Source: Nostoc sp. PCC 7120 = FACHB-418
GTDB taxonomy: Bacteria > Cyanobacteriota > Cyanobacteriia > Cyanobacteriales > Nostocaceae
Length of the DNA stretch: 32,000 bases
Direction of reading: 5' to 3'
Assembly: GCF_000009705.1 (NCBI RefSeq)
Contig: NC_003272.1
Coordinates: 840,001 to 872,000 of the forward strand
The notes below the pieces were generated by a model. It searched no databases and was not told where the DNA came from. It worked only from the letters and a program-made list of their open reading frames with translations. Numbering within the stretch: position 1 is the stretch's first letter; every line of letters begins with the position of its first letter. This document shows positions 1 through 32,000 of the stretch, piece by piece. Both the position numbers and the translations under genes were made by a program.

Positions 1-372
1 AGGATGAAAGCTAGTTAATACTGGTGAAAAGCCAAATTCAGCCGCAACACCACATAATAAATTAAAGCTATCTGATAGTTCTGTGATCGCATTTTGAATA
101 CTAGAATGAATGGTTGTTCTAATTTCTATCCCCTTTGACAGACAATCAATTACCTCATCTGAATCAGCAAATCTTTCAAACCCCTCAATATACCATCGCT
201 TCTTCCTAATACCTGCATCACCCACGCGTAATTGCAAATGATCATTAGGGTATGTGGGTAGTCTTTCCACGATTTGATTGAATTCTGCAAATGTTGTACA
301 GTCAAAATCTGCTAACTTCCCTTCTCTGTTGAGAAAAGCGACTTCATGTTCGATGCCAAATGAGAATACCAT
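1..372 (-). CDS. N-terminal part of a glutamate--cysteine ligase family-2 / carboxylate-amine ligase-like protein; continues off the left edge
   Basis: Not in the supplied ORF track. My reverse-complement translation from ATG (372-370) is open for all 124 codons: MVFSFGIEHEVAFLNREGKLADFDCTTFAEFNQIVERLPTYPNDHLQLRVGDAGIRKKRWYIEGFERF... The FGIEHEV-type N-terminus resembles GCS2-family ligases. Family call is by eye only. Confidence 0.4.
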   Translation of the reverse strand, partial: MVFSFGIEHEVAFLNREGKLADFDCTTFAEFNQIVERLPTYPNDHLQLRVGDAGIRKKRWYIEGFERFADSDEVIDCLSKGIEIRTTIHSSIQNAITELSDSFNLLCGVAAEFGFSPVLTSFHP

Positions 373-514
373 ACAATCTAATAGAAAAAATTCTCAATAA
401 TTTTACAAAACCATCTTACCCCAAATAGTACTGTTGCGGTTTAGCAAATGTATCTGTTTTAATTTGCACAGATTATGAGATGACCTGCGCTCTCTCTACA
501 CAAGAGTACTATCG

Positions 515-1435
515 ATGAAATATATAAAATCAAAGTTAATTCTCAAAATATTGATTTTGGGATCATTGTTACTCATAGCTCAACAGGTTTTGGCACAAAG
601 TTGGCGACCAGTTCGCGGTAGTATTCTTTTTGGTATCAGTGGGATGGCGCTGATTAGCCAACAAAACTCGTCTCTAGACTTTCTCGTCGTCCACGACAAT
701 AAACAAGCCGACCAAGAACGTTTAGGAGTCATCACAATTAAGGGTAAAAATCAACCCGAATATTTGAGTGTGAGTTGGCAAAGTAATCTTGAATTACCTA
801 TTGATTTAGAAGCTTTAACTTCTATTCCCAACACAAAAGATAGTTTTATTGCTTTAAGCAGCAGTGGCAAAGCTTACAAATTTAGACTAGATTCTGATAA
901 GAAAACTATATCTGTATTGAAAGAGTTTGAATTACCAGCAATACCTCCGGGTAGTAATTTTGAAGGATTTGCCTTGCAAAATATAGAAGGTAAGTTAGTT
1001 GCTATGTGGGCCCACAGAGGAGAAGGAGAAAAACCTTCTACTGTGTATTGGGGAGTCTTAGATTTAAATAAATATCAAATTACATCTAGAAATTTTGCCA
1101 AGATAAAAGTACCATTTCCCACTGGAAATGTGCGGCATATTTCCGATATAAAAATAGACTCAGGTGGAATTGTGTATATTTCTGCCGCCAGTGATGCAGG
1201 AGATAATGGCCCTTTTCAATCAGCTATTTACGCTGCTGGTTACTTAACCTTAAACAATAGTTCTGGGCAAGTTATCTGGCGGCAAAGTCCCCAATTAATC
1301 CCCCTCTACCGCTTTAATCACCATAAAATTGAAGGGATAGAACTTATTCCTGGTGCAGATGGTGGCTTAATCGTGGGTACAGACGATGAAAACTTTGGTG
1401 CTTACGTTTATAGTTTGGGTGATAACGTTTTGTAG
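515..1435 (+). CDS. Secreted hypothetical protein (N-terminal signal peptide; possibly a beta-propeller-like fold)
   Basis: 306-aa ORF. N-terminus MKYIKSKLILKILILGSLLLIAQQVLAQS has a charged n-region, hydrophobic core and AQ-S cleavage-like site. Recurrent EG(F/I) motifs occur in beta-rich sequence. No family recognised. Confidence 0.65.
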   Translation: MKYIKSKLILKILILGSLLLIAQQVLAQSWRPVRGSILFGISGMALISQQNSSLDFLVVHDNKQADQERLGVITIKGKNQPEYLSVSWQSNLELPIDLEALTSIPNTKDSFIALSSSGKAYKFRLDSDKKTISVLKEFELPAIPPGSNFEGFALQNIEGKLVAMWAHRGEGEKPSTVYWGVLDLNKYQITSRNFAKIKVPFPTGNVRHISDIKIDSGGIVYISAASDAGDNGPFQSAIYAAGYLTLNNSSGQVIWRQSPQLIPLYRFNHHKIEGIELIPGADGGLIVGTDDENFGAYVYSLGDNVL

Positions 1436-1455
1436 AGACGCGACGAATCGCGTCT
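1436..1455. terminator. Perfect 8-bp stem / 4-nt loop hairpin between convergent genes (possible bidirectional terminator; no U-tract)
   Basis: AGACGCGA-cgaa-TCGCGTCT lies immediately after the TAG of the 515..1435 ORF and 7 nt before the stop of ychF on the other strand. Confidence 0.4.
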
Positions 1456-1461
1456 TGATAA

Positions 1462-2553
1462 TTAGACGTTAAATCGGAATAACATCACATCGCCTTCCTG
1501 CACAATATATTCTTTACCTTCACTACGAACTAACCCTTTTTCTTTCGCAGCACTCAGAGAACCATTTGCGACTAAATCATTGTATGCAACGGTTTCCGCA
1601 CGAATAAATCCTCGCTCAAAATCAGAGTGAATTACACCTGCGGCTTGAGGTGCTGACATTCCTGCATTGATTGTCCAAGCACGGGTTTCTTTTGGGCCAC
1701 TGGTGAAATAAGTCCGTAATCCCAATAGCTCATAAGTAGCACGAATCAGAGATTTTAATCCGCCTTCTTTTACCCCTAAAGATTCCAAAAAATCAGCCTT
1801 GTCTTCTTCCGGTAATTCCACCAGTTCTGCTTCTACTTGAGCAGAAACAACCACAACTTGAGCATTTTCCTGGGCTGCAACTTGGCGGACTCTTTCCACA
1901 AATTCATTACCAGTTGCTAATTCTTCTTCAGAAACATTAGCCGCGTAAATAATCGGCTTATTTGTCAATAGTCCCAGTCCCTTAATAATTTCGGCTTCTT
2001 CTTCAGTTAAACTTATTTGCCGCACTGATTTACCTTCATTTAAGGCAGCAGCTAACTTTTCTAAGACTGTTACCTCAAATTGTGCATCTTTGCTGGTGCG
2101 CGCTTGCTTACGTGTGCGTTCAATCCGGCGTTCAATCTGGGCTAAATCTGATAAACCCAATTCGATACTAATAATTTCAATATCTCTGGCTGGGTCAACT
2201 GAACCAGCAACGTGGATGATATCATCATTTTCAAAACAACGTACTACATGAACGATCGCATCAACTTCTCGGATATGAGATAAAAATTGATTACCTAATC
2301 CTTCACCTTGGCTTGCGCCTTTCACTAAGCCGGCAATATCCACAAACTCAACTCGTGCGGGAATAATTTGTGCCGAACCGGAAATTTGTGAAAGCACATT
2401 TAGCCGCTCATCTGGGACTGCAACTACACCGACATTCGGTTCAATTGTGCAGAATGGGAAGTTAGCCGCTTCTGCTTTGGCATTAGCGACTACAGCATTA
2501 AATAAAGTAGATTTTCCAACGTTGGGAAGTCCGACAATTCCGGCTCTTAGCAT
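1462..2553 (-). CDS. ychF: Ribosome-binding ATPase YchF (Obg-like GTPase family)
   Basis: 363 aa. It has an N-terminal P-loop GIVGLPNVGKSTLFNA, an internal coiled-coil insert, and a TGS-like C-terminus ending ...GKEYIVQEGDVMLFRFNV, typical of YchF. Confidence 0.95.
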   Translation of the reverse strand: MLRAGIVGLPNVGKSTLFNAVVANAKAEAANFPFCTIEPNVGVVAVPDERLNVLSQISGSAQIIPARVEFVDIAGLVKGASQGEGLGNQFLSHIREVDAIVHVVRCFENDDIIHVAGSVDPARDIEIISIELGLSDLAQIERRIERTRKQARTSKDAQFEVTVLEKLAAALNEGKSVRQISLTEEEAEIIKGLGLLTNKPIIYAANVSEEELATGNEFVERVRQVAAQENAQVVVVSAQVEAELVELPEEDKADFLESLGVKEGGLKSLIRATYELLGLRTYFTSGPKETRAWTINAGMSAPQAAGVIHSDFERGFIRAETVAYNDLVANGSLSAAKEKGLVRSEGKEYIVQEGDVMLFRFNV

Positions 2554-2574
2554 TTTAGATGTGGGATTTTGAGT

Positions 2575-2796
2575 TTATACAGGCCCCGGTATGGTTTGGG
2601 GGATAGGTTCTGGTACAGTTTGGGGAATAGTCCCTGGAACTGTTTGGGGAATGGGAGCAGGTACAGGTTCCGGTACAGGCTCCGGTATCGGTTGGGGAAT
2701 CCTTGGCTCTGGTGTAGGTTCAGAACCAGGTAACGGGTTTGGTTCAGGGTTGGGAATTTGTGGTTCAGGAATGGAAATAGCTGTGGGATAAATCAT
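2575..2796 (-). CDS. Proline-rich repeat mini-protein (PEP/IPQTVPxx octapeptide repeats); coding status and strand uncertain
   Basis: 73-aa ORF that is 34% Pro (25 of 73 residues), with C-terminal repeats IPQTVPGT/IPQTVPEP/IPQTIPGP encoded by about 24-nt DNA repeats. A mirror Gly/Trp-rich ORF (2591..2791 +) is also open because the repeat lacks stops. The ORF is co-directional and in frame with ychF. Confidence 0.3.
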   Translation of the reverse strand: MIYPTAISIPEPQIPNPEPNPLPGSEPTPEPRIPQPIPEPVPEPVPAPIPQTVPGTIPQTVPEPIPQTIPGPV

Positions 2797-2986
2797 GCTA
2801 AATCTAAATCATTGGACTTTCCCAAGCTAGATGACAACTTGAATTGTTGACATCCCCCTAAATGACTATACCTAAACCCTTTGATAATTCACAACTATGT
2901 AGGAATCCTCATTTAATCCTGCTCAGTATACTAATAAGTAAATCTTTATAGAGCAAGTTTCTAGCGAAAGGAGCTAGCTAGATAAT

Positions 2987-3433
2987 ATGCCAACAAATTA
3001 TCCAACGAAAATTGCCATTTTGTGGATAGTGTTCCTTTTAGGAACCGTATTTCATACTCAACTGGCTTTAATGCCACTTTTTCACGGTTTGAGTGTAATT
3101 GAATCGCAAAAAGCCACAAACATCAATGAGATATCAGGAATTATGTGGTTGATGCTGGGCTTTTTTGCGCTGCCGATGTTAGCAATCGTTAGCACCATGT
3201 TCACGGATAATAAACGCTATAGATTAGTACATTTTGGATTGACCATAATTTATAGCCTTTTAAATTTCATTCATCTAGTATTAGACTTGCTACTGCCACA
3301 AATTATTTGGTATCAAATCACATTAATGGTGCTGTTATTTTTAATTGGATTACTATTAAATTTCGTGGCTTTTCAATGGATAAAGGCACCATCAAGAAAC
3401 AATAATTATCCAGAGCATTTAACTATCCGATAG
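2987..3433 (+). CDS. Small integral membrane protein (about 4 TM helices), unknown function
   Basis: 148 aa with four long hydrophobic segments. AAGGAG lies 11 nt upstream of the ATG. The 3' end overlaps the convergent 3419..4993 gene by 15 nt. Confidence 0.6.
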   Translation: MPTNYPTKIAILWIVFLLGTVFHTQLALMPLFHGLSVIESQKATNINEISGIMWLMLGFFALPMLAIVSTMFTDNKRYRLVHFGLTIIYSLLNFIHLVLDLLLPQIIWYQITLMVLLFLIGLLLNFVAFQWIKAPSRNNNYPEHLTIR

Positions 3434-4993
3434 ACGATAAACATAATATAAAGGAGTTTCAGCAATGAGTTGAGATTTTTCTTGATATTTTGCCAATTCT
3501 TGAGGAAAATTCTCGGTTTTGCGAAGTTTATAGTTTCCTAATGATTCATATTTTGCATGAATAATGTAAAAGCCTGCTTGACACTCAGCTATAAAATTTA
3601 GACTTCGTTTAGTAATATAACGGTCAATGTACTCATCATTTCTCAGATTGCGATAATTGCCATTAGGGTGACAAAGAGTAGATTGTTCTGGCAAATTTCT
3701 CAGGCTATCTGCTATATCACGGGTACTAAGAATCCGGGTAATTCCTGACCTACTGTTTATATAATTAAGATGTAAGTTTAAATTAATTGTTATAGAAATA
3801 GTAATACAGGCGATGATAAAAACTGATAAAAAACTATTAAAATTTTTAGATAGCTTTAGATAAGCTAAACTACAAATTGTAAAAAATATAGGAGCCAAAT
3901 AAATTAACAATTTATAAAATGTAGGATTGTAAGTATTTTCCATATCTGTGGACGAATAAGCAGCGAGGAAGACCAGCCAGATTAAGAATAATAAATTTAA
4001 CAGTATACGATTGCCTCGAAATTTCATAATCCCTAATCCTAATATCAAAGAGAGGAAGATTAGAGAAATGAATCCACTTTTCCAAGATTCACCAGCAAAA
4101 TATACTTCTTGTCCTAATCCAAAATAACCGTTGAATATAGCCTTGAATCTTGATAATATGGCAATGCCATATTCTTTACTGCCACTAGATTTTGTCGCTA
4201 CAGCGATAATTCTGGCGGTGTTTATCCAGTTTCTACCAATTTCACCGACCCAGTACGGTGTCATCGCAATGATGGCAGATAAAGCAGCTACACCAGATAA
4301 CATCCATCTTCTCTTTTGTCGGAAATTTTTAGAAATATAAAAAATAATCGTAATGATAAAAACTACTGGCATTACATAGAGAGTAGAGAAATGTAAATTT
4401 GATATTATTGCTAGTACAAAACCATAAGCTATCCAAGACAATACCTCTAGATTTGGAGATAGTTTACCTTCCATTTGATAAGTGTATAGCAATACAAAAC
4501 AAAGCAGGAAAAACGTAATTGATACGGGATTTCCTGCAATACTATTGCCTGTACTCATGACAATATTTTGAAATAGACAGATATACCAAAATCCTGCTAA
4601 TGCTGATAGGAATAACCTTTTATCATACTCAACATTTTCCAGCAGCTTATAAGTTGTTAAAATAAGTAAAGGAATAGAAAAAAAAGTAAGGAGCGCATTC
4701 GGCATTGCCTGAGCAGATAAATCAGCAGTCAAGGCGGTGAAAGGAAATACTAAATAGTAATATAAAGGTGGGAGATAAAATTCGCCGACCAGACCAGACC
4801 AAGCGGTAGGGCCTGAACCTAATGTAGGCCACTTTCCGTCCCATGTTGCCATAATTCTGTAGGCATCGTTGATTTGATCGCCACTATAATCACTGAAGTT
4901 TATGACAACAAAACTTAAAATATAAATTCCCCATATCAAAGATAAAAACATCATGATATAGCTCACTTTTTTAAGACTTATATGCTGTAGCAT
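3419..4993 (-). CDS. Polytopic membrane protein, GT-C fold glycosyltransferase-like (ArnT/PMT family 39-like)
   Basis: 524 aa with more than 10 predicted TM helices followed by a soluble C-terminal domain of about 110 aa. This layout and the first-loop acidic motif (SGDQINDAYR) resemble ArnT/PMT-type transferases. Recognition is by architecture only. Confidence 0.5.
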   Translation of the reverse strand: MLQHISLKKVSYIMMFLSLIWGIYILSFVVINFSDYSGDQINDAYRIMATWDGKWPTLGSGPTAWSGLVGEFYLPPLYYYLVFPFTALTADLSAQAMPNALLTFFSIPLLILTTYKLLENVEYDKRLFLSALAGFWYICLFQNIVMSTGNSIAGNPVSITFFLLCFVLLYTYQMEGKLSPNLEVLSWIAYGFVLAIISNLHFSTLYVMPVVFIITIIFYISKNFRQKRRWMLSGVAALSAIIAMTPYWVGEIGRNWINTARIIAVATKSSGSKEYGIAILSRFKAIFNGYFGLGQEVYFAGESWKSGFISLIFLSLILGLGIMKFRGNRILLNLLFLIWLVFLAAYSSTDMENTYNPTFYKLLIYLAPIFFTICSLAYLKLSKNFNSFLSVFIIACITISITINLNLHLNYINSRSGITRILSTRDIADSLRNLPEQSTLCHPNGNYRNLRNDEYIDRYITKRSLNFIAECQAGFYIIHAKYESLGNYKLRKTENFPQELAKYQEKSQLIAETPLYYVYRLSDS

Positions 4994-5402
4994 GGTTTTT
5001 GAATTAACCTGATTTTTTCAGAAAATTATCAATGTCATAGTAATATAAAGAATGGTTGTATTAAAAATATCCGATACAAGCTATACCAATTCTTTATAAA
5101 TCAATTGCCATAATAAAGTTCTTAAAAACTTAGGCGAATATATAATCAGACTTTTATATATAGCTGCTGACTTTTAACAGACTTAAAAGCCTTTTATCGT
5201 CAGGGTTTTATCTTAGCTTGATGTCCTGATATATCTGACTACAGCTATATTTTTAATGTTAAATAATATACGCATTTATATACATATTTGTACTCAGGAT
5301 GAAAATCAATCTATATTTAAATGCCCAAGGTTTTAACCACCAACTGGTGCAAAACTCTGGACATGAACACCGGAAAAATTAGATCACACACAACGTGAAA
5401 AG

Positions 5403-6179
5403 TTAAGAGGCTAATAAGTTAGCCGAATTGATATCCAAAAATAAAGTTGCTTGTGGTTGTTGGCGTAACACAGAAGCCGGGCAAGTTGTCCTAATTGACC
5501 CTTGTAGCATTTGTTTGACAATCTGTGCTTTACGTTGTTCTGGTGCTAGACAGAATATTTTTTTAGCTGAACAGATTAATGGCAAGGTGACAGTAAAAGC
5601 GTACTGAGGAACACTATCAAGATGAGGAAATTGACCTGTATTGACCTGCTGTTGACGGTTTACCGGATCTAGCTTTACCAGCTTGACGCTGTAAGGGTCT
5701 TGGAAATTCGCTACAGATGGATCATTAAAAGCTAAGTGTCCGTTTTCACCAACGCCAAGACAACACAGGTCTATTGGTTGTGCTTGTAGTAATTTAGTAT
5801 AGCGATCGCATTCTGCTAAGGGTTCTAATGTATCACCCTCAATATAGTGAAATTGCTGGGGAAAAACTCGCTTTTCTACACGTTCCCGCAGATAACGACG
5901 AAAACTTGCCGGATGATCAGCCGTAATTCCCAAATATTCATCCAAATGAAATAAGGTAATTCTTGACCAATCTACACCACCCAAGGCTATCAACGCATCC
6001 AAAAATTTTAGTTGAGAATTTCCTGTTGCTAACAACACAGCAGCAGTCTTTTTTTCTTCTAGTAAAGATTGTAGATACTTGCGTACAATCGCTGCCACAT
6101 CCTGGGCCATGTCGGCTTCAGATTTGTAAATTTGGACTGACAGATGATCAACACGAAAAAAGTTTGTAGCGGCTACCAT
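5403..6179 (-). CDS. nagB: Glucosamine-6-phosphate deaminase / 6-phosphogluconolactonase family protein (NagB-like)
   Basis: 258 aa with LATGNSQLKFLDAL, HLDEY and GVGENGHLAFNDP motifs characteristic of the NagB/SolR/DevB sugar-phosphate isomerase family. Confidence 0.8.
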   Translation of the reverse strand: MVAATNFFRVDHLSVQIYKSEADMAQDVAAIVRKYLQSLLEEKKTAAVLLATGNSQLKFLDALIALGGVDWSRITLFHLDEYLGITADHPASFRRYLRERVEKRVFPQQFHYIEGDTLEPLAECDRYTKLLQAQPIDLCCLGVGENGHLAFNDPSVANFQDPYSVKLVKLDPVNRQQQVNTGQFPHLDSVPQYAFTVTLPLICSAKKIFCLAPEQRKAQIVKQMLQGSIRTTCPASVLRQQPQATLFLDINSANLLAS

Positions 6180-6314
6180 ATCGAAAACTGAGGACTGGGT
6201 AATACCTTTAATCTAACCTTTAAGCTTCATGGCAGTCCGAGATGACTTAGGAACATAAAACAATGTAGACTATGTAAATTAAGTTAATAATTATTTACAT
6301 TACATCCAAACATC

Positions 6315-6992
6315 ATGCTAACTGCGATTCTCTTTGATTTAGACGGTACTATCGTCAATACTGATCCTATACATTACCAAGCTTGGCGACAAATGTTGTG
6401 GAAATGCAACATAGAAATTGATGAAACATTTTATAAATCTCGAATTAGTGGTCGTTTAAACCCAGAAATTGTTAAGGACATTCTGCCAGAATTATCATCA
6501 GCCGCAGGTAGAGAATTTGCCGATGAAAAAGAAGCCTTGTTTCGGGAACTAGCCTCCCATCTTCAACCATTAAACGGATTTGCTGAACTCATAGCTTGGA
6601 CAGAAGTACATCAGTTAAAACGTGCTTTAGTAACAAATGCTCCGAGATTAAACGCAGAGTTTATGTTGGAGGTATTGGGAATAACAGATAGTTTCCATCA
6701 AATTGTCTTGGCTGATGATTGCGTAGCGGGTAAACCAGATCCAGCACCTTATCAAGTTGCTTTGAGTAAGTTGGGGATTCCAGCAGAGAAGGCGATCGCT
6801 TTGGAAGATTCCCCCTCTGGGATTCGCGCAGCAGTTGGCGCAGGTATTCGTACTATTGGGATTGCCTCCACTCACGACCCTGATATTTTGCTGGAGGTTG
6901 GCTCATTTATGGCGATTCCTGATTTTACAGATTTACATTTGTGGACGTTACTAAACTCATTAATTGAGCCAGATTTAATTCGTAGTACGTGA
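6315..6992 (+). CDS. HAD-superfamily hydrolase, beta-phosphoglucomutase-like subfamily IA
   Basis: 225 aa. Motif I is FDLDGTIVNTD, motif II is VTNA, and there is a motif III/IV-like GKPDPAPY...EDSPSGIRAA. Confidence 0.85.
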   Translation: MLTAILFDLDGTIVNTDPIHYQAWRQMLWKCNIEIDETFYKSRISGRLNPEIVKDILPELSSAAGREFADEKEALFRELASHLQPLNGFAELIAWTEVHQLKRALVTNAPRLNAEFMLEVLGITDSFHQIVLADDCVAGKPDPAPYQVALSKLGIPAEKAIALEDSPSGIRAAVGAGIRTIGIASTHDPDILLEVGSFMAIPDFTDLHLWTLLNSLIEPDLIRST

Positions 6993-7015
6993 TGGTTATA
7001 CCAATTCAATGAGGA

Positions 7016-7051
7016 CTTACACCCAGGATGTTTGTTAAGACTGGGTGTAAG
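7016..7051. repeat. 11-bp perfect hairpin (CTTACACCCAG-14 nt-CTGGGTGTAAG) between convergent genes; member of the GGGTGTAAGGG repeat family
   Basis: Seen directly. The surrounding sequence AGGACTTAC...GACTGGGTGTAAGGGT aligns with the left half of the MITE-like element at 29471..29599. Confidence 0.55.
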
Positions 7052-7058
7052 GGTAGGA

Positions 7059-10000
7059 TTACGAAATATCTTTTATAGTACTAACTATCTCCATAATTTT
7101 TTCAAACTGGAAATTATGGGCTAAATCTACAAAATACTCTTTCAAAGCGGTATTTTCGGCAGATATTTCTCCAACTAACTTTAAAATCAAATCATCGCTA
7201 CATTGGGCGGCGGCATTATATAAATTTATTAGCCAATCCCTTGGTAGTGTAGATAACAAAGGTAACAAATTATCATGTGTAAATATTTTTGTCCTAGCTT
7301 TTAGGGTTTGAGAACTGTCTTCTTGATAAAGGTATTTTATTCCTAAATATTTATTGAGCTTTTCGAGAATTTCTTTTTCGGAGAACGGCTTGTTAATTAA
7401 ATCATCACAGCCCACTTGCAGCATTGCCTGGCGTTGTTCTTCAAAAGCGTGAGCAGTCAAAGCAATGATAATTGTGTGGGGGTTGGGTATGGTGGTGTGA
7501 TTTTCTATTTCAGCAGAACGAATGAAGTGAGTGGCTTCGTAACCATCCATTATTGGCATCCGCATATCCATCAAGATTAACTGTGGATGCCACTGTTGCC
7601 ATATAGCCAGAGCTTCTTGACCATTGGCGGCTTCTTGCACCACAAAACCAACAGATGACAGGAGTTTCACTAATAACAATCGACTGTCTGCTACATCATC
7701 TACTACCAAGATGCGACATTCTCGTTGTTGTGGTGCTAAACCAATGACTGAGCGTGTAGTGGGCTGATAGGGAATTTCATGGGCAGAAACCAAGCCCACT
7801 TGTATCTGAAAACTAAATGTACTCCCCACCCCCACAGCACTACTGACGCTAATATCACCCCCCATCAGTTGTACGTATTTGCGGCTAATAGCCAAACCCA
7901 ATCCTGTACCTTGTTGGGATTTTCGTCCGGCTTCCGTTTGTCCAAATGCTTCAAACAATACACATACTTCATCATCACAGATGCCGATGCCAGTATCTTG
8001 TATTTCAAATATTAGGGACTGGGGATTAGTGATTGGGGATTGGGTGTTAGGTATGGAGAGATGAGTTTTGGTATCTTCCTCAGTCCCCAGTCCCCAGTCC
8101 CCAGTCCCCATCTTTACCCGTAAGATGATACTGCCCGTTTCGGTGAACTTGATGGCATTACCTAAGATATTGAGTAAGACTTGACGTAGTTTACTTTCGT
8201 CAGCTTGGATATGTTGGGCTATGTTAGGGGCGTATTCAAATTTGAGGTGTAAACCTTTGGCTGTGGCTCGGCCTTGCATCATTTCTTGCAAGTTATCCAA
8301 CAGGTGAATTAAATCAAAGCTATTAATGTTTAAGGTGGTTCTACCTGCTTCGATTTTGGACATTTCTAGAACGTCGTTGATCAAGTCTAGTAAATGTTCT
8401 CCTGCACGGTTAATAATCGTTAGGTTCTGTTGGTTGTCTTTCGACAGTGTTTTGTCATGGCTCATGATTTGTGTGAAGCCTAAAATTGCGTTGAGTGGTG
8501 TCCGCAATTCGTGGCTCATGTTGGCGAGGAATTCGCTTTTGGCTCGGTTTGCTGCATCTGCGGCGATCGCAGCTGCTTCTAGGGCTTGTGATTGTCTTTG
8601 GGTTTGTGTCAGCAGTTGTGCTTGCTGCAATGCAACTTCTAACTGATTGCCGATTTGAATGACGATGTTAATTTCGCCAGTTTTCCATTGACGAGGGCCA
8701 GAGTTTTGGTAAGTTGCTAATAATCCCCAAACTTGGTCACCAGATAGAATAGGGACGATAATATAAGCCTTTGCTTGCAAGCGCTCTAAAAATTCAATGT
8801 AGCAGGAACCAAATCCAGCTTGATAAATGTCTGCAACGCAGAGAAAATTTTTGTCTGGGGTAGCTTGTGGCGTATATTCTAACAACTTGGCCAGACAACT
8901 TTGGTCTTTCGCTGTATTTTCCGTCAGATGGGGTACATTTTTTTGTTTTTCGATGAGGGAAATCCAACCTTTCCCCCAAGATTCGGCGACAAATTCACCA
9001 CTCCCCTGGGAGTCGAAACGATAAACCACGGCGCGATCGCAGTTGAGGACTTGTCTTAGTTCTTCGGTGGTGGCAGCAAATATGGTATCTAAATCTAGGG
9101 TTTGGCGCATTCGTTGAATAACTTGGGCGATCGCTCTTTCCCTCTCGATGCTTTCTTTGAGCGCTTCTTCTGCTCGCTTGCGTAAGCGCAGCTCGTCGTA
9201 GACATCGCTAATTTCTACTATCACTTTACCCACACCAGAAAGCTGATTACCCTCCCCAGGAATGGGAAAATAAGAAACTAAAAAGTGGCGTAGGCTATCT
9301 GCTTGGTTGACTGCGGGAAGACTCAATTCTACATTCAGAATTGGTTGACCAGTTAAGAGTACTTTTTGGCACAATGGTGTGACTAGAGGCGCGATTCGGG
9401 GTGCTATCTCTTCCAGAGTCTTGCCAATATGTTCTTGAGCAGGTTTACCGTGAATATGTGCTATTAACTCATTAATTTGCACAAACCGTAGTTGATTATC
9501 TAAAATGCTCATACCCACAGGAGCGCCACTGAAAAAGGCATTGAGACGAGCTTCTCGCAATTCTAGTTCTTTTTCTAAAATTTTTCGCTCTGTTATATCT
9601 TTGGTCGTGCCTGTCATCCGTAAAGGCTGACCCTGCTCGTTGCGTTCCACAATCTGGCCACGAGACTGTACCCATTTCCAACCCCCGGCGGCGCAACGCA
9701 TCCGAAATTCCATTTCATAAACGGGGGTAACACCTTGCAAATGAGCGGTGATTGCTGATTTGACTGTGGCTAAATCTTCAGGATGCAACAATTGCTCGAT
9801 GACTCGTTCATCATCTTCTATATCCTCTTGTGTGTAACCTAACATCTTTTGCCACTGCCAGTCCCGATAAATTTTACCAGTGGTAATATTCCAATCCCAT
9901 AACCCTAAATCGCTGGCTTCTAAGGCTAGTTGTAAACGTTCTTCGCTGTTTCGGTGAGCAGACTCTATTAACTTGCGTTCAATCAAGCTACCTAATTGGG

Positions 10001-11996
10001 TAGCTACAGCACCCAGTAGCATGAGTAAACGTTTATCTACTGGGATAGAACTGCGCTTGAAAAATATTAAAACTGCCAAAACTTCTTTTCCAGCAATAAT
10101 TGGAATACCAAAACCTGCTTTTAAACCTACTTTGGCTGCTTGTGGCGATCGCAAAAATTGTCCTTGCTTGACCAGAGAAACATCTTCAATCCATTCGGAT
10201 TGTTTGGTTTGCCAAACTCGTCCTGGTAGTCCTTCACCTGGTGCAATTCTCAGATTTTGACTTTGATGACAAAATTCTTCTAAACTTGCTTCCTCGCAGT
10301 AACAAACCAAACTATGTTCTAAAACATGAGATTCTCGATTGGGTGTCCATGCTTCCCCAAAATCCCAGCCAATGGTTTGGCAAATTACCCGCAATACTAG
10401 GGTTAATGCACTTTTCACGTCAACTGCACGGGCGATCGCTTGGGTTGTTAATAGTAATAAACGGCTTTCCGCTTCGGCTTGCTTGCGTTCTGTAATATCT
10501 TTTGCTGTACCCAGGATGTACTTTTGTCCATCAATTTCAATCATTTCCGCACTAAACAGCGTCGTTTTAATTTCTCCATTGCTAGTGCGAAAATCGACTT
10601 CATGATTGCGGATGGCTTTGGCTTTTTCGAGAATTTGGGACAGAAAATGGCACTCTTCTAGATTTACCCAAATATTTAATTCTTTATCGGTGTTACCAAT
10701 GACTTGAGAACGAGAATAACCAAATAAGCGACAAAAACTGTCGTTAACTTCGATATAACGTGTTTCTGGATAAGTACACAGAGCGATGGGGTCAGGGGAT
10801 GCTCTGAAGGCTGATGCTAGTTTTTGTTCTGAAATGCGATGTGCTGCTTCTGCACGCTGGCGTTCCCGTGCTTCTAAGGCTAAGGACACCAAATTAGTTA
10901 AAGAACGAGCAAAATTTTGGTCTTCGGGTGTCCAGTGATGAGGTAATTTTACTGCTTCCAAACATAAAACCCCCACAGTTTTACCTGCTAGACGAATGGG
11001 TGTATCTAGCATGGCTGTGATATTCAAAGGAGTGAGGTAAGATTGAGCAAATTCTTTGGTTCTAGGATCTGTATAAGCATCATCTACGGCGATCGCTTCA
11101 TCTTGATGTAAGGCTTGAAAATAAGTGGGATACTCTTTTGCTGATAAAGACAGTCCTGCACTGTGTTGATTGCGACTATATTCAAATAGATCAGCACATT
11201 GAATTTTCGTAAGTGTTTCGTCATATAACCAAATGCTTGCTCGCTCTATACCTAAATTATGAGCAGCAACATTTGTAATTTCCGCCAGGGCTGTTTTTAA
11301 ATTACCTTGATATAGGACTTGATTTTTTGCCAGTTTCGTTAATACTAAATTATGTTTGTACAGCTTGACAGCATTAATCTGGTATTCCTGCGTATTGTTT
11401 TTTGATCTTGTAATCTTGTTATTACTACTTACTAGCGACTGGGAGTTTAATGATTGATTAATACTTTCTTCGTTATTTAAGTCTGATAGTTGAAAACAAC
11501 ATTCTTTTTTATTACTTATGACATTATGATTCACTGCGTTATTCAACGATATTAAACCGTTCCCAATTGGAAACGGCTCATGATATTCTTCTAATTGGTT
11601 TTTCTGTTGGCTGGAAATTTTTAATTGATTTCTCATCCGTAAAAACAATTCTTCTTGGCATAATGGCTTACTAATAAAGTCAGATACGCCTATTTGGAAA
11701 TAACTACTATATTCGGAAAGCTGGTCAATATAGGTTAGTAAGAGAATAGATATATTTTGGAGGGTTTCTTCAGCTTTTAAATTTTGGCAAAAATAATGTC
11801 CGTCTATTTTATCAATGGAACTATCTATTAAAATGATATCGGGCATTAATTCACTAACACTACTGATTGATATTTTAGCAGTGCCAACCCTTTGTAATAA
11901 GTACTTTGTTTCTGCTAAAAACCCCGACAAACAGTGCCAATTTTCCAAAGAATTATCAATTAATAAAACTTTTGTTCGTTGATAATCTATGAGCAT
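7059..11996 (-). CDS. Multidomain hybrid sensor histidine kinase: REC-like - GAF - PAS - GAF - PAS - PAS - GAF - HisKA - HATPase_c - REC - C-terminal helical domain
   Basis: 1645 aa. H-box is FLANMSHELRTPLNAILGF, N-box is LLNILGNAIKFT, G1 is DTGIGI and G2 is GTGLGLAIS. The canonical receiver is ILVVDDVADSR...LMDMRMPIMDG...NKP. Three GAF-like and three PAS-like segments were recognised by eye. The N-terminal receiver-like domain has IDN instead of an acidic pair. Confidence 0.9.
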   Translation of the reverse strand: MLIDYQRTKVLLIDNSLENWHCLSGFLAETKYLLQRVGTAKISISSVSELMPDIILIDSSIDKIDGHYFCQNLKAEETLQNISILLLTYIDQLSEYSSYFQIGVSDFISKPLCQEELFLRMRNQLKISSQQKNQLEEYHEPFPIGNGLISLNNAVNHNVISNKKECCFQLSDLNNEESINQSLNSQSLVSSNNKITRSKNNTQEYQINAVKLYKHNLVLTKLAKNQVLYQGNLKTALAEITNVAAHNLGIERASIWLYDETLTKIQCADLFEYSRNQHSAGLSLSAKEYPTYFQALHQDEAIAVDDAYTDPRTKEFAQSYLTPLNITAMLDTPIRLAGKTVGVLCLEAVKLPHHWTPEDQNFARSLTNLVSLALEARERQRAEAAHRISEQKLASAFRASPDPIALCTYPETRYIEVNDSFCRLFGYSRSQVIGNTDKELNIWVNLEECHFLSQILEKAKAIRNHEVDFRTSNGEIKTTLFSAEMIEIDGQKYILGTAKDITERKQAEAESRLLLLTTQAIARAVDVKSALTLVLRVICQTIGWDFGEAWTPNRESHVLEHSLVCYCEEASLEEFCHQSQNLRIAPGEGLPGRVWQTKQSEWIEDVSLVKQGQFLRSPQAAKVGLKAGFGIPIIAGKEVLAVLIFFKRSSIPVDKRLLMLLGAVATQLGSLIERKLIESAHRNSEERLQLALEASDLGLWDWNITTGKIYRDWQWQKMLGYTQEDIEDDERVIEQLLHPEDLATVKSAITAHLQGVTPVYEMEFRMRCAAGGWKWVQSRGQIVERNEQGQPLRMTGTTKDITERKILEKELELREARLNAFFSGAPVGMSILDNQLRFVQINELIAHIHGKPAQEHIGKTLEEIAPRIAPLVTPLCQKVLLTGQPILNVELSLPAVNQADSLRHFLVSYFPIPGEGNQLSGVGKVIVEISDVYDELRLRKRAEEALKESIERERAIAQVIQRMRQTLDLDTIFAATTEELRQVLNCDRAVVYRFDSQGSGEFVAESWGKGWISLIEKQKNVPHLTENTAKDQSCLAKLLEYTPQATPDKNFLCVADIYQAGFGSCYIEFLERLQAKAYIIVPILSGDQVWGLLATYQNSGPRQWKTGEINIVIQIGNQLEVALQQAQLLTQTQRQSQALEAAAIAADAANRAKSEFLANMSHELRTPLNAILGFTQIMSHDKTLSKDNQQNLTIINRAGEHLLDLINDVLEMSKIEAGRTTLNINSFDLIHLLDNLQEMMQGRATAKGLHLKFEYAPNIAQHIQADESKLRQVLLNILGNAIKFTETGSIILRVKMGTGDWGLGTEEDTKTHLSIPNTQSPITNPQSLIFEIQDTGIGICDDEVCVLFEAFGQTEAGRKSQQGTGLGLAISRKYVQLMGGDISVSSAVGVGSTFSFQIQVGLVSAHEIPYQPTTRSVIGLAPQQRECRILVVDDVADSRLLLVKLLSSVGFVVQEAANGQEALAIWQQWHPQLILMDMRMPIMDGYEATHFIRSAEIENHTTIPNPHTIIIALTAHAFEEQRQAMLQVGCDDLINKPFSEKEILEKLNKYLGIKYLYQEDSSQTLKARTKIFTHDNLLPLLSTLPRDWLINLYNAAAQCSDDLILKLVGEISAENTALKEYFVDLAHNFQFEKIMEIVSTIKDIS
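8016..8110. repeat. Palindromic heptamer-repeat (STRR1-type, CCCCAGT) insertion lying in frame inside the kinase HATPase_c domain
   Basis: The right arm, 8079..8110, is CCTCAGT followed by (CCCCAGT)x3 and CCCC. The left arm, 8016..8045, is GGGACTGGGGATTAGTGATTGGGGATTGGG, the degenerate inverse. The region encodes GTGDWGLGTEEDTKTHLSIPNTQSPITNPQS between the N-box region and the G1 box. Confidence 0.8.
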
Positions 11997-12307
11997 ACTA
12001 TCAAATTAAGCAGCAAATTTTAAAAGAGATAAACGAACTAAAAAATTAAAATTTTATCAAAATCATCAATTTGGCGATATTTTCGCCAAAACAACTCAAT
12101 TAATAATGATTGTCCCCATAATTATTCACAACTATAACGCACATTTGTTACATAAATGACAAAAGACTAGTGAGTATGGAGAACAGAGAAAGAATGAGAA
12201 CTTTTAACTGTTGCGGTGTATGACCAGCCTCACAAGTTCCTCATGTTATAGCTATAAATTTTTGCTAATGACTCTTAGGCGATCGCCATTACGGTGATAG
12301 AACAAAT

Positions 12308-13120
12308 ATGAGTGCTATGCAATCCCCCAAAAATTTTAGTTGTTCCTCTGTGTATGGGCCTGTCAAATCTTGGCGATTTGGAAATTCTCTTGGTATCGAT
12401 CCCATTGGGGTTGTGTCTACTTGCTCATTTAACTGCGTCTACTGTCAGTTAGGGCAAATTCAAACACATACCAGTCAGCGTCAGATTTTTGTACCCACAA
12501 GCCAATTATGGGAGGATTTGCAAGCACTTGCACCTTATGACCAGGTAGATGTCGTCACCCTCAGTGGCAGTGGCGAACCTACTTTAGCACTAAATTTAGA
12601 GGAAATTTTGGCGATCGCAAAACAGGTAACACAAAGGCCAACAGTAGTCTTAACCAACAGTACTTTGCTGAGTGACATTAAAGTCCGTCATGCTTTGCAA
12701 TCAGCAGATATTGTGGCTGTTAAATTAGATGCTATTTCGTCAAATCAATTGCAGCGCATCAATCAACCTGTAGCGACAATTAAGCTACCGCACATCATGG
12801 CAGGTATTGAGCAATTTCGAGAGGAATATCAAGGGAATCTCGCTATTCAAACTATGGTGTTATCTCCCTGGACAACGGAAATGATAGAGATTTACATCCA
12901 AAAAATAGAACGTCTAAATCCTCAGGAAATTCAACTGAACGTTCCTACTCGCCCCCGTGTTTTAGTTCGACAATTAGATGCTAGGGGAAATAATGCGATT
13001 GAATCCGTCTCAGATAGTATACGTCAACTTAAATGTCTCAGTGCGAATATCCTCAAGCCACTGGCTGACACAATCCACTATGCCACAAAAATTCCCGTAC
13101 GTTGCGCTCCGATAAACTAG
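12308..13120 (+). CDS. Radical SAM protein (CxxxCxxC cluster motif), unknown substrate
   Basis: 270 aa. YGPVKSWRFGNSLGIDP...CSFNCVYCQLG is a canonical radical-SAM N-terminus, and SGSGEPTL is a GGEP-like SAM-binding motif. Confidence 0.8.
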   Translation: MSAMQSPKNFSCSSVYGPVKSWRFGNSLGIDPIGVVSTCSFNCVYCQLGQIQTHTSQRQIFVPTSQLWEDLQALAPYDQVDVVTLSGSGEPTLALNLEEILAIAKQVTQRPTVVLTNSTLLSDIKVRHALQSADIVAVKLDAISSNQLQRINQPVATIKLPHIMAGIEQFREEYQGNLAIQTMVLSPWTTEMIEIYIQKIERLNPQEIQLNVPTRPRVLVRQLDARGNNAIESVSDSIRQLKCLSANILKPLADTIHYATKIPVRCAPIN

Positions 13121-13155
13121 GGGTGTGGGGGTAAATCTGTCTTTCCCTTACACCC
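13121..13155 (+). repeat. Strand-specific 14-bp hairpin directly after the radical-SAM stop codon; contains the inverse of the GGGTGTAAGGG family motif
   Basis: GGGTGTGGGGG-T-AAA / TTT-CCCTTACACCC with a 6-nt loop. Two G.T pairs work only in the plus-strand RNA. No U-tract follows. Confidence 0.45.
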
Positions 13156-13218
13156 ACCGCCAACAATATTTCTGTGTCGTTCAACTAGTTAACAACTAAC
13201 GCTTCCAAGGAGAAACCA

Positions 13219-13842
13219 ATGGAAACTCAGTCAACCAACCCACCAATTACACTTCCAGAAATTCCCCCTGGCTATCTCAACATTATGGGTTACATCGATG
13301 AGTCAGAGGTAAATGGCCCTGGCTGTCGAGCAGTGGTTTGGGTACAAGGTTGTCCCCGTGAATGTCCAGGATGTTTTAATCCTGATTCGTGGACGTTTGA
13401 AATCAATCAACTAGTTTCTGTAGATTCTCTTGTTGAGCAAATTCTCAGCAAACCGCAAAATCAAGGTGTGACATTTTCTGGTGGAGAACCTTTTCATCAA
13501 GCAATAGCATTGGCGGAATTAGCTCGTAAGCTGAAAGCTGCTGGTTTAAGTGTCATGTCTTTTACAGGCTTCACCCTGAAACAATTACAATCTGAATCAG
13601 CGCCTCCTGGTTCTCAAGCATTATTAGAACAACTCGATATTTTAATTGATGGGCCATTTGTGGAGTCTCTAGCGATTAATTCTCCCGATTCTCCTGTTTC
13701 TTCCAAAAATCAAAAAGTTCATGTTTTTAACCCCGCCTTTGTAGATAAAGTTACCTGGGCTAGTGATCAAATAGAAGTTCACATTCTCAAAGATGGAAAC
13801 CGCATTGTTACTGGTTATCAAGGTTGGTTGGAATTGACTTGA
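13219..13842 (+). CDS. NrdG-like glycyl-radical-enzyme activase family protein (radical SAM, 4Fe-4S)
   Basis: 207 aa. VNGPGCRAVVWVQGCPRECPGCFNPDSW closely mirrors the NrdG signature (VDGPGxR....GCxHxCxGCxNxxTW), and TFSGGEP is the SAM motif. AAGGAG lies 8 nt upstream of the ATG. Confidence 0.8.
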   Translation: METQSTNPPITLPEIPPGYLNIMGYIDESEVNGPGCRAVVWVQGCPRECPGCFNPDSWTFEINQLVSVDSLVEQILSKPQNQGVTFSGGEPFHQAIALAELARKLKAAGLSVMSFTGFTLKQLQSESAPPGSQALLEQLDILIDGPFVESLAINSPDSPVSSKNQKVHVFNPAFVDKVTWASDQIEVHILKDGNRIVTGYQGWLELT

Positions 13843-13848
13843 CAATAG

Positions 13849-13890
13849 TTGATGGTTGATTGTTGATTGTTGACTGTTGGCTGTTGAATA
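13849..13890. repeat. Degenerate heptamer tandem array (STRR3-type; TTGATGG TTGATTG TTGATTG TTGACTG TTGGCTG TTGAATA)
   Basis: Six head-to-tail heptamers start 7 nt after the nrdG-like stop codon. TTGACTG is a circular permutation of ACTGTTG, the complement of CAACAGT. Confidence 0.75.
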
Positions 13891-13988
13891 TAGAACTGAC
13901 GAACTCAAATGCTCTAAGTGATCTTAATGTAGCGACTGTCTTGAAAGTCAAGCGATCGTTAACAAAAACCGGGACTCTGAACATTGAC

Positions 13989-14115
13989 GCAACTGGGGAA
14001 CGCTGCGCTAGATTCTGCGGTGGCTGGTACGGGCAAAAAGACTTGTGGCTCTTGGCTAAGATGGTAGCAGCCCGCACCAGCCACTCCGCTTCGCCGCAGA
14101 ATCTTCCCCAGTTGC
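13989..14115 (-). ncRNA. Candidate structured non-coding RNA in the IS 3' flank (possible bridge/seek-type guide RNA); strand assumed from the recombinase gene
   Basis: Helices of 12 bp (13989-14000/14104-14115), 10 bp (14011-14020/14094-14103), 8 bp (14021-14028/14076-14083) and 5 bp (14030-14034/14070-14074) are all Watson-Crick. They are separated by 10-nt bulges at 14001-14010 and 14084-14093, and the apical loop is 35 nt. The region is visibly more GC-rich than its surroundings. The overlapping ORFs on both strands look non-coding. Confidence 0.35.
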
Positions 14116-14218
14116 TGGATTTCCCGTGAAGATAAAAAAGAGCATCAAAAATTGACCCAAATGCGGCAATAGGATCATCAGGGAGAGTATTTCCAAGTAT
14201 AAAAACGGTCAATTGTGA

Positions 14219-15181
14219 TTAAGCGTTGGGAATGGGTTGTAAGTTGTCAGTAACACGCCAAGGTAAATTATCCCGAACCATTGCATTTAAAATGACTAAC
14301 ATTTTATGAACGCAAGCAGTGAGAGCTAATTTTTTCGATTTACCACGTTCGACAAGACGCTCATAAAAGGCCTTGATAACCGGATTATGACGCATAGCAA
14401 CAACAGCACCCATATAAAGAGTGGCACGAACATGAGCGCGACCGCCATTAATCATGCGCTTACCTTTGTGTTGACCACTATCATGATTGATAGGTGCAAC
14501 ACCAACTAAGCGAGAAATTTGTTTGGCAGTGAGTTGACCGAGTTCTGGCAAATCAGAAACCAGAGTTGTCGAAATAACTTGGCCAATACCAGGAGTAGTT
14601 TTGAGTAAATTAACTTTTTCAATCCATTGTTGATTGTTTTGAGTTAATTGCTCAATTTCTTGATTGAGTTGTTTGAGACGTTCGTCAAGATATTCAATGT
14701 GTGCTTCAATATCTGCCAATGCTTTACCACGGGCGCGTGAGCGTCGATTTTTTTCAGCAGTTTGCATCTCAACTAATTGTCTTCGACGACTAATTAATTC
14801 TCCTAATTGACGAGATGCTTGTGACTCAATGTTTAACACTTGAGGTTTCATTGCTTCCCCAAAGTGTGCCAATATTTGTGCATCGATAGCATCTGTTTTG
14901 GCGAGTTTACCAGTGGCTTTGGCAAAATTTCGTCCTTGACGTGGATTGATTAATGCTACTGGTAGCATTGCTGCCTGTAGTTGAATGACCAGTTCTGTTT
15001 CTAATCCTCCGGTTGCTTCTAGTACGATGAGGTTCAAATCATAAAATTTTAATTGTTCAACTAAATTAAATATTTCTAGTTCTGTATTAGCAAACTTCAA
15101 TGCTTTACCGATGGGACGGATATAAACATCGAGGGTCGCTTTGCTCACGTCAATGCCTACCCACACAGAGATGTTTTCCAT
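14219..15181 (-). CDS. IS110-family transposase/recombinase (N-terminal DEDD RuvC-like domain plus C-terminal Tnp domain with conserved Ser)
   Basis: 320 aa. The DEDD candidates are VGIDVSK (D11), LEATGG (E55) and AKTDAIDA (D97, D100). A central coiled coil is followed by TPGIGQVISTTL helix-hairpin-helix and GVAPINHDSGQHKGKR (S235), typical of IS110/IS1111 recombinases. Confidence 0.9.
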   Translation of the reverse strand: MENISVWVGIDVSKATLDVYIRPIGKALKFANTELEIFNLVEQLKFYDLNLIVLEATGGLETELVIQLQAAMLPVALINPRQGRNFAKATGKLAKTDAIDAQILAHFGEAMKPQVLNIESQASRQLGELISRRRQLVEMQTAEKNRRSRARGKALADIEAHIEYLDERLKQLNQEIEQLTQNNQQWIEKVNLLKTTPGIGQVISTTLVSDLPELGQLTAKQISRLVGVAPINHDSGQHKGKRMINGGRAHVRATLYMGAVVAMRHNPVIKAFYERLVERGKSKKLALTACVHKMLVILNAMVRDNLPWRVTDNLQPIPNA

Positions 15182-15401
15182 TTTTGAATCTCAACTATTT
15201 TGTCAAGAAGTTTTTAATTCATCCCCTTGATTTCACTCATCCTTGCCCGATGCGGACTGTATACTTTAAATGTCAGTAGTTTAAAGCTTTGACCCCGGCG
15301 ACTGTTCGAGTTCTGTCAAAGAGATTGTTGTGGTGACCCATGCTACAAAGCGGTCTTTAATGACCTAGGGTGCGACGGTCTACCACTTCTTTTAATATAC
15401 A

Positions 15402-15462
15402 AGGGTGCGTCAGTGTGATAGAACCTAACTATACTCAGAAATTATTCATACTGACGCACCCT
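15402..15462. repeat. 13-bp perfect inverted repeat (AGGGTGCGTCAGT - 35 nt - ACTGACGCACCCT) 19 nt upstream of ureE
   Basis: Seen directly. An 11/13 direct copy of the left arm (AGGGTGCGACGGT) lies at 15367..15379, allowing alternative pairing. Confidence 0.6.
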
Positions 15463-15481
15463 ACCAAACTAACGACTAATA

Positions 15482-15925
15482 ATGTTGACTTTGACGCAAC
15501 TTGTAACACCCAATCCTGATGTAGCAATCACTTTAACTTTGTTTCTCACAGCAGAAGAACGCTGTCGTAGTCGTCACCGCTTTGAGACAGAAGATGGTCA
15601 GGTTGTGTTTTTGCGTTTACCTAGAGGTACACTTTTGCAGGATGGGGATATTCTCCAAGATGAAACCAATGGCAATTTAATCAGAATCGCGGCTAAACCA
15701 GAACCAGTATTAACGGCGGTTGCTCAAACTCAACTTTTATTAATGCGAGCAGCCTATCATTTAGGTAATCGTCATGTACCTGTAGAGATTACCCCGACTT
15801 ATTTACGCTTATCGCCAGATACCGTTTTGCGGACAATGTTGGAACACATGGGGTTAGAAATTACCGCAGAAATTCTCCCCTTTCAGCCAGAATTGGGAGC
15901 TTATGGACACCACCACCCTCACTGA
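15482..15925 (+). CDS. ureE: Urease accessory protein UreE (nickel metallochaperone)
   Basis: 147 aa. It contains the [11 protein letters not shown] motif and a His-rich C-terminus GHHHPH. Confidence 0.9.
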
Positions 15926-16592
15926 TCACCATTTTTTACATATTTTACAACTAGCTAGTTCTGCTTTACCTGTGGGAGCCTATAGCTATTCGGAGGGACT
16001 AGAAACGCTTGTAGAAAATGGGACAATTACTAGTCAATCAACTCTGCAACAATGGTTAGAGGCTGAACTAAGTTATGGGGCGATTCGTCTAGAAGCTGCG
16101 GTGATGGTGAGAGCCTATCAAGCTGCCACAATGGATGATATGGAAACCTTATGCTATTGGAATCTGTGGTTATCTGCGGCGAGGGAAACCCAAGAATTAC
16201 GCAATTCTAGCTGGCAAATGGGGCGATCGCTCATGCAGTTACTTGGTAAAATACAACCAGAAATTCTACCTTTAGCCAATGCTGTAGGTAATCCTTGTAA
16301 TTATGCGATCGCTTTTGGAATTGCCTCTGCACATTGGCAAATTAATATTCAAGCCGCCTTATTAGCATATCTGCATAGTTGGGCAACTAATTTAATTACG
16401 GCTGGTGTCAAACTCATCCCCCTCGGACAAACAGCAGGACAAGAATTATTACTCCAGTTGCAACCGTTAATTAGTCATGCAACAGTGGAAATTATGTCTT
16501 TAAAAGATGACGAACTCAGTTGTTGTAGTTGGGGTCTATCTTTAGCCAGTATGCAGCACGAAACCCAATATACAAGGTTGTTTAGGAGTTGA
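15903..16592 (+). CDS. ureF: Urease accessory protein UreF
   Basis: 229 aa. [23 protein letters not shown] is typical of UreF. It overlaps ureE by 23 nt. Confidence 0.9.
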
Positions 16593-16644
16593 CGGTTGAC
16601 AGTTAACAGTTAACAGTTAACAGTTAACAGTTAACAGTTTACTA
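16589..16644. repeat. Heptamer tandem array TTGACGG TTGACAG (TTAACAG)x5 TTTACTA (STRR3-like, opposite orientation to the 13849 array)
   Basis: Eight head-to-tail heptamers fill the ureF-ureG spacer. The first unit contains the ureF TGA stop. Confidence 0.85.
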
Positions 16645-16651
16645 TTGACTT

Positions 16652-17254
16652 ATGAATGCTTTTCGTGTTGGGGTAGCAGGCCCAGTGGGTTCGGGGAAGA
16701 CGGCTTTAGTTGATGCTTTGTGTAAAGCATTGCGCGATCGCTATAAGCTGGCAGTGGTGACAAATGATATATATACTCAAGAAGATGCCCAATTTTTGGT
16801 ACGTTCTCAAGCTTTGACAAGCGATCGCATTTTAGGCGTAGAGACAGGCGGTTGTCCACACACAGCGATTCGGGAAGATGCTTCCATGAATTTGGCAGCA
16901 ATTGAACAGCTAGAACAGCGTTTCACCGATTTAGATTTAGTCTTTTTAGAAAGCGGTGGAGATAATTTAGCTGCTACCTTTAGTCCTGAATTAGTAGATT
17001 TAACAATTTACGTAATTGATGTAGCTGCCGGTGACAAAATCCCCCGCAAAGGTGGGCCAGGAATTACCAAATCTGACTTATTAGTAATTAATAAAACTGA
17101 CCTAGCCCCATACGTTGGCGCAGATTTAAGCGTTATGGAAAGAGACGCAAAAAAAATGCGCGGCGATAAACCCTTTATTTTTACTAATTTAAAAACTCAA
17201 CAAGGACTCAACGATGTAATTGAATTTGTTTGTAATCATATCTGTCCTGTGTAG
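16652..17254 (+). CDS. ureG: Urease accessory GTPase UreG
   Basis: 200 aa. P-loop is [23 protein letters not shown] is the CPH metal motif, and NKTD is the specificity motif. Confidence 0.95.
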
Positions 17255-17260
17255 AGGTAA

Positions 17261-17307
17261 GCAGAAGCAGGGGAACTTACTCAAATATTTCCCCCCCTTC
17301 CTTCTGC
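17261..17307. terminator. Imperfect hairpin between convergent ureG and the 17316 gene (GCAGAAG..GGGG / CCCC..CTTCTGC)
   Basis: A 7-bp plus 4-bp interrupted stem starts 7 nt after the ureG stop. There is no clear U-tract. Confidence 0.35.
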
Positions 17308-17315
17308 CCCAATTT

Positions 17316-17954
17316 CTAACATTTACCATTCCCTACTCCCAGGACTTTCGGTGCGTCCACCTGTAAGGTCATCTGCTCAGAACGCACGGTTAAAAAAGAA
17401 TTACCTAAGCCCATACTAGAAAAAGGGCTGGTAGTAGGAACATCCAAGCTAGAGCCTATAAAACCAACTAAAGCTTCAAATTTAGCAGTAAATGTCAGTA
17501 AATCGTTAGCCAGCCTACTAAAACCCGGTACAGCTAACTTTTGCCGCCATGCCAAACTTTGTTGGTCGTAGTTAAGAGTACACAATTGTTGGTTTCCCTG
17601 ATGGACTGTAACGGATTTTTCCTGCCAAGTAAATTCGGCAAATTCCTTTGGTAATCCCCAAATTTCTCGACCGCCAGCTACAGAGTCAGCATTATCTACA
17701 TATATATGAGAAATCCAACCACCGATTTTTCCCTTATCAGCCACCACAGCTAAAGCTACAATTAACTCGCTATACTCCAGCACCGAGCCAGAACCGTAAG
17801 ATGATAGATATACTGTGGCGATGGTTTTACCCGGCCAGACAGAGAACAGGTTTAACCCGGTGGGAATTAGTGAGCGCACTTGGTCAATATTCACCAAATG
17901 CAAAGTTTCGATAGCAAAACCTTTAAGTGTCCAAGGTGCTAGTGGATATGGCAT
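17316..17954 (-). CDS. Acetoacetate decarboxylase (ADC)-family protein (tentative)
   Basis: The ORF-track start at 17969 is GTG, and I prefer the ATG at 17954 (MPYPLAPWTLKG...). The PYPxAPW N-terminus and WISHIYVDNxxSVAGGREIWGLPKE segment resemble ADC-like beta-cone proteins. Recognised from memory only. Confidence 0.5.
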   Translation of the reverse strand: MPYPLAPWTLKGFAIETLHLVNIDQVRSLIPTGLNLFSVWPGKTIATVYLSSYGSGSVLEYSELIVALAVVADKGKIGGWISHIYVDNADSVAGGREIWGLPKEFAEFTWQEKSVTVHQGNQQLCTLNYDQQSLAWRQKLAVPGFSRLANDLLTFTAKFEALVGFIGSSLDVPTTSPFSSMGLGNSFLTVRSEQMTLQVDAPKVLGVGNGKC

Positions 17955-18038
17955 AGCTTTATTTACCACGTAAAAGGATGATGGGTATTGGGTACTAAGT
18001 AGTAGAGATAATCTTACCCAATCCCCAATTCCTATTCC

Positions 18039-19409
18039 CTAAAGATTACCTTCAATCAACAGGCGATACTCACTCTTTTGCTTAACACCTTTAACTTCTT
18101 TCACCAGTTCTTTATCCTTAAAGAACTGAACAGTTGGTGTGCCGGTTACCCCAGCATTTTCGGCAATATCGCGGTCTTGGTCGATATCGATTTCCACAAA
18201 GTGGATTTTGCTGTCAAATTCATCAACCACTTTATTTAAGATTGGCTTGAGGGTATGGCAAGGCCCACAACCAGGGGAGACATATTTGACAATGAGTAGG
18301 CGATCGCTTTCATGGAATAATTTCCTTAAAGCATAACCACCAGCATGACGAGTTGCATTCACATCAAATCCCGCTTCTTGTTCCGCTTCGGTTTTCTGCG
18401 CTACTGGCTGAGTTTCTAACTCATTATTGATTGTTGCTTCTTGATGGAACTCTTGAATCAACGCATTCGCAGACAACCAGCGCTCTGCTAATAGCGCTGC
18501 CGCGCAGCCACTACCAGCCGCCGTAATTGCTTGGCGATACTCATGGTCTTGTACGTCACCCGCCGCGAAGACACCCTCTACACTGGTTTCTGGTGAACCA
18601 TGTTTGGTGACAACATAACCAATTTCATCCAGTTCTAGTTGTCCCTGAAATAAGGAAGTGTTGGGCTTGTGACCAATAGCGTAGAATAAACCTTTGGCGT
18701 GTACGTTGGTTTCTTCCCCAGTCTGATTATTGCGGACTTTCACCCCATCCATGTGACCATTACCAAACACATCCACAACTTCTGTGTTCCAATGCACTTG
18801 GATTTTGGGGTTACTCAAAACGCGGTCTTGCATCGCTTTAGAAGCCCGCATCTTTTCAGAACGCACCAACAAATTAACCTTCGAACCGTACTTGGTGAGA
18901 TATATTGATTCTTCCGCCGCCGAGTCGCCAGCACCAATCACAGCCAACTCTGCACCGTGGAAAATCGGGGTTGCACCATCACAGATTGCACAAGCCGAAA
19001 TTCCCCGACTCCAAAATTCATGCTCACTAGGTAAACCCAAACGCTTGGCAGTTGCACCAGTAGCAATAATAATAGTGTGTGCCTTAACTTCTCTTTCCTC
19101 TGAGCGCACAGTAAATGGACGTTGGCTCAAATCAACTGATATAACATCTTCAGTATATAACTCAGCCCCCCAGCGCTCTGCCTGAGCCTTCATCCTATCC
19201 ATTAATTCCGGCCCCGTAATCCCTTGGGGAAACCCCGGAAAGTTCTCTACCTCCGTCGTTGTCATGAGTTGCCCACCAGGCAAACCCCCAGCTTGAAAAC
19301 CTTCAAATACAACGGGTTTTAGGTTAGCTCTCGCCGCATAGATAGCAGCTGTATACCCTGCTGGCCCAGAACCAATAATGACTAAGTTTTCTACAGTTGG
19401 GTTAGACAT
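18039..19409 (-). CDS. NADPH-dependent thioredoxin reductase C (NTRC: thioredoxin reductase fused to a C-terminal thioredoxin domain)
   Basis: FAD motif is [16 protein letters not shown], the redox CAICDG is present, and the NADPH motif is GAGDSAAEE. The C-terminal Trx module has CGPC. I place the start at ATG 19409 ([18 protein letters not shown]), not the ORF-track ATG at 19490, giving about 456 aa. Confidence 0.9.
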
Positions 19410-19611
19410 AATATTTATAACGAACTCATAACGACTACGTTTAATATAGCATAACATATCAGATCGGCAAGGGGAGTGACAAGAAAACATCTACTAGCTT
19501 GAGCCACTTCAAGATAGCTATTGGCTTTTCGCCCATCTTCCTGCGGAATCAGTGGCAACTGTTCGTGTAATATGAATTAGCTTTTCTATGTAGCAGATAT
19601 AAAACGCTTTT

Positions 19612-20538
19612 ATGAATCAATTGACAGTTAAAGATTGGACAGTCATCAAGCGGCAGCTGACTCCTTATCTGTTCTTGCTACCTGCTTTGGTTTTGTTGGG
19701 GTTAACTGTCTTTTGGCCAGCATTGCAAGCCTTTTACCTGAGTTTTACTAGCTACGAAGACTTAAGCCAACCGCCGCAGTGGATAGGTTTTAAAAACTTT
19801 CTTCGGTTGTGGAAAGATGCCGTTTTTTGGAAAACTTTAGAAAATACATTTCTTTATCTTGTTGCTGTAGTGCCGATTTTGGTGATTGCGCCTCTAGGGT
19901 TGGCAATTTTAGTTAATCAAAAACTACGCGGAATTAATTGGTTTAGAGCCGCATACTACACGCCAGTAGTAATTTCTATGGTGGTTGCTGGTATCGCTTG
20001 GAAATGGCTATACGCCGAAAATGGCTTACTTAATCAGTTGCTAAAAACCATCGGTCTTTTCCCAGAAGGAATTCCCTGGCTCACAACTTCCGCTAAAATT
20101 TTCGGGATTGTACCAATTTCTCTAGCCAGCGTCATGGCTGTGACGATATGGAAAGGACTAGGCTATTACATGGTGATTTATCTAGCTGGGTTGCAATCAA
20201 TTCCCGCAGATGTGTATGAAGCCGCCGCCATTGATGGCTCAGATGGGATTAGTAAACATTGGGATATTACCATCCCTTTAATGAAACCTTATTTAGCACT
20301 AGTAGCAGTAATTTCCGCGATTTCCGCTACTAAGGTGTTTGAGGAAGTGTATATCATGACTCAAGGCGGGCCACTCAATAGCTCGAAAACCATTGTTTAT
20401 TATCTATATGAGCAAGCCTTCAGTAATTTAGAAATCAGCTACGCCTGCACCATTGGACTCGTACTATTTTTGATAATTTTGGCTTTATCAGTGTTGCGGT
20501 TAGTGATTAGTCCACCAGGGGGAGACGGTCTAGTTTAA
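19612..20538 (+). CDS. Carbohydrate-type ABC transporter permease (MalF/UgpA-like, binding-protein-dependent family)
   Basis: 308 aa with 6 TM segments. The EAA-loop-like segment is YEAAAIDGSDGISKHWDITIPLMKP. Confidence 0.85.
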   Translation: MNQLTVKDWTVIKRQLTPYLFLLPALVLLGLTVFWPALQAFYLSFTSYEDLSQPPQWIGFKNFLRLWKDAVFWKTLENTFLYLVAVVPILVIAPLGLAILVNQKLRGINWFRAAYYTPVVISMVVAGIAWKWLYAENGLLNQLLKTIGLFPEGIPWLTTSAKIFGIVPISLASVMAVTIWKGLGYYMVIYLAGLQSIPADVYEAAAIDGSDGISKHWDITIPLMKPYLALVAVISAISATKVFEEVYIMTQGGPLNSSKTIVYYLYEQAFSNLEISYACTIGLVLFLIILALSVLRLVISPPGGDGLV

Positions 20539-20746
20539 TACTTAGACTACCGCCTTAAATTTTCCTATGCTACATTGGGTTACAAGATAGTAATACATTT
20601 GCCGAGCTATGGTTTGGGTTCTGTATACCCGACTGGTGCGCCAACCTCTGGATTGAGCGTATACCGCAAAGTAATAAGTTACTATTTTACCCCGTTTGAT
20701 AAGGTCAGTGGCAGAGCCGATAAAGCTTATGCTACATCAAACACAC

Positions 20747-20818
<72 letters not shown>

Positions 20819-21216
20819 CCAACCCTGTCCGGGTCAAAAGACACTACTCTGCAAAAGTAGCCCATTTAACTTTAGAAAAACTCTGTGATGTAGGTTTACT
20901 ATTGGCCATCACTTGGTGATGTTCAGTAGTAGCAGTGAAGGAGCTAGAGCGGATTTTCTCTCTCTAACTTGAGTATGTTCCTTCGGTTTCCTATTTAGGC
21001 AGACTGAACGACATATTTGATGCTGTTGTCTATTTTTAGATGACCCTTGGGTATTCTAGACGCAAGCAGCAGCAATCTTAATCCAGTTTTGGAGACATAT
21101 TCGCCCGCAACTGAACTGTAAACACCTACATTTGCAGAGTTTTAAAATATAGTGTAGTATGTGTAGTATAAACGAGCTTGATAGGATATCAACTTCTTTA
21201 TTCATAAGTTACTGCT

Positions 21217-21798
21217 ATGCCCAACTTTGATAATCAATTACAAACGTTCCAAGCCAGCGATCGCCAAGAATGGCGGGAATGGTTAGAGAAAAACTATCAA
21301 ACATCTATTGGTGTATGGCTAATTTATTACAAAGTCAAAAGTGGTAAACCAAGTATTAAATATAATGAAGCAGTCAAAGAAGCCTTATGTTTTGGTTGGA
21401 TTGACAGTAAAGTTAAATCTTTAGATGAAGAACGTTATATGCAGATATTTACTCCTCGGAAACCGAAAAGTGTATGGTCAAAATTAAATAAACAATATAT
21501 CCAAGAACTGAGTGAGCAAGGTTTGATGATTGAGGCTGGTTTAGCGAAGATTGCAGCCGCAAAACAAGATGGTTCATGGACTAAGTTAGATGACATAGAA
21601 GCATTAATTATTCCAGAGGATTTACAACAAGCCTTAGCAGCAAATGAAACGGCTAATCAATATTTTTTGGGATTAAGTAACTCATCGAAAAAAAATATTC
21701 TCTCCTGGATTGCTAGCGCTAAACGTCCAGAAACAAGATTGAAGCGAATTGAGCAAACTATCAATTCAACAGCACAAAATAAACTTCCTAAGTTATAA
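21217..21798 (+). CDS. YdeI/OmpD-associated (bacteriocin-protection, DUF1801-like) family protein
   Basis: 193 aa. The segments WREWLEKNYQTS.GVWL.YYK, EALCFGWIDS and FTPRKPKSVWSKLN are characteristic of the YdeI/OmdA family. Confidence 0.7.
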   Translation: MPNFDNQLQTFQASDRQEWREWLEKNYQTSIGVWLIYYKVKSGKPSIKYNEAVKEALCFGWIDSKVKSLDEERYMQIFTPRKPKSVWSKLNKQYIQELSEQGLMIEAGLAKIAAAKQDGSWTKLDDIEALIIPEDLQQALAANETANQYFLGLSNSSKKNILSWIASAKRPETRLKRIEQTINSTAQNKLPKL

Positions 21799-21841
21799 AT
21801 GTATTTGTTTCGTCATTTCCCAGTTATCTATATAAATTTAT

Positions 21842-23368
21842 ATGTGGAAAACATTTTATATTAAACCTAACGAAATCGGGATTTTATATCATCGGAGTGA
21901 TTTCAAAAAAATTTTACAGCCAGGGACTTACATTTATTTTGGTAGGCATTGGCAAGTTAAAACTTATGACCTCAATCAACCTGAAGCTAAGATTGAGAAT
22001 TTGGAATTATTGCTGCGAAATCACAGTGCAGAATTACAGGAACATTTACTAATAGTCAGGACAGCATTTAATCAAGCTGCTTTAGTTAGATGTGGGCAAA
22101 CTTGGCTTAGTGTTTTACCTAATCAACTGCGGGTGTTTTGGCGCGGTTTTATTGAGGTACAAGCTCATTTTTTCAATTTGGAAACAAATTTGGAATTACC
22201 TGCTGAGTTTGTACAGCAACTACGGGGAATTATTTTGAGTGGAATTAAGAAGTTCCCCGTTTCTGAGTATGAGCTTGGTTTGCTGTACGTGCAGAACAAC
22301 TTTGTGCGATCGCTCTCCACAGGAGAGTACGCTTTCTGGTCGGTTGATCGAGATGTTTCGGTACGGACTATCAGTCGTCTTATCCCTAATCCAGACTTTC
22401 CCTTAGAAGAAATTTTGATTGAGCAACACCCTGATTTTGTGGCTACTTATTGCGAAACGGTACAGTTACAGAGTCAACAAGTAGCGATCGCTCGTTATCA
22501 AGGTAAAGTCATCGCCATCCTACCACCAACCACCCGCAAGCTATTCTGGCAAGGTGTGGAAGTAGAAGTGATTGACATCAGTACTGATGCTAAATTGCCA
22601 ACCTCCCTTATTGCTGAATTAGTTTCTGGTTCACGAGAGGTTGTAGCCTTGAGCCACAATTATTTACACCTTTGCGAAGTTCCACCACAACACATTGGCT
22701 TGCTATACATTAATCAAGAATTTCAAGCACAACTCCCCTCAGGGAAACACGCCTGGTGGTTGTTTGGACGTTCTTGGCAAACGGAAGTCTTTGACCTACG
22801 TCAACAAACTTTGGAAGTATCCGGGCAAGATATCCTCTCTAAAGATAAAGTACCCTTACGTTTGAACTTAACTGCTGGCTACCGCCTTCTTGACCCCTTG
22901 AGAGCCAGAAACGGCTTATCAGATATTCTTAATTATTTATATAAAGAATTGCAGTTTGCCTTACGTGGTGCTGTGGGAGAGAGGAGTTTGGATGCTTTAC
23001 TGGAGGATAAAGGCACAATTGATAGAAGTATTTTTGAATATATTCGTCAGAAAACTGCTGACTATGGAATTGAGGTAGATTCGGTTGGAGTCAAAGATAT
23101 TATTCTCCCTGGCGAAATTAAAACGATTTTGAGCAAAGTAGTGGAAGCCGAAAAAGCTGCCCAAGCTAACGTAGTTCGTCGTCGTGAAGAAACTGCTGCC
23201 ACTCGCAGTATGTTGAATACCGCCAGGGTCATGGAAGATAACCCCGTAGCCTTGCGTTTGAAGGAGTTGGAGGTGCTAGAGCGAATTGCTGAGAAAATTG
23301 AGAAAATCCAAGTAAATGGCAGCTTGGACAGCATCTTGACGGAATTAATTCGGATTAATCCCAATTAA
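21842..23368 (+). CDS. SPFH/band-7 (stomatin/slipin-like) domain protein with a long repeat-containing N-terminal extension and no obvious TM anchor
   Basis: 508 aa. The C-terminal about 230 aa is SPFH-like (SKDKVPLRLNLTAGYRLLDP..., GIEVDSVGVKDIILPGEI, AAQANVVRRREETAATR, NPVALRLKELEVLERIAEK). Upstream are four extra copies of the first SPFH beta-hairpin motif. Confidence 0.8.
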   Translation: MWKTFYIKPNEIGILYHRSDFKKILQPGTYIYFGRHWQVKTYDLNQPEAKIENLELLLRNHSAELQEHLLIVRTAFNQAALVRCGQTWLSVLPNQLRVFWRGFIEVQAHFFNLETNLELPAEFVQQLRGIILSGIKKFPVSEYELGLLYVQNNFVRSLSTGEYAFWSVDRDVSVRTISRLIPNPDFPLEEILIEQHPDFVATYCETVQLQSQQVAIARYQGKVIAILPPTTRKLFWQGVEVEVIDISTDAKLPTSLIAELVSGSREVVALSHNYLHLCEVPPQHIGLLYINQEFQAQLPSGKHAWWLFGRSWQTEVFDLRQQTLEVSGQDILSKDKVPLRLNLTAGYRLLDPLRARNGLSDILNYLYKELQFALRGAVGERSLDALLEDKGTIDRSIFEYIRQKTADYGIEVDSVGVKDIILPGEIKTILSKVVEAEKAAQANVVRRREETAATRSMLNTARVMEDNPVALRLKELEVLERIAEKIEKIQVNGSLDSILTELIRINPN

Positions 23369-23483
23369 AAGCTCTATTTTCGATAATTTACAATCCTACG
23401 TAACTAATTATCTAAGATAGATGCAGAGAATTGGCTTCTATGTCATCCTAGAAAAGGAGAGTTAATTCGGTGAGTATCTTTGT

Positions 23484-23529
23484 TTTTAGTATTGACGGGC
23501 TTTTCCCTTTTAGTATTTACAGGCTTTTC
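23484..23529 (+). promoter_or_regulatory. Tandem 22-nt direct repeat (period 24) in the rbp upstream/leader region
   Basis: TTTTAGTATTGACGGGCTTTTC (23484-23505) and TTTTAGTATTTACAGGCTTTTC (23508-23529) match at 20 of 22 positions. They end 45 nt before the rbp ATG. A possible -35 TTGACG / -10 TATTTA pair with a 16-nt spacer lies inside the repeats. Confidence 0.4.
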
Positions 23530-23574
23530 TCCGAAATTTACATCTCTAGACAGTAACAATTTTGGAGACCATCA

Positions 23575-23883
23575 ATGTCAATTTACGTAGGCAACCTCTC
23601 GTACGAAGTTACTCAAGACACCTTGAGCGCTGTTTTTGCAGAATACGGTACTGTAAAACGTGTTCAACTACCTACTGACCGCGAAACAGGACAACCACGG
23701 GGCTTTGGTTTTGTGGAAATGGGCAGTGAAGCTGAAGAAGCAGCCGCTATCGAAGCTCTTGATGGTGCTGAATGGATGGGACGTGACCTAAAAGTTAACA
23801 AAGCCAAGCCCAGAGAAGACCGAGGTCCTTCTGGTGGTAATCGGGGAGGATATGGTGGAGGCGGTGGACGCAACCGCTACTAA
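23575..23883 (+). CDS. RRM-type RNA-binding protein with glycine-rich C-terminus (cyanobacterial Rbp family)
   Basis: 102 aa. RNP2 is IYVGNL, RNP1 is RGFGFVEM, and the C-terminal tail is GGNRGGYGGGGGRNRY. GGAGA lies 8 nt upstream of the ATG. Confidence 0.9.
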   Translation: MSIYVGNLSYEVTQDTLSAVFAEYGTVKRVQLPTDRETGQPRGFGFVEMGSEAEEAAAIEALDGAEWMGRDLKVNKAKPREDRGPSGGNRGGYGGGGGRNRY

Positions 23884-24013
23884 GCTTTTAAAGCTGAAAT
23901 TTTTGTGGCCGATTTTCAGATTAGACAAAGAGTACGCCTTTTTTTTAAACTTGAGTCAACTGGACGGCTTACCATTATGAGCCATTAATTAAGCTAATTT
24001 AGCAGGAGAGATA

Positions 24014-24202
24014 ATGACCCAAATAGTAGTGGGTGAGAATGAACACATAGAGTCAGCCTTACGCCGATTCAAGCGAGAAGTTTCCAAAGCGGGAATTTTT
24101 CAAGACATGAGGAAGCACCGTCACTTTGAAACGCCTATTGAAAAAAGCAAGCGCAAAAAACTTGCCTTGCACAAGCAGAGCAAAAGACGTTTCCGCACCT
24201 AA
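24014..24202 (+). CDS. rpsU: 30S ribosomal protein S21
   Basis: 62 aa. [34 protein letters not shown] is typical S21. AGGAG lies upstream of the ATG. Confidence 0.95.
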
Positions 24203-24222
24203 AGGATGACATAGAGACAAAA

Positions 24223-24258
24223 GAAAACCCTCATAGTGCTTATGAGGGTTTTCTTTTG
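24223..24258. terminator. Rho-independent terminator (13-bp perfect stem, 5-nt loop), usable on both strands
   Basis: GAAAACCCTCATA-gtgct-TATGAGGGTTTTC is followed by TTTTGG on the plus strand and preceded by an A-run (a U-run on the minus strand). It sits between convergent rpsU and the cyclase gene. Confidence 0.8.
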
Positions 24259-24310
24259 GCGATTTAGCTCAGAAGAGGAAAAAGGTAGAAAAATCAGGAA
24301 TGACACGTAA

Positions 24311-25951
24311 CTAATGATTAATAATTGTTGTTACCTGTTGTAGTTTTGTTTGATAAACCTTGACTAATCTATCAATTCCTTTAAAACGATAATCTCCCAT
24401 TTTTTGAAAATCATAACGTTGTGAAAGTAATTCATAAGTGGCTTCACTAATGACGCATTCGCTAGGTGGACAGATTGCTTCCATACGCGCAGCTAAATTA
24501 ATTGTTCCGCCTAAGGCTGTGTACTCTACCCGTTGAGAACTACCAACATCCCCAACAACAGCCTTACCACTGTTAATGGCTATACGCAACTGTAGGGGTT
24601 CTTGCCAGAAACCATTGGCGTTGAGATGTTCCATCCGAATGAGCATAGCTTTAGCCGCAGCCGTGGCGCGATCGGCGTGGTCTGCTTGGGGTTCGGGCGC
24701 GCCAAAAAATGCCATGATACAATCACCGATATATTTATCTAAAGTGCCGCCACAGGCAAACACTTCTTGCAACATCTCTTCAAATAAATTATTTAATAAT
24801 TGAGCGATCGCTGTTGGTGTTAACCTTTCGGAAATAGCTGTAAAACCCACTAAATCAGCAAACAAAATACTGATTTCGCTTTCCGCCGGGGGTAAGCGAC
24901 CATCTGGTAAACCACCAATAGAAATCAATTGTTGGACGACAGCCGGGGAATGATAGCGTTCTAGGCGATGGCGAATGACTTCTTCTGTTTTCAGTTTCTC
25001 TGCTAATAACCAACGCTGGACGCTAGAAGCCACAAGATTTGCCAAAGCGGAAAAAAAGCTGAGTTCTTCTTCACCATCTCTCTCCCAGTGATAAGAAGAT
25101 AAATGAGCATCAGCATAAAGCACGCCTACAACTTTATTTTCATCCCATAACGGTACAGCCATCGCGCTACGAATGCCTTTGAGTAAAATGCTGTGTTCAC
25201 TAGAAAACCGCTCATCTTTGTGCGTGTCAGCAGTTTGGATGACGATTTTTTCTTCAAATACCTTTTGACAAATACTACGACTAATCCAACTAGCATCAGC
25301 TAATAAGTATTGCTGCTGAGTTTTACTTCTAGTACCAGCATTGACTAGCTCTAAATGACCGCAACCATTGACATCAATTAATAATGCTAAACGGTCAATA
25401 CTACCGAGGTAACGAAATACAACCTGTTGCACCTGAAAAAAGATTTCCTCAATGGATGCAGCTGCACACAGATTTTTGGCGATGTCTACTAAGTCCTTGA
25501 GCCGGGCAATTGTTTTATTCTTATTGCTGATGTCACCATCATCACTATTAGCTTCTATCCATTGCTGTTGTAATTGCTTGGCACTGCGAAAAATGGTTCT
25601 TTGTTCGCCAACATCAGAAGGCTGTACTGGCTTAATCGAGACTACTGTCAGAGGTGTTTGAAGCAGCACGACTAAATTCACATTCCCCAACCAAATGACA
25701 TCACCATGCTGCAACTGTCGTGGATGGCTAACAATGCTTTGATTAACTTGTGTTCCGTTTTTACTACCCAGATCCTCAATTATCCATTTACCATCGGCTT
25801 TTTTTACCAATTGAGCGTGCTTACGAGAAACACCAGCGAACGGTAAGTATAAATTACATTCCGGCAACCGACCAATTGTGAACACATCTCGATTCACGGT
25901 AACAGTTGTTTCCGTATCTCCTTGTTGTAAGCGTAAAGTCAGTTCAGTCAT
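24311..25951 (-). CDS. FHA - GAF - class III adenylate/guanylate cyclase
   Basis: 546 aa. The FHA segment is TIGRLPECNLYLPFAGVSRKHAQL...GSKNGTQVN. A central GAF-like region is present. The cyclase domain is ISILFADLVGFTAISE...GDCIMAFFGAP...INSGKAVVGDVGS. The architecture recalls the FHA-containing Anabaena cyclase CyaD, but the symbol is not asserted. Confidence 0.9.
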   Translation of the reverse strand: MTELTLRLQQGDTETTVTVNRDVFTIGRLPECNLYLPFAGVSRKHAQLVKKADGKWIIEDLGSKNGTQVNQSIVSHPRQLQHGDVIWLGNVNLVVLLQTPLTVVSIKPVQPSDVGEQRTIFRSAKQLQQQWIEANSDDGDISNKNKTIARLKDLVDIAKNLCAAASIEEIFFQVQQVVFRYLGSIDRLALLIDVNGCGHLELVNAGTRSKTQQQYLLADASWISRSICQKVFEEKIVIQTADTHKDERFSSEHSILLKGIRSAMAVPLWDENKVVGVLYADAHLSSYHWERDGEEELSFFSALANLVASSVQRWLLAEKLKTEEVIRHRLERYHSPAVVQQLISIGGLPDGRLPPAESEISILFADLVGFTAISERLTPTAIAQLLNNLFEEMLQEVFACGGTLDKYIGDCIMAFFGAPEPQADHADRATAAAKAMLIRMEHLNANGFWQEPLQLRIAINSGKAVVGDVGSSQRVEYTALGGTINLAARMEAICPPSECVISEATYELLSQRYDFQKMGDYRFKGIDRLVKVYQTKLQQVTTIINH

Positions 25952-26399
25952 GGGTGTAATATATGTATCCTGGCAGATGGGAACACAAAGTTGTCTAAGG
26001 CAAAGAATAGAAGGATAGTCTTTACCTTTTCTTTATGGCATTCTTAATGAAGATCGACAACTATATGTAGTAATTATTACGCATCTATTATATTGAAAAC
26101 TTTTTAAAGCTCTATGAGGGGTGACTCAGAGAAATTACTTAATCTTCTCTAAATATCACCTGTATATATATAAATTAATCTCATTTTGTCTTGGGTTATA
26201 CAATGTTTATTAATAACCAAAATAGAATTCATATTTTAAGTATCAGTAAATATCTTTATCTTTAATTCATAATATCTTTACAGAAAAAATACATTTGCTA
26301 AAGCAAAATTTTATTTGAGCAAATAATATTAGATAAGCATGAGCATTATCTAAATTTAGATACTGAGTATTAACCAGTAATTATTAACAGTTATTCCTT

Positions 26400-27884
26400 A
26401 TGGTGAGAAGCCAACAAAACCCACAAAAACATAATTGGCTATTTTTCTTTATTAGTGTTTTTATTGTATTAATAGCTACTCTTTATCCATTTGATTTTTC
26501 AAAAATAGTAAAATTTTCAATTACTGAACTTATTGCCAGCTTTAATAACTCAAGTTCTTTCCAAGACCAGGTTAATAATATTTTATTATTTCTACCTGTG
26601 GGTTGGAGTTTCGGTAATTTATGCCAAAAGTCAATCAGAAAAATTACATTACAAATTCTCTTTGTAATTTTGGTAAGCTTTGGCTTGTCATTAACAGTTG
26701 AATTTCTCCAGATATTCTTACCCTCTAGAAGTCCCACGCCTGCTGATTTATTGAATAATAGTTTAGGGGGCTTATTTGGGTTTATTTGTTTTTCTATTTG
26801 GAATGCAAAAAGTTTCAGTAGTACAGTAGAAAAATTAGACTCAAGTCGAGTAAGTAAATCATCTAAACTAATTATTTGTTTTTTCTGTGGATATTTAATT
26901 TTGACATTGTTGATCTCGCTACTCTGGCAAGGTACAACTAATTTAAGTAATTGGGATAGAAACTATTACTTAAGTGTTGGTAATGAAATTACAGGTAATA
27001 AAGCATGGGCAGGATATGTATCGGAAATCTCTATTGTTGATAGAGCTATATCCAAAAATGAGGCATCACAAACTTTGGCTGATGCCAATTACTTGCATAA
27101 GCTCGGTAATTCTTTAGTAGCTCACTATAAACTGAATGGTGAATGTTGCTATCAAGACCAAACAGGTAATCAGCCAGAACTATTATGGCAAGGAAGGTCT
27201 GCCAGTACACCAAAAAGCCAAGGTGCATTTTTAGATGCTCATCATTGGTTAAAAACATCGACTCCTGTCAGCCATCTTAGCCAAAGAATGAGTCAGACAT
27301 CGGAGTTTACTATTAGTACAGCGATCGCCACTACCAATGTAGACCAGAAAGGCCCGGCACGAATTATTTCTGTTTCTGGTAGTTCTCAACGCCGCAATTG
27401 GACGCTAGGACAGCAGGGAAATAGTCTAGATTTCCGCTTACGTACACCCCTTACGGGAGAAAATGGCACAGAATTGAAACTAAATATACCTAATGTATTT
27501 ACAGACACTTATCTTCATCATCTTGTTATCACCTATTCCAGAGGAAACATCCAAGTATATATAGACAAACTAGAAAATTTTCACTCTTTTAACTTGCTGG
27601 ATTTAATTCCCAAAGAGCAGCGAATTTTCTATTATGCACTCACTTTCATGCCTTTAGGAATAGGTTTAGGAATAATCACTTTCCTAGCTAGAAAAAAATT
27701 AATATTTTATAGAATTTTATTTTATAGTGGAATCTTGATACCTTCTTTGATGTTAGAAGGTATTTTAGTTAGTGAAAGTGGCAAAGATTTCAGCATCAAA
27801 CACTTACTGCTTGGTATCTCTTTTACAGCAGTGACTATGATATTTTTGAGAATCCGGGCAGCTAGATTAAAAATGATCAGTTAG
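26400..27884 (+). CDS. VanZ-like membrane domain fused to a LamG/concanavalin-like extracytoplasmic domain and a C-terminal TM bundle
   Basis: 494 aa. The N-terminal 4 TM segments carry the VanZ signature (LYPFDF...VEFLQIFLPSRSPTPADLLNNSLGGLFGF). The middle region of about 200 aa is beta-rich (AWAGYVSEISIVDRAIS..., LHHLVITYSRGNIQVYID), typical of LamG jelly-roll domains. There are 3 C-terminal TM segments. Confidence 0.7.
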   Translation: MVRSQQNPQKHNWLFFFISVFIVLIATLYPFDFSKIVKFSITELIASFNNSSSFQDQVNNILLFLPVGWSFGNLCQKSIRKITLQILFVILVSFGLSLTVEFLQIFLPSRSPTPADLLNNSLGGLFGFICFSIWNAKSFSSTVEKLDSSRVSKSSKLIICFFCGYLILTLLISLLWQGTTNLSNWDRNYYLSVGNEITGNKAWAGYVSEISIVDRAISKNEASQTLADANYLHKLGNSLVAHYKLNGECCYQDQTGNQPELLWQGRSASTPKSQGAFLDAHHWLKTSTPVSHLSQRMSQTSEFTISTAIATTNVDQKGPARIISVSGSSQRRNWTLGQQGNSLDFRLRTPLTGENGTELKLNIPNVFTDTYLHHLVITYSRGNIQVYIDKLENFHSFNLLDLIPKEQRIFYYALTFMPLGIGLGIITFLARKKLIFYRILFYSGILIPSLMLEGILVSESGKDFSIKHLLLGISFTAVTMIFLRIRAARLKMIS

Positions 27885-28011
27885 TGGTCAGCCAATCCCT
27901 TCGGGAATTCAAAATTCACTCATACCCTACGGCTATTCCTGCGGAGAACTCCTAGAGTAGGCTACGCCAACAAAATTCAAAAAAGGTCAGCAGTGGTTCA
28001 CTTCCTGCGAT

Positions 28012-28893
28012 TTACATTGGTGGTAACTCTAAAGGTAGGGTTCCTAATAAGCCTTTGCGATAGTCAGTTAACAATTGCCTTGCCGTTCTTTCCACATCCC
28101 CCTTGTGGCGATATTCTGCTAGCGCGTGTAAATACCCTTCTCCTGTGTGGGGTGTAGGGTCGAGTTCGTACCGTGTGTATAGGGGTGATTTTGGTAATAA
28201 CTCACCGGCTTGTTCTTGGAGTGAATTGACTAGATCAATCAAGGCCGCAGCTACTAGCTGATTGTCGTAAGATGCTTGACCAATATCGTCACAAATTGCT
28301 AGTTTCACTGCTGCTTCTTGATTACCCAATTTAACGGGGATGACTCCAGGAGCATCCAACAGTTCCAACTGGTCAGAAATTCGCACCCAGCGTAGTTGAC
28401 GCGTTACCCCAGGACGAGCAGCACTTTCTACAACGCGTTTTCCTAATAAACGGTTGATTAAGGCTGATTTACCAACGTTAGGAAAGCCGATTACCACTGC
28501 TCGCACTGCACGAGGTAGCATTCCTCTATCGCGTCTTCTTTGATTCAGTTCTACCCCTGCGGCTTGGGCTGCTTTTGCCACACCAACTACACCTTGACCA
28601 TGTTGGGCATTGGTACAATAAGGGACTTCACCGCGATTTTGGAAATAATCTATCCACAGCGATCGCACCTGTGGAGGTATCATATCTAATCGATTCAATA
28701 CCAAAATTCGCGCCTTATTTCCTACCCACTCATCTATTTGTGGATGATGGGTAGCCAAGGGAATCCGCGCGTCTCTAACCTCAAATACCACATCTACCCG
28801 CGATAGCTGTTCTTTAAGATTCTTTTCCGCCTTGGCAATATGCCCCGGATACCATTGGATTAAATTTAATTTGTAGTTATCAGTTAAGCCCAT
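28012..28893 (-). CDS. rbgA: Ribosome biogenesis GTPase A (RbgA/YlqF), circularly permuted GTPase
   Basis: 293 aa. It contains WYPGHIAKAEKNL, DARIPL, NRLD (G4) placed before GFPNVGKSALINRL (G1), and DAPGV (G3). Confidence 0.9.
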   Translation of the reverse strand: MGLTDNYKLNLIQWYPGHIAKAEKNLKEQLSRVDVVFEVRDARIPLATHHPQIDEWVGNKARILVLNRLDMIPPQVRSLWIDYFQNRGEVPYCTNAQHGQGVVGVAKAAQAAGVELNQRRRDRGMLPRAVRAVVIGFPNVGKSALINRLLGKRVVESAARPGVTRQLRWVRISDQLELLDAPGVIPVKLGNQEAAVKLAICDDIGQASYDNQLVAAALIDLVNSLQEQAGELLPKSPLYTRYELDPTPHTGEGYLHALAEYRHKGDVERTARQLLTDYRKGLLGTLPLELPPM

Positions 28894-28946
28894 AATTTGA
28901 GGGAGTGGGGAGTATGAATCAATTCAAAATTCAAAATTAAAGACAG

Positions 28947-28969
28947 CCGCGCACAAGGGACGCGGTTTT
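28947..28969. terminator. Short GC hairpin (CCGCG-9 nt-CGCGG) plus TTTT on the plus strand, 12 nt downstream of the VOC gene stop on the minus strand
   Basis: Seen directly. Orientation and function are ambiguous, because the U-tract is on the strand that has no gene ending here. Confidence 0.25.
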
Positions 28970-28980
28970 GAACCTCACTT

Positions 28981-29364
28981 CTAATTATTACCTGTGATGC
29001 CTTGATGTAAAATCAGACGGTTGCCATCTGGGTCGTAGGCGTAAATTTCTCTACCGTGGGAAGCGATCGCAATTTCTCCTGGCGGTGGATAACCTAAATC
29101 GGTGATATGTGCGATCGCTGCTTCTAAATTACTAACTTCTAAACACAAACTCACCTTACTTTTAGTTGAATTTTGAAATTCTGACTCGTGAGTCTGTTTA
29201 GGTTTAAAAATACCTAATCGCATTCCAGCGACATGAAACTCGGCATACACATTGGGTATGGAAGTTATTGGTTGTTGTTCTAAGAAGTTAGTGTAAAAGG
29301 TCATCAATTGATTAATATTGAGTGTTGCGAGAGTGATTAGTGCATTTGTGTAGTGAAAACCCAT
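28981..29364 (-). CDS. VOC/glyoxalase-bleomycin-resistance family protein
   Basis: I prefer the ATG at 29364 (MGFHYTNALITLATLNINQLMTFY...), giving 127 aa. The single beta-alpha-beta-beta-beta pair layout ends in ...GREIYAYDPDGNRLILHQ. The 32-codon upstream extension in the ORF track has no family-like sequence. Confidence 0.7.
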   Translation of the reverse strand: MGFHYTNALITLATLNINQLMTFYTNFLEQQPITSIPNVYAEFHVAGMRLGIFKPKQTHESEFQNSTKSKVSLCLEVSNLEAAIAHITDLGYPPPGEIAIASHGREIYAYDPDGNRLILHQGITGNN

Positions 29365-29470
29365 AATTATTGATGAATATAGCGTCTGCTGTTGAGTCGC
29401 TAGAGTATAAATTGTCACAGAAGTATCAATTATGCTCAATACTCCTGTTGATTTTCGCACTTTGATTAAC

Positions 29471-29599
29471 TAGGACTTACGCAGACAGGTTGTCTGTTGA
29501 GACCGGGTGTAAGGGTGTAAGGGCTTCAAACATTTATACCCCTACACCCCTATACCCTTCTCCCAACCCTTGATCTTTCGTTTTCATGCGTAAGTCCTA
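29471..29599. mobile_element. MITE-like non-autonomous element: 129 bp, 13-bp perfect terminal inverted repeats, flanked by TTAAC direct repeats
   Basis: TAGGACTTACGCA (29471-29483) is the inverse of TGCGTAAGTCCTA (29587-29599). TTAAC occurs at 29466-29470 and 29600-29604. Internal hairpins are CAGACA-ggt-TGTCTG and GGGTGTAAGGGTGTAAGGG / CCCCTACACCCCTATACCC. No coding capacity. Confidence 0.6.
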
Positions 29600-29617
29600 T
29601 TAACTTATTAATTCAGT

Positions 29618-30676
29618 TTATGCAGTTACAACTGCTGGTTGTGGCCAGCGTCCTACAGCTTTACCAATAACGGCTAATTCCTGCATTAAGCGGTCGAAAT
29701 GTTCTGGTGTGAGGGATTGTGGCCCGTCGGATAGGGCTTTTTTAGGATTGGGGTGTACTTCAATCATCAAAGAATCAGTACCAGCTGCGATCGCTGCCAT
29801 TGCCATTGATGGCACATACTCAGCCCAACCCGTACCATGACTGGGATCAATCATAATTGGTAGGTGAGTTAATTTCCTCAATACTGGAACTACCGACAAA
29901 TCTAAAGTATTACGTGTATATTGACGGTCAAAAGTACGAATACCTCGTTCGCACAAAATTACATTAGGGTTACCTGCTGCTAGAACGTACTCGGCTGCCA
30001 TCAACCAATCTTCGATAGTAGCTGCCATTCCTCGCTTCAGTAATACTGGTTTTGGTTGCGCCCCTACTTTTTTCAGTAGGGAGAAATTCTGCATATTTCT
30101 TGCACCTACCTGGATGACATCAGCCACTTCTGCAATAATATCCAGTTCTGACGCGTCCATTACTTCAGTGATGATACCCAAACCGCTAACATCCCGCGCC
30201 TTTGCCAACAATTCCAAAGCACTTTCGCCGTGACCTTGAAAAGCGTAAGGTGAAGTACGGGGCTTGTATGCACCACCGCGTAAAAACTTAGCGCCGGCTG
30301 CCTTGACACGTTGCGCCGTCTCAATAATCATTTCCTCATTTTCCACAGAGCAGGGGCCAGCAACCACCACCAAGGCTTGGTTTTCACCAAATACCACGGA
30401 ACCATCTGGAGTATTAACCACTACTTCCGAGGCTTCACCGTGACGATATTGGCGGCTAGCGCGTTTATAAGGCAGTTCTACCCGTAATACTTGCTCAATC
30501 CAAGGGCTAACTTCTTGAATTTGTAAGGGGTCTAAGTCGGCGGTTTCACCTACTAAGCCAATTACTACTTTGTGTTTGCCGATAATTTTTTCTGGTGTCA
30601 GCCCCCAACTGGTTAATTCATCATTAATCCGGTTGATTTCCACTTCTGGGGAACCGACTTTCATGACTACTATCAT
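29618..30676 (-). CDS. 3-deoxy-7-phosphoheptulonate (DAHP) synthase, type I-beta with N-terminal ferredoxin-like regulatory domain
   Basis: 352 aa. The N-terminal about 70 aa is MIVVMKVGSPE...KVVIGLVGE. The catalytic barrel has GPCSVEN, LRGGAYKPRTSPYAFQG, KRG and DPSHGTG motifs. Confidence 0.9.
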   Translation of the reverse strand: MIVVMKVGSPEVEINRINDELTSWGLTPEKIIGKHKVVIGLVGETADLDPLQIQEVSPWIEQVLRVELPYKRASRQYRHGEASEVVVNTPDGSVVFGENQALVVVAGPCSVENEEMIIETAQRVKAAGAKFLRGGAYKPRTSPYAFQGHGESALELLAKARDVSGLGIITEVMDASELDIIAEVADVIQVGARNMQNFSLLKKVGAQPKPVLLKRGMAATIEDWLMAAEYVLAAGNPNVILCERGIRTFDRQYTRNTLDLSVVPVLRKLTHLPIMIDPSHGTGWAEYVPSMAMAAIAAGTDSLMIEVHPNPKKALSDGPQSLTPEHFDRLMQELAVIGKAVGRWPQPAVVTA

Positions 30677-30939
30677 ATAAAAATCCCTATTTATATAGTG
30701 ATCAGTTCTCAGTCACCTTGGTTCTTATATATTAATTGGTGACTTCCTCAACGATTTAAATATAGGTTTAATAAATATAAAAAACACAAGCGCTCAGTGC
30801 TTTTATGACCGTCTATTGGGTTTAGTTGATGATTATTAATGTTTACTTAGTAATGTTGAAGTTATTCAAGTGTAAACTTCAACATCGACTGGAAAACTTA
30901 CCCAACAAGACAGTTATCTGAACACTTGAGCGCCGTTTT

Positions 30940-31410
30940 TCACACCTTTTTTTGCCGCGTTTCGCGCCAACCTTCCACCATTCGCCCCCAGTTGGTGCCA
31001 AATTCACCTAAACCCAAGAGACTACCAGTTCTTTCTTCATCCCAAGAGGCAGATAGAACACCATAGGTGATCCCCAAAACCCCCAAACCAAAAAATCCCA
31101 TATTCACCAATAAAACAGCGATGGGAGCTAGTTGGATATCAGAATAAATGGTCAGCAGGTAACTAGAAACCAAAGTAGTGATACCCAAAGCTGTTGGTAT
31201 ACCGCAGAATGCCGCTACACGGCGGATCATCCTTTGGCTTACCACTTGGGGAATTGCCATCTCTTCTTTAGTGTAAGGTAGCTGCTTTTTGTCCTGCTTG
31301 TCGGCTTCTTTTAGCTGTACTTGTGGCTTACTGGGAGCTTTTGCAGGTTTTTGGCGCTTTTTTTTTGGTTCAAAAGGCAAACGACCGCGTTCAGATTCTT
31401 CAGCAGGCAT
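30940..31410 (-). CDS. PAM68-like (DUF3464) photosystem II assembly-related membrane protein
   Basis: 156 aa. A basic Lys/Pro-rich N-terminus is followed by IPQVVSQRMIRRVAAFCGIPTALG and two TM helices, as I recall for cyanobacterial PAM68/Sll0933-type proteins. It starts 12 nt after the rpsO stop. Confidence 0.6.
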   Translation of the reverse strand: MPAEESERGRLPFEPKKKRQKPAKAPSKPQVQLKEADKQDKKQLPYTKEEMAIPQVVSQRMIRRVAAFCGIPTALGITTLVSSYLLTIYSDIQLAPIAVLLVNMGFFGLGVLGITYGVLSASWDEERTGSLLGLGEFGTNWGRMVEGWRETRQKKV

Positions 31411-31422
31411 AAAGAGTATTCC

Positions 31423-31692
31423 TTATCCACGAATACCAAGACGACCAATCAAAGCCTGATATTTTTCCCGACTTTCTTGTTGCAAGTAAGCTAGAAGGCG
31501 CTTGCGATGACCAATCAGTTTTAGTAATCCCCGACGAGAAGAATGGTCTTTTTTATTGGCTTGTAGATGCTCACTGAGGCGGTTAATCCGTTCAGTCAGC
31601 ATAGCGATTTGGACATCGGTAGAACCGGTGTCAGTTCCGTGAACTTGGTAGTTATTAATTATTTCTTGTTTGCGCTGTTGCGTCAGAGCCAT
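31423..31692 (-). CDS. rpsO: 30S ribosomal protein S15
   Basis: 89 aa. [46 protein letters not shown] is typical S15. Confidence 0.95.
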
Positions 31693-31941
31693 GATTGATT
31701 CAATTTATATTCATTCTAAATGTATGCAGCAGTCTCCCATCATATCACAGCCCTTAATTTGTGTGGTGTTTTGCAGAAATATAGGGGCTAGGAGTTGAGG
31801 GTACTCTGGTTCGTCAAGCATTTGGGATGATTTCCCCTCACAAGTTCCTCAAATTATTCTCCTATAAACAATAGATATAAGGTCAAAACTTGAGTTATGA
31901 GTGCTGAGTAAAAAATTACTCTCCACGCCTCAGAGGTAGAT

Positions 31942-32000
31942 ATGTTAAAAAAAATTTTAGTTGCATTGGATCGCTCCGATATGGGGCAGCAAGTTTTTGA
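31942..32000 (+). CDS. Start of a universal stress protein (UspA-family)-like gene; runs off the right edge
   Basis: ATG at 31942 is preceded by GAGG. The first 19 codons, MLKKILVALDRSDMGQQVF, match the usual USP N-terminal beta-strand (ILVA.D.S). It is too short to be sure. Confidence 0.4.
   Translation, partial: MLKKILVALDRSDMGQQVF

Follow-up and report, generated by a model that had tools for sequence, protein, structure and literature searches.

Introduction

IS621 of Escherichia coli belongs to the IS110 group of insertion sequences and encodes a recombinase that was experimentally shown to be RNA-guided (Durrant et al., 2024, PMC11208160; structures 8WT6-8WT9). In this group the bridge RNA is located in the left non-coding end (LE), and LE is usually longer than the right non-coding end (RE), which is a statistical tendency and not a mechanistic requirement (PMC11208160). 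In the IS1111 group (IS1111, IS4321/IS5075), the seekRNA or bridge RNA is located in RE, and the subterminal inverted repeats are long, those of the IS110 group being very short. IS1594, an element of the IS621 family, has been described in Anabaena, where it inserts into REP-like sequences (review, PMC3184786). A literature search retrieved no paper on a bridge RNA or a 3′ module of IS1594, and the supplements of PMC11208160 examined mention neither IS1594 nor Nostoc nor Anabaena.

Here we describe an IS110-family element in a 32,000-nucleotide stretch of Nostoc sp. PCC 7120 (the window; NC_003272.1, positions 840,001 to 872,000). An earlier sequence-only reading had given the rule that the guide RNA lies 5′ of the gene in IS110-type and 3′ in IS1111-type elements, which agrees with PMC11208160, and had proposed that the flank carrying this RNA would classify the element. 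Our analysis makes it very likely that the locus is an intact IS621-type, RNA-guided insertion sequence with its guide RNA in LE, very probably IS1594.

Results and discussion

Recombinase and element boundaries

The 320-aa protein combines an N-terminal RuvC-like DEDD domain with a C-terminal Tnp domain containing the conserved serine. It matches DEDD_Tnp_IS110 (PF01548, E 6.8e-21) and Transposase_20 (PF02371, E 4.6e-20) in Pfam, and NCBIfam NF033542, ‘IS110 family RNA-guided transposase’, with 214.6 bits (cutoff 140). Full-length alignments were obtained with the solved transposases of ISCro4 (E 4.7e-40) and IS621 (E 2.1e-38), the latter sharing the two-domain organization. The DEDD plus Ser identity proposed earlier is borne out by these profiles and by the ISCro4 alignment, in which D11, E55, D97, D100 and S235 (HDSG) align with the conserved GIDVSK, EAT, KTDAxDA and (D/E)SG motifs; counting along the protein placed all five residues at the positions previously given.

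Similarity to relatives (blastn) spans from about 13928 to about 15410, and hence both non-coding flanks lie inside the element. Alignment of the paralogous copies, a check suggested in the sequence-only reading, gave the exact ends and the core: in nine relatives and nine copies from the same genome, similarity breaks off at ...ACAGTCG/CT/AC. The element does occur within 13891-15480 as first delimited, but its true ends are 13933 and 15401, with a CT core on each side (Table 1). Both flanks are non-coding, as had been stated, and amount to 220 nt (5′) and 286 nt (3′) of the element. Two ORFs of 134 aa and 89 aa that extend over the 3′ flank were dismissed, since the gene calls enter different flanking DNA in each copy, and also on the basis of compensatory base-pair evolution of the region.

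The CT core, which is also the core of IS621, is the sole sequence common to both junctions, and there is no target-site duplication beyond it. The aligned ends (TGTATATT... versus ...ACAGTCG) contain no terminal inverted repeats, in line with the earlier observation. Together with the sequence-specific insertion described below, this is the behaviour of the IS110 family. Long subterminal inverted repeats were not detected in the window element, which sets it apart from the IS1111 group.

At least nine copies, 100% identical over exactly 1,469 bp, are present in one PCC 7120-type 6.41-Mb chromosome (CP183817.1), where the same 320-aa protein is encoded at no fewer than nine sites. The description as single-copy is thus correct within the window but not for the genome. 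The element is best explained as an IS621-type insertion sequence of the IS110 group that is intact and, to all appearances, recently active. With an LE of 220 nt and an RE of 286 nt, the window copy departs from the usual length relation of the group because of a 127-nt module in RE. In relatives without this module, RE is 165-190 nt long.

Table 1. Features of the element and its insertion site (window coordinates)
Feature	Position	Strand	Description and basis
Insertion sequence body	13933..15401	(-)	1,469 bp, IS110 group, IS621-like; blastn extent and identical copies
Right non-coding end (RE)	13933..14218	(-)	286 nt
Left non-coding end (LE)	15182..15401	(-)	220 nt
Recombinase gene	14219..15181	(-)	320 aa; DEDD (RuvC-like) and Ser (Tnp) domains; ORF and profile matches
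Right junction	13929..13932	(-)	CT core 13932-13931, then right target AC 13930-13929; end alignment
CT core copy, left junction	15402..15403	(-)	End alignment
Left donor (LD) ACAGTCG	13933..13939	(-)	Invariant at RE tip of relatives; matches guide ACAGUCGC
Right donor (RD) TGTAT	15397..15401	(-)	Same as IS621 RD
Predicted bridge RNA	15221..15387	(-)	About 167 nt; target-binding loop first, then donor-binding loop
Left target guide (LTG) UCGCACCCU	15367..15375	(-)	8/9 bases identical to flanking target ACGCACC+CT
Right target guide (RTG) U-GUAG	15343..15347	(-)	Complementary to CTAC(A), right junction
Left donor guide (LDG) ACAGUCGCC	15297..15305	(-)	Equals LD plus first core base; last base mismatched
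Right donor guide (RDG) region AU-CGGG-CAAG	15242..15251	(-)	Discontiguous pairing with CTTG-T-AT of right donor
-35 box TTGACT	13946..13951	(-)	Promoter formed only on RE-LE joining in the circle
-10 box TATATT	15394..15399	(-)	Simulated junction
Accessory rod-like hairpin module in RE	13989..14115	(-)	127 nt; three helices, two conserved one-sided bulges
Target hairpin repeat	15404..15464	.	About 65 nt; inverted repeat and pattern match

Insertion into hairpin repeats

All copies in the genome adjoin the hairpin repeat GTAGGGTGCGTCAGT...ACTGACGCACCCTAC, in both loop orientations. In the window, the left target ACGCACC is located at 15410-15404 on the minus strand and an unoccupied mirror target, CGCACCCTAC, at 15455-15464 on the plus strand; removal of the element in silico restores a perfect 15-bp stem (GTAGGGTGCGTCAGT/ACTGACGCACCCTAC). 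Among the nine same-genome sites, the left target CGCACC-CT is exact at seven, while L085 matches from GCACC on and L087 has two mismatches. The right junction reads CT-AC at eight of the nine sites and CTTG at L088. The programmed target, readable as (A)CGCACC-CT-AC, corresponds to the end of each arm of the approximately 65-nt hairpin, so that the element would land in REP-like hairpins between genes. The window insertion is situated 79 bp upstream of ureE.

REP-like hairpins are the insertion sites of IS621 as well; the two elements differ in their host, here a cyanobacterium, and in the hairpin used. They also provide the link to IS1594: the window protein is the IS110 transposase that Nostoc sp. 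PCC 7120 carries in multiple copies, and all of its copies are located in REP-like hairpins. The window element very probably corresponds to IS1594 of Anabaena/Nostoc sp. PCC 7120, the name being taken from the description in the review and not from a sequence comparison. It represents a known kind of system and not a new one, and IS1594 insertion into REP-like sequences is already covered there (PMC3184786).

The neighbouring STRR (heptamer) array at 13846-13890 had been suggested as the natural target class. We rejected this candidate; the array also occurs in the IS-free relative L104, and about 40 nt separate it from the element. Reconstruction of the empty site from a relative had been proposed. 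The two IS-free relatives examined, Anabaena sp. CCY 9910 (99% identity of the neighbouring gene) and Nostoc sp. MS1 (95%), have no exact empty site and also lack the target hairpin, and the restored site is the one reconstructed in silico.

A predicted bridge RNA in the left end

LE is predicted to fold into two stem-loops with internal loops. The 5′ end of the RNA was placed from the -10 box and its 3′ end where pairing in the outer donor-loop stem stops. In an alignment of near relatives, 93.5% of the cells are paired, compared with 33-47% in slid controls. A diverse set of 44 distinct sequences showed double changes at 26 of 30 pairs, with 93.4% of the cells paired versus 33-51% after sliding.

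Both flanks were scanned with a covariance model (R1), as envisaged in the sequence-only reading. R1 gave a single match in the window, at 15219-15403 on the minus strand (212.7 bits), and none in the 3′ flank. In about 45 distant relatives, it likewise matched the sequence that directly precedes the recombinase gene. This places the guide RNA in the 5′ flank, where it precedes the recombinase gene on the same strand, as in IS621, and from the sequence evidence the element is assigned to the IS110 group as IS621-like; the proposal that the flank would decide the class is upheld. By the same token, the element differs from the IS1111 group, with which it shares the DEDD/Ser recombinase, RNA-guided targeting and a long right end.

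The features of IS621 used for comparison were read from an E. coli genome. Both elements carry the bridge RNA in LE with the target loop preceding the donor loop, and IS621 has an extra 5′ stem-loop ahead of the target loop. R1 does not match the IS621 bridge RNA, and kinship at the RNA level is therefore argued from a common architecture and from homology of the proteins, and not from similarity in RNA sequence.

An Rfam scan of both flanks (E up to 10) gave one match, RF02234 sX15, a Xanthomonas plasmid sRNA, at 15279-15401 (36.2 bits, E 0.0013), which is below the gathering score of 55. The match lies on the strand opposite to the recombinase. On pXCV183, a truncated IS110 element is matched by R1, and sX15 overlaps its left end. 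Thus, sX15 corresponds to the antisense of a bridge RNA, which would make asX7, its complementary partner, the sense RNA. As a flank RNA family, sX15 was rejected as a sub-threshold, antisense image of the bridge RNA.

Guide segments match target and donor

The target loop carries CGCACCCU and GUAG, which match the flanking target ACGCACC-CT-AC; the left guide has the top-strand sequence of the left target and core, and the right guide can pair with the core and right target. The second loop carries ACAGUCGC and AU..CAAG, which match the element's own joined ends, ACAGTCG-CT-TGTAT. The target has the format N7-CT-AC in both elements (ATCAGGC-CT-AC in IS621), and the donor ends are nearly identical (ACAGTAT-CT-TGTAT in IS621). 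The last base of LDG is mismatched in IS621 as well as here (ACAGUAUCA versus ACAGTATCT), and RDG is split in both (AU-UUG-CAAG in IS621, AU-CGGG-CAAG here). Such discontiguous RDG pairing is described in PMC11208160, from which the pairing rules were taken. GUAGC at RTG is invariant in the alignment of relatives, and GCAAGGAUGAG in the RDG region is invariant in 22 relatives.

The relatives carry five guide classes, GCACCCU, ACACCCU, CCAACCU, AAGCCCCU and CCACCCC, each found beside its own matching flank. Guides match their own flank at 8-9 of 9 positions in 28 of 31 insertions, and the cross-class mean is 6.0. In L058, one change is shared between donor end and guide, both of which read ACAATCG. 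Exceptions are the relative L004 and the genome copy L088, whose flanks disagree with the guides.

A target choice by the protein alone, with LE segments that belong to a promoter or UTR or were acquired from insertion sites as copies, is a most improbable reading of these data. The RNA guidance of the window element is deduced from sequence, and the C-rich composition common to the guide classes already yields about 6 of 9 matches across classes, which would leave some room for it. It is opposed by the joint change of guides and flanks in five classes among recombinases that are 68-90% identical, by the location of the matching segments, which occupy the internal loops in a two-loop fold with covariation, and by the experimentally demonstrated RNA guidance of the homologous IS621 (PMC11208160).

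A predicted promoter across the circle junction

Simulated joining of RE and LE yields TTGACT-N17-TATATT, and the predicted circle junction reads ...AAGACAGTCG-CT-TGTATATT... A promoter is thereby rebuilt, at the sequence level, across the junction. A promoter scan detected no sigma-70-like promoter on the minus strand of the integrated form. CTTGAC is invariant in 22 RE sequences. A promoter split between RE and LE with a 17-nt spacer is likewise found in IS621 (TTGCAG-N17-TATTAT).

By analogy with the experiments on IS621, the element would excise as a circle in which right and left ends are joined across the CT core, creating this promoter. The junction promoter would then drive transcription of the approximately 167-nt bridge RNA from LE and subsequently of the DEDD/Ser recombinase. 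The first internal loop of the RNA would pair with the target and the second, through its left segment and AU..CAAG, with the element's own junction, and RNA-guided strand exchange would be catalysed by the recombinase at the CT core.

A structured module in the right end

RE of IS621 comprises 105 nt, whereas that of the window element includes the 127-nt structured module. The module folds with a z-score of -3.9. In IS-borne copies that differ by up to about 25%, pairing in the helices amounts to 95-96% and includes 10 compensatory pairs; an excess of G.U over A.C cells (14 versus 3) favours the minus strand. It matches no Rfam family. Its occurrence among close relatives is patchy, being absent from the right ends of the otherwise intact L009, L010, L012, L013, L016, L017, L058 and L059, and one stand-alone copy without any IS is located on a Calothrix plasmid (L082). 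Plasmid searches revealed no further free-standing module, and a covariance model (R2) detected no additional free copy when applied to 372 kb of cyanobacterial loci, which had been selected because they carry the IS. A metagenome scan with the pattern GGAGTGN{4,7}GTGCGGGCT was too loose; it returned 120 mostly chance matches and one true copy (L120).

The unusual length of the 3′ flank and its strong structure with compensatory changes could indicate that the guide RNA is located here, as in IS1111-type elements, in which case the module at 13989-14115 would act as seekRNA or bridge RNA, with the two bulges as guides. We regard this as extremely unlikely and have discarded it as a candidate: the module is missing from the eight intact relatives named above and exists once without an IS, its bulges are unchanged across elements of three different target classes and have no extended match to target or donor ends, R1 matches nothing in this flank, and target and donor are already accounted for by the 5′ flank. 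The right-end structure, which shows no guide-like covariation, is not a guide RNA, and in this respect also the element differs from the IS1111 group.

With the guide RNA placed in LE, two explanations for the module itself were considered. It could be a hitch-hiking structured repeat in a permissive part of RE that contributes nothing to the IS. The stand-alone plasmid copy and the patchy occurrence favour a passenger of this kind, as do other, unrelated inserts that are tolerated between stop codon and -35 box in L007 and L019. We consider this quite conceivable, though somewhat short of probable; the R2 search found no second free copy, and the maintenance of helix pairing in diverged IS-borne copies implies selection on the structure of the module while it resides in the IS. 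Alternatively, and only tentatively, as we hold it to be rather unlikely, the module may be an undescribed structured RNA recruited as an accessory part by a subclade of cyanobacterial IS621-like elements. As such it may act as a 3′ element stabilizing the recombinase mRNA, or may stop transcription that circles the excised element into the junction promoter, and its two conserved GCGnAGCG bulges may serve as a protein- or RNA-binding platform. The free copy on the Calothrix plasmid suggests that the module can function or move alone.

Implications

The understanding of IS110 elements is unchanged by these results; the question they raise concerns the role of the right-end hairpin module. For a model cyanobacterium amenable to genetics, they provide the full annotation of a natural bridge-RNA system, comprising its ends and core, the four guide segments, the target motif and the junction promoter, and the close relatives form a family whose guides have been naturally reprogrammed to at least five targets. 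The annotation is also of practical use, as these repeats of 1.47 kb disrupt assemblies and may give rise to rearrangements. The element is a possible starting point for bridge-recombinase tools for cyanobacteria.

The relatives in Calothrix and Microcystis use ACCCAAC-CT-AC hairpins, and exchanging the guide CGCACCCU for CCCAACCU is predicted to fit this target.

Ends, copy number and family of the element

The open reading frame at 14219-15181 (-) encodes a 320-aa protein that matched Pfam DEDD_Tnp_IS110 and Transposase_20 and scored 214.6 bits against the NCBIfam model NF033542, 'IS110 family RNA-guided transposase' (cutoff 140). Its alignments with the solved transposases ISCro4 (E 4.7e-40) and IS621 (E 2.1e-38) span the full protein. 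In the ISCro4 alignment D11, E55, D97, D100 and S235 lie within conserved motifs, and therefore the DEDD plus Ser chemistry of the IS110 family is present, as the sequence-only reading had proposed.

Relatives were collected by scanning one genome per species, which gave 227, and 80 loci were retained. In blastn comparisons of the window with these 80 loci, similarity runs from ~13928 to ~15410; both non-coding flanks are therefore parts of the element. In gene orientation, the aligned junctions read ...ACTGACGCACC-CT-TGTATATTAAAAG... on the left and ...AAGACAGTCG-CT-AC... on the right. Neither a repeat search nor the junction alignment revealed terminal inverted repeats at the element ends, in agreement with the earlier description.

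The identical protein is present in Nostoc/Anabaena sp. PCC 7120 and close strains under several accession numbers and is encoded at at least nine sites of one 6.41-Mb chromosome, so that the designation 'single-copy' holds for the window alone. Nine copies on the same chromosome showed 100% identity across 1,469 bp, and the element has transposed recently. In an ENA contig of 3,440 bp (L103), the flank at the right end of the ureE-locus copy, with the radical-SAM gene, is linked to a left-end flank that belongs to a different copy and holds the DeoC gene, as in locus L086; the contig reflects either a rearrangement mediated by the IS in culture or a chimeric assembly over the identical 1.47-kb repeat. 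A plasmid of Nostoc sp. C057 carries an internal-deletion derivative (L083 2354-2589), in which a recombinase fragment equivalent to window 14527-14383 is joined to the terminal 89 nt of the right end, with the end ...ACAGTCGCT-AC intact.

Features of the element, its predicted RNA and the guides of related insertions (L numbers denote compared loci)
Feature	Sequence	Position	Counterpart, loci or evidence
Element body		13933-15401, 1,469 bp	junction alignment
CT core, two copies	CT	15403-15402 and 13932-13931	junction alignment
Target-binding loop, outer stem	GUGGUAGACC / GGGUCACCAC	5' flank, gene's strand	
Target-binding loop, 5' strand	contains U-CGCACCCU		against target ACGCACC-CT
Target-binding loop, inner hairpin	GGUC-AUUAAA-GACC		
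Target-binding loop, 3' strand	contains U-GUAG		against CT-AC-A, right junction
Donor-binding loop, stems	AUCUCUUUGA / UCAAGGGGAU and ACUC / GAGU		
Donor-binding loop, 5' strand	ACAGUCGC-C		against right-end tip ACAGTCG-CT
Donor-binding loop, 3' strand	AU-CGGG-CAAG		against CTTG-T-AT of left-end tip
Guide	GCACCCU		flank GACGCACC-CT or AACGCACC-CT; window, L025, L033
Guide	ACACCCU		flank AACACACC-CT; L018, L001-L003
Guide	CCAACCU		flank ACCCAACC-T; 14 loci, including Calothrix, Microcystis, Chamaesiphon
Guide	AAGCCCCU		flank CCAAGCCC-CT; L014
Guide	CCACCCC		flank ACCCACCC-CT; L019
Module bulges	CGAAGCGGAGU and AGCGCAGCGU	13989-14115 (-)	

A predicted bridge RNA in the left end

By the published rules for bridge RNAs (PMC11208160), the left target guide repeats the top strand over left target and core, and the right target guide pairs with core plus right target; the same pattern holds for the donor loop. 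Applied to the 5' flank in gene orientation, these rules yielded two modules, a target-binding and a donor-binding loop, and the minimum-free-energy fold reproduced this two-loop shape. As inferred from the sequence, the predicted RNA would start near 15387 and end at or beyond 15221 (~167 nt).

Among 22 non-identical relatives, 93.5% of the aligned cells in the proposed helices were paired, compared with 33-47% when the partners were slid by 1-3 columns. A covariance model built from this alignment (R1) gave a single match in the 32-kb window, at 15219-15403 (-) with 212.7 bits, and none in the 3' flank. In ~45 distant relatives, whose phyla include Chloroflexota, Gemmatimonadota and Planctomycetota, R1 likewise matched the position directly 5' of the recombinase gene. 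In the alignment derived with R1, which is model-fitted and favours structure, both partners had changed in 26 of 30 pairs, and 93.4% of cells were paired (33-51% when slid). The earlier question of which flank holds the guide RNA is answered by the guide reading and by the R1 match in the left end alone: it is the 5' flank. Since the RNA lies 5' of the gene, the element is of the IS110/IS621 type.

Rfam yielded a single match in the flanks, RF02234 (sX15), at 15279-15401 (+), on the strand opposite to the recombinase; its 36.2 bits do not reach the gathering score. On the Xanthomonas plasmid pXCV183 (L109 1885-2019 (-)), sX15 and the left end of a truncated IS110 gene (MNGIGIDVCKAKL...) occupy opposite strands. 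The R1 match on this plasmid is on the other strand from sX15, which is why sX15 appears to be the antisense counterpart of an IS110 bridge RNA; its reported complementary partner asX7 would then be the bridge RNA.

Guide covariation, and the target hairpin

Guides that change along with the sequences they should recognise are stronger evidence than helix pairing. In 28 of 31 insertions, 8-9 of the 9 guide positions agreed with the flank of the same element, against a cross-class mean of 6.0. On the donor side, a related locus (L058) combines the right-end tip ACAATCG with the donor guide ACAAUCG.

In the window and the same genome, the copies each adjoin a ~65-nt hairpin repeat, GTAGGGTGCGTCAGT-loop-ACTGACGCACCCTAC. 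Deletion of the IS from the window in silico restored a perfect 15-bp stem, and the mirror target in the other arm (15455-15464) is unoccupied. Both loop orientations were found among the copies, as expected if each arm of a palindrome offers one target. The heptamer (STRR-like) array at 13846-13890, suggested earlier as the target class, was ruled out: it lies outside the element and is shared with the IS-free relative Anabaena sp. CCY 9910 (L104), and the copies adjoin the hairpin repeat instead. An exact empty site was not found; CCY 9910 and Nostoc sp. MS1 carry neither the IS nor the hairpin.

A PCC 7120-type copy (L088) has the right junction CTTG, not CTAC, and in Calothrix brevissima (L004) the left flank, without the hairpin, agrees with the guide at 3 of 9 positions. 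These junctions are off-target insertions or products of inter-copy recombination.

Between the radical-SAM activase gene and ureE lies a spacer that forms a hot spot of small palindromic repeats (window 13843-13932 and 15404-15481). It comprises ~170 bp plus the IS in the window, 98 bp in MS1 (L107 3625-3722) and 380 bp with different hairpins in CCY 9910 (L104 3625-4004). The ureF-ureG gap contains an inserted PIN/HicB-like small gene pair in CCY 9910 (L104 5179-5826), a DUF6888/DUF6887 pair in MS1 (L107 4939-5323) and no inserted gene pair in the window strain.

Predicted junction promoter and comparison with IS621

When right and left ends are joined, the predicted junction promoter TTGACT-N17-TATATT spans the core; CTTGAC and TGTAT(A/C)TT are kept in all relatives examined. 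A consensus scan of the gene's strand of the integrated element detected no sigma-70-type promoter.

An IS621 copy was taken from an E. coli genome and its junctions were read directly. In IS621 and the window element, respectively, the target is ATCAGGC-CT-AC and ACGCACC-CT-AC, the donor ACAGTAT-CT-TGTAT and ACAGTCG-CT-TGTAT, the left donor guide ACAGUAUCA and ACAGUCGCC (last base mismatched in both) and the right donor guide AU-UUG-CAAG and AU-CGGG-CAAG. The IS621 junction promoter is TTGCAG-N17-TATTAT. Its right end measures 105 nt, whereas that of the window element has 286 nt. On these readings, the predicted architecture of the window element agrees with that of IS621 point for point. 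R1 did not detect the IS621 RNA, the sequences being too divergent. In the IS621 of E. coli 90-9280 (L230 1589-1660), a second, partial left-end start is inserted exactly behind the copy's left target guide, ATCGGGCCT. The element seems to have inserted into itself here, with the DNA that encodes the guide as its target.

According to a 2011 review (PMC3184786, citing Choi et al. 2003), IS1594 of Anabaena and IS621 are members of one family, and IS1594 has its insertion sites in REP-like sequences; the window element matches the review's description and is very probably IS1594. For 85.7% of the catalogued IS110-group elements, Durrant et al. predicted a bridge RNA (PMC11208160). Given this review and these predictions, a known kind of system has been correctly identified; the analysis adds an explicit account of its RNA, guides and target. 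In this well-resolved case, the right-end module is the sole lead worth following.

The right-end hairpin module

On the gene's strand, this 127-nt module folds as a rod in which two one-sided bulges of ~10 nt separate three helices (z-score -3.9); both conserved bulges carry GCGnAGCG. Across ten copies, 95-96% of helix cells were paired and ten pairs showed changes on both sides. The excess of G.U over A.C cells (14 vs 3) modestly favours a putative RNA on the gene's strand. Many close relatives, with right ends of 165-190 nt, are without the module, and no family in an Rfam search of the flanks matched it. Because the bulges are identical in elements of three target classes, a role as target guide was ruled out.

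Our best guess is a putative accessory 3' element, which would stabilise the mRNA or block transcription around the circle. Alternatively, the module may be a hitch-hiking structured repeat. A single module copy without IS110 within 2.5 kb was found, on plasmid4 of Calothrix sp. NIES-4101 (L082 2501-2627), where a relaxase fragment and a hypothetical gene flank it.
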